A DNA stretch of 64,000 nucleotides from Octopus sinensis. Its lineage: Eukaryota. The stretch spans positions 186,001 through 250,000 of the forward strand of contig NW_021836000.1 in NCBI RefSeq assembly GCF_006345805.1. Reading direction: 5' to 3'. Under the pieces are notes generated by a model, which searched no databases, was not told the origin of the DNA, and saw nothing but the letters and a program-made list of their open reading frames with translations. A program made the translations under genes and the position numbers. Positions within the stretch are counted from its first letter, which is position 1. Each line of letters starts with the position of its first letter. Below are positions 1 to 64,000 of the stretch, one piece after another.

Positions 1-1532
1 TCATTCCTTAAAGAAAAAACTCTGGCAAGAATGTTTCCCCGAGATAGCCATCTCACCTCAGTGTGGAATAACAAAGCCTTTCCATCCTTTTCAAATTCTT
101 CGCAAATAAGTCTGAAAATGCGCGAATTTAAAGCACTCTTTTTAATATAATTTATGATATGTACGACATCATCGAGAACATATCTTAAATCTGAAGGTAA
201 TGTTTTTGCAGCAAGTGCATATCGATGTAGCATACAATGCATATGTTTCGTTTCCTGGTTAGCAAGTCTAACTTGGCCTCTAAAGCCAGAATGAAAGCCA
301 AGCATTGCTGAAGCTCCATCGGTTGTGCAACAACATACATTATTCCAAGATAACCCAACACTGTCAAAAAACATAGAAATTGCTTGAAAAATATCTTCTC
401 CTTTAGTGGTCGATTCAAGCGAATAGGAAAATAAAAATTCCTCTTTAAAATCTCCGTCATAAACAAACGAGCAAATATTATTAATTGAGCACAGTTCGCT
501 ACATCGGTGGATTCATCAACTTGTATAGCGAAATTTTGATGGCATGAAGTTTTTATTTGTTCTACCACCTGAAATAAATAATATAATAATAACCTGACAC
601 TTAATATTTTCTGACATTTCAGAAATTCGTCGATGAACAGTATCATTCGATAATGGTATTTCCGAAATCATATTTTCAGCATGAGTGCCAATAAGAGTAC
701 GTACTATGTCTTTACAACAAAGAAGAATCAGTTTTTCGGCAATATTATGAGGTTTCTTTTCTTTCGCTATACGTAATGAGATCATGTAAAATGCTAATAG
801 CATGGAATTATCAGAAGGCAAAGTTTGTATGAAACGAGTCAATACTTGATTTTTCATCATTTTACGCAAAGAAATAAAATAATGAAGAAGAAGAATATGG
901 TTTATTTAATACAATAGCTCCAAAAGAAAAGTGGCCGAGGAATTAGAGCTTAGGGGGCTTGATAACGAGAGCCACGAAGGTCTCAACTTCGATTTTGCCC
1001 CGGGAGACTGTCTTATCTCCCTTAGCGAATTCGAGTTTTTGCCAGGATTAGATGGGGATGACATGTGCGCAAGTGTCTCACAAGAGTTGTTGGTTTCATG
1101 CTATTGTGTGACAGAATTTTCATGCACACAACACATTTTGGGCTTTCAAATCCATCTTTATCAATACAAATAAACCCATATTTTATATAATCAGGATTAT
1201 ATTTGCGTATCTTAATAACATGCGAGGAATTCATATCAATAGCGTGCTTAAAAATTTTATTAACTTTTACTAAAAAATAAATATATATATACGATTTTTA
1301 TAAATAATTGAGTTACATTCAGCTTTAAAGTAATTTAGCCTTCTCAGTATTATTGAATATTAAAATATATTAATTTATAATATATCTAAAAGAGATATTA
1401 TTAATTATGATTTAATTCTATTATATATTAATTTAAAATTGTTATCATTAAATAGAAACATTTAAATAAAGTTTCAGAAAAATCTCGCGGACCCCCTGGA
1501 ATCTTTCGCGGACCCCAGGTTGAGAACCACTG
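1..1532 (-). mobile_element. hAT/Buster (ZBED5-like) DNA transposon, 5' part; degenerate, continues off the left edge
   Basis: Terminus reads CAGTGGTTCTCAACC on the minus strand (ends at 1532) and is followed by AGTTAGAG (NNNTANNN). BED finger KYGF..C..C..LSHNSMKP..L.RHL (1022-1234), then KKPHNIAEKLIL, IPLSNDTVHRRI and FAIQVDESTD. A 25-nt GT-AG intron (569-593) joins KCQ|VVEQIK. Frameshifts are present. Confidence 0.9.
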
Positions 1533-1599
1533 AGTTAGAGTCTTAAAATATGTTAATTGACATACAAATATATTAATTTTTTTAGTTTAGGCAAAAGTG

Positions 1600-1700
1600 A
1601 TAAAAGATTAATCGAAGGGAGGGCCAGCAGCCTGGCGGATCGCCAAACTGTTCCCCCGGATAACGGCGATCGAAAACCGCTGAAAAAGCCAGTCCATTGA
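1600..1700 (-). mobile_element. CRE-clade non-LTR retrotransposon, extreme 3' fragment
   Basis: Minus strand encodes MDWLFQRFSIAVIRGNSLAIRQAAGPPFD*, the same C-terminal motif as ORF 7837..8631. About 85% identical to 35028-35120. Confidence 0.85.
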
Positions 1701-1734
1701 CAGCCATTGACATAATATTTCTGAATTAACAGTA

Positions 1735-2070
1735 TTAAAAACGTTAATGGAAATTGGTCCCTTCACAGTTCTTATCGACTCATCATCTATTAGTTTTCAA
1801 TTGTATCGTGAAGGTTATTAACATTTCTACAGGTCAATAGGTGTCCATGGTAATGCCCATTGTGGCACAGAATTAAATTATGTAGTTACTCTTGTCGGAT
1901 ATGGGGTAGAAAAAGGCAACGAATATTGGCCCATTAAAAACAGATGCCGGATTTAAACATAAAAACAGTTAGGGTCGACGCTGGTGAATAGCCGGCTTTG
2001 AAAAAATAGCACGAAACAAAAATAACAAGTGCGGACTTGGATTTGAAATTTATTATCCAGTTTATCCAAA
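1735..2070 (+). pseudogene. Cathepsin L-like (papain family C1A) C-terminal pseudogene
   Basis: GPFTVLIDSSSISFQLYRE|GVHGNAHCGTELNYVVTLVGYGVEKGNEYWPIKN|S*GRRW*IAGFEKIARNKNNKCGLGFEIYYPV. Two tiny-intron positions (second donor is AT instead of GT), catalytic His appears as Tyr, two stops. Confidence 0.8.
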
Positions 2071-2639
2071 CTTTTATTTTTCTTTACCGTCTTCTCTCTG
2101 CTATTAGTGCGAAAAACTGCTATCTCCCCTCGATGCCAACTTTTCCCTTTTGTTGACAGTGATTTTAATTCTTTTTTCTACATTTTTCAGGGGAGACCAA
2201 TTAATTTTAAATATTGATTATATAAAAAAAAGTTTAACAAGTTTATCCAGAGAAAAAGGGAGATATTACGCACATTAAATTTATAACAGAGTATATAACA
2301 AAAAAAAGTATATAAAAAAATATAATAAAATATAAGATCAAAAATGATAAATAATTGTTAATTATGTTTTGAATTGATATAAAAACGCCTTCAAAGCAAT
2401 TTTTAGGCAAAAAAAGCTTTAAATAGCCAATAAACATAAGAACAGTAAATAAAAAATAGCAAATCACAAAAAATGATTAAAATTAAATAAAATTTGATCT
2501 AATTAATTGCTTTTTGATTTAATGTAATAGAAAAAAAATGTAAAATAAAAATTAAAACAATTTAAGTAAAAAAATTAACATGAGATTTGCTATCATTATA
2601 AAAAAGACTGAAAACAATAAATTTTCTTTCGCAATTTCC

Positions 2640-3030
2640 GATACCGAACTGAGGAATCTTGACTCATGGTGTACACAGGCATCAGAAAATCAACAACGAA
2701 TCTCTCCACAGGCTCAGCAATTTGGCGCCAATCAGCCATGACATCATAGACGGCCGCTGGAGAGTATTTGGGCACATCCTAAGAATGGACCAAACTGCAC
2801 CTGCCTACCAGGCCATGGAAGAATACTTCCTGTCAGATTGACTAGAATTTCGCGGACGGCCCCGAACAACAGTGCAACCTGTTCTGCAACACGACCTAGT
2901 TTGCGAGGGAAAATCCCTAAACAACTGCGATGAATTGGACAAACTCTGCAGGTGGGCCTAAAACCGCAGAAGGTGGAAAACGATGGTTAAGAAGGTCGTA
3001 TCATATGTGACACGCAAGGAAACATGACTT
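2640..3030 (+). mobile_element. RTE-like non-LTR retrotransposon 3' fragment
   Basis: RWRVFGHILRM..TAPAYQAM..YF then RGRPRTT; similar to 15337-15615. Confidence 0.75.
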
Positions 3031-3399
3031 ATTCTGTTCATTTTCCTACGAGAAGTGCTATAATAATACTTCTTTTAAGCTTAACTAATTATTTCATGGC
3101 TAATTGGTGACCTTAGAAAGTGTTTGCATAAAAATTCCATCTTGGAATGTGGCAGAGTGGGTTAATACAGTAAAATGACTATGAAGATGTTATTTATCAA
3201 TAAACAAGAAAACGAATAAAATGAAGGATTATTGTCATTTTTTAAGAGACGTACACCAATAAAAGAAATGGCCCCTAATGATGAAAATTGGTACTAGAAT
3301 TCATTGATATTAAAAATTTTAAAGAGTCTGTTTCATTCTCAAAACAATTATATAAGAATGCATGATATTCAATTGAGTGGAATCCTAATATGATAATCA

Positions 3400-4870
3400 A
3401 AACGTTCTCCAACAAGTTCATTAAAAGTAAATAGGTTATTAAACTTATTAATCCCATAGGATCTCCGGGGAGTGAATGGCAAATTTTGTGCGGAACAAAA
3501 GAAGACCAGGACAATAGAATAGATTGGCAGTTGTGTGCTCGTTAGCACAGCAAATGGGACAAAAGGGGAAGATCGAGATGTCCATTTTATGTGCATAGTG
3601 GTTTAATGAGGAGTGATGACCAGAACGGAAACGAACAAAGTTTGTCTGAGCCGAACGGTCGAGAAAAAATTCAGAAAGGTGAACGTCAGGAGGAGGTTTA
3701 TTGAGTACAGAGTTAGGCGTCAGCTGAAGAATTGCTGACGTAAATATCGAATAGTGAATTCTCTTCATTGGATATGGACATTGGTGCAGGCCATCAATTT
3801 TAGCAAGGATCCGGGAATATAGATTCGCCGGCGTGTTTTTCACTGAACGAGAATTTCCGTTTAGCACATGTAAGGCAGAGCAAGGATGATAAAGAATTCG
3901 AGATCCAAATAAAAATTGCGCTCCTCTCATATTTAGATGATCATCAATTGGATTTTCCTCGGGGGTTCACATAAGAGCTTCAATGAGAGTGAAGTTAGGA
4001 ACAGCCCTAAGAAATCATCTCCATGGCATGAAAAATGATTTAGCTCTTCGATGTCCAAACATCAAAACCAGCTTGATCGGATATAGCCTGCAGTATTTTT
4101 CCATCTCGGTTTTCTTTCGACAGCCAAAAGATAGGCATTTATAATTTAGGTCTCCTGCAATCAGTGGAAATTGGTTGTTTTTAAAGAAATCACCACTTGA
4201 GTTTTTGTTTTCAGCTAATTTCTTAGAGTACATTCCCCCAATCAGAATCCGGAATCTAGGAGGTGGATTGGAATCTGTAGTTTTATTATTCTTCATTGAG
4301 GGACAGCCCCTATATTTAGCCCGGTGTTCTAATGATTCACAATTGATGCAGAGTTTCGTGCTTCCTCTAGAATTTGGGGATTCTTTCCTATCATGAAGAC
4401 CGTCACAAGTAAAGCATCTTATTTCTGCTTGGAAAAACGTGCTATATGCCCGTAGGCTTGACATTTTTAACAACGAGTCTCATGCTTACAGAGCAATGCG
4501 TAGTCAATTTTTCTAAAGCCAACGTTTAGTCCTAGTCGGATTAATGAATTTGCCTCACGTATCAAGGGTATACTTAACTTTCATACTAGTAAGCTTTTTC
4601 CAGACTTCATGAAACGTTCCACTTTAAATCCCGGTGAGAGTATCGTTGGGAAGAACTTCTAGAGTTCTTCATTACTTGCCCAGTATGGAAAATTACTTAG
4701 GAAGATCTCCGATGGACGTAACTCAATCTGCCGTATTTAATGGCACTCAGAGCCAAAATGTTTTAGCTCATCACCTCTATTTGGAAGTTTCTAGCCTCCA
4801 CATGAGATCTGAACTTGAGTATAAATGAGCCATTCATTTTGGGTGAAATTCTAGCTTTTAGAGGAGTTTA
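3400..4870 (-). mobile_element. APE-type non-LTR retrotransposon (Jockey/I-like), internally deleted and degenerate
   Basis: ORF1 zinc knuckles RCFTCDGLH and CINCESLEHRAKYRGCP, an APE fragment LIAGDLN, and the C-terminal FVRFRSGH..L..Y...CPIC..EHT..NLFYCP motif. Confidence 0.75.
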
Positions 4871-5539
4871 AATTGAGCATAGTATGTTGTATTTCTGCAT
4901 TTCGCAAAGTATTTGGCTGTTTATTATCAGATTGAGGGATATAGTTTCACGGGGAGTATCAGTATCATTATTTTCAATGTTAAGATTATTTTGAATTTTT
5001 GACATCACAAGAACGATGTGCTAAAATAAGACTTTTTCTTTCACATTACAAAATTTTTGTGAAACTCTTGATGTGAAAACATCCTTTCTTTGACATGAAT
5101 CTTTATAAAATTTTAACTGTATTTATATTATGAAGATATCCAAAAAGCTACGTAGAGTCTTCTTTATTTATCTGAATTATTAATTTTTTTATAAATATTG
5201 TTTTTTAAGTATTTTGTCAAGAAAATTCAAAAGAGAGTTCTCTGTAAAAATCTCGCTAAATTTCACGCTGTCTACTAAAGGTTTCAAGTCTCTGGGTATA
5301 TCCTCCAGGTAGATTATAAACAAAATAGAAAACAAAAATTTCTTTGCGGTATGCTATGCGATGTGAAGAAAAACTGTGAAGTAGTTTTTCTCAGTGTTGT
5401 TGCTACTTGCCTGTTTTTCAAAAGTTTTTATATAATTCTGACGTTAATCAAATTTAAAAAATTGGTAGCTAAATGATTTTCCTTTATAAACTAAATAAAG
5501 AGTTTTTGTAATGTCTATTGAAAAGACCTCTATGCATTT

Positions 5540-6290
5540 TGCGTATTCTTCTCATAATGTCCATCCCCACTGTGTACTCGATAACATCGGCAATATCTAC
5601 TTTGGAAAAACCTACATTCATTCAGACACCCAGATATTGTGCGCATAGCCTTGTTTTGTACTGATTTAAGTGCCATTGTCGAGTTTATGAATAGGCAGGG
5701 CGCCCAGCTTGGACTTGCATAACTTAATACGGGCGTATGTATTGTTTGTAAACTCGATTGAGAAGTGGCTTCTGGGCGTCTGTAATGTGACCATTTATTG
5801 CTTTTAGTATGTTTGTGCGTCTGATTGCCTTATCAGAAATGTTAGAGACATGCTTGTTGAAGGACATAGTTGGATCAAAAGTAAGTCCGAGGATAGTAGG
5901 GTTTTTGCATAATGGTAGGTCAGAACCAAAGAGAGATAACTGTGGTGAAGGTTTGATTGTCTTCTATCGGAAGAAAATAAGGTGACCGATGATTTCGAGT
6001 CTGTTCTCAATTAACCAATTCTCAACGGAGTATAGTAGTTGCTGGATGTTGAGAGAGGCTGATATGTATAATCTGCGTGTTTAGAAGCAATGATAATTTC
6101 ATCTTCGTAAGATAATGTCAAGTTGTTTGGGTCATTAGCCGGAAAGTCATGTAAATATAAGTTAAATAGGGAAGGGGACAACACAGAGCTCTGCGGTATC
6201 CCACTTGGAAGATAACGTTGTTTTGAACATCTGTAATTCATATTTTGCAGTTGGAATATGTCTCCATAGTGACCCATTGAAAATTCAGCA
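5540..6290 (-). mobile_element. Non-LTR reverse transcriptase fragment
   Basis: SGIPQSSVLSPSLFNLYLHDFP..SYEDE (degenerate YADD) and TPVLSYASPSW..VQNKAMRTISG (thumb region). Confidence 0.8.
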
Positions 6291-6374
6291 TTTTACAACT
6301 TTTTTTATTTATTTTAGATTTAATTACATTAATTAATTTATTTCAAATAAAAATGATATGTTCTAATTATTTTA

Positions 6375-6862
6375 ATGCTCAACATTCTCTTCTGCATAAT
6401 CTTATTTCATTCATACATCGCCAATTTGGATTGTAATTTGTCTCTCTTTAGAATGTTATACTTGATTAATTCATCATTATATATTTTAGCTCCAACTGTT
6501 TTTATAATGAAACAATTAAAAATGATGATTTGAAAACAATTAACATTTTTGATGGTGTCACATTTACAGAAAATCCACGATTTAAGAATTTGATTTCTCT
6601 TAAAAAATTGTACATTTTAACAATTATATATAGTCGATGCGCTAGTCATTCTCTACACAAACTAGTTGAAGATTCATTTGAAGGACTAGAATCGTTATTG
6701 TACATGTATATTATTTATTTATATTCTATTGATTTCTGTTTGAATGTAGAATGCTTAATTACATCAATATCAATACTTTTTCTGGTGTTCCAATTACTTA
6801 CATGTTTCACAAAAATAATTAATTTAAATTTAGGCATATGTTTTTATTCCTTTCAATTTTAA
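6375..6862 (+). CDS. Putative secreted leucine-rich-repeat-like protein (3' extent uncertain)
   Basis: Hydrophobic N-terminus MLNILFCIILFHSYIA, a GT-AG intron ~6443-6490, then NLISLKKLYI and HKLVEDSFEGLESLLYMYI (LRR-like). The promoter/start region is repeated at ~7390-7470. Confidence 0.4.
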
Positions 6863-7779
6863 GGAGTAATAAGCTATTTAAAATAAATTATTTAAGAAAT
6901 CGTTTAGGAATCCATATGTTTCCCGATCAACATCTCTGTTTCTTTGAAAATACTGCACAGCCATTTAGGTTTGTTTTAATTTATTTTTCGTTTTAGCTTC
7001 CAGTTTTCAAACCACACATGGATATTTTTTAACAAGAATTTTGTTATGCTGTCTCATTCAACTATGCAGACTCAAGAATCCTACAGTAAAAACTGTTTAT
7101 TTAATAATAGTTTGCAATAATTGTCTACCAACACTAACTAATAACATAATTTGTTCATCTGATATAGAACTACAAATTGATATCAAATTTTGACCAAATA
7201 ATATTTAATTAACGTTTTTTCTTGAAATAAATTTAATTTTACGAAATTCGAATTTTTTATTTGATAGTAGTAATTAGCAAGGAACCTCAAGACTATATTT
7301 TGTTTATAGAAAAGTCATACACAACATCGGCATTTCACTGTGATAAGTAGTTGCGAATTCAAGTATTGATTGAAATCCAGTTTTACTTAAAATGAAAAAT
7401 TTTATTCTAGATTTAGATACATTAATTAATTTATGTCAAATAAAAATGATGTGTTCTAATTCTTTAAATGCTTGGGAAATTCTTTCGCCATCTGACACAT
7501 AAAAATAAAAAGTAATTATGAAGATACCAAAAATCCAATAATGAAGTACATTTCAATAATGAAGAATCCAATAATGAAGTAATTTGAACAGACTGATTAC
7601 ATTGAAGTTTAATCAAACTCTGCTGAAAATTGAGTTCCTGATATTCTTTAAATGAAGTCACGAAAGGTTGAACGATCCAGTTTGGAATTGGATCTTCAAC
7701 AAAAAAGAAATCATCAAATTTTGTCTTGAAATTTTTCAGATGTTTGATTATCAGACTTAAAAGAAAATTATCAGGTGGA

Positions 7780-8660
7780 TTTTTTTTTTTTTTTATTAAA
7801 CTTTTTTCATTTAAATAAATTGAGTGAAAATGATTATCATAATCTTAAGCTGCTGATGATCGAGAAGACGTTGCCCCTCAGGATCGCAATGGATATTCTT
7901 TGGAACAACCATTGCTTCTCCCGAGGCTCTCTCCGTCTTCTCGAGATCAGATTCCCGATTTTAACGACGAGTTCAAACGATTTTTGGCTCATGGTCCCGG
8001 AGGTTTCTACAGATATTGGGGAGAAGATAAAGTTATCCAGCAGGTTGGAATATTTCTGAGCTTTATGTACCTCAGCCTTCTCAGCGGCTGAGCCTGGACT
8101 GATCGCGGAGTCAACTATATTGGTCTTTGAGAAGGTGTCTGTGCACGTGGAGTCCCACGCGAGGCATTTCCCATTACTCCACGGGAAAATGGTGACTCCA
8201 TCTGGGCGTTTACCGTCTCCACGGTCAAGCCCAACGGGTTCCAGTTCTGTCGGGAATCCAGCTGCTTGTAACGCAGCCGAAATAGTCTCGTTGATAGCGG
8301 AGTGTCTGGGAGCACGGCCAGCACTCCTTCTGCATGACAGGGGATGTAGTCCTTTGGTATCGACTTTACTCCCACATCGGCATTGGCCCCCCGAACAGAC
8401 ATTAAGTCCCAAGCGCATTGCTACGCCAATCCTCACACAGTCATTATCGAGAAGGGTTCCAGATTGGGAGCAAGGGAGGGCATTAAGCCACGCTCCACTT
8501 TCAGGTCTGGCAGCGGCACCGAAACAAGCGAGGCGATGCTGATCCAATGTAGGTCTGATTGCTTCCATTTTAGCTTTGCTGGAGATATCATCCCATTCCC
8601 ATTGGCGTGAAATGTTAGATGGAATGGCCAATCCAGATCCCTTCCAGAATTCGCAAACTA
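7780..8660 (-). mobile_element. CRE-clade non-LTR retrotransposon, 5'-truncated (zinc knuckle + restriction-like endonuclease)
   Basis: ORF 7837..8631 has C.CG..VD..G.H.LSC..S.GR..RH and KRPDG...W..G..LAWD.TC, then ETSG and WLFQRISIAILRGN. A 15-nt T run at 7780-7794 is the poly(A) tail on the minus strand. Confidence 0.9.
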
Positions 8661-8682
8661 AAATAATTGTTAATTAAGTAAA

Positions 8683-9186
8683 TTAATGATGTTAATTCTT
8701 TGATTGAGAGGACGCGCGAATAGATAGGCAGTTTCAGCGCAATATCGCGAGCGAAATGCGCTGAAAAAGCCAACTAGACTCACGTCTCTCGTGACTCTTC
8801 CTTGAGATCATCAAGCCGATTTCCGAAAGGAACTCAAGAGCTTTTGGGCCGATTATCCCGCTCGTTTCGAAAGCCAGGGGGACGAAAAGGCAGGTGTTCT
8901 CCAATGAGGCATACTTTGTTATTTTTTTGTTTCGGCATGTGCGGAGGCTGAGCCAGGGCGGGAGGCAGAGTCCATGAGAGATGACGAGGAAAACGAGTCG
9001 ACACAGGTCACGTCCCAAACGAGAGCGAGTCCCCCCTTGAACGGGAATAGCGTGGACCCGTCGGGACGTTTTCCGTCGCCACGGTCTAAACCAACCGGCT
9101 CTAGGACCGAAGGGAATCCAGCGGCGTTGAGCGCGCGCTTGACAATATCATTCAAGGCGGCATGTCTGGGTATACGGCCGGTACTG
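8683..9186 (-). mobile_element. Second CRE-clade 3' fragment, degenerate
   Basis: [39 protein letters not shown]. Frameshift in an A run after HAETKK; TGA at the conserved RGN glycine. Confidence 0.9.
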
Positions 9187-9312
9187 ATTTAAATTAATTA
9201 ATTTTGTTTTTCTTTATTAACAAATTATTTTAGTTTAAAAAATTATTAACAGCTCTTTTCTTTTTTTAGACGGATTTAAATGATCTAAATTTCCATTTTG
9301 TTAAGGAAATTA

Positions 9313-10256
9313 CAGTGGAACTTGTCTAACCCGAACTCCGACGGGACCATGAAAATCGGCCGGTTTATAGAGAGATCCGGTTTATCAAGGTTTTGAAATT
9401 TATGAACATAATCTTACCAAAAGGACTTAAAGTAAGATTCTATTTATTAAGAAAATCTGTCAAAAAAGATTGTTTAAGATTTGATTTTTTTCACAATGGC
9501 CGTGTAGTTCAGAATCATTAATTCTTTTATTGACTGAAGGAGAGAAGGATCCTCCGTGCAAGCGAAGTGCTGTATATCTTCGAAAATTGAGCGAATGTCA
9601 ATGCGAGTTAATTTGGCTTCGTCTGCTTTTTGCGACTCGCCATCGTGGTTAGAATCACTCGGACTCTCCGCATCAGTTGGTTTTCTTGGAAGATGCTGCT
9701 CCAAGATGGCATTTTCCCATTCGTCGAAATCTAGCCCTCTAAAACCATTCCCAAGTGATCTTATTTATATCATCAAACTTGCATTTATTTTCAAAACGCT
9801 TTTTCTTGCTGTTTCCATTGTCATCGTATATGTCCAGATATTTAGTAGAGTTTTTCAAAATATCAGATACAGTGCTGGTCCCAATACCATATTTTTGGCT
9901 TAGATCTTTCTGTGTTAACTTAGGTGTGGATTGATAATCTTTTATGAGTTAAACTTTATGGTTCAGGTCGAGTTCACAACGAGCACGTTTCATTGATATT
10001 AAGTCAAATATAAAACTTATTAACTTTTAAAATTATTATTTTTTAATTTTTTAAAAATAAATTTTTGTTCGGTTTGCACAGTGTGAAAAAAGCCGTTGGG
10101 ACTTGACATTACGGCCGGTTTTCAGAATATAGAGGATCCGGAATAAAGAGATGAAATTTATATTGAAAAATACTGTAAAAAATTGGGACCGGAGAAAACG
10201 GCCGGTATACGGAGAGATCAGGTATATTTAGGGGTTGGTTTAGACAAGTTCCGCTG
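9313..10256 (-). mobile_element. pogo/Tigger non-autonomous element (internal deletion)
   Basis: TIRs CAGTGGAACTTGTCTAA / TTAGACAAGTTCCGCTG with TA on both sides. The CENP-B-like HTH AKKYGIGTSTVSDILKN is joined to the transposase C-terminal tail. Confidence 0.9.
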
Positions 10257-11525
10257 TACTTTAATTTTTTTAAACTTTTTTAATAATTCTTTAAGTGTAT
10301 AAAATATTTTTTGTGAAGTTTGTCATTGAACCCTCAATCGTGATAAAATAAGAATTAATATTAATTTAGCTTTCATCTCATTTATTTCCATGAATTCGTG
10401 ATTGATGAATTGATTTTCTTAAACTCGAAATGACAAGATTCCGTGATTCTTTGGGTTTCGAATTTTTGCCTTTGGAAGTAAATATAGGATTTAATTGTGT
10501 CTAACCGACAAATATTTATAAGATCGGCATTTGTTAACAACTAAAATATTTTTTCATTAATATATGTTACTGATTGAAATTTTTACTAGTCATCCACACT
10601 TTCTGGTCAACTTCAGTAGTTGCGAAATCTGCATGCAAAGTTCTCAATTTAGAATTTTTACGTCTTTTAAAGTTGTTTAGCTAATCATTGCTTGTTTAAA
10701 CTGTTTAATTTCATATTCTTGCATTTTAACAAAATCGTTTTATCATCGTAAAGAAAGTAACTTCGAGACCCAATAAATTTTATTCAAGTGAAAAATAATC
10801 GCGGTCAAGATAAACTTGCATTATCCCCTTAGAAGATTCTAGAAGGTTCACACTTTTTCAAAATTATATCCGGAACTGTCTTAAAATCTAACAAGTTTGT
10901 TGTTTTCAGAAACTAGAGGATGATAATTATTCGAAAAAAATACTGAAACTTATAGAAGAAATCTTTCAAGCAACTCAATGAATCATTTTTAAAAATAGAA
11001 AATGTATACAAAAATATGAATATCAAATATTGAAGTACAACAAAGTTGAATGGCGATAACATTCTAGCGGTCGACTAATTTCTTTATGAGGGATCTGGGC
11101 AAATCCTTGTTCATTATTCCAAAATGATGAACAAAATCTTAGATTTGGACTAAATTCCCATTTAACAGACAGGCAAGTCCCAAAAAACGTTTTTTCCGAC
11201 AAAATGTCTTTCATTGCCTCAGCAATTTGTCTAAGACGAAATTTGAAAATTAGACAGCCGTCATTTTTCAAATCATACTTAGTCTTTATTTTAATAAAAA
11301 ATACAATAAATGAGTGTGTGAATTGTCTAATATAAGACGCAATACAAACATGTGAAGCCACGGGGTGTTCTACACGCACTGATAAACAAAAAACTAAGAA
11401 ATATTAAATTTGTAAAAACCATATAAAAATCCGGTTGTGGAAACATCAAAGAAATCGTTTTCATTGATTAATCTTAGATAAGCCATTATTGGCTTATTTA
11501 ATCTAAAAACTTAAATATTTGATTT

Positions 11526-12430
11526 TTATTTACTTTTCTTTTCTCTTCGACGACTTTCTAACATTTTTCTTTCATAGGAATTTTTTTCACTTTCACAATC
11601 TTCCTGAATTTCACCGTCTTCTAAACACTCAACCAGATTTGGATCTTCAGTCTTTTTTTCTGCATTTTCTAGAGTTTGAGTTTCTTTTTTGATAATCTTT
11701 TCTTTTTTAACATGTTTCTTTTTTAGTTTTTTTTCTGAATATTTTGAGGTTCGTTTTTTTGTTCTGTTTTTCTTGATTCTAGTACGTTCCAGTTTTTTGT
11801 TCTTTTCTTCAACAAATTGTTCCAAAAGTGTACTCTTTCTTTTTTTCTTCTTACTGTAATTTTCTAGATTTTCAATTTCTTTTATCTTCTCAATTTCAGG
11901 ATTATCTAAAATTTCACTTTCATTTTCTTTCTTAACAGTTCCAGAATTTTCTTGAACTTTCTCATTATTGTTTTCAAAACAAGTATGGCTTTCGTTCTTT
12001 CCAATATCCCATCTAGATTGTCTAGAGACCTTTACTGTCTAAATAAAGTTTTTTGACATTTTTTCAAATCATACATTATTTTCCTCCCCTCCAATCTCAC
12101 ACAAAATCTTCTCAAGTCTGGTAATCGCCAAGGGATTAAACAGTCCTTTGTAATTGCCTACAGTCTCACTGAGCTTATAAATATTCTAATCAATAATCGA
12201 ACAATTTAATCATACCTGATATGTTTGATCTTGTCTTACGTTTAATACTAATAACTGTATTAAGGAAAATTCAACATAAAGTTTTTTAGCCTGATTATCA
12301 ACTACAAATAGATTAAATTCTGACTTGTCTTTGCTAGCAATTGGTTTTGAGGATTTCTCCCCAATGTCATCAATTGAGAAATGAGGTGATTCAAAAATAG
12401 ATGATTGTTAAATATAAATATCCACGTTTT
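11526..12430 (-). CDS. Hypothetical spliced protein with Lys/Glu-rich C-terminus
   Basis: The frame stays open across two GT-AG introns (TYQ|NIYK and ENN|TVK) into ORF 11526..11825. No family recognised; start uncertain. Confidence 0.55.
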
Positions 12431-14659
12431 TAAAACATTGATAATTTTTTCCTAAAAATAAATTCGGAAAAAACTCGGTCTTGTATTGGACATTTGTAAA
12501 TGTTTATAAATGTATCAGAAATATTGTATAAAAATTGATAAATGAAAATAAAATTATCTTCGGATTCCTTTAAAGAGCCGACAAATAAATCCAATATATA
12601 AAATGCCCATAATTTAAGTTCTTGTGGGCACTAATAAAATATGTAATTTTTAAAACTTGAAAGATAAATTTTTCAAGGACAAGGACGATATGTTTATAGT
12701 GAGATATTGCATTAATTCCTGTCTTTTTTAATTCAATCAAAGTCGTTTGGCTGACTGATGGGTATTTTATGGTTGAAAGCTGTTAAAGTTATGGATATCA
12801 ATTTTTATCACCACGTGAATAAATTTATTTACATTGTCCATTAGAATTATTGTGTAATCATAGTTTATTAAATAAACAAGTTTTATTTGAAAATAACAAA
12901 AAACCAAAAAATTAATAAAAATCAAAAATATTGTATCTTCATCGTCTGACGAATACTGAAAAATAAATTATAAAGAATTCTCTTCAAAAAAATAAATATC
13001 TTATATTTCAAGAGAGTTCGTTTCGCCATTATGTGACGTTAGTTTAAAATTTACTTCAAATTTTAACAAGCGTCGATATGGCATTTATTCTGGTTGGATT
13101 ACACGAATTTAGGATTTTTATTGTAATTTATAATTTAATGCTTCCCATTTCAATCTTATAAGCGATATCAGTTATGTTGGCTACATAGAATAAAATCGTT
13201 TCATATTTTAAGATAAATTATATTTCAAATTTCTCATTTTTCATTTCTCTGCTTTATAAAAATAGTTTATTATTAAGGGTTTTTAATTTTTAAAATTTAA
13301 AAATTTTAACAATTTCAATATTTCTAAAAATATTGTCCTCGACGCTAAGTCATTGCTTTCCATAAGTCTTCTAAATTGTACGCCTGTATATTAGACACTC
13401 ACTATTTTTGTAACCGTCGGTATTCCACAATGATAAGTAATCATTTAGCGGATTATTTGTAGCCTATTATAATCAATCAAATAAACAAATCAAATATGAC
13501 TGGGCAATCCAAATTAGTTATTGGCAACACAGGAAGCAAGCAATTCACATCTAAAACCATCTGGGACCAACAGTAGATCTTAGACGGTAACAGAAAGGTT
13601 AATATCTTCTATTATTTATTTCCATTAACATTTGAAAGATTATTTTTTTGGTTAGTCCAAATTTATTAAAGTGTAATTAATTATTTTAATTTTTAAAGTT
13701 GAAATTGAATTGTTATAATTTAATAAAACTATTCTTTCCAATTCCTCAACAAATAGAATTTTTCAATCAAAAATATTATCGTTAAAATTCAGTTTGGTTC
13801 ACTTTAGCGAAATATTCTGACAACCAACACAGGTAGGGAACGGTTTATAATAAAAAAATAAAAGTTAATTTAAAAATTTAGATTTCAAATTGAGAACAAT
13901 TGGCATTTCGTTTTTTTGAAAGCAAAATTGTGAGAAATTGTGTCTTATTGAGTTGTAAAGAATTCTTAAACACATATTAATCATGAACCAAAATTGAAAA
14001 CATTGAATGACCTTCAATTTATAAATCCTGTCTCTATCTGAGATTAAACATAGAAATTATAATTGTTAACTTCATTTTTATTAAACGATTAAAAGAAATT
14101 AACGTTCATGTAATTTGATATCAAAATATTAATACATTCATGTAGAATCAGCACTTTAAAAGTTAAAAAAACAGGGATTGCCTGTAGTGGACTATTTTAT
14201 AATATTTTATTATAAACGTAAAAGAAACATCATGATAAACAAATAGAACTTTATTCAAATTCAAATTACCAAAGAAATTAACAATTATACTAAAACTTTG
14301 CTCAATAAATTGTACATCCTATTCAATTACTTGATAAAAACTGATCTTGTCGGGTTATTTAATTATTTAGGTAAAAAACCAAAAATAGAACAATGTTTGA
14401 TTCCGTAAAGAAAACTTGTTCTATGGTAGATTCCGATAAGAAACTAGCAAACAATCAAAAATATAATTCTTTCATTAAATCAATAAAAAAATATGTATTG
14501 CCTGAACATTCAAAATTTATAAATTCTGTAACAAAAATTTGAGAAACATTGTAGATAGAGTGTAAGGACCTCAGAGACTGCCATCATAATCATCATGCAA
14601 TATTAATTAATGATTTAACTATTTTAGTTAGTTAATAGAACTTAATAGAATTTTAGAGT

Positions 14660-15615
14660 TTTCTGGATGAAGATAATACATGGCTGATCCGTTTTCTTTT
14701 ATCTAGTACTGAATAAGCTGTACGGCTTAGGAATATGACATCGATGCTTTTCACGACTACGGTTGGAACACCTCAGGGAGACTCTCTATCTTGAATTTTA
14801 TTCATCTTATACGGGGAGGCCTCACTGAGAGCTCTCAGAATTAAATGTGGAGGACCTGGCATATGAAATCATTATATATGCAGATGGCATAGACTTTGAG
14901 TCAGAAAAGTATTTGGAATTCAAACTTGTTTTTAAAAAAATTCCCAACGAATTTAAGAATTGGTCCCTACATGTTAATAAAGAAAAGACCGAACACATAA
15001 GAATTACAAGGGAATTAAAACATTGATGAAAACTAAAGGAAAAAAGGAAACTGAGATCGCTACTTTATGATAGCAAGGACATGATATATAAAAGAGTGCT
15101 ATCCAGTCCAATGTATAAGAAAATGCAAGTCGACCAAAGCTAATAAAAACAAAACTCTGAATAAGGCTATACAACTCGTATATAAAACCGTACTTGTCTA
15201 CAACTCGAGTACATGGAGAGTCACAGAGTTAGAACTCAAGAAAATAGACACATTTTATCGAAAGCTATTACGCAATTTACTCAGCCTAGATTGGGCAACA
15301 AAGATTTCCAACAAGAAATTGTACTCTATGAAATAATTGGTTCCAATAAGCACTGAAATTATCGAATCAAGATGGAGGCCATTTGGTCATGTACTTAGAA
15401 TTGACATAAACACTCCCGCAAAAATTACAATAGACAATTACTTTGACAATGAAAACAAAACATCCTTTAAAGAAAAACCTAGAGTCACTCTCCTTGTTCT
15501 TCTAAACAAGGCTCTTAATAAAATTGGAAAAAACCTAGAAGACGTGAGAAACAGATACCGATGGAGAAGCTTGGAGAATAAAATCTCGAAACGTGTGGCA
15601 CAAAAAAGACCTTAG
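14660..15615 (+). mobile_element. RTE-like non-LTR retrotransposon, degenerate RT to 3' end
   Basis: VGTPQGDSLS*ILFILY, IIYADGIDF, and ESRWRPFGHVLRID. Confidence 0.8.
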
Positions 15616-16244
15616 TTAATTTACATTCTTTGTTCTGTGAACGTGCTTTTAAAAATAATAGAACTCGTATACACAAAATATTTAGGAAATTTGTGCACTT
15701 TAAACACTTTAAACACTTCAAGTGCAGATCTGTTAAAAGTTTGATTAAATTTTGTAAAAAAATATTTTATTTCTTATATCCCGAAAAATTCTTTTTCCTA
15801 TTAAATTTGAATAGAATACTTAATTTTAACTTACTGGTATAAATTTTGAGAAAAGTAGACATAATAAAAAACTAAAAAAGATTTAGATTAAATCGACTTA
15901 AAAATCATTTACTTTTAATTCTAAAAATATGGTTTTCCCATTATAAATCCATAATTGTTGTGGTTGCCACTCCTTTAATTGTAGACTACTGACATATTTA
16001 TAAATAGTAAACTTTTAAAAATTATAAATTTAAAATGATTCAGATAATCAAAAAACAACAAATCTAACATCTTACAAAAATTAATAAATTTAAGATATTT
16101 TCAAAGAAGAAAATAAGATTTTATTTAATTTAAATTATAATTTTTTTAACATTAAAAAATAATTTTTTGACTTTTTACCCTGGGCTGAATATAATAATCA
16201 AATTTTAAAATCAAAAATTATTTTGTTGTCTAGAAGAGAATCAC

Positions 16245-16463
16245 ATGTTAGATAATACAATGGATAAATTGTATATACAAAGTTTTTTTTTAATTTGCAG
16301 AAACTTTCGAGAGGAAAACAATCAGCTTACATCTGAAAATGATCTGTATTCTAAAATATTAAATCTAAAAAGATATCTATTTTCAGAAAGCGAAACTGAT
16401 AGCGATGCCGATAGCATTGAAACAATTTCAGTGTTTGGGGATACTTCCTTGTCTGATTTTTAG
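16245..16463 (+). CDS. Small acidic protein, paralog A (hypothetical)
   Basis: ORF with an in-frame 30-nt GT-AG intron (16271-16300). The C-terminus DSIETISVFGDTSLSDF resembles paralog B. Confidence 0.45.
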   Translation: MLDNTMDKLYIQSFFLICRNFREENNQLTSENDLYSKILNLKRYLFSESETDSDADSIETISVFGDTSLSDF

Positions 16464-17233
16464 CATTTTTATAATGTTGGAATTTCAATAATTTTCTGTT
16501 TTATATAGATTTAGGGTTATTAATAAGAGAATTATCACTGAATATAATCTGAAAACTCAGACTAATCGGTTAATGTTAGCTATTTTGATTTTAATGGATT
16601 CTTGATCAAAACAAATCAATATGCTCATCTTTGAATAGACATTCAAACCAACAAATTCTATTTACATTCAAAAAATTATAAAGAATAAAAACACATGCTA
16701 TTGCGGTGATTAGCATTTTTGATCCCATTAAACTTAAATTCAAACTGTAGAACGTCTCAATATCTTAGATCGACTTTCTAGGAATATTGTTTCAATGCAT
16801 GAAAATTTCATTAAAAAAATATTTTGAAATCATTTTAAATTGTCAACAAAATTGAACATACATTTATTTGAAGCTGTGTTTTTTTATTTTTTAACTTTTT
16901 TAATTAGACTTTCAACTGTTACCTAGAAGTATTTTTGATGGAATTAAATTCCAAAATAATTAGAATTTTTAAAAAAATCGATTTTATATGTTTATTTTAG
17001 ATAAAAAGAGTCTGATTTTTATCTTCTAACAAAAAAAGTTACACTTTCAAAATTCATCTAAAATTTTAAATCAAAATAAACATTTATTAATTATTTTTTT
17101 ATTAATTCGAACACTAATCGAACTTTTATTTTTAACTTTATTAAAATTTGTAAAAATAATATGTTTAAGCAAATTGGAAAATTTTAAATTCTAAAAAATG
17201 TTTTTAATAAATTAGATCTGATATTCGGTATAC

Positions 17234-17517
17234 ATGAAAAGAAAACCAAACGACATATCAGATATAACGTTTGAAAATAATATTTTTAATTAAATTTAAT
17301 TTAAAAAAACTTATAGAGACTCGAGCAATGCAAAATTCCAACACATATCAGATAAATTAACGTTTGTTAAAATATTTAAAAATTATTAAAAATCGTTTTT
17401 AGAGAGTTGCTTGAAGAGTTAAATGAGGAATTCAACGACCAATTTTTGTTCGACAGCGAAAGCGTTGGGACCGTTTCAGTTTGCGGAGACTCATTTCTAT
17501 CGGACACAGAGATCTAA
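17234..17517 (+). CDS. Small acidic protein, paralog B (hypothetical, 64 aa)
   Basis: Exons 17234-17268, 17317-17361 and 17403-17517 with GT-AG introns give an open frame ending DSESVGTVSVCGDSFLSDTEI*. Confidence 0.5.
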
Positions 17518-18010
17518 GTTATTCTTATAATATTAAACTAATTAACAATTTCAATTTTTGGTTTGAAAATAACATAAAAGAATTACCACATAATATTTGT
17601 TAATGTCAAAATTGCAACTCAATTTTGTCAACAAGTTAAATTCTCAAATTTTGCAATGATTTTTACATGATTAATATAAAAAATCAACATGTCAACAAGT
17701 TAATATAAAAAATCATGATTAACAATTTTCATATAAAAAAAATACCTAAAATCTTATTATACTTATTTTTAATCAAAAGAAGATATCGGAATAACTGTTT
17801 TAATAAATAATTGGGGATATGTCGTTTATGTTCAATGAGAGAAAATTTTTAAAATTAAAAAATAAACGTATTGTTAATATTTAAAGTTTTAAATCAATTT
17901 TACTGCTATCCAAAGATAAACTAATAAATATTTAATTATCAAACAAATTTCAAAAAATAATAAAATGATAAGAATTTATTGCCAACAATAAAAAATCCCA
18001 CAAACAATTA

Positions 18011-19026
18011 CTAATTACTCAACTTTTTCACATTACGGTTTCTAACACACGATTCTAAAATAAAAATAAGCAAAAAACCCAATCGTTTCATATCAACGCC
18101 AGAAAGCCACTCATTATTAGCAATATCTCCATCTTGTTCCACCCCGTTGACCTGAACTCCATTTTGAGGGAAAGTTCCCTTGGTCTGCTTCCCCCGTCTT
18201 CCTTTCTTCTAAAAACAAATATCATAAAAAGACCAAACAAAATATTTTTTCATAAACCGAAATCCAAAAATCGCAAATATCACGACACAAGCAATGCAAA
18301 TTAAAGACATAAAAAAACTAAAAATCAAATAACAAAAAAGTACGCTTCTCCGTCAAATGTATCCTCATTCTCCACCATGTAAACAAAAGTTGAAAAAACA
18401 TTTTCTTTTATCAACGTCGACTAACAAAATAATTATAAAATATACATTTTTATTAGAATACATTAAATTTAACTCCAAAATAAATTGATAGTGTGCATAG
18501 TCGGCTGGAACTTGAAAGGAATATAAAAATGTCCCTTCTTGGAGAGCAGGTATTGTTCTTGAATAATTTTTTGTAGTAAACTAATCGATAAATGTTTAAA
18601 AGTCACGTTTTGTATGTTGGAGCTATCTGGAGGGTATAAAAGTGAGGCAAATGCGGTTGCAACAGTCAAGTTGTTAAGTGAATTTAAATTTCGAACTGAA
18701 AATAAAATTTCGACGTATTTTTCAACAATAAATTCTATTTTTATATTATTTTTTATTACTTTCGGTATCATTCAATATTTTATAAAATATTTCAATTTCT
18801 TTCGTAGTGGCTTGATCCGAACTGTCAATAATTGGAGATAAATCCTCAGAATTCTAAATAATTTATAAATATACATCTTTTTGTTCATATATATCAGTAG
18901 TATAGTCCTCTTCAATAAATATATCATCGTCCTCCTGGCTATTTACTCGTAAATTTTGATATCCGAGTAATACTTGGTTATTAAAAGTATATTACTCTTA
19001 CATATTGTAATTAATAAAAGACGCAT
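18011..19026 (-). CDS. SSR1: Translocon-associated protein subunit alpha (TRAP-alpha)
   Basis: Signal peptide MRLLLITILLLG, acidic tract, then ASLLYPPD..IQNFT..GTFLYSF..LNLMY..VYMVENEDTFDGEAFFM, a TM helix and the cytosolic tail NEWL. The frame is open after removing eight 21-30 nt GT-AG introns. Confidence 0.85.
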
Positions 19027-19337
19027 CAAAATATTTTATAATGTGCCTACGTGTACACGAAATATATTATTTTATTTAATATTCAAAAAAATAAGAATAT
19101 TAAATTTTAAATAAATATAAAATAATGCCAATAAATATGCATTAAAAATAGTAAAATTTTTTTATAACTATAATCAAAATGATATACAAATCCTTCAATA
19201 AATATAGTTAACTTTAATTGTTGATCTTTATTAATTTTTAAAAATTAATTTATTTAAAATAAGTTGAATTAAAAATTTTAATTTATAATAAATAAATACT
19301 CCGGTAAACATATAAACCTCGTGGGACGTATACTTTG
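19027..19337. promoter_or_regulatory. Putative bidirectional promoter between SSR1 and RFC5
   Basis: 311-bp AT-rich spacer between two divergent start codons; positional inference only. Confidence 0.4.
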
Positions 19338-20610
19338 ATGAATCTTTCCATTGCTCACCCCTGGTTTACCTCATAAAAATAAAATCAAAGGATTGAAAAA
19401 TATAGACCAGATTTTTCTGAATTATCGTTACAGTCAAATATAAATCGAACAAGTTATATTTGTCAAAAAACAACAACATAGTAAAAAGACTAATAGATCA
19501 TGATGAAATCCCTCACTTGCTATTCTACGGTCCATCGGGGACTGGAAAGACGAGTACAGCAATGGCCATTGCCCACAAAATGTATTCAAAAAATGAAAAA
19601 AATGCCATGACTTTAGAGGTAATAATTTTTTGTGCTAATTTTAGCTCAATGCTTCTGACGATAGAGGAATTAATTTTGTAAGAGAAGAAATATTCTCGTT
19701 TGTTAGTACAAAGTCGCTTTTTGGGTTAAATTTTGTTGTTTGATTATTTTTTCTTAGAAATAAGCACAAATTGGTAATTTTAGATGAGGCAGATTCAATG
19801 ACCCACGACGCACAAAATGCATTACGTCGAAGTATATTTTATTTATTAATTAAAAAATTATTTATTTAAAAAATATATTTATTTAATTTTTATAGTTATT
19901 GAAGACTATTCTTCAAATGCCAGATTTTGTATTTTATGCAATTTTGTGTCCAAGATTATTTCGCCTATCCAGTCAAGGTGTATGAAATTTCGCTTTGGAC
20001 GTATTTCTGGAATAGTTGTCCGCCAAAGACTGTCACATATAGCCAATTTAGAATCGTAGACTTAATAAATATAAAATTAAAGAATATCCCTGGCCGAGGA
20101 GGCCTACGAAGCGATCGTTAGACTGTCCAATGGAGATCTTCGAAAGGCTATAAATATTCTGCAGAGTGTTTGCATGGCTTCTCCTCTTGGACATGACTGT
20201 GTTATCAAAGAGATTGACGTTTATGCCTGTACTGGTAACCCTACTCCTTCTGAGATGAAGAATATTATTGAAATAATATTAAATAATGATATTACATATT
20301 CTGCTAGGGGTTGATATTGGGAAATAAATGTTGTAGAGGTTTGGGATTGGATGTGTGAACAGAGCATTTCGTTGAGTGATGTGATAACTCAAGTCTTTGA
20401 TTTTTTTAAAAAAGGTTGTTTTTTGTGTTTGAATGTGGAATAGTAACGGTTGATGCAAAAGTGAGAATTAATTTGAATATTAAACTGAGTGAAATCGAGT
20501 TGGTTTTTTGGGTTATTTGTGGTAGGTATAGATTGGCGATGGGGACTAACGAAAAGATACAGTTGGGCTCACTTATAGCAGCATTACAGCTTTTACGTGA
20601 TTTTGAATAA
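19338..20610 (+). CDS. RFC5: Replication factor C subunit 5
   Basis: PW|IEKYRP, PHLLFYGPSGTGKTST, LE|LNASDDRGI, KLVILDEADSMTHDAQNALRR, IQSRC, GDLRKAINILQ, YRLAMGTNEKIQLGSL. The frame is open after removing eight GT-AG introns (mostly 26-33 nt, one ~64 nt). Confidence 0.95.
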
Positions 20611-20667
20611 TTTTTTTTGTTTTTAATGTTTTTTGACTTTTATTTCTTTCTAAAGTTAATGTTATTT

Positions 20668-22070
20668 TTAACTATGTTCAGCATCTGTTTTGGTAGGTTC
20701 TTTAAGTCCCGTTGGTACTTGAGTTTTTGTCGGTTTCTTGTGATTTTCTGTTAAAAATTGAGAAATTTGACTATCAATAATGAACTTGAGATTGTGTACA
20801 AATGTTTTTATGTTATTAAGTCACTCTTTTAAAGCTAAGTTTATAATAAGAAATTCATTATTTATTTGATTATTTCAAATAATGTTAATTTTATCCGGAA
20901 TTTAATTACTATCAACATTTAGGGAATTGGTATATATTTTTTTAATTTTAGTTTATTGGACGGTGGTTCTCATTTAATCCAACTATTGTTTTTATGCAAA
21001 TAAATTTTTCTTGAATTTTCAAAAAGATTTTCAAAATCTTAGTGTATTTTCTAATATATCAAACCATAAAAATCCGTGTTTTGGCTTCTATTTGATTTGT
21101 AGACAAATGTTTATATTCCATTCAAATTTTTTAGATAAAATTTTGTAATTTATTTGTTGAATTTATTCTCAAATTGGTTTTATGATTATGACATGGTGTG
21201 CCAAGTTCATCTAGAAAATTTTTTCTCTGACCATTTTTTGATATTCACGAGCCGCTATTTGCCGACCTCAGATTTTGCATAATTAATTCTTCCAAATATT
21301 TCAGCATTTCAATCAATTATTATTTTTTTAAGTAAAATAATTACCATCGCTCCAGAGATCTTTATTCAGGGAATTTATATTCTTTATTCAGAGTATCTCG
21401 GTGGCTGTTTTACGCGGGAATTGTCCCTCAATCCTGCGACCCGGTACTTAATAGCTAGATTTTTTAATTGTTTTTTGGCTTAAAAAATAATTAAACAATT
21501 TATTCTTGTTTTACAACCTGTTTAAATGAATCAGATAAATTCTATTTAACCAACAGATTAATATTAAAAAAAATTTGAATATCGGGTTGTAGTTTTGTAT
21601 CTGCATTTAAATCAGCTTTACAATTAGACAAGATTAAATAAATTGTGTTTGTTAATTAAAATTTCAGAGCATATTTTGGAGAATATAAGACCGATAATTA
21701 ACTGTAAGAATAATATTCTGTTTTTTGATGTTGTTTATTTTTTGATCTTAATTGAGGTGATTCTAATCTATTTTGTAATTTGATCTAACTGGTATTTCTA
21801 TTTTCATGTGATAGTGAACGTAGATTGCCTATATGTGCAATTTAAAATTTGAAACAAGATTAATATAATTGTTCAATTGCTTTAACCATGACTTAATCTT
21901 ATTTTTATAACTCTGCTTTTTCGAAGACTATTCAGACTATTTATCAAATTGGGTTTTTTATGCAGAACGTTACCGGGGTTCGGATGGAACATTTCCATCT
22001 TTTTAAAAAATTTTTTATTATGAATAAATATTCTATTATTTTGTAGAAGATTGCTGTCCGTTCTCAATCA
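20668..22070 (-). CDS. Possible divergent spliced gene (unresolved)
   Basis: Short open segments separated by GT-AG tiny-intron-like sequences (e.g. a 27-nt candidate near 21045-21071) and a terminal frame ending KEPTKTDAEHS*. A full model could not be built. Confidence 0.2.
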
Positions 22071-22379
22071 TTTCTTACCTTAATTACAAAGTCAGTCATC
22101 ATACTTCCTTAGCATTCATTAGGATGTTTCCACAAGTTTGTCAGTAGTACAACTGATTGACTCCTTACTAGATCATTCATTCATATAAATGTTGAACCAG
22201 TTTGATACAATTTATTTTAGGTTATAATCGTTGTTAGTTTTTTAAGTCTTTAGCGGGTCCTAAAGTCTTGAATGGGCTCCTTCAATTCTTTTATTTTTAT
22301 GCCTATTTATTTGTTTTTATATATGAATTTTGGAATATGTAAAATTATTTAAAGTAAATTTTTTGAAGTACCAAGAATG

Positions 22380-22602
22380 TCTGTTTCAAGGCAAAGATAA
22401 AGTAAAAATTAAACCATCACTGTCGCTTGTGTCAAAAACATGGAATCAACACTTATCATACTTGGGAAAGGTACTTCGGGGTGATGGCATAGAAAAAAAA
22501 ATCTTGCTATCTGCGTTTATAGGTATGAGAAAACAAGGAAGATCAAAGTTGAGTCAAACATCAATAGTCGTTAAAATAGCCGGAAATCATTTTTTTAATT
22601 GA
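22380..22602 (+). mobile_element. RTE-like 3' fragment
   Basis: LSYLGKVLRGDGIEKKIL...GMRKQGRSK resembles the RTE C-terminal Y.GH..R...G.R..GR motif. Confidence 0.55.
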
Positions 22603-22766
22603 AAAGCTAGTTAAAAACCTGGATTCGTGAATAAATTTGATCAATAAAAATCGACAAAGGCGTAATCGGCTAAATATAACTCAACTTTGCTTAAATTTTT
22701 TTATATACCTATCTCAAGTGTGGGTTAAAACTGGCTTTTTAATTTTTTACTAATTTTTTTAATAAA

Positions 22767-23548
22767 TGTGACCGGTTCATAATGAGATACGGTTGAATAC
22801 GAGCCGTTAAAAAGATCGATAATTAATATACCGATTCAAAAGGCCAATTACAATAAACGCACACGTTCCGAACTAATGATTGAACTTTAAATTTTTGAAA
22901 AAATGATGTTTTATATTTGAACCATGTTTGCTTTAAAATAGTAAAATTATTTACAACATTAGCAAATTATAATGTGAATTATTTTTATTTTTGATATTAT
23001 AAATTGCAACATTAGCAAATTACAAGTTTGTAACAACTTTAACTCTAATCTTAACTTTAACTCTAACTATAAATGATTTCAACGTTATTTATAAACATAT
23101 TCATCATAAAAAAGACACTAAAGAAAACAGACCCTAACCCTAATCCCTGACCCTGACGCTAACCCTGACGCTAACCCTGACGCTAACCCTGACGCTAACC
23201 CTGACCCTAACCCTGACCCTAACCCTGACCCTAACCCTGACCCTAACCCTGACCCTAACCCTGACCCTAACCCTGACCCTAACCCTGACCCTAACCCTGA
23301 CCCTAACCCTGACCCTAACCCTGACCCTAACCCTGACCCTAACCCTGACCCTAACCCTGACCCTAACCCTGATCCTAACCCTAACCCTAACCCTGACCCT
23401 AACCCTAACCCTAACCCTGACCCTAACCCTAACCCTAACCCTAATATGATTTAACGGCATTCACGCCATTTAACGGCTCGTATAACGCCACTTTGACGGC
23501 TCGTTTAACGGCTCGTATTCAACCTGGGCTCGTATTCAACCGGTCACA
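22767..23548. mobile_element. Non-autonomous TGT..ACA element (Ginger-type MITE) carrying a telomere-like array
   Basis: TIR TGTGACCGGTT at both ends, subterminal GGTTGAATACGAGCC repeats, and a 5-bp direct repeat ATAAA at 22762-22766 and 23549-23553. Confidence 0.8.
23132..23444. repeat. Interstitial telomere-like array, mainly (CCCTAACCCTGA)n
   Basis: About 52 hexamers: CCCTAA alternating with CCCTGA, four CGCTAA variants on the left and pure CCCTAA runs at both edges. Degenerate NNNTAA hexamers at ~23035-23072. Confidence 0.97.
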
Positions 23549-23949
23549 ATAAATAATTATATTTTTAATTAACATTGACTTCTGGTTATACATTGACATA
23601 GCCTGCAATAAAAAAGTAATAAAAAAATTAATAATACGTGAGATGTTTAACCAAAATGGAGTGAATTTTTTTCATACAGATCTAAGTCAGAACAACTACC
23701 AAAATGTCTTATTTCTACGGAAACCTCCAATGAAAATAAAAAATCAAATTTAGAGAGGAATTTTAAAATAAAGCACGCGATTTTTGTAAAAAAATATTCA
23801 ATTGATGACTCACGAAAGAAAGCCGTAGAAGAACCTGCTGAAAATATCCAGATTGAGAATTCAGTATTTAAAAATTGGCAACATTTTTAATATTATCCTA
23901 TCAATTTTAATTGATCATTTTTCAAGTATTTTTATAATTCTTGCATTAG

Positions 23950-25800
23950 AACGGGACATGATCCACCCTGGCAACCCATACATCACCACATGAAGAATAG
24001 CTACACGGAAAAAGAATAACAAAGTCTCCGGGGGTAGGCGAAATTTGATTAGGCACATAATAATTTGTGTAAACCGTTTTTTCCTTAGAATAATGTCTTC
24101 CTCACAGCTTCCATTTTCAGAAAATTGGACTCGCAGCTACAAAAACGATTGGATTCGATCGTATATGGCAAGGTTTTGACACTTATTGCTAATACTTTAG
24201 TGAGCGTGCACTTCTCAATTGACAGAATCAAGTACTTAACTGTTTTATTTGTTCTAAGTAGGTTTTTAGTTTAATTTCCGACGTCGTCGGAAGGGCTGCC
24301 TTGTCCGTGATAATAACGTCATCAGCATAAAAAAGCACATTCGTTGAGGTGACACAGATCTTGGAAAGTCTGCCAAATACACGTTAAACATTAATGGGCT
24401 AAAGAATAAGCCATGAGATACTTCCCTTTTTGGAGAATGGCTTTCGAATTTCGGCCAATATACTTGAAAAAAGGATTCCTCCCATTTATGTAGACATTAA
24501 AAGATATTTTGTTATTATTTCTTTTGTCAAATGTCAAAGTTCAACATTTCCACGACCAAACGTCCATTTAGAGAAAATTTCTTTTCTTTATTGTCTCGAT
24601 TCCGAAGTATCGTTTAAGTCTCAGTCTGGCAGCTGTCAGTTTGTGATCACTGTCAATTGTCGTTCTTCCGTAACTCCTAGAATTGGACAAAAATCTCTAT
24701 AATAAGATTAGGCAGGCAATATATTCGATTTAATTGTATCTAGATACAGCTGGCATGTTTGGATCTCCTAATGCTGACCCTGTTTACACCACTCCGGAGT
24801 TCATATCGAGGACAAAGTCGTAGCCGACACTGCTACTATTGTCATTTTAGGAGCTCCTATAGTGCGGCCAGTTATCTTCGAAAGAGAGTATCGAGTAAAT
24901 TCACGTTTATGCCTTTCAATACCAGCGTGAATTTTGACCTCAATTAATAAGTGGTTGTTTCCGATATCATCAAAACCTGTAGACTCTTCATCAGGTTGGC
25001 GACAGTTTAAAAGCAGATGCTCAAAAATAAGTTGTCTGGGTCGCTGGGCGAGTGGTGGTTTGAGTCTTGAGAATTTCTGACAAATACATCGTGCTTGTCA
25101 GTAACTTTCTTCAGTGTACGATCATCCTGGTTAATAGTCCGGCAGCCAAACGCTGTGTTTCGAGTTTAGGTCTGTAACGAGAAGGCAATGAGCTGTCCTT
25201 GAGAAGAAATCGTCGATCAAGCTGATGCAGGAGAATAGACTTTTGGAAGATACGCCTCCGCCCTGGATGACAGGTGTTTACTATCTCAACAAAGTCTTGA
25301 TGCTGTCTTTTGATAAATCGGGCATTCATAGCGATAATTTTTATAGGATCTATGTTGCTGGCGTGCTCCCCTCTAATAGGAGCTGTTGCAGCATCTCAGG
25401 TTCCAAACCGAGTTTTGTCAGGACTCCCACACAACAGCGAAAGAATTCCATAAGAGCATCTCTGTTGTACAGGTCCTGGTCTAAATGGGCATCTCTTTGC
25501 CGCAGGGTTTTGTCTCGAAGGGTGTTTGCCTCCTTGCGAGGACAGCCGAGCAGGTAGAGGCCTTCTCAGTTATTGAGGAAAGTTATGACCGCCTTCGCCA
25601 AAACATTTTAGTTTTCGAGAGCCTTGAATGCAGCTGTTTCCTCGGCGCACCGGAATTTCTATGTTTCTGGATTTCTTTCCTTCTTTTAATAAGTGTATTC
25701 TTCGTGGTTTTATCGTCTATTCGAACTTTGATCATATTATGCGTCTATTCGATTTCAGTTCTGAAAAGCAACGTCTCCGACAGGGAAATCACACATTTCA
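23950..25800 (-). mobile_element. APE-type non-LTR retrotransposon, degenerate
   Basis: APE motif LLVTDLNSKHSVW (~25150), RT motifs FSPLMFNVYLADFP and NVLFYADDVII (~24300-24420), thumb motif VMYGLPGW (~23970). Confidence 0.8.
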
Positions 25801-26339
25801 CGCGCCAAACGAGAGACCTACTTTCCTGTCATCCGGCTGGGACGTTTTCCATTACCTCGAAAAAAACTAACATGAAATCCTGCGGAATCAAATGCCCTCT
25901 TAATGACTTCATCTTTAATGAAAAATACCAAAAATTGATACCTCTTTAGATTAATCAAATTCATCTAGAATCTTTGGACCAATGATACTCAAGTGTGCAA
26001 TCTTTGGATTCAATTGTGCCCCCGTGATAAACTTTTAGTTTGTCTTTTTTAATATAAATAAATTTTATTTTTAATAAAAAATTGTTTAATTACATGAATT
26101 TTTAATAAAAGCATGGCAAACTCGCACACGTGTTATTTTTATTTAGTGATACTTGTTTTTATTCCACTTTGTATTAATTTTTTTGTTTAATTGGATTCAG
26201 AAGGAATATTTCGTGATGCAGTTTCTTTTAATGATTAATTTATCTGAAATTTCATCATTTTTGACATATTTTTTGATTTTATTCCTCTAATCTGCTTCGT
26301 TCACTTTTTTGAAATTTTTTTATTTTATTTGTTTAATCT

Positions 26340-26394
26340 GCCCTTTTTAAATTTTTTCACGACCTAGGCTCGGTAACAACCTAGGCTCGTGACA
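26340..26394. mobile_element. Solo TGT-type terminus (Ginger-like)
   Basis: Reverse complement reads TGTCACGAGCCTAGG with an internal GAGCCTAGG repeat; starts like the Ginger TIR TGTCAC. No partner end found. Confidence 0.4.
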
Positions 26395-26451
26395 TATACA
26401 CACATAGAAGAATAAAGAATTAAATAACGAAGTAATAAAAAGTACCAATTA

Positions 26452-27272
26452 GGTACTTTTGTCGAAGTGGTCGCAGTTTTTTTAGAAGATAATTAAAATT
26501 AATTAATTTTTTTAGTGAAAAATAGATTATTTAATTTATAACCCTCTATCAATAATTTAAATGGTTATTAAAATTATTTAAAAATTTATTTAACCAATTT
26601 AGTCATTTTTAGTACGCGGCATCCAAATTCCAGGACTGTAGAAGGAATTTATGTCTTTTACAATCTGTGCAAAAGATTCCTTATAGTTCTGTATTTGTTT
26701 TCGCCACATAAATTCTGAAAAAATAACTAACTAAAAAAACCTGCGAAATAAGATCCCAGATGATGTCTTACAGCTCCTCTTTGAGCTTTATTCTTGCATT
26801 TTGCACTTCCCCACATTCGTTCTACTGTCTGGGTGTGCACTCCCGTCGTTGGATCCACAAAGAATTTTCTGAATATATTATATTTCCTTACTTATGGTTA
26901 ACGGTTTCGTGTGTAGCCGTTTTCAACCAATTGATCAGTTGAATACCCTAAATGTTAATCAAATAATGCTAACCTTTCCAGCAGTCACTATAAATAATGC
27001 TTGCGTCCACACAGACTTCACGTAAAAACATAGCCCAATCGACATATGTATGTTCACCCCAATTGTATTCGTGATGAAGCCATTTGAAGGTATGCCTATC
27101 GTAACTCCATAAGTATATGTAGGCGATGACATCCTCAAATGGCAATCTACAATTCTCTAACCAGGTATCTAGAATTATTTGAGAGAAATTATACCTTTTT
27201 TAATAGAACATTGGACTCTACAACCAACTCTTGAGCATTTCCAATTGAGCTTCGGTCCCAAGACTAATAATT
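26452..27272 (-). mobile_element. Merlin (IS1016/ISXO2-like) DNA transposon copy A: 5'-truncated, central deletion
   Basis: TIR GGTACTTTTGTCGAAGTGGTCGCAG. Near-identical to parts of 43244-44385. Retains the C-terminal exons NHK|KFFVDPTTGVHTQTVERMWGSAK and YFA|EFMWRK. Confidence 0.9.
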
Positions 27273-27319
27273 TAAGAAAAATGTATGACAATAAAAAATT
27301 AATGAAGATTAGAATCGAT

Positions 27320-27940
27320 ACGCATTAAAAAAGCTGAAAAAGGCCGACAGAATTTATTCCAAGAATCGAGATTGTATAAACTAAAGTATTATATATGCAA
27401 ATATACTATTGGAAAATCCTCCAGTAAATCTATCAGTCAGTGCTGCATATTTAATGGCATTGTGGGCTAACTCAATAGCCTCACTCTGTGTTGTACGAAT
27501 TCCACGATAACTGGCAATGATTATAAAAGAAAATACTGCATATTGATCCAAGTACGCGCCTCTATTCCGTCCGACCAAATTGTCGTTACGCTGCATGTAC
27601 ACTCTACAGTTGAGAAGGAATCTATTGATAGATTCCTCCATTATGCACACATAAGAGAATAACGGTCTAAAAATATAACAAAAACTCAAATATACCGATA
27701 ATTGTCGCGGAAGTATAAAATTCGATAAGATTTTTTGTATGAAATCCTTCAAAAACATTGGGTATACATTCCAAGACCGTCTAGAAAACAAATTAATTTC
27801 AAAAAATACGAAAAATAACGAGAAATTTCTTGTTCTAATAAATCCAAAACATCCATGTTCCCAGAAAAACCAACGATGGCGTTATCGGTAATTTGAGAAA
27901 TTTTGCGAAAGACTCTTCGGAAACCACATTTTTAGAAATC
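27320..27940 (-). pseudogene. Divergent proteasome beta-subunit-like gene or fragment
   Basis: VFRKISQITDNAIVGFSG and EAIELAHNAIKYAALTDRFTGGFSN|IYTI match the order of beta-type (beta5-like) motifs; tiny introns present. No N-terminal GTTT motif found. Confidence 0.45.
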
Positions 27941-28059
27941 AACTTTATTTGGGAATTAAATTTTCCTGATTCTAATCCTATGTGTATCAACCTTTGCAAA
28001 GTTGTTCATTGTTGATACTTTTTCGATATTTAACGGTAACACTACATTTTAAACAAAAA

Positions 28060-28300
28060 AGTCTCCCGTTATCATTTTCTTCGAATTTGTTAGGAAATTT
28101 GTTGGGCGTCAGCTTAAGAATAGCTTACGTAGATATCAAATTGTGAATTTTCCTCATCGGATATGGGCATTGGTGCAAACTATCTATTTGGAGAATACAC
28201 TCAACAAGAGATTTGCGAAATCATAACCAAACCCAGTATGGCATTTTGAAAAGATCAAAAGTCCTCTTCCCTTTGCATTTGCAACTTCGATGACATCCAA
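28060..28300 (-). mobile_element. Non-LTR fragment of the same family as 3448..3930
   Basis: LHQCPYPMRKIHNLIST*AILKLTPN versus LHQCPYPMKRIHYSIFTSAILQLTPN. Confidence 0.75.
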
Positions 28301-28686
28301 CGACATTTTGGATGTATTCAACAAAACCTGAGTGATTTATTTAATTGAATTGATATGCTCGATTTATTTTATTCAAACAACTACTCCAATTAAACGATCA
28401 CGCTATTGAGGATAGAATTTCTAATTTTCCCATTTGATCTTTATTAGGGACTTTGTAGCCGCTGTTTTTTCTGAATTACCAAGTTTATTGTTGTCTAAGT
28501 CTGATTCCGGCATGAAGTATCAAGACTTTTCATTTGACTGTACTCGAATCACCTTGAATGGTTTGATAAATGTGTTTGGGTATTATTTGATATTCGATGA
28601 CAGTATATTTTCCGGATAAACCGGAAATTCCTGTTTGCTTTGAGTTTATTATTAAAATAGATAAAGTTCTCAATCTTTTTATCTTA

Positions 28687-30577
28687 TGTCACAGGCCACA
28701 ACTGTTACTCTCCGCCAGATATGTTACACCAACATCAAATTGTCAAGTTGGAAAAAACTTAAAACATGAATCCTTTGGTATATTTCTATGAAATCAAAGA
28801 AAACTTATAAATTTTTAAAAAATATTGATGTTTTTTTAAATTACAAATACACGTTAAAAATGCGTTTAGTGCAAGTAACAAAGGAAGACTTAGAATTACT
28901 TAAGGAACTTAAGAGCAATCCTGAGCTCGTATTCGTCAGCAGGACGCTTTCGCGGATGCAAAGATCAAGACTACTGAAATTAGCAAATAAATTTGATTTT
29001 TTGGATGGAGCTCCATATATCACTAAAGATGGACTTAAATTAAGATTTTTCTGCAGCGATGAAGCTGAACTTAAAGATAAATATATTGAAGTTTGCATAA
29101 TAAATGTTTATTTCAATTGGCTGAACATAATTTGAATCATTTTGGTCGAGACCGGTTGTTTTCAAAATTGGCGCGCTTATACCACGGAATATCACGTGCA
29201 GAGATCAATCGTGTCATAAAACGATGTATTCCTTGCCAGGTTTTAAGTTTTTTTTATTAATTTTTTAGTCAAAAAAATCATTGGCTACTAAACCCCCAGT
29301 TACGCCGATCATTGCAAGGCGGAGTCGCGATCGGTATATCGCCGATTTAGTGGACCTAAGGAGATATTCAGATATTAATGATTCTTATAACTGGGTACTT
29401 TTGGCTATATAAAGATTAGATTCTTGTAATTGTCGATTCTTTTTCGAAATTCGCGATAGTTGAGTTATCTTTTACCAAAAGAGCTCATGAAATTGCTTCG
29501 TTATTTCAGAACATCTTTTATTATATTGGGCCACCATTGATCTTGCATACAGACAATGGTAAAGAATTTTGCAATGACCATGTCGCCCGTTTATGTGAAA
29601 AGTACAAAATTAAACATGTCCGTGGACGACCAAGGGCTCCTTGGGTACAGGGACAGGTGGAAAGGTTGTAAGATAACATTATTCTTTAGACTAAATCAGA
29701 GTATCAAAAGATGGATTTCATCTAAAAGTTACTCTGATGAATGTTTTGGACGCTATTGCGATATAATCAAAGACATTGTTTTTGATTATAACAATACTGT
29801 CCATTCCACCACAAAAAAAGTCCCATTTAATCTATTTATGGGCATAAAATATCCTATTGAAACATCAGAGGAGGAACTAGAATCATTGTTATTGCAAAAT
29901 GATGACATAGAATATTTGGAAGAGGAAAGGAATGAAGCGTATGTAAATATTCTGTTGGCAGCTGATAAAATGGCTCAGAGAAGAAAATGGAAGTATGACG
30001 AGGCTACTTTTAGTGTAGGAGAGATAGTAATCTTAAGGTATTTGGGATGTATAAACATGTAATTTAGGCAAGATAATGACGCTAACAAACGACAATATCC
30101 ACTTTATGATGGATTAGAGATGGTGAAATACACAATTGTGGCAAAAGACGATTTTGTAGTAACAATACAAAGTGAGACAGGTGACATGTATGAGAAAATA
30201 CATATTCACGCTTAATTAAAATTGGGAATGATCCTTCTTTTTTGTGATTCCTTGATAGAAAACGTTTTAAACTAATAAGAGGCTTTTAAAATTTTTTTTA
30301 TTAAAAAAAAAGAATAATTATTTAATAAAAAAAAGATATGGATAAGCCAAAATTAAATAGATTGCTAAATAATTTAAAACTCATATTTTACACGGTATGT
30401 TGGTTTTTGGGAAAAAATTCATGTTTCAGTCCAAATTTTTTCTATTCAGAAAAGCATATTTTTGCGAACAATTAGGTTATGCTTTGTATTAATTTTTAAT
30501 TTTAAAAGTTTTTATTTCTATTTATATGAATTTTTAGTGTAACATATCTGGCGGAGTAACAGTTGTGGCCTGTGACA
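28687..30577 (+). mobile_element. Ginger2/TDD-like DNA transposon (retroviral-type integrase), full length
   Basis: 41-43 bp TIRs TGTCACAGGCCACAACTGTTACTC..CAGATATGTTACAC and a 5-bp TSD TCTTA (28682-28686 / 30578-30582). Confidence 0.93.
28860..30215 (+). CDS. Ginger2/TDD-like transposase (KRBA2/SCAND3-like integrase), ~406 aa, five introns
   Basis: Exons 28860-29090, 29117-29239, 29269-29394, 29420-29664, 29690-30037, 30068-30215 give HHCC (EHNLNH..CIPC), IADLVD, LHTDNGKEF, QVERLNQ and YNNTVHSTT. Intron 1 ends in AA rather than AG. Confidence 0.85.
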
Positions 30578-31499
30578 TCTTATTTTGGGAATGGCAGAAT
30601 TTTCTTCAGATTCATAGTCTTATTGTTAATATTGTTTGGACTATCGCCATTTTCAATGATTTGACAAAGTTTAGAAATCTTAAATTAGTATTTCCAGAAC
30701 TAATCAAATGCCTCTTCAATGTGTTGAAATTTGCATATTAAATAGCTATTTACAAAAATTTCTGGCTGATTTTAACGTCATTTATGACTCGTCCGTTAAT
30801 CATGTTTACTTGCGTTATTATGTAAACTGCCCAATGGTACTATTTTTAGTTATTCTCTATTTTATGAAATTCAAACAAAGAGTCGTGCTAATCTTTATAG
30901 CAACAATGGTTTCTCGTAGGTGCGTGTTTGTCAAGCAATTTTCTTCATATTTCTAAGATTATTTTCAGCGGTTCCTCTTAACGGTTTTTTTCACTTTTAT
31001 ATTTTAAATAAAACGACCTAAAAAAAGATATGAGATCGAGGCATTCCGAACGGTAATAAATGTTTTAACGGATTTTTTCACTGTTCTTTGTTAGATAAAA
31101 ATTAATAAATCTTTGAATAAGCCTTATAACTCTTTTGGTGCACTTTATGACAAAATGTTCACTCACTACGCACATAATACGGTTCCGTGGTGTGTATTGA
31201 CCGAGTTTTATTATCGTGTTTTTGAATTATTGGTTATAACACATTTAATTGAGTATATAGTTCAGATGGCGTGACATCGGACGGGTCTCTGATAAATCCA
31301 GACATAAATTCTGGGTATTTTTTGGTTTGTTGATTTATCATAGACAATTGCTTCGCAGTAAAGTCATTTTTGGCAAAATTTGGTTTTGGATGTCTCTGAT
31401 CATTTTTCAATCGTAAGTTAAGAAAGTATTTTGAAAAGATATTTCTCCCAATGACTCAAAAACCCAAATCATTTTTACAGGAACAGTCAATAGATATTC

Positions 31500-31720
31500 T
31501 ATGTTTATTTTAGGAATTGTCTCAACAATGAGCTGTCCGTGGAGATACACCATGACACAATTGTATCAAAATTCTTCAAGAAAAATTTGGATGCGCTCAA
31601 AGTAGAAAACAGGTTTGACACTGGTGATGCAAAATAAAAGAATTGGGATTTAAACAATTGAGGTGATTAAAGGCGGCCTGGCTATCAATTTGTCGACAGT
31701 CTACTGTACGTAATTCGATT
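31500..31720 (+). mobile_element. Possible Tc1/mariner-type HTH fragment
   Basis: KILQEKF..AQSRKQV*HW*CKIKELG resembles transposase N-terminal HTHs; multiple stops. Confidence 0.3.
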
Positions 31721-31899
31721 ACTTGAAGAAAGAGTATAAACTTAATAACAAAGATTTTAAATTAAAAAGCAGGCCTTTTTAAGGTGATGGGGTTACTTTT
31801 CCCATTTAACTAAACACATTTAACCATTTAACTATCTCTTTTGGTTTCGTTAATTTTGTTTGGATTCATTTATCAAACGTTTTACGTTTTATTTTAAAC

Positions 31900-32510
31900 T
31901 TACTTTTACGCAGGATTACGTGGCTATATTCGAGATGATGTATCTTTTGCTTAAAAGACCATATTAAAGGCTCATGCGTTTTATTACAGATCATGAGTTG
32001 GAATTTTGAAAATTTTTTCAAAGATTTCAAAAAAGAAACTACAAGATTTGATTATTCGGAATCAACGAACAGGTGATTTCTACATCTGCTAGTTTGTTTT
32101 TCCAATGTTACAACTCAACTATAACAAATTAACATTCCATCTATAAATTTACATGGTGGCTTGTTCACCTCTTTTGGACCAAGAAAAAGGACTTAAATAA
32201 AGATCTCACCATGGAAGAAGATTGCGGAGGACGCTATCACAACAAAAACTGGAGGCTGTTACTTAAAGTCGGCTTTGGTGACAAAAAATACCATTCAGTC
32301 AAAATTTGATGAAGTTTTTATGACCAATCTGGAAGGACAGATCGTTGAAGCAAGCGCTGCCAATATTCTCCTCAGTTATTGCGATCGCATCATTGTTCCT
32401 CCTCTTAAAGGATTCCAATATGGAATCACAATTCGGAGTTTACGTGAATTGCTCAAAGATGAGACAATTATTGTAGAAGTTCAGCCAATTGTAGAAGTTC
32501 AGCATAATTC
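31900..32510 (+). pseudogene. ilvE: Bacterial-type branched-chain aminotransferase (IlvE, PLP class IV) pseudogene
   Basis: GLRGY..KDHI.RLMR, IIRNQ..FYI..VF, EKGLK.KISPWKK, TKTGGCYLKSALV..FDEVFMTNLEGQIVEASAANI..VPPL..GITIRSL, colinear with E. coli-type IlvE. Frameshifts and stops present, no introns, C-terminus missing. Confidence 0.85.
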
Positions 32511-32870
32511 AATGTGTTCACCTATTGACTACGGAAACAGCTGCTTTAAATTTCCCATGTTGAGTCAGTAGAAGGACGTCTCATTTTAGAAAAACGAGGA
32601 CCTTTACGGATGCAATCCTCAATAAAGAAAACCCAAAATTAGAGAAATGAAGATATTATTCCAGCACTTTCAAAAGCAGCGGTTTTTGTTGGAGCATATG
32701 GGATATTTATCAATGTGCATCCCCAACCAAAACAATTTCGCTGCGATGCGCGGCAAACTCTTTCTTTGGATGAGTACGAAAATCTTTCCGAAAAAGTCAA
32801 AATCATTGCCAGTATAACAAAAAGACGGTATAGCGGAATTTTTTTACTTGAAATATAAAAGTTAAATAGT
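32510..32870 (+). pseudogene. DAHP synthase class I-beta / KDO8P synthase family C-terminal pseudogene fragment
   Basis: ILEKRG, AILNKENPK, then IIPALSKAAVFVGAYGIFINVHPQP..CDARQTLSLDEYENL; internal deletion and frameshifts. Confidence 0.7.
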
Positions 32871-32886
32871 AATTGTTTATTAAATA

Positions 32887-34628
32887 CAGTCCGACCCCAA
32901 AATGGGGCAGACCCCAGGGGTGGGGCACCCTCGGATTTTGGGGCACCCCCGCAATTTGGGGCACTTTATTCCAAAAGTACATTTTGGCAGAAAAAAAATA
33001 AAAATCGATAAAAAATTATGGAATTTTTGGGGCACCATAAAATCATTTATAAGGAATTAAAAATAAAATAAAATTATAATAAATTAATTATTTTTTGTTT
33101 TATTTTCAATTTATATTTTTATTGTTGTGGTTATGGATTACGAAACTAAATTGAAGATTGCTAAAGAAATTTTGAAGAAAAATTTATCTGAGAGGCAACT
33201 AATGAAAAAGTACAACACAAGTAAAGGAACATATCAAGAATAAAACGAAATATTGTACCTTTCTTGCAACACGGCAATACTATTTCTGAGGAATATGACA
33301 CATTTAAAGCCGATAAAGATAAATTTGATGATCAAGTCTTTGAAATATTTCAAAGACTACGCGTAGATAAAATTCCGATTTCAGGCCCTATTTTGAAAAA
33401 AATTGCCTTAGTTACAGCTTCAAAAATTGGATTTACTTCTTTTAAAGCTTCCAATGGGTGGCTTGATAGATTTAAATTGCGGCATGAACTTCAATTCAAG
33501 TCAATATGTGGTGAAAAAGCTTCATGTGATTTATCTTATGTGAAAAATTATTTTGAAAAATATGACCAGAAAGTATTAAAATATGGACCTGAGAATATAT
33601 TTAATTGTGATGAAACTGCGCTTTTTATAAAAAGAACTCCTCAAAAATCATTTGTTGAACAAGGCGAACCGTGTTTTGGTTATAAACAAGGGAAAGAAAG
33701 ACTCACTGTTCTTCTATGCTGCAGTTTAATCGGGGAAAAACTTAATCCATTGATTATTGGAAAATATAAAAAACCTCGGTGTCTAAAAAATTTTGATGTT
33801 CAAGATTTTGGGTTATTGTATTCATCTTCTCAAAATGCATGGATGACTGGAAAGACTTTTATGAGTTGGCTTACACTTATAAATGAATCGTTTTGCAAAA
33901 ACAACAGAAAAATATTATTAATACTTGACAATGCGGGATGCCATAAAACTGCCGAATGTTCGAACATCGAATTTTATTTTTGCCGAAAAATACAACGCCC
34001 TATTTACAACCTTTGGATATGGGAATAATCAAGATTTTTAAAGATTATTATTCCTCTTTCTTAATGGAATTTTTATGTTTTCAAGATTTCGAAAACGATT
34101 TTACACATTCTATTGGTAAATTAAATTTGCGTCAGGTTATGATGCTAATTTCAAAAGGATGGGAGAAAATAGATGCTAAAAGTATTGTTAATTGTTGGAA
34201 GAAAATCGACAGGAACCGTGATTCTTATGCAACAAAAAACTGTCTAACAGATGAACATTTAGATCAAGTTGTTAACGAAACAATTGATGGAGAATGCGAA
34301 GACATGAACAATAATGTTTATGATACATATTCAGAAACCGAAAATAGTGAAAATGTCGTAGCAAAAACAAAAGATCTGCTTAACAATTTAGAAGAAAAAA
34401 TTTCTAATGTTGCACCAAGTATGCTCCGAGATTTTTTTGATTTTCGGCTGAAATTGACGAACAATATCAGACAAAACTCTACAAATAAAAAGAAAATAAC
34501 TGAATATTTTAGTAAAAATGTTTTTTGATGTTTATTAATGGTTTAATTTTTAAAAAAATAACAAACCCCTGTTTTTGGGGCACCCCCGCATTTTGGGGCA
34601 CTTGGTGCCCCATTTGGGGGTCGGACTG
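32887..34628 (+). mobile_element. pogo/Tigger DNA transposon, full length, frameshifted transposase (33133-34528)
   Basis: TIRs CAGTCCGACCCCAAA(A)TGGGGCA, TA TSD, repeated GGGGCAC subterminal motifs. Protein motifs FKASNGWLDRFK, IFNCDETALF, LLILDNAGCH, LQPLDMGII; frameshifts near 33230 and 33990. Confidence 0.95.
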
Positions 34629-34915
34629 TAGTAACACAAAATCTGCAGTATTTCTTTATGTTGAGCATATTAGTTTTATACAATAAATTAGTCAATGTTT
34701 AAATAATTTCTTTAGCTGTTTCTGATTTTATCGTTCTATACAAAAAAATCTGAGTGAGCAAATGTTTTTTTGAATAAATGCCTCCCCTAAACTCTTTGAT
34801 TTTTTAATTTTCTGCAAAAAAAAAAAATAAAACAAATTTTTATTTTAGTTTATCCATTAAACCAAATAAATTAGTTTATCCATTTTGAATTTTAATATAG
34901 GCACCTGGTCCGCTC

Positions 34916-34929
34916 AAAAACCGGTCACA
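34916..34929. mobile_element. Solo terminus matching the 22767-23548 MITE TIR
   Basis: AAAAACCGGTCACA, reverse complement TGTGACCGGTTTTT; no partner end found. Confidence 0.35.
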
Positions 34930-35027
34930 AAAAATACTTCGAAGTTGTTAATTGGTAAATTATAAAATTTAAAGTTAATATCAATTTTTTTAACTTAACA
35001 TTATATCAGTTGTCTATCAATTAATAT

Positions 35028-35120
35028 CGATTAATCAAAGGGAAGGCTAGAGGCCTGGCGAATCGCCAAACTGTTCCCCCGGATAACGGCGTTCGAGAAC
35101 CGTTGCAATAGCCAGTCCAT
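35028..35120 (-). mobile_element. CRE-clade extreme 3' fragment
   Basis: MDWLLQRFSNAVIRGNSLAIRQASSLPFD*; same 5' breakpoint as 1600-1700. Confidence 0.85.
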
Positions 35121-35193
35121 TTCTATTTTTGATTCATTTTTAAACTAAAAAATATGTTGTGCCGCAGTATCCCTCTATACGAATAATAAGAAA

Positions 35194-35265
35194 GGGGTCG
35201 GCCGGGAATTGAACCCGGGACCTCTCCCACTCTATGAACGAATCATACCACTAGAACACCGAGCC
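35194..35265 (-). tRNA. tRNA-Pro-derived gene, probably a pseudogene (anticodon position reads AGA)
   Basis: GGCTCGGTGTTCTAGTGGTATGATTCGTTCATAGAGTGGGAGAGGTCCCGGGTTCAATTCCCGGCCGACCCC: tRNA-Pro body with intact A and B boxes and T arm, but mismatches in the acceptor, D and anticodon stems. T6 run about 40 nt downstream. Confidence 0.7.
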
Positions 35266-35425
35266 TTTTTCTTTGTCATTTGTTCCTTAATGTCTACTCT
35301 ATTATTTGCGAATCATTTTTTCATTTTTTTTGTTTTATCATCATTTTTTGTTATATGCAATCTTTTATTTATAGAATGAATGAATTTTTTATTAAAACGG
35401 AAAAGCCGAAAAAAGAGAAAGAAAG

Positions 35426-37113
35426 TTAATGATTTTTGATATATTCAACAACATTCATTGAAAGTTTTTCAGCGTTTTCCTTGCTTTTTGCTTCTGAATA
35501 AATCCTCACTACATCTTCAGTGCCGGACGGTCTGACGAAACATCTCCCGTCATCGACCAAATCTACATTTCTATATATGAAGTCTTGAAGTTCGTGATGT
35601 GACACAAGTCGTCTCTCAGCATCACATGTTTTAAATGCATACCTATCCGGGACATTAACCTACAAAATTATTGACCAATATTAAATAAGCCTTCATCAAT
35701 ACTGATGGAAATTCCTGATATTGGCCATTCCCGTCATCAAGACTCCATTGATAATAAGACAATATTATTTCGATTAATAACATGGCAGAAATGGCATCGC
35801 CTATTGCAGGATTTATCATTTCATTTGAAGGCAATAAAAATTTTGCCGTCCAAATTTCTTCTTTCTAAATTAAAATATCAAAACTAAATTTTATTACCAC
35901 AGAACTAGAATGGACAATACTTTCTAATGTTCTGCACAATTTTTCAGAAAAATAAACAGACCCATGCCCGTTCGCTTCAAAATAAACACCAAGATCCAAT
36001 TCTTTTGCTTTTTTAACAAGATGCTTGACTCCAGTTGGTACAAATAACACATCAACACCCAAAACATTTTTGATGTATTTAGACGAGGCTCCATTGGCAT
36101 AAGCTGTTTGTACTGCTCCAAGAGAAACGTGCTGAAATAATATTCATTTATTCACTTTAAGATGGGAGATTGTGATGAGATGTTTAAAAAATTTGACAAA
36201 AAGACACAGAATCCGATCTCCGTCTAAAATAGTGAAACCATTTTTATCATTTTGGTAAAAATAGATTATCCTATCTGCATCCCCGTCAAAAGATATACAC
36301 TTTTCAAATTTTAGTTCATAAAAACCGACTGGTTTACATTTTTTTGTTTTTACATAATCAGCTCCGCAATTAATATTGAGTAAATGATAGTCATTAATTG
36401 CAGCATTATTTAATTTATAATCAAAAATTGTAGATTTTATGGAACTTTCACTGAGAACGACGGAAGCAACTCCATTGGCACAGTCCACAAGGATGGAAGA
36501 TTTGGAAAAATCTTTATTTAAGAGATCTGTAGCTTTTTTATAGTCTCCGATAAGCCGACTTAAATAAATTTCGATTGAATTTTCAGGATTCCAACATTTT
36601 TCGTTGTTATAAAACACAGAAAAATGCAGACATGGAGTTGTGGTGAGTCCAATATTGATAGGAACGATATAATCAACAAAAAGATTAATTCCATCCATTA
36701 AACATCCTAAAAGTTCAAGAGAGGAGCCTCGGCTGTCGTATCCGATTATAATATTAGTTTTTGTTTTATTTTTCGTTTTAAGTATATCCAGCAGTGATAA
36801 TAATAATTGTTTGTCATTCGAGTTAACAAATTCATTACAAATTCTTCAGCTTCTTGAGCCATCATTCCTCCATCTGGGTCTACTATTTTTATTCCATTAT
36901 CTTCTGGAGGGTTGTGGGATGCTGTAATCATTAAGCCAATATTTGATTTAAGAAAGATAGACCGAACAGAGGCAAACAATCCAACTTTAAAAAAAGTAGT
37001 TTTAATGTATCGGCGCATCCGCGATAACCGGCTGTGCCATAATTCCATTTAGGTTCTACGATTGTATTTTTATATTTGCTTATTCCTCTCAAAGAACCAC
37101 TTTGAAAATCCAT
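35426..37113 (-). CDS. PGM3: Phosphoacetylglucosamine mutase, with two apparent single-base frameshifts
   Basis: [93 protein letters not shown]. Introns include a 31-nt GC-AG (35660-35690). Frameshifts at an A run (~37000) and a T run (~36840). Confidence 0.9.
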
Positions 37114-37199
37114 ATATATTGAATTCTTGCAACATTATTCAAATTATAAAATAACAAATAATAATACAAAAATACAGAAAATATTTTACAAAAGCGTTA

Positions 37200-39047
37200 C
37201 AGTCCGATTTTGAATTGGAACACTAAGTGTTCCAAAAACTGAGGTTTTGTCAAAAAATTAATATCAATATACATTTAATAATTTAATTAATGCAAAAAAG
37301 TCTTAAATATTATTATTTATTGAAAATAGTCATCGATCCTTTTTCCATAACTATAATTTTTCTTCAAACTACTGAACAAATTTTGTCTGAAACAGTAAAA
37401 ATCATTTAACAAAATTGGAGCTATGTCTAGAACTGATTCTTCCAATTCATTCACTTTTGTTACTACTTCTTTGACCGTAGTCTGTTTATTTTGCATACCA
37501 CTGTAAAAAATTTCTTCATTATCGTGGCTTTCCGTATTTTCCAACACTTCGTCTACAACTTGTTCTATAACAGGGGTGTCAAACATGCGGCCCGCGGGCC
37601 GCATGTGGCCCTCGAAAGACATCAATGATTGGCGTAAATTAATTTTTGTAAGTAAGTCGTAGTAAAAATCTTTTTCATCTATACAACAAATAAATTCAAT
37701 TAACGCCTTCGAATAATTATCTTTAAAAGCTTTGATTATCCCATTATCCAATGGTTGAAGAATTGGAGTTGTATTTTTGGGTAAAAACAGCAATTCGATA
37801 TTTGAAAGCGATTTATTTTCATGACACGAAGCGTTATAAAGAATTATTAAAATTTTTCTCTTTTCCATTTTCATTCGTTCATTCACTAAGAATAACCATT
37901 GAACAAAAATATCTCTTGTCATCCAGGCATTTTTGGAAGATGAGTACATAGCACCATAATCCTCAGGGTTAAAATTTCTGAAGCATCTGGGATTTTTAAA
38001 TTTCCCGATTATTAAAGGATCAAATTTTTGGCCTGAATAACTGCAGCAAAAGAGCAAAGAAATTTTTTCCTTTTCCTTATTTATTTTAGAACCTGACGCT
38101 TTTTTATTTGTTTGTACGAATGATTTTTTTGGGGTCTTTTTTATAAAAAGACAAGTTTCATCGATGTTAAAGATATTATTTTTTCCAAATTGATCAATTT
38201 TTGCATGGAAAATTTTTAAAAATGATTGAATTCCATCACGATTACATGAGTTTTTTTCGCCGCTAAGGATTTTGAATTTGAGTTCATGTCTTTTTTTAAA
38301 ATTCATTAACCAACCATTCGATGCTTTAAAGCTTGTAATGTTCAATTTACCCGCAATTTTCAAACCCTAAAACAATGTGAGAAAAAGTAAAATTACCAAT
38401 TTTTTTGATAAGAGGACCAAAACTGGAATATTTTGGAGCCGTAATTGTTGAAAAACGTCGATAACTTTACTATCCAATGTTTTAAAAATATCGTCAGTTT
38501 TTGTTTCAGTCCGAAAATTTGGAATAATGTTCCCACAGGTTATTTTCGGCGTAATCGTTTTTTATTCAAGCAATTGTGCCAATGCTCGTTTCATATTTTT
38601 GAGCAAGTACTCTGTGTGAATGACTTTTTAGTTGTCGAGCAATTTCAACCTTTTTCTCGTAACTGAGACCCATAATGATTTAGCGTGGAGTTTTTTTAAT
38701 CCAAATTAATTAATTTTTTTAATGGCTAGAAATAAATAATAATAATAAATTTTGTTCCAAATCGAGGTTTTCATTTAAAAGGAATTATTTATTCTAGGCA
38801 GAGATCCTACAAAGTGTTCCAAAAACTGAGGTTTTAAATGTTAGGGTCAAACTACTAAGTAAAGTCAACAAACTAATAAATTCTCCCAGCGAGACGGAGG
38901 GAACAGCTGTTGCCACGCATGACAGCCAGCAGGATCCTCTGAATGAGGAAAGTAAATTCCCTAGGGTCCTTGGACCGCAAAACTGAGGTTGTTTCAAAAA
39001 CTGAGGTGTTCCAGCCCCGAGGTCTGTTCCAAATCGAGGTCGGACTG
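37200..39047 (-). mobile_element. pogo/Tigger DNA transposon with near-complete transposase
   Basis: Imperfect TIRs CAGTCCGA...TTGGAACA and TA flanks. ORF 37317..38363 has FKASNGWL, IFNIDETCLF and LQPLDNGII; the second catalytic Asp region reads IILYNAS. 30-nt GT-AG intron candidate at 38367-38396. Confidence 0.93.
37571..37615 (+). mobile_element. hAT (Charlie/SPIN-type) terminal fragment embedded in the pogo ORF
   Basis: CAGGGGTGTCAAACATGCGGCCCGCGGGCCGCATGTGGCCC preceded by TTCTATAA (NNNTANNN). Confidence 0.75.
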
Positions 39048-39099
39048 TATATATTTTAACTAGCCGTTCTGGAGTATTTAGTTCGGTAATAGTCTCCGA

Positions 39100-39560
39100 T
39101 AAAATCGTGCATTAGATCGTGTATTTATATTATATCTTACTGTAGAGATAAACTATTAAGAGTCCTTGAAGATATCGTTGATGATGACTCTTTGAAAATT
39201 GTGCGTTTTTTGCTGAATGATACGAGACTCGTAGTGAAAGTGGGGATAGACCATGAGGATTGGTACTCCACCAGTTTTTCTTTTAATCTATTTGGAAGCT
39301 GCATTGAGGGACCTTAGAAAGAAATTGCATTAGTTAAATAATTATTTTGTGAAACTAATATACGCTAAATGACATCGATTTTGCGTCTGAGAATGTTGAG
39401 ATTCTAAGAACTGTAGTGGCTAAAGTCACAATAGTTCTGAAGAGGTGATACCTGAAGATCAATTCTGAAAAAATGTGATTGGCTTTGATTCTGGGGCTAT
39501 TGACACTGAATAATAAGAAGTGACCGGGTCGCTTTTTGTAATGCTGAGGACATGGCCTGC
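39100..39560 (+). mobile_element. RTE-like reverse transcriptase fragment
   Basis: IVRFLLNDTRLVVKVG, IGTP-PVFLLIYLEAALRDL and LIYA..DIDF (frameshifted); related to 14660-15615. Confidence 0.65.
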
Positions 39561-39860
39561 AGAAAAATGTTGGCATCCTGTGTAGTAAAAATGATATGAA
39601 GTATCTGCACACGCAGAAAACTTATCTTCTTAAATTTTCAGATAAGCTTGTATAATGCCGATGGCTTCAAAATCCCATTGGTAAAGAGAAAGTTTTGGTT
39701 TCTGCCACAAAAAAGTAGTTCCATCGTGAAGCAAATAAACCCGCCATTTATTGAGTTTTTCAATAGACTGGGATACAACATCGTTTATATCGACAAAAAA
39801 CCACCATCTGAAAAAATAGATACCAACTAAATATCAAATGAACTTATATTTCACGCATTA

Positions 39861-41704
39861 TAGTGCGACCCGAATTAGGAAAATTTTTCCCCAATTTTAA
39901 GGTTTTCACCAAAAATAGGGTTTTCCTTAAATTTAGGTCTCTCCTGTTCGATATGTTACCTTAATAATATAACCATAACGGATAACTACAATGTTTATTT
40001 TTAATAAAAAAATCAGTTAATTTTATTCGAATGTTTTGTTTTTTTGCATCAAGCTCATAATATTTGGTTTAAATCTGAATAGATAAAGTACATTTCCTGA
40101 GTTCTTGCTCAATAACATTTACCAGCATTGTTCATAACTTATTGATCATCCAGATGTTCCAGAAATTCTTCCCTGCAATCCTCTTCATCACTACTGTCAT
40201 CATCCCATAAACTCTTCAAAATCGCATTTTCCATAATATCCGAATCAACCAGACTTTCTCCATATATATTTTTCTCCTGTGTAACTGACTCATTTCTTTC
40301 AATAAAACTCTTTTTGGAAAAAGCTTTATAAAATAATGCAGTTTCATCACAGTTTCTCCGCCATAGTTTTCGAGCGAATCATTGAAAGTCAATTGGAAGT
40401 TTTCCGCACTTCCTTTATCAGCTGATCGTGATTCTCCATTTAATATTCTGAATTTTATTTCGAATTGTTTCTTAAATCTGTAAAGCTATCCATTAAAAGC
40501 AGTCAAATCATGTGATTTCTATAACAATTTTAAGTGCAATAAGCTTTAAGGTTGGCCCATTGATTGGGAAACCTTTCGACCTGAGTTTACAAAAAATCTC
40601 GCAAACTTTGTTATTCAATTCATGTCCAATTGTCCCTTAAGATGTATAGAAGCCTTGAGGTAGGATTTCTTTCCTTTTCTTTTTAAGTCGGTATAGCATT
40701 CCCTTAAAGATGTTAAATCCCTCAAAAATCTTTTTATCCTTATCACCCGACTGTATATTTTTGCAAATTCTGATCTTTTCACTTTGATTTAATTTTCTAA
40801 GCAATTAACTTTAAAAATTGATAATTTCGATGTTTTAACAGGTTAATTATTTAACTAACTAAATTACCAGATTTGTTTCATTTAACAAAAGTATCACCAC
40901 CAATAATCTTCAAGATCTTTCTTAGCTTTTCCCGATGTTGGACTCTGAACCCAACGCAAGTGCGGAACAGACGGGGAACAGTTTTCGTAAGGAATTGAAT
41001 CGAGGTGATGAGCTCCTGGTTGCTAATTGATATATGATGGTCTTTTGACAGTTTTTTCTGTTGAATGGCTAAGAACCCCTTTCCATCTTTCTTAATTAGA
41101 TTGTCAAGTGGACTTGAAATAATATTGTTCAAATTGGAAATTTGAATTATGCTAGCCGCAAATCGGCATAGTGTAGTCTCAATTTTAAGCCATGTGGTTC
41201 ACCAGTTGTTGCAACACTGGAGGCGCACAGAATGATCCTAGAGCATTCGAGAAAAAACAACCATTTGCTGTTCCCAGCTGGAATTATCCAGACGAAAATC
41301 CCGGGGCCTCACCCCCTCGATAGACGAAAGGCTTGAGCAAATTACCAAGTTAAATAAATTTTAAAATTATTGATTACAGATTTGGAAAAACAAATTACAA
41401 TAAATAAATAATAATAAATCAAAAATTATAGATATAACGACTTAAATATGGCTACGAGGGCTGGTACGGTACGGAGGAGAGTGACTACCTGATCGAACAG
41501 TTAGAAAAGACGATTCTATTCTATTCTATAGATATATATTAATGAATCGTTTATGATATTATAAAATTTTTTTCTAGTATGGGGTTTATTTCATTAAAAA
41601 TCATCTTATTTGTTAGGGATGGCGAAAATATTTCTTCAAAAGCAAGTTTTTCTCCAAAAAAAGGTTTTCCGCTAGTTGATTTTTCCAAATTCGAGGTCGC
41701 ACTG
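39861..41704 (-). mobile_element. pogo/Tigger element, degenerate, with an unclassified internal segment (~40830-41560)
   Basis: Ends TAGTGCGACC-CGAATTAGGAAAA and (reverse complement) CAGTGCGACCTCGAATTTGGAAAA with TA flanks; decayed transposase remnants at 40050-40800. Confidence 0.75.
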
Positions 41705-41879
41705 TATTAAAAATACTCAAATTAAACATTTCAGATTGAAAAAATATACAAATTAAAATACTAAAAATAACAAAATTAAAATTATTTAATTTTGAAAATA
41801 ACAGTTGTGTGTCGAATATTCAATAACGAAACACGATAATAATACTTTAATTACAAAATAAATCAAAAATATTTTTTTA

Positions 41880-42500
41880 AAAGAAAATTATCAAAATCTA
41901 CAATATTCAAAAAAAACATTATCTTTAATATATATCATTGGCCGATTTCCAAAACAAGCATTCCATGTGCCAAAGTTTGTCTGCATTGCTCAAACAACAC
42001 CACACGCGCCTACAAACAACATTCCCTAATAAATCTACATAAACAACTCCCTTAATATCTACCCCTTGAATCTTTAAAACTCCAAATCAACAATTTATCA
42101 CCCTTCTACAAAACACAATACCTTAATCTAAGCAAATAATTTACTATCAAATAAGCCTCCAATGTCTCATTCGACATTTTGAGAACATGTTTATAAGTAT
42201 AAAAATAATATTACCAATCAATCACGTTATTAAATGCAATATTAAATCAATTGTCTCTGATTAAGATAAATTAGAGACCACTGAGCTAGAATTTGAACAC
42301 GTGTCCTTATATATGACATTGTGGAGTAAACGTAATATCATATTCAGGTCAAACTTATGAATTCTTGCATGAAAATAATGTAGGGATATCTCTGAGTTGA
42401 TAGCAAAGTTAAAAACTCTTTTCCAGTCGAATTCGACATCTTTTTCACGTGGGAACTTCAAATCGTTCAAAATGAGCGCCGATAAAGCCAAACTAGCCGG
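41880..42500 (-). pseudogene. Arginyl-tRNA synthetase C-terminal (DALR anticodon-binding) region, RARS2-like; 5' part not found
   Basis: LSALILNDLK..DVEFDWKRVF..SLHYFHARI, YLIVNYLLRL and ARVVLFEQCRQTLAHGMLVLEI, colinear with the ArgRS C-terminus; tiny introns between blocks. Confidence 0.7.
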
Positions 42501-42656
42501 TGTTTGCTTTAATAAGTTCTAAACATAAAGTTTATATTAAAAATATTTGATTAGACTTGATTTCAAGTGATTAAAGTGGTTTAATTGAGCTATTTCGAGC
42601 CAAGACGTATAAAAGGGCAATTTAGATCACGTAATGAATTCGATCAAACGTTAGAC

Positions 42657-43226
42657 CAGGCATTCTCAATCTTTGTTTGTTCTCGCCGCCTTTGATATTT
42701 TCTCGCCCCCTTGTCCATATACAATTTTAAAAATTTTTGTGCATTGTCCCTTAATTGGTTGTTTTTTTGTATATAACATAAAAATCAAAATATAAAACAA
42801 TAAATCAAAATATAAAGCAAACATTGAATTTTTATTAAAAATTATTAGTGAGACCCTTGAATTTCAGCAATTTTATATGAAACGATATGCGCACCCACAA
42901 CTACATATAAATAAATGTTAAATAACCATCATGTAATGGCATTGTGAATAACGTTTTCTTATTTTCAAAATTATATTTTAAAGTTTGCAAATATTCAATC
43001 GGCTTTGACATTTTTTCCGGATGCTTACGTTTTAAATGATCCTGTAATCGTGATGGCTTCATCGCTTCATTTGAGAAAGAACATTGACAATTAAGACAAT
43101 AAGGCTGTTTTGTATCTTCACTACTTTGAAATATTCGTTTTAATAATGACGACTTTCCTTATTTGAGCGAGAAGACATTTTAGATGTAAAAACAGCGTGC
43201 TATTTTTAATATAAAATTTAAATTAA
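42657..43226 (-). mobile_element. hAT/Buster fragment (one terminus + BED finger)
   Basis: CAGGCATTCTCAATC after CGTTAGAC; PYCL.CQ..FSNEAMKPSRLQDHLKRKHP at ~43010-43130. Confidence 0.7.
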
Positions 43227-43243
43227 GACAAAAGTACCTAATC

Positions 43244-44385
43244 GGTACTTTTGTCGAAGTGGTCGCAGTTTTTTTAGGCCTTTTAAAAAATCTAATAATT
43301 TTTGAGGTGGAATATATTATATTTTATTTAAGTCGCTCTATCAATAATTTAAAATATTATTAAATTTTTTACTAATTTATTTTCTAATTTTTTTAATATT
43401 ATGGCGAGCATGTACCTAATATTGATATAAACTGGCACTATAGGTCACATGGAAAATTCTGTTGTGCACTTATGCAACATCAAATTCCGACAGCTCCCAA
43501 TAAGTAAGGAGGATGCAGTGCATTTTCTGCAAAATGTGGATATCCTTTCAAAATCACGTATATGTCCGAAGGGACATCAGATGGAATTAGTCTTGGGACC
43601 GAAGCTCAATTGGAAATGCTCAAGAGTTGGTTGTAGAGTCCAATGTTCTATTAAAAAAGGTATAATTTCTCTCAAATAATTCTAGATACCTGGTTAGAGA
43701 ATTGTAGATTGCCATTTGAGGATGTCATCGCCTACATATACTTATGGAGTTACGATAGGCATACCTTCAAATGGCTTCATCACGAATACAATTGGGGTGA
43801 ACATACATATGTCGATTGGGCTATGTTTTTACGTGAAGTCTGTGTGGACGCACTTGTTAAAAGATCTGACGGCAAAATTGGTATTATTAATGTTTATTTC
43901 AGGTGGTCCTGGTATGATTGTGGAGGTAGACGAGAGTATGTTTTCCAAACGGAAAAACAACTCTGGAAGAGTTTTACCAAAACAGTGGGTCTTCGGTGGT
44001 ATTTGTCGAGCCACCAAACAGTGTTTTCTGCAACCAGTCGCGGATAGGAGCAGAGAAACACTGCTCAGTCTAGTAATTCGATATGTCGAGGTGGGAAGCA
44101 TTATTTATAGTGACTGCTGGAAAGGTTAGCATTATTTGATTAACATTTAGGGTATTCAACTGATCAATTGGTTGAAAACGGCTACACACACGAAACCGTT
44201 AACCATAAGTAAGGAAATATAATATAAAAAATGACTAAATTGGTTAAATAAATTTTTAAATAATTTTAATAACCATTTAAATTATTGATAGAGGGTTATA
44301 AATTAAATAATCTATTTTTCACTAAAAAAATTAATTAATTTTAATTATCTTCTAAAAAAACTGCGACCACTTCGACAAAAGTACC
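43244..44385 (+). mobile_element. Merlin DNA transposon copy B, both TIRs, 3' coding deletion
   Basis: TIRs of about 34 bp. Spliced protein C.KGH..WKC..C..SIKK|DTW..GG|PGMIVEVDESMF..QWVFGG..SDCWK|GY..H.TVNH; introns 43660-43685, 43881-43902 and 44125-44150. Confidence 0.93.
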
Positions 44386-44822
44386 GAGAAATATCCAATT
44401 GACTAGACCTATTTTTTTAACCATTGGTTTTTTAATTGTAAAATTTTCCCCCCCCAAAAATTTTTTGCACACGTCACTTTATAACGCTGCACAATGCAAT
44501 GTGCCCAGCGCGCATAGCTACCACTCGCTTAGAGGGAACACTGCTCTCGATCCGACAGTATATAAAAACGGACTAGAACATTTCCCTGAGTTATAAAAAG
44601 GTGGCATCGAGGGGATAAAATATTGGAATTTTTTCTGAAAATTTTCTTTAAATGAACATGAAAGACTTTATAAGGTATTTAAATTTGTTTTTTGGCATTT
44701 GGAATTGAAATTGATTTCATTGATTGGGAGTAGTGTCATCATTTGCCGGGAAAAAATTGTTGAAAGTCTTTATAATAGTAGAATGTCTAAAATTGATAAG
44801 TAGATATTTAAAAAAATTATTA

Positions 44823-46234
44823 CAGTAAAACCTCTAATGCTCGCCATTTTCGGGACCGAAGAAAAAATGGCGAGCAACAGAAATAATCAATAAATTTTTT
44901 GACTTTGAAATTTTGAAAACATCTCGGTTTTCGATCATAAGTGAGCCTTCCAAGTCATATTTGAGCAAAGAAACAAAGAGAATCGAAAGAAATTAAAAGG
45001 AAAAAATTAACAAAAAAAATCTTTAATAGTTTTTTTTAATTCAGCCATATTTCTACTAACGGTGTCGATTAGTTTCAACGAATTTATATCAAAATTTTCA
45101 TTTTGATAAAAGAATGACTTTAATCTTTTCAAATTTTCAAAGCCTCTTCTGAATTCACATGAGATTCTTCATTATGAGTATCTTCATCGTCATATTTTTA
45201 TGGGAAAGAATCTCCAGCAATATTAAGGTAATCTTCAATATTTCGGTAAATTCATGACTAATAAAATCATTTTTATCCACCGTGTCCAATATTTTCAAAG
45301 TATTTACCATTTGATCATAATTATCAATTTCAACAGTTGGTCTTTCGAGTTGATTTTCACATTCGATCCATTTTGAATGTCCGAAACAATTTATAATTGT
45401 TTTGGTCGTTACTTTTTTCCAGGCAAAATATGTAAAAAGAAGACTGTCTTTTAAGGTTAATTTTTTATGAGCTTCCAGTGGATTTTTTCCATTTTCAATT
45501 TTTTCCAGTTTCATCAGCGTTATAAATGTTTTCAGCATTATATTGTTGAATCTTTGCAGAGATCAAATAAGTAAATGCATCAATTTCTTGTTTCTAATCA
45601 ACTGCAGTATATCTTGATTCTCCATGTAAAGTCCTCAATTTTAAGTAGTTCAAGATAAGGATCTTGAACTTGCTTAGCCATCCATTGCTGACTTTAAACT
45701 CTTTAATTCCATAATATTAGCAATGTTCTTTGCTTTCAACAAAATTGAATTATCGTCCAGAAACCCCCCTATAAGCTCAATGTATTCCATCCAAGTTAAT
45801 AGTTCGGTGTCAATAACAGAATAAGTTAAGTTAGATAATCTCTTCTTATTGGAGAAAATAGGATCAGTAGACATTATTTTCTCTTTTCCAAGTCTTAAAT
45901 CGTTCACAGCCCTTCGAGGTATTTTTTCTTCAAAACAGAAGAAAAAATATAAGCTATACGGCCCATCGTGAGACTTTTGTTCTCCTCCATGTACGCAATA
46001 ATGAGACGTTTTTCATTAAAAGACAATCTTGTGCACTTACGCACGTTGAATTTAGCGTGGTTGAAATATTTTATATAAAAAATAGTTTAACCAAAAAAAA
46101 TATTTTTAAAAATTAATGGCGAGATTTAGAAAATGGCGAGCAATAGAATATTTATCAAAATTTACTAGAAATTTTTAATTTTTTCAAAAATATGTGGCGA
46201 GCAATAGAGGTGGCGAGCACCAGAGGTTTTACTG
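44823..46234 (-). mobile_element. pogo/Tigger element, internally deleted
   Basis: TIRs CAGTAAAACCTCT, TA TSD, GGCGAGCA subterminal repeats; transposase pieces at 45674..45907 and 45155..45538 (AWKKVTTKTIINCFGH). Confidence 0.9.
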
Positions 46235-46246
46235 TATTGATTATAT

Positions 46247-46375
46247 GGTACTTTTGTCGAAGTGGTCGCAGTTTTTTTAGAAGATAATTAAAATTAATTA
46301 ATTTTTTTCCACCTCAAAAATTATTAGATTTTTTAAAAGGCCTAAAAAAACTGCGACCACTTCGACAAAAGTACC
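46247..46375. mobile_element. 129-bp Merlin MITE made only of the two element ends
   Basis: The left part matches the 3' end of copies A and B; the right part is the reverse complement of the 5' end of copy B. Confidence 0.9.
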
Positions 46376-46379
46376 ATAT

Positions 46380-47059
46380 TCTCTTCTGTTTTTATTTTGT
46401 ATCCAAAATTTGTATACTCGATCAAGATCCACTGTATTCCCACTTGTTAAATAGAACTTGATTCGCATGATCATCTCCAAATGGTCAATCTCAAATCTAG
46501 TAGTTTAGTTTTGATACAGTTCATCAAACTAAATCCACGTTCAGCATCAGCACTCGACGCTTGAAATGTGCCACAAATATCCACAAATGTTGCAGTGGCT
46601 GAAAATTTTTTCTCCGCTAGTATATAGTAAATTACATCTTCAAATGTTTTCAAAGCACCAGAGTGCAGTTTTTCTTTTAAAATAAACTTGAGATCTGTAT
46701 ATTCCGACTGCAGTTTTATGAGTGGGACTTCTGAAGAGAGTAAATTTTCATATTTTTTCGCTAATTTAATTATCTCCTCTTTTCCAAATTCAAAGTTTGT
46801 CTGATTTTGAATTGCTTGAGTGTCAAATGCTACCCATTCTCTTAATTCGTGAGCTGGAAATCTTTCTTGTAAATGCAGATAAACATGCTCGATAAAGCAT
46901 AGGATTTCATCTGTATTTGTATCTCCATAACCAGTTGTTGATAACAACATCTTCACACTGTCACTCCAGTAAATTCGCTGCGCAGAAAAAAATTTCGCTG
47001 CGCAGCAAGGTGCAAACTGCTGCGCGGCCGCGCACGCACGCAGCTTAGAGGGAACACTA
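46380..47059 (-). mobile_element. hAT (ZNF862-like) non-autonomous fragment
   Basis: Dimerization motif TFQASSADAERGFSLMNCIKT. TIR-like TTAGAGGGAACACT at 47045-47058, also present at 44529-44543. Confidence 0.7.
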
Positions 47060-47218
47060 ATCGAGAGCCGCCTTTTTATTAATACTGACATAAGTTTGTT
47101 GAATGAATATTGATTCAATTCATGAGGTTTTAAATCTACATTGGCTGATGTCTTGTTTTTTGAAATAGGAAATAATGAGTCAAAAAAATCTTTAGTAATT
47201 CGAAAACTTTAATAATTT

Positions 47219-48336
47219 TTAAGACAATCTTTTTAGATAATTTGTAGCACGATTTAAAACACTATTTTCTTTTTTGGAGAGATCAGTAAATTTATTTTCG
47301 GTATTAGATACCTCCTTAAATTTGTTGTATTCATTAAATAATTCCTGATGGTTGATTTGTGGCTGAATTTTCAAATTTTGCTTTTGTTCATCTTTTTCTT
47401 TTTTAATTTCAAGTTTTATCATTTTTACCTAATAAATTTAATATTTGATTATACTTCGTTGATTAGTTCGGACAAATCATTGTGTTTTGACGACAATTTT
47501 GAAAATGTATTTTTACTACTTTCTTCTAATTGAATTATTCTGTTCTAAATTGTAATTTAATAATTAATCACTTCAAATTTTTCCATTTCCTTTCTAGGGA
47601 GTTTTTTTTTCTTCTGGAGATTCTGGGGATTTTTTTTAGCTGATTCGTAGTGATCAAAGTTTTTTTGGCTTCCAAAAACTAAAGTTTCGCAAAACGTTGA
47701 TACTTTATTTCTACTTTCCATTGCTTGCTCTATCCATAATAGTTCCATTGAATCGTCTGAGTTTTGACTATTATTTGTTACTAAAATCAGAATTTTGGAA
47801 TACTTTGATTATATTTTAATTTGAAAGTTTCCAAAAATATATCTCCATGATTGACATCAGATGGAGATAAAAATGAATTGATTGCATTAATAAAACAGTC
47901 TTGATTTATTTTTGATTTATTATTCTTAATTATTTGATTATTCTCAGTCTATTCAGTTTTTTCGTTTTCCTTTATTAATTCATTTTCTGTTTGAGTTGAG
48001 ATTTCATTGTGAAGTACAGTATTTGATGTTTTATTTGATATAACTGCCGTTTCTTCAAGATTAACATTCTCTGTCTTTTTAGAATTAACAATTTGATTAA
48101 TTGGTTCTTGTGAATTTAAAATTATTTTTGGAGTTGATAAGCAATTTTGGCCCCATTGGATCATGTAATTTGAATTTCCTTCTATTTCGTAAAATAATTC
48201 TTCATATTTTTTTCTTAACTTTTTAAATCTATTTCTCAATAAAAAAGATTTTAAAGTTCCCTATTAAGTTTTACGTTATGGAAAATACATGTATTTGGTC
48301 ATTTAAAATGTTGTTGTTTTCATAATCTTTAATCAT
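47219..48336 (-). CDS. IQ domain-containing protein C-like
   Basis: QIH|GTLKSFLLRNRFKKLRKKYEELFYEIEG..IQW and MELLWIEQAMESRNK resemble the two conserved IQCC blocks. Several tiny introns; a possible homopolymer frameshift near 47665. Confidence 0.6.
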
Positions 48337-48539
48337 CACAGTGAATTTAACATTTCCTTGACGACATCAAATATTTTGTGATGATTTTTTCTTAAAAAAT
48401 TATTTGACTTCTCTTAAAAAAATATTTCTTATATTTTTATTAAAAGTTGTTTGGCTATTTAATTAAAAACTATTTTTTAGTATTTTAGCTCTAAATTTTT
48501 GGAAATACAAAAAGAAAACCCAATCAAATGCAGTAACTT

Positions 48540-49600
48540 AAAAAAATTAATTTCTCAAAAATTCGAAACCCATTTGTTTTCTATAATAAAAATCGACATG
48601 TTTGTGTATCATTTAGAACTGTACTGATTTACTGACAGATTTCAAATGGTAAAAGAAAACGATTCAGTCTCAACGGCCCTGTTCATTCGTTTGCCTTTGG
48701 CTAGCAGTAGCAAATGTGTCCGTAAGTCTTATAAATTTATTCATTGTTATAACAAACTAATTTACGCCAAACAGAATCAAGTCTCAAATTGATTCTTATC
48801 ACTCTTTCGTTTCTTTAATAAAATAAAATATTTTTTGCCGGTTTGCAAATGAACTGTTTATTGCCCCGAGTTAAAAAGGTTGAGAACCGATGTTTTAATT
48901 AATGAAAACTTCATTGCACATCATTTTATTCGCCATTACGGTCAGCATGAGTTGCAGTCTATTGATCTGTAATGAATCCATACTAAATGTTTAACAAGTT
49001 CTTTTTGTTCTCGGTAAGGATAATGACACAGTTTCTTTAGAAAAACAAATTATGAAATGAAGACTGTCCCTAAAACATCTGTTGTAAACATACTTTGAGA
49101 ATATTGAAATATACATTGTTGGCTGGAAGATATTGTGAAAGAGACAATAAAGTAAATTATTTAAAATACTTAATAATTAGCTTATGACTAAGTTTTGGTG
49201 AACAAAATAACATTTTATTGTCAAAATATGATCGTTACAGCGTTAGAGAACTGAATGTATCTTTAAATGCGTTTAAATTGATGTAGCAAAGATTTTTGCC
49301 AAAATAGAAATTTTTAATAGACATAAATATTGGATCAAAAATCGATTTCTGTATTAAAACATTAAACAAATATTAATGTTTCTATTGTAGCAAAATATTT
49401 TTAAACACGTTGGTGAAAATAAATTTTTGCTTCAAAAATAAGTACATGTATTAAATATGCAGACGTTGGATGCATTCGGTAAACAGTGAACTTTTGGTAG
49501 AAACATTTTTTCATTGGCAGCAAAATTAAGTTACCGACAAATAGGGATAATTTTAATTTAGACAAAGATACTTCAATAAACTTTCAAAAAACTATCTTTA
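48540..49600. mobile_element. Degenerate hAT remnants (terminus plus transposase scraps)
   Basis: GGTTGAGAACCGATG terminus at ~48877-48891; scattered Buster-like scraps on the minus strand. Confidence 0.35.
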
Positions 49601-51199
49601 TTGTCGTCAAATAAATATTTTTGAGCTCATTTAAATGTTATACAAATTATTTCAATTACAAATAAAAATCAACATCTGCCGCCTTCCTTTATCAAGCAAT
49701 ATTCTCTGTAAAAATATATAATTATAATGATTAAATTTGCAAACTGAAGGTCAAATGAGATACTATCCTTTTCATTAATTTTCTTTTCCGAAAGACGTGT
49801 AAAAATAAGTACAAATTCAAACAAAGAGGTCCTTGGGAGCAACAACTGCAACAACGACTACACAGAGATAACGTAGCACAAACACCGAAGAAGCATATGA
49901 TGGGTTAATTCACTTACAATGAAATTAAACCAAAAGATATATTGTTAGCAAGACATGACAGAAGTGTGAAACATATCAATCGTCCCATATATAAACGCAG
50001 TTCCTGAAGAAAAACAGTGTTCTAAGAGGCATCAAATGAATTTAATGTCTTTCTTTTCGTCAAATAAATATTTATTTAATTTCATTTAACTGTTATAATG
50101 TTATAAGGAAAAATTTCAACTACGAATAGAATGAAACATTGTGACAATCCACCATCAAGCAATATACTCAGTACGAGTGTATAATTATACTAATTAAATC
50201 CACAAATCAAAACTCCTTTAGAACAAATGTGCGTGTGAATACAGTAATGGTGACACTGACTTGCAGCAGCAAAAGAACACATTTTGTAGGAATTTCTCTG
50301 TATATATTTTTTGCGCGTTGTAAATTTAAATTCAAAATATCTCTTAAAAAATAAATAATTAAAAAAAGGGATACGAGTTTACTCTCCGAGAATTACAAAT
50401 TTAAAAAAATTGGAGAAATTATAAAACCGGTTTTTTTGCACTCATTGTATATGTTATTCTTTTGCTGATCGCAAAATTTCTCGAAAGATACTTCGTTGAA
50501 ATAAAAAAAAGACAAGAAACGAATACACCAATTGTGCCTTATCTTACGCTATCCTGCGTAAAGTTCCAGAAACTATTTCTGAAAAGTACCACACAATCAA
50601 TTTTAGTATTGTTTTCAATTAAATTTAAATTCAAATTATTTGACAATATATTACTTTATTTGTACTTAGAACAGATAAGCCAAAAAATAAATACTGGGAA
50701 ATCAAACAATACAACTGTTTTATTTTATAAAATGAAAATTCGGCATAGAATAAAAGTATAACAAACATTAATAATCATTAAGTAATGTTGATTCAAAAAA
50801 ATAGAAAAAATAAATAAATAAATGTCTGAAAAATAAAATTATACATAACATTTAGAATCGATTTGACGATTGGAATTTAAAAATTAGGTCATCAAAAAGG
50901 TCATCAAAGTGAATAAAATAATATATAAAATCATAAACTAAGGAATAATACATATCACAATATTGTAAAAACAAACTCATAACCAACAATTTTTGTAATT
51001 CATGGAAGGTCTGAGCAAATATCAATATGCATAAAAATCCTTGAATAGAAATAATAATAATTATGAATAAAAAATTAATATTTGCAGCAAAATAAGAAAA
51101 TCAAAAGAACGTCCCCGACTCGTTATAATTAATTAATAAAACTGTGAATTTATAGAAAAATCTATGGCCAATATTAAGAGCGTAGTGGGGTCAAGTGTT

Positions 51200-51760
51200 G
51201 AGGTTTATAAATGAACTGTCATCTAGTTGTGTGCTCAGATTAAAAATCCAATTGATTCTAAGCAATCCAAAGAAATCTACGAGGAAGTAGCAGAAAAGTC
51301 AACAAGGACCTTTGCGGGCTTAACAGGGGACGGCTCAAAGAGGAGAGATGGAGTTGGCAAGTATAGTCTGTACTTCCTTCTTCAAGAAAAGAAAGTACCC
51401 AGACAAATGGTCTTACATAAGGATTACGTTTCAGAGGAAGAAGTGTTTTAAACACTTCACATACATCACTTGCCAAATCTAAATCGTGAAATTTTGACAG
51501 GAATGGTTTTATGTCGAAAAAAACCCACATGGCTACAGATTATGTTGTTTGGAAATATAAAATCTAAACCTGCTTAGACATAAAATTAAGGATGCTAAAA
51601 GAAATGCAAAAAACTTTAACAAAAACAAATCTGCAAGAATCAGTTTTTTGTGCTATGCTACTCCCCGAGAGAACCACTGCGAAAGCAAGTTAAGCAAATT
51701 CTCTTCAAATATAACCACCTAAAACGATTTGACAATATCTCTAATACATAAATGAAGGAA
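51200..51760 (+). mobile_element. Degenerate Ginger2/KRBA2-like integrase fragment
   Basis: YVSEEEVF*TLHIHH, NLNREILT..LC.KK and FCAMLLPERTTAK..PPKTI. Confidence 0.4.
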
Positions 51761-51967
51761 AAAAGATATACTGTTAAATTTTAACACATAGCTCACATTT
51801 TAAAATATCAGTTGAATTTTCTGAATTCTTTAAAAGAACTAAATAGAAAAACAATAAAAATTGATCAAATGAATCATATAATTGGTTATTAACTTACAAA
51901 AAAATATATTCCATTCTTTTGAAAAAAAATAGCTCATTAAAAACATGAAAAAACAGTTTTTTAATGA

Positions 51968-52530
51968 TTTTCAGGAATGCAATTTAAATTAGATGACCCA
52001 AATAAAAGAATATAATTTTGAAATTTGAGATTTCATTGTGATTTTCAGTTTTTAATAATCTACCTGAGTCTTTCAACCAGTTTGATATTTTTTTGACTTC
52101 TAATTCTTACTACATAAGATTTTTTAAAAAAATAATTTTGGCTAAAGTTTCGTTTTTTCTTTTTTAAATTTTCAGGAATCGAATTTAAATTAGATGACCC
52201 AAATAAAAGAATATAATTTTGAAATTTGAGATTTCATTGTGATATTCAGTTTTTAATAATCTACCTGGGTCTTTCAACCAGTTTGATATTTTTTTGACTT
52301 CTAATTCTTACTACATAAGATTTTTTAAGAAAATAATTTTGGCTAAAGTTTCGTTTTTTTCTTTTTAAAATTTTCAGTAATCCAATTCAAATTAGATGAC
52401 CCGAATTTCCAAAATTCGAATTTCATAACGATTTTCAGTTTTTTGATATTTATTAGGCCCTTCTACAAGTTCGATATTTTTTGAAACAAAAATTTTGTTT
52501 GAAGTTTCGTAGTTTTCTTTTAAATTTTTT
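51968..52530. repeat. Tandem repeat, ~202-bp unit, two near-identical copies plus one diverged copy
   Basis: TTTCAG(G/T)AAT..AAATTAGATGACCC starts at ~51968, ~52170 and ~52372. Confidence 0.9.
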
Positions 52531-53890
52531 GAGATATTAACTTTAGAGGCACTTAATAAATCTATTTTCCCATTCTTAGGACCTAGAAAGCTATAAAATC
52601 TTCGTTTCTACCTGATACAATCCATATTTTAGATTTATAATTTTAAATTGAAATAAGAGTGGAATTCTTTTTCGTATGATGTGATCGAGTCATAAAGATT
52701 GATAAAGAAATATTCAAGTCTATTAAACTTTTGGATTGCTAATCTTTCACGAGTTAGATTTAATTGGTCTGGTTTTATTGCAAAAGAAACAACTTTCCAG
52801 CTAGAATCAAATCTCGTCAACGTTCTCTGGCCGTAGGCCGATGAGTCCTTTTGGCATGATACAGTTGAAAAAGGGAATCTTTTTATTCCTGAATCAACTA
52901 ATTTAGCGTGGCTTTATCTGCTCTACCAAGTCAGTTGGATCTCGAAACACCCAGTAGGAACCCAATACCCACATCAAAAGAACCTCTACCCATGGGAGAT
53001 CCTCGTACCAGGACGATATACTTTCCATAGAACCAAACCATCCCAGACAAAATTCCCAATGTATTTATTAAAGGATTTACAGAGAAGATGGAAGGAAGAT
53101 TTGTGGAGTCTCCCCTTTTTGAATATAAAAGTGCGATCTACATTATTATTTTATGAAATATAAAATATATTTGACATAAAAGATATTGATAAAATTCTCT
53201 GAAGTTTAAGTGGATTGACAACTACTTTCCCCATCATCGATGTCGAGTTTATTTGTAATCTTAATTTTTTATTTAATAAATGTGATGGGATTTTTTTTTA
53301 ATTATCAACTTATTAAAAGAATTTATTTTTCAAATGAAATTTAGAACTTAACCGGTTAATAAATAAATCTAAAATTACTCTCTGAAAAATATCAAAACCT
53401 TCTCATTTGAAGTGGTACGATTGGTTTCTTCTGCATTTCCAATAAAATTAAATAATTCAGAAAAAGAATTTAAAACTTTACTTTTGAAGAATTTAGAACT
53501 TTAATAAAAATAAATTAACAAAAAAACCTTATAAATAATTTTAAACACGAATACAAAAATCTTGTGATTATTTTTGGATAGATTATATATAAAGTAACTA
53601 TTTTCTTTTTTATCCTGGTCATAAAAAATAAAATAACATTCTCCTATTTTAAATGAGCCTGTTGTAACCAATAAAACGGAGGAAGGTGTGCTGATGGTTA
53701 GGATATTGACAATAAACAATAATCATGTTATTCATACCTGTTTTTTGATTAGTCCAACCAAAATCTAAATATGTTAGTTAGATTGTACATAAGAAGATTA
53801 TCCATAATTTTAATATAATTATTATTTTCGGCTTTTGAGGGAGGTTACATTCCCAGAAATAAGAATACATTTTTTTCGTCAACAAACCTG

Positions 53891-54238
53891 AATTTTTATT
53901 CCCCAATTTATTTACCGCCATGTGAGTATACATCTAAATATGACTGTATTAATTTAAAATCAATATAAATTGAAGATTGGCGATTATTATTTTTCTGTTC
54001 GTCATGATACGTGAATTCCTTAACATTATATTTATCAGTTTTACCATTTGAGTCATGAAGTGGAAATTTTATTCCCCAATTTATTTACCGCCATGTGAGT
54101 ATACATCTAAATATGACTGTATTAATTTAAAATCAATATAAATTGAAGATTGGCGATTATTATTTTTCTGTTCGTCATGATACGTGAATTCTTAAACATT
54201 AATATTTATCAGTTTACCATTTGAGTCATGAAGTGGAA
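53891..54238. repeat. Tandem duplication, ~174-bp unit x2
   Basis: AATTTT(T)ATTCCCCAATTTATTTACCGCCATGTGAG...GAGTCATGAAGTGGA occurs twice. Confidence 0.9.
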
Positions 54239-54466
54239 TAAGAGATGAATTACTGAAGCTGTGGGTTTCGTTCATCGTTTTTTTAAATAAATAATTCGTT
54301 AATATATTGATATAATATATGCGCATTGTGAATTATTGCCGATATTAATATTCCGGATTGAGTTTATTATTTAAATATTTTAATTTATTTGATTCAAGTA
54401 CACAAAGGAGATCACAACTAGGGCCAATGCACAGCTTCAAAGTTTATGTCATTCCTTTGTGAAAAA

Positions 54467-55633
54467 ATGGACTGATTGTTGACCAATTATCAAAAGGATT
54501 ACTAAAACAATTGATGTAGAAAATCTCTTTAGTCAACTATTTTTAAAAGAACTCTGAAGAATAACAGTTTTAATATTCGCCGAACAAGTCCTTTCCTGAC
54601 ATTTAGTCACCAGAAAGGGCTAGACTGCACCTATTAGGATATTTATACAGAAAATGGGAAAGAGATGTTTGTACTTTCTCTTTGCTGAATATAAAGGAGC
54701 AATACTTGATTACAAATTTAATTAAATAAAATAGAAATGCTTTTTGTAAAATCAAATTAAAATACAAAATCAAAGTCATCTAAATAAATGGGATTCCGAT
54801 CCAGGTAGTATTCCTATATACCTGGTATTGTGATCCAAAAAATGATAGTAAAAGAGCTTCTTCATTATTAATCCGTTTCTTAAAAAAATAAAGCATCCAA
54901 CAAAAAAAAAGATGGACTGATTGTTGACCAATTATTAAAAGGATTACTAAAACAATTGATGTAGAAAATCTCTTTAATCAACTATTTTTAAAAGAACTCT
55001 GAAGAATAACAGTTTTAATATTCGCCGAACAAGTCCTTTCCTGACATTTAGTCACCAGAAAGGGCTAGACTGCACCTATTAGGATTTTTTTTTTGAGAAT
55101 CAAGAAAATTAGAGAAGAGAAATTAACTAATCTAGATGAGTCGCCGAGCGAATGGACAGGCAATTTCCACGTAATATCGCGAACGATATCCGCTGAAAAA
55201 GCCAGCTCGTTTCACGACTGTCGTGACTCCTCCTCGAGATGATTGAACCAATCTCTGAGAGGAGTTTGAGGGCTTTGGGTCCAATTATCCCACTGGTCTC
55301 GAAAGCCAGAGGAATGAAGCAGCAGGTATCGGTCAAAGAGGCATATTTAGCAGTTTTCCTAGATTAGGATATTATACAGAAAATGGAAAGAGATTTTTGT
55401 AGTTTCTTTTGTTGAATATAAAGGAGCAATACTTGATTACAAAATTAATTAAACTAAAATAGAAATGGTTTTTTTTTAAATCAAATAATATAGAAAATCA
55501 AAGTCATTTAAATAAATGGGATTCCGATCCAGGTAGTATTCCTATATACCTGGTATTGTGATCCAAAAAATGATAGTAAAAGCTTCTTCATTATTAATCC
55601 GTTTCTTAAAAAATAAAGCATCCAACAAAAAAA
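54467..55633. repeat. Tandem duplication (~445-bp unit) containing the ICMT last exon and its downstream flank
   Basis: ATGGACTGATTGTTGACC.. starts at 54467 and 54912; the second copy carries a 277-bp CRE insertion. Confidence 0.92.
55086..55362 (-). mobile_element. CRE-clade 3' fragment with poly(A) tail and 8-bp TSD
   Basis: FIPLAFETSG..WLFQRISFAILRGN; T10 run at 55085-55094; ATTAGGAT at 55078-55085 and 55363-55370; empty site present in the other duplicate copy. Confidence 0.93.
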
Positions 55634-56200
55634 CAGAACAGTCGAAAACGGATTAACCCAACGTAATCTATAACAATAACAAAAATCTTAAATACCTGAG
55701 TCCCAACAGAGAAATAAAAAAAATCCAACAAGCAGGATGCCGAAAATACTTATAGACTCCATTTTTTATTAGATCCTGATCCCGACGTAGTTTGGATTCT
55801 ATTTGATGACTATAGTTACTCCCGAGTGTTAGGATTGAGACCTTTCTCAATAAATCTGCCAACAAGAAATCAATATTCCCAAAATCGATAAAAATTTAAA
55901 ATTTTCTCTGAAACCTTGAAAATATTAAAAAAGATGAAAAACCGGGAAATAAGAAAATAGAAACTAAATATTCAAAAATTGCTATCCCATCGCATAAAAG
56001 TAATCTCCATTTGTAAAAAGAAACGATTCGTTTGAAAAATCATAAACTTTTGCAACATTGGCACATATAATTCTAAATAATGAAACATGCACAGTTGTAT
56101 GAGAAATATTCCAAATAGTATATGCTTTGACCAAAATAGTACAAAAAAGAGCCCAATGGACAAAACTAATCCAAAATCGTTGAGTTGTTTATAATCTACA
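55508..56200 (-). pseudogene. ICMT: Protein-S-isoprenylcysteine O-methyltransferase, multiply frameshifted
   Basis: MFHYLE, LRKVSILTLGSNYSH, LIKNGVYKYFRHP and FFGSQYQVYR..GIPFI*; at least four frame breaks including a 2-bp deletion. Confidence 0.8.
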
Positions 56201-56629
56201 CAAAATTGAATTAAAAATGAAACGTTTTTTTATTCAGAATAATTATTTTGAGGTACATTTTTTAGGATAAAATAAACCCGAAATTGTTTGAAAGAAAATT
56301 AAGAATGTTAAATAAGCATTCTTAAGGTAAAAAATAAATATGGTTGAAGAGCCTAATAAGAAAGAAATCAATGAGAATATTAATGAAGTAAGAAATCAAT
56401 GAGAATATTAATGAAGTATTGTGGGAATCGTTCTAATTTTTTTATTATAATAAAAAAACGTTAAAATCATTTCTGGTCAGTCCACAAGAAGTGATAATCT
56501 CATAATTAGAATTTATTTATCAGACATAATTTTATTTTAATTTGAAATAAATTTTAATAATAATCTCTGTTCCCTTTCAACGCATATTCCACGTGTTATA
56601 ATAAATATATCAACCTCGCCAACTCGGAC

Positions 56630-57200
56630 ATTGTGGCAATGATAGAGTTTCATTAACCGTGCTTACTAGTTTAAGAAAATAAGACCAGGAACAAAAGACC
56701 GCTGTGAAAATACGGAACACTATCGATGCCCGGATAAGTTACCAAGCACAGATTGAGAAGGAAATGCCCAATTTGATCGTTATTGCGTGATACTACATAA
56801 ATACGGAAAATTTCAGTGTGTCCACTTTATAAGACACTGACGAGAGCTGGTGAGTCATGTGGTCGAAGAATGTGCAGGGACTCTGTCCACCACGGGACAT
56901 TTCACCAACTTTATTTTCTCAATAGATCTATGTATTGAGAAAAGCCAGATTACTAGATAAAGTGCGGAGTGGCCATGATATGCGCTCTAAACTATATTAA
57001 CCTAAATGGATAACGATGACGTTCAGTGCACATGTTTAATTATTATATGAGTTCTAGAGCAATGGAATTACTGCCAAGATTGAAGGGAATCTGATTTATG
57101 AGAGTACAACTGACTTGACTGATGGAATATTCGCCGGATTTGGACTGTCGGGATACAAGGTGGCGGACTTTGACGAGGTTGAATACTACGGTTTCAACTA
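56630..57200 (+). pseudogene. Galactocerebrosidase (GH59)-like C-terminal relic, intronless
   Basis: Colinear motifs SLTVLTSL, EMPNL, YYINTE, VMWS, TGHFTNFIFSIDLCIE and FAGFGLSGYKVADFDEV match the order of the GALC C-terminal domains as recalled; several stops. Confidence 0.5.
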
Positions 57201-57312
57201 ATCATTTACTTTATTTTCTCTATCACTAACTTTCTTGATTAAACTATTGCTTAAAACCACTCTTAAAATAAAGGAATTATATTAGCACTCCTTCAGCTCT
57301 CATAATCTAGAT

Positions 57313-59557
57313 CAGGGTTTCTCAAGTTTTTTAACGTCGGGGCCAAATCGATAATTAACCATTGTCTTCGGGGCCGCAGAATAAATTAAATTAAAACTTT
57401 CATTAACTTTTAACTAATTTTTTTTTAGATTCATTTTTTATTCAGAAACCGAGATAGTTAGTCTTAATTAATTAAAGGAAAATGACTAAAACGAAAAATT
57501 GTTAACTAAAACGAAAAATTGTTAGCTATTTTAACTAATTGTTAACTAATTTGTCATAACACGGAATATAGGAGGCACATGTAGATCGCAAAAGCTGGCA
57601 TAAGTGATTATCAGTCAATTTATTTCGATATTTATTTTTTATGTGAATCATTTTACTGAAAATTGACTCACATAAATAAGTGGATCCGAACATTGAAGCA
57701 TATTTATAAGCATTTATGAGTATATTCGGATATTTTTCTTTGGGAAGTGAACTATAAAATTCCATTAAATTTTCAATCTTTTGCACTGAGGTAAATTGCA
57801 CATCTGATTGAAGGTCTATCAATTCTAATTGGAGTGATGGCGGAGCATTCTTAGGATCTATATTGAATGGTGCTGCAAAAATTTTCATTGATGGCAAAAT
57901 TTCATCAAAATTCTTAAAATAAACTAAATTTTAATAAACCTTAGAACGTTTTTCAAATTCAACAATAAGGTGACTGATAATGGTAGTATATTTTTCAAAT
58001 GAACCGTTAGCTTTATTTTCACTCAAACAAGTAAAATGAATTGTATCTTTGAGCATTATTTGATCCCTCCAAAGTTTTAATTTTGATATAAAAGAAGCAA
58101 TAGATCCATAGAGTTGATGGCAAAATTTATATTTCCCCTGTAATTCACAATTTAACGACGATAAATGAGAGGTTAGATCTACCCAAAAAGCTAAATCGGC
58201 AATCCACTCTTTACTGCTCAACAAATCATGGTATTTGTGGTCTTTAACAAATTCTCTTATTTGAGGGAGTAGTTCATAAAATCTAACTTCTATTCAAGCA
58301 AATATACCTTTTGAGGCACGCGGCACGACTCAACCATCGAACAGTGGTATGGTAAAGCACATCATTATGCACTGTGTCAATTTCCACTAACATTTTTTTA
58401 AATCTCCTGTGATTGAGAGATTTACCGCGTATCCAATTCACAATGGACAACACCGTACTTATTACATTTTGCATTTTAAGTGACTTTGCGATTATATTCT
58501 CCTGATGAATGATACAATGTTGCCAAAATATAGGATCAAGATTTTTTTCAAGTCTCCATTCTGAATAAAGTCCATGAAACCCTTTATTACGACCAATCAT
58601 ATTCGCCCCCCCATCAGTACATATGGAAATTATTTTGGAAGGATCAATGTCAAATTCTTTAATACTTTCAAGGAATTCGTTAAGTACATCCATTCCTTTT
58701 GTAGTGCCTTTTAATGAACGAAGAGAAAAAAATTCTTCAGAAATTTTAAAATCCGAAGTGACACCTCTAATGCATACGACCATTTGTTCGGTATCAGAGA
58801 TATCTTTACTCGTGTCGACAGCAAAAGAATGATATAAAAAATCTTTCGATGTTCTATAAAAATTATTTTTAATAGTAAAGAACTTGATTAGCTGACGGGC
58901 AAGGTCCTCAAAAATACATTCTATTCTTCTTGTAATAGTATCATTACTTAATGGTAATCGTTTTGCAATATTTTGTATATTTGACGGACAACATTCATCA
59001 CAAAAAATGGAAATAGCAGTTTTAATAATTTCTCCGTCAGAATAAGGTTTCATATTTACAGCAAGAAGGTGGCTAATTTTATAAGACGTTAATAACTGAT
59101 GCTTATTTTCCACTGGTTTAAATATTGAGGACTGATTTTTAAATGACGTCTTTAATATATTGAGTTTTTTTTTCCTTGACTCTCCGAGATATAAATTGTA
59201 TATTTCGGAGTGCTTCTTATAATGACGTTCAATAGTATAATTTTCAATGAATTAATGACACAGTTGCATATCAAACAAACAGCTTTACCATTCAGTTCAA
59301 CGAAAAAAAACTTTTCTTCCTATTCAATTTGAAATTCTCTATTTTCTTGAGATAATGTTCGATATTTCTTTGATGGCATGAAAAAATACTCAACCTGAAA
59401 TATATTTACAAACACGTGTAGTTAAAATATTATCTTTAATAATATTAATTTACAATTAATTTTATATCCAAAATTTATTTTAAAGTTTGGAAGTCGGGGC
59501 CGCAAAAAAGATTCTCGGGGCCGCATGCGGCCCGAGGGCCGCACTTGAGAACCCCTG
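57313..59557 (-). mobile_element. hAT (SPIN/GTF2IRD2-like) DNA transposon, full length, one premature stop
   Basis: TIRs CAGGG(T/G)TTCTCAAGT and perfect TSD ATCTAGAT (57305-57312 / 59558-59565). Motifs KAVCLIC, FAVDTSKD, ICTDGG, HCIIHQE, VRWLSR, YLCESIFS; introns of 30, 25 and 27 nt; TAG at a Trp position near 59340. Confidence 0.95.
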
Positions 59558-59699
59558 ATCTAGATCAACGAATCGACCAATGCAGGATATATGATTATAT
59601 AGTATTTAAGAAAGTAATTAATAATAAAATATAAACTATTGCATGGTCGAAACATCAGATTTTATTATCATCATTAGGAGTACAAACGCGACACATAGT

Positions 59700-60420
59700 G
59701 CAGCGTGTATAAAATTTATTTAATTAAAATATTTTATTTGAGAAATTAGTCGAGTCTTCTGCACTTTATCTCCGTTTTTTAGCCTTATTAAACTCTCTTC
59801 GAGTTTAACTCCGCAATTTCCTAAATTTCCGTGCGAGTTTGTGACTTTATTTGAGAATGTCAAATTTACTCTTTCGTTACTGTCTGGGAACTACAAACTT
59901 ATTTTTTTGATCTTCTTCTAGGTTTGGTGGATATCCTGCAGTTTAGGAGTAACTGCGTAATCGACTTGATATCACGATATGGTTTATTTAGTTTATTTTG
60001 TGCAGTTCGTTTGACAAGTCTTGTCTCTAATGTCCTGTGAAATGATGCTTGCGGCTGCATTTATCCATTTGATTTGTTCGTATATTTGTACCCACTACGT
60101 TCCCATCGAGTTATCTTCCTTGTTGTGTGGCCTGTTGGGTACCAAAGAAAAGTACAGAAGAGGGGAAATAATCCTGTGGTAAATAAAAGTGATTAAGTTT
60201 AATGCGTCTGCTCTCAGTCAATTTTCTTCCTTTTTGAGCCAGCGCTTGGCTCTGCGGTCATTCTCAGTTTGATGGGCACACTCGGCAAAGCTTACTCCGT
60301 TGTTCTGTTTATAAACCAATCCATTAAGGATTCTTCCGGCTGGACCATTCCAAACTTATGTTTTGCACACATATTCTTCAATGTTCTCCAGATAACCACT
60401 CTAAACTATATTAACTCGTC
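59700..60420 (-). mobile_element. Degenerate APE-type non-LTR fragment
   Basis: Scraps resembling AKH..W, L.DW..N and the endonuclease-RT linker; many stops. Confidence 0.35.
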
Positions 60421-60469
60421 ATTCGTTTTTGAGAATTGGTTTGTTTAACACTTTTCAATTAGTCTAAAC

Positions 60470-62602
60470 CATAGGTTTTCACGAGAAATTTCTCGCGGCG
60501 CAAATGCTAATAAAAAATAATCTCGCGGCACATAATCAAAAATCAAAACATAATTATCAAATTCCAAATTCAAAATTTATTATTTTTACATAATTTTTCT
60601 ATGTCTGGCTCAATATTTGATAAGGCCAGTCGCATTTCTGAATCTAAATCCAGTAGATTTTCTCGCTTATTTGTTTTAATGTTTTGTAATGCAGAAAATC
60701 CCTTTTCACACAAATAAGTTGTTGCAAATTGTAGAATGATCCGCATTGCTTTATCTGTTATTTTTGGAAATCTAGAACGAATTTTGATCCAAAATTCGCC
60801 AATATTTAATTCCGTATGTGATAATTTTAAGGTACGATCATTAAATAGTTCAATAAGCTCCATATTTTCGAACAATGATAACTCATTACTATGACTAACC
60901 AAAAATGGATTCCGTATCTAAAACTAATTATTTAAAATAAATACCCAATCATATTTTTCAATGTCTATGTCTGGAAAATAATTATTGACTTTTTGTTCCA
61001 ATGATGTCAAATGCTCATATATAAGACTTTGTATTATGGTACCGTCAGAATCTAAATTGGCTTTATAAATTAGAATGCGAAACCATTAGTCTTAGGAAAC
61101 ATGCTAAAATCCCCACTTAATACTAGTCTTCTCCAATATGTAATATTCATTTTTAAAGCATTTAACTTGTCCGTACAACTCAAAATTGTCTCATTATTTC
61201 CTTGCATGCTTAGATTCACATCATTCAATATCGAAAATATGTCCGTTAGATATGCTAATTTTAATTTCCAATTCGAATTGCTGATCAATTCATGAAATTG
61301 ATAGCATTGTTCTCTCGTGAAAAATTCAGCTATCGTGTCCTTTAATTCATACACTCTGGCCAGTGCCCTTCCCCGTGATAACCATCGTATTTCGGTATGT
61401 AACAATAAATTTTTATAACTTGCTCCCATTTCATCGCATAAAGAATTAAAAATTCTAGAATTTTTAGATCGAGTTTTTATATAATTGATCATTTTTATGA
61501 CATCATCCATAACTGATTTTAAAGCAGACGGAAGAGTTTTCGAAACCAATACTTCACGATGTAAAAAACAATGTGTTGAAAGTATTTGATCATTCTGTGC
61601 TTTTAGTAAAGAAACCTGAATTTAATCATATAATAAAACAATATACAAGTCCATTAAGTCTTCCAGACATAGATGGTGCCCCATCTGTGCATACACCAAC
61701 ACAATTTTTAAAGGAAATATTATGTTGATTAAAATAATCAAATATCAAATTGTACATATCAATTGCACGAGTAGTAGTAACTAATGCCTTGCAGAAAAGA
61801 AATTGTTCAATAATACTTTCTGACTTTTCAGTACGAATATAAATAAGCAGCTGTGCAATTCCTGCTACGTCAGTTGATTCGTCAATTTGCAATGAATATA
61901 AATTGTTTTTCATTATAGATACCACTTTTTCTTCAATATCAAACGACATTGTACTAATTCTTCGACAAATAGTATTGTCAGAAAAGGGAATTTTCAATAA
62001 TTTTTTTTCAAATTCCACGCCAAACATTGTTCGGACTATTAATTTGCATGCTGGAAGGATAAGATTTTCGGCAATTGTATGAGGTTTCATTTTCTTGGCA
62101 ATCAATTCCGATACTAGATAAGAGCACTTTACTGCATCTTCTGATTTTCCAAATGATTTTGAAAATGATTTTTTACTTACTCTAAATATGTATATATATA
62201 ATTATTAACACTACCTATGTTTTTTGCTTAATTCTTTAAAATAATCAATTGAATAATCTTTATATTCCGGGTGCTTAGATAAAAAATGTCTACGAAGTTT
62301 AGATGGAACCATTGATTCATTCGACAACACCTCCATGCAAATCAGGCACTGTGGTAAACTATTTCCAGTGCCACAACAGTCAAAACCCATAGATAAAAAA
62401 GATGATTTGTAATGACGAATACTCCGATGCACAGACATAACAAATAGCAACGTGATTATAATTTATTATAATTGTTTCATTATAAATAATTTTTAAGTTA
62501 AAAATTAAACAAAAAATAAGTAAATATAGATCTTCACGCGGCACATTTTTTATCGTCCCGCGGCACAAAAATGTGCCGCGGCGCAGTGTTTGAAAACCTC
62601 TG
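60470..62602 (-). mobile_element. hAT/Buster DNA transposon, full length, apparently intact
   Basis: TIRs CA(T/G)AGGTTTTCA; perfect TSD GTCTAAAC (60462-60469 / 62603-62610). Confidence 0.95.
60570..62438 (-). CDS. Buster-type transposase (ZBED5/SCAND3-like), 584 aa, four introns
   Basis: Exons 62438-62215, 62181-61647, 61615-61084, 61060-60945 and 60917-60570 total 1755 nt with no internal stop. BED finger, LQIDESTD, VCTDGA, HCFLHRE, IRWLSRG, YLCEKGFS. Confidence 0.9.
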
Positions 62603-62741
62603 GTCTAAACTATTAACATTTGAGTTATCGCTAATTTCATTATTTGGATTTTCTCACACTTTCTATTGCTTAGTTAAAACCTCTCAGTGGTAATGACTGG
62701 GTGTGTCAATTAGAATGCAAATCTGCTTGGTTTGTCTAAAT

Positions 62742-63899
62742 CAGTGGTTCTTAACCTTTTTTAAGTCAGCGCCCCCTTTTGACACAATTTCGAAGCTTCA
62801 AAATTTCAGCGCCCCCCTATTATTTAATTTATTTTTTTTCAATTATAGATTTATTTGGCAATTTTTTCGCCAATTGTTTCATTTTAATATTTTCGAATAT
62901 TACTTATTATTTTTTTAGAATTAAAAAGGGTATTCACAAACCAAACTTTTTTATATAAAAAAATTTTAGTGACTGCCTTGTGCTTGATGGGAATTTGTCA
63001 ATCGTTTTATGTCAGCTTCAATAGTCGACAGACTTAGTCTCAAATCTCCTCTATTCACAATTTGTAATTTATTTCTTTTTTTGGTCAAAATATTAGAGAC
63101 TGCACTAAATCCTCTTTCAACTAGATATGTTGAAGGAAATGCTATTATAAGTGTTTCAATTTCATTCCACAATAAAGGATATTTTTTTCTATGAGTAACC
63201 CAGAATTGTTGATATCCATATTTGTTGAAAATGACTTTAGCTTCAAAGTCATATTTCAGATTTAATAAATTTTCTGTTATTTCTTGAGATAAATTAACGT
63301 TTTCAGTTTCAAATGGATTTATATACCAATCAAAAAATTTTAAATTTTCTAAATCTTCAAAGCGGATTTTCATGTCATCTTTTAACATTTTTAGATGCAA
63401 GCAAAAGCATTCACAGTCAGAATCCGTTAATTTTTCGACCTAATAAATATTATTACAAAAAATAACCCCAAATTTTTAGATTTGGAAAATTAATAAAAAT
63501 CTTTTTCTTAATATTGTTTTCATAAAGTTGTAATTTTTCAATAAAAGGCATAATAATTCCTTTTACATTTATTAAATTGATATTGTTTCCTTGCAAGCTA
63601 ATATTTACTTGGTTGATTTTATAAAAAATATCAGCTAGATAAGCTATATCAGCTTTCAATAAAATCAACTTACTAAAATGATTAAGGAATAATTACCTAA
63701 AAATTCTCTGCTCATGTAACTGACAAAATTCGTACACACAAGACAATTTGAATTTAGAATTAATAGAAAAGCACGTGATAATGATTTACAAAAACTAATA
63801 AAATATTTATAATAATTAAAAAAAATTAAAATTCCAGCGCCCCCCTAATATGTTCCAGCGCCCCCAGGGGGGCGCCAGCGCCCCCGTTAAGAATCACTG
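62742..63899 (-). mobile_element. hAT/Buster non-autonomous element (3' part of transposase only)
   Basis: TIRs CAGTG(G/A)TTCTTAAC, perfect TSD GTCTAAAT (62734-62741 / 63900-63907), GCGCCCCC subterminal repeats. Motifs IAYLADIF and FPSTYLVERGFS..GDLRLSL; intron-like segment ~63440-63466. Confidence 0.93.
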
Positions 63900-64000
63900 G
63901 TCTAAATGGACAAAGTTTTTTGAATAATGGAATGTGTAATAACTATTAAGCAACAACGATTATGTAATAGAATTTTAATATAAATAGAATGGACGAATCA

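Follow-up and report, generated by a model that had tools for sequence, protein, structure and literature searches.

A probable fossil of Simkaniaceae-type chlamydial DNA in an animal genome

The stretch of DNA analysed here (the window, 64,000 nucleotides in length) contains, at positions 31903-32837, a segment that is very probably a non-functional fossil of DNA from a Simkaniaceae-type intracellular bacterium, preserved in the germline genome of an animal. The segment retains parts of two neighbouring genes of amino-acid biosynthesis. Further relics of this donor genome are scattered through the genome of the host, so that the segment marks a bygone chlamydial infection or symbiosis and is not a working gene. 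As intracellular bacteria of animals and protists, chlamydiae are both ancient and widespread, and we know of almost no documented chlamydial trace in animal nuclear genomes.

Results

Remnants of two adjacent bacterial genes

An earlier note on this DNA, made from its letters alone, had recognised motifs of a bacterial-type aminotransferase and of a DAHP synthase in this segment, and both were found where it had placed them, with matches to the Pfam families PF01063 and PF00793 that lie far beyond chance. When a read-through of the region was compared with 5.8 billion proteins, only seven matches were obtained, comprising five class IV aminotransferases and two versions (P0006/P0007) of one DAHP synthase. 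The best aminotransferase match (P0001) and the DAHP synthase are encoded on the same 53-kb contig of an environmental metagenome, JGI contig Ga0180434_10000586 (JGI 3300017991; hereafter L013), and another of the aminotransferases (P0003) bears the name 'aminotransferase class IV [Simkania sp.]'. The best matches are bacterial, and not the eukaryotic branched-chain aminotransferases (BCATs) that the note had weighed as the alternative. Among 185,579 species genomes a single match was obtained, to 'MAG: Simkania sp.' NZ_OZ244056.1 (Chlamydiota), which is the only named relative and is syntenic with the JGI contig.

In L013 the aminotransferase gene (10001-10954) and the DAHP synthase gene (10920-11933) are both intact and overlap by 35 bp. 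They are followed in the operon by genes for chorismate mutase, prephenate dehydratase, DHQ synthase, EPSP synthase, shikimate kinase and chorismate synthase; prephenate dehydrogenase and DHQase/shikimate dehydrogenase are encoded divergently upstream, and SET-domain and ubiquitin-hydrolase-like genes are found on the contig as well. Two further relatives have the same succession of genes from the aminotransferase through DAHP synthase and chorismate mutase to prephenate dehydratase, and in a third the aminotransferase gene is followed by the start of a DAHP synthase gene at the point where its contig ends. The adjacency that the earlier reading had supposed is found, then, in L013 and in three relatives. 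The host remnant preserves the same order, with 81-86% nucleotide and 75-77% amino-acid identity to the JGI contig, and differs from the intact bacterial genes in being truncated and deleted. This degree of identity to two adjacent genes, together with the lesions described below, bears out the proposal that the fragment stems from one bacterial amino-acid operon that integrated and then decayed.

The name given to the first of these genes, E. coli-type ilvE, proved apt in part. The remnant shares the motifs of fold-type IV PLP aminotransferases with E. coli-type IlvE (TIGR01122 / PRK06606), and BCAT models remain the best for the intact donor protein P0001. The scores of this orthologue, however, fall just under both equivalog cut-offs (262 against 279 for PRK06606, and 233 against 245.55 for TIGR01122), and, unlike E. 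coli-type IlvE, it heads a shikimate/phenylalanine operon. Because the donor operon is aromatic (shikimate/Phe), the donor 'ilvE' is better named an IlvE-family transaminase of the aro operon, which is IlvE-like and not a certified equivalog; and because the gene stands at the head of such an operon and not of an ilv operon, the substrate of its product is probably aromatic. The enzyme may have served as the terminal Phe/Tyr transaminase of the operon. The intact DAHP synthase P0007 scores 469 bits on PRK08673 (cut-off 335) and 131 bits on the KDO8P synthase model (cut-off 314), and these profile scores class it as a genuine DAHP synthase of class I-beta, equipped with an N-terminal regulatory domain.

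In the complete Simkania genome NZ_OZ244056.1 (L029 6917-7189), the DAHP synthase gene that follows the aminotransferase gene is cut to a 90-codon ORF matching only donor residues 1-79. Since the next ORF (269 codons) resembles prephenate dehydratase by its length and order, the catalytic domain and the chorismate mutase seem to have been lost there.

Anatomy of the fragment

As delimited by blastn against L013, the bacterial DNA in the window occupies 935 bp (31903-32837) on the forward strand. The greater part of it, at 31903-32649 (+), is a pseudogene of the class IV (IlvE-family) aminotransferase, recognised by blastn and PF01063, that corresponds to donor codons ~34-296. It aligns by blastn to L013 10099-10887 with 80.5% identity when gaps are counted and 86.6% when they are not. 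A walk along the donor frame reveals eight frameshifting and four in-frame indels as well as four premature stops (at donor codons 57, 98, 119 and 255), six of the frameshifts and three of the stops falling in the N-terminal catalytic half, and over 239 comparable codons the remnant retains 75% amino-acid identity to P0001. The first 33 codons are missing, as are codons ~297-317.

The longest open stretch to survive in this remnant comprises 124 codons at 32197-32571 (+) and carries the motifs KISPWKK, TKTGGCY, EASAAN and PPL..GIT. Its translation matches PF01063 (Aminotran_4) with E=3e-11 and 43.9 bits (gathering cut-off 28.5) over profile positions 114-197 of 223, and its best NCBIfam matches are branched-chain aminotransferase models, with scores that lie below the IlvE equivalog cut-offs (46 against 279 for PRK06606, and 39 against 245.55 for TIGR01122). 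The lysine of the PLP motif is still present (TTKTGGCY), but a 6-bp deletion has removed two adjacent residues and no intact frame is left. When the 124-residue stretch was compared with 1.84 billion cluster representatives (HMMER), the best match was 45% identical and none exceeded 48%; judged by such comparisons, no other group appears to be closer to it than the Simkaniaceae proteins.

The passage from one gene into the other, which had been read as direct, is instead a deletion scar. At 32650 (+), the blastn alignment lacks 862 bp of the donor (L013 10888-11749), consisting of the tail of the aminotransferase gene and codons 1-276 of the DAHP synthase gene, and the same junction occurs in two of the copies described below (C4232 and C7755). 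The scar joins aminotransferase codon ~296 to DAHP synthase codon 277 at a microhomology of one or two bases, which accounts for the apparent fusion. Beyond it, 32651-32837 (+; blastn, PF00793) represents the last 61 codons of the class I-beta DAHP synthase gene (donor codons 277-337) with its stop and four further bases, aligning by blastn to L013 11750-11937 at 85.6% identity. This piece has 77% amino-acid identity to the donor and a single frameshift, caused by a 1-bp deletion; with codons 1-276 deleted, it lacks both the catalytic TIM-barrel core and the N-terminal regulatory domain. The region 32643-32858 consequently matches PF00793 (DAHP_synth_1) only at profile positions 212-265 of 270 (E=8e-7, 28.6 bits, cut-off 25.5), and its best NCBIfam model is PRK08673 (DAHP synthase), at 50 bits compared with 42 for KDO8P synthase. 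The KRG motif, formerly assigned to the DAHP synthase, belongs to the C-terminus of the aminotransferase (donor '...SEKRGPLC...'). Neither enzyme can be encoded by the host copy, and both genes are dead.

The fragment had also been described as less AT-rich than its flanks. The difference exists (36.5% GC in the insert against 30-32% in the flanks), but it is modest, as 10% of equal-sized stretches of the window reach 36.5%. No homology was found past either edge when the left flank was compared with the sequence upstream in the donor, and the right flank, with the pogo element removed, with the donor chorismate mutase gene; local alignment scores were no better than those of shuffles. A faint donor likeness at 31866-31903, on the left edge, falls inside a 276-bp host repeat and was treated as spurious. 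Elsewhere in the window, tblastn of 21 proteins from the donor-like contig matched only the same two genes, and blastx of the whole 64 kb against 7,769 ORFs (covering 2.40 of the 2.43 Mb of the Simkania MAG) matched only in the aminotransferase region.

Host copies, junctions and the order of events

The window sits in a 285-kb contig of a 2.72-Gb assembly (G000; 31% GC). Animal transposons and genes crowd this contig, among them pogo elements, an RFC5 gene and a PGM3-like gene, and there are several long unclassified ORFs besides. The assembly contains three more copies of the fragment, on contigs C4232 (99% identity), C7755 (94-96%) and C6580 (partial, 96%), with homology between the window and the other copies that spans 30615-32886 and 34629-42302. 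Stops, frameshifts and the deletion scar are common to the copies, C4232 and C7755 showing the scar and both junctions and C6580 the left junction, and the copies differ from one another by 1-5% and by one transposon insertion. Because the lesions and the scar are held in common, decay and deletion are older than the duplication. C7755 keeps four bases that were lost later in the lineage of the window.

The left edge of the bacterial DNA is abutted by an interspersed host repeat of ~276 bp (31631-31906), found by searching the genome with its own DNA, of which there are at least 30 genome copies with 71-87% identity, all ending at the base corresponding to window position 31906. Searches by blastn and tblastx against the Simkania MAG and Simkaniaceae contigs revealed no bacterial similarity in this repeat, nor did the same searches yield any match that would mark the flanks as unrecognised bacterial DNA. 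On the right, 49 bp of low-copy host sequence (32838-32886) separate the bacterial DNA from a pogo element and resume beyond it at 34629-34673; the pogo insertion aside, 94 bp of low-copy sequence precede further repeats. Collinear with its donor and with both junctions in host sequence, the fragment is in all likelihood, as judged by sequence comparison, a relic of bacterium-to-animal DNA transfer resembling a nuwt (a nuclear transfer from Wolbachia to its host).

The pogo/Tigger-type DNA transposon occupies 32887-34628 (+), where it is bounded by the terminal inverted repeats CAGTCCGACCCC..AAATGGGGCA and a TA target duplication, and it encodes DDE_1 and HTH_Tnp_Tc5 domains with one frame break. 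The earlier note set it directly at the right edge of the bacterial sequence; it starts 49 bp away, its site is empty in C4232 and C7755, and it is a later insertion that is unrelated to the transfer. As the element is absent from a copy that is 99% identical (C4232), its insertion is very recent and possibly heterozygous, and the pogo family may still be active. The order of events was accordingly insertion and deletion, then duplication of the block, and then insertion of pogo. A second pogo/Tigger-type transposon is present in the window at 37317-38366 (-).

When all six frames of the assembly were searched with PF01063 and PF00793, only these remnants came to light, and no intact aminotransferase or DAHP synthase gene was found. 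Comparison of the Simkania rRNA operon with the whole assembly gave one match of 90 bp at 77% identity and nothing else. No live or contaminating donor genome is co-assembled, and no bacterial contig with the same sequence was found in the assembly.

Other chlamydial relics in the genome

The host genome was searched with ~49 kb of one donor-like contig (JGI) in a census of further relics. The contig matches at least five further host locus families, and these relics are 78-92% identical, with the same AT bias and with internal deletions. They include pieces of the DHQ synthase and EPSP synthase genes on C8851, one piece on C9073, pieces of the NUDIX/DUF748 genes on seven contigs, and an aconitase/SET/UCH mosaic that is present in three copies on C9745 (3198-3860, 51112-51774 and 98546-98956). 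The mosaic is composed of three non-adjacent donor pieces (the ubiquitin-hydrolase gene, the aconitase/SET junction and the SET gene), and the ~47.9-kb spacing of its copies implies a large tandem duplication containing chlamydial DNA.

A ~470-bp donor piece is far more abundant, with at least 40 host copies at 75-87% identity (on contigs C12598, C12636, C8294, C8999, C12603 and no fewer than 30 more; loci L042-L061). The piece takes in the 5' portion of a gene whose product, a hypothetical protein of 155 aa, is 83% identical to an ORF of the Simkania MAG, and it runs on through the intergenic spacer into the beginning of the following gene. At a fixed distance of ~155 bp from it lies a host repeat, which the window contains at 26174-26337, and the piece looks like bacterial DNA amplified as the cargo of that repeat. 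Since the blastx scan showed no chlamydial piece in the rest of the window and the genome as a whole lacks the rRNA operon, the transfer affected several loci but was patchy, and not obviously genome-scale.

These relics bear on the explanation that competes best with direct transfer, namely that a host mobile element or repeat (by Helitron- or Pack-type capture, or as a composite repeat) brought the fragment to its present place, in which case the two-gene mosaic is possibly an artefact of capture. The ~470-bp piece and its accompanying repeat are consistent with such a route, as are the other relics that are also mosaics of non-adjacent donor pieces. Moreover, the 276-bp repeat and an element of the left flank recur 1-10 kb from different chlamydial fragments (C8598:184317-192816, C8966:25590-27739, C10066:1-5590 and C10118:38278-48444), where only ~0.02 cases are expected by a rough estimate of chance; an excess of this size could reflect carriage by a mobile element or the derivation of these loci from a single composite insertion. 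The fragment under study, by contrast, exists in only three or four copies, all in one duplicated block with shared flanks of at least 12 kb, a pattern that indicates segmental duplication or haplotigs and not transposition. In addition, the joined pieces keep the order and orientation that they have in the donor, which is what a simple deletion would leave, and no terminal structures of a carrier element were identified. We consider capture an unlikely origin for this fragment and favour transfer followed by deletion. The presence of the same host repeats near other chlamydial fragments nevertheless indicates that a mobile element may have relocated or multiplied some of these, and the site described here need not be that of the original integration.

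Kinship and mode of decay

At the nucleotide level, the host copies are 83-85% identical to L013 and 60-68% identical to four other Simkaniaceae, and L013 is itself 66-78% identical to those four. For the fragment of the window, the 80.5% and 85.6% identity of its two parts to L013 contrasts with 61-67% to other Simkaniaceae. In a maximum-likelihood tree the host copies and L013 are sisters (100% bootstrap), so that phylogeny, too, upholds the bacterial derivation proposed before. The stem of the host copies in this tree measures 0.18 substitutions per site and the L013 branch 0.0015. When the changes were polarised by parsimony with the other bacteria, 73 fell on the host branch and 6 on the L013 branch. 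Changes on the host branch run from GC to AT in 51 cases and from AT to GC in 6, and they are distributed over codon positions 1, 2 and 3 as 30, 29 and 14. The divergence, being mostly on the host branch, AT-biased and blind to codon position, represents neutral decay towards the 31% GC of the host, and not protein selection or bacterial evolution. On the evidence of this kinship, the donor appears to have been a Simkaniaceae-type chlamydia (phylum Chlamydiota).

The pattern of substitution also weighs on the idea that the remnant has been co-opted by the host, be it as a truncated protein made from the 124-codon stretch or in the form of a regulatory or non-coding RNA. The three full copies do each keep an open stretch, of 106-145 codons. 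It begins in mid-domain, however, with no start context identified, and its frame closes at different places among the copies; the N-terminal catalytic half is broken by the frameshifts and stops already described, and host-branch substitutions are at least as frequent at codon positions 1 and 2 as at position 3. Co-option is, on these grounds, very improbable. Fainter still is the prospect of an assembly artefact or contamination, in which reads from a co-sequenced Simkaniaceae bacterium were wrongly joined to host DNA: chlamydiae often turn up as cobionts when invertebrates are sequenced, but this explanation seems effectively refuted by four assembled copies that share junctions, stops, frameshifts and scar and yet differ by 1-5% and by a transposon insertion, by a divergence of 14-19% from the nearest bacterium that is AT-biased and codon-blind, and by an assembly with no intact aminotransferase, DAHP synthase or Simkaniaceae rRNA operon.

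Discussion

We propose the following history for the fragment. The donor segment took in the start of an aromatic amino-acid operon, in which a gene for an IlvE-family aminotransferase precedes one for a DAHP synthase of class I-beta. The contig most like the donor was obtained from an environmental metagenome; the donor itself may have lived inside this host lineage. DNA from lysed bacteria may then have been joined into a germline chromosome by non-homologous end joining, which is the accepted route of entry for Wolbachia transfers. The bacterial DNA is truncated at its left, at the edge that a host repeat now abuts, and after integration it changed without constraint, through AT-biased point mutation, many small indels and the 862-bp deletion that joined the two genes. 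Subsequent duplication of the surrounding block gave rise to copies that are 95-99% identical, and the last event was the insertion of pogo 49 bp downstream, in this copy only. A broader proposal, to which we give an even chance, is that a Simkaniaceae genome survives in the host as a scattered and in part amplified fossil record, whose pieces were spread to dozens of loci by host repeats or segmental duplication, and that the chlamydia was once in the germline or had regular access to it.

The fragment has much in common with the nuwts and other endosymbiont DNA fossils of arthropod and nematode genomes, in which DNA of an intracellular bacterium likewise resides inside animal chromosomes. 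Shared features are the conserved gene order of the donor, the stops, frameshifts and deletions, the invasion by host transposons and, in some cases, duplication. Most such transfers are described as neutrally evolving fossils, and a feature of this kind is well known from Wolbachia (PMC5541319), the chlamydial donor being what is unusual. The present case is set apart by a donor that is a Simkaniaceae-type chlamydia in place of Wolbachia or some other alphaproteobacterium, by a host that looks like a fast-evolving and non-arthropod-like metazoan, and by the lack of any co-assembled live donor.

Associations between Simkaniaceae and eukaryotic hosts have been described in which no comparable transfer is apparent. 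Xenoturbella bocki hosts Simkaniaceae, and its genome paper reports essentially no chlamydial transfer (PMC11521371); for Rhynchopus diplonemids with chlamydial symbionts, no such transfer is reported (bioRxiv 10.64898/2026.01.29.702485). The limited literature that we searched yielded no report of chlamydial fossils in an animal genome, which is not proof of their absence. So far as that literature shows, a fossil record of the kind proposed above would be the first 'chlamydial nuwt' in an animal.

The set of relics offers a datable and heritable record of a past association between host and chlamydia, in which the donor lineage is pinned to within ~2% of an environmental contig. It also constitutes a natural experiment in the decay of foreign DNA within a large and AT-rich genome, in which AT bias, deletion bias, transposon invasion and amplification can be followed. 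Because both genes are dead, the animal gains no shikimate pathway, and annotators should be warned that such fragments are neither contamination nor functional shikimate/BCAA genes.

Other features of the window

The window contains an RFC5 gene at 19383-20610 (+) whose introns measure only tens of bases, very short in view of the genome size of 2.7 Gb. The encoded protein has only ~50% identity to RFC5 from diverse metazoans, which points to a fast-evolving host lineage. A PGM3-like (phosphoacetylglucosamine mutase) gene at 35865-37048 (-), located in the same duplicated block as the bacterial fragment, is almost intronless, has a frame break near 36,800 and shows only ~42% identity to PGM3 sequences in the database; a retrocopy or pseudogene is a possible reading. 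At 7837-9192, long open frames of 278 and 160 codons overlap on the two strands, unlike the AT-rich surroundings. These frames have no Pfam match and are possibly part of a retroelement. Finally, a long and nearly perfect short-period tandem repeat at 23118-23460 generates open frames of ~100 codons in several frames on both strands, with runs of LGSG, NPDP, RV and TL.
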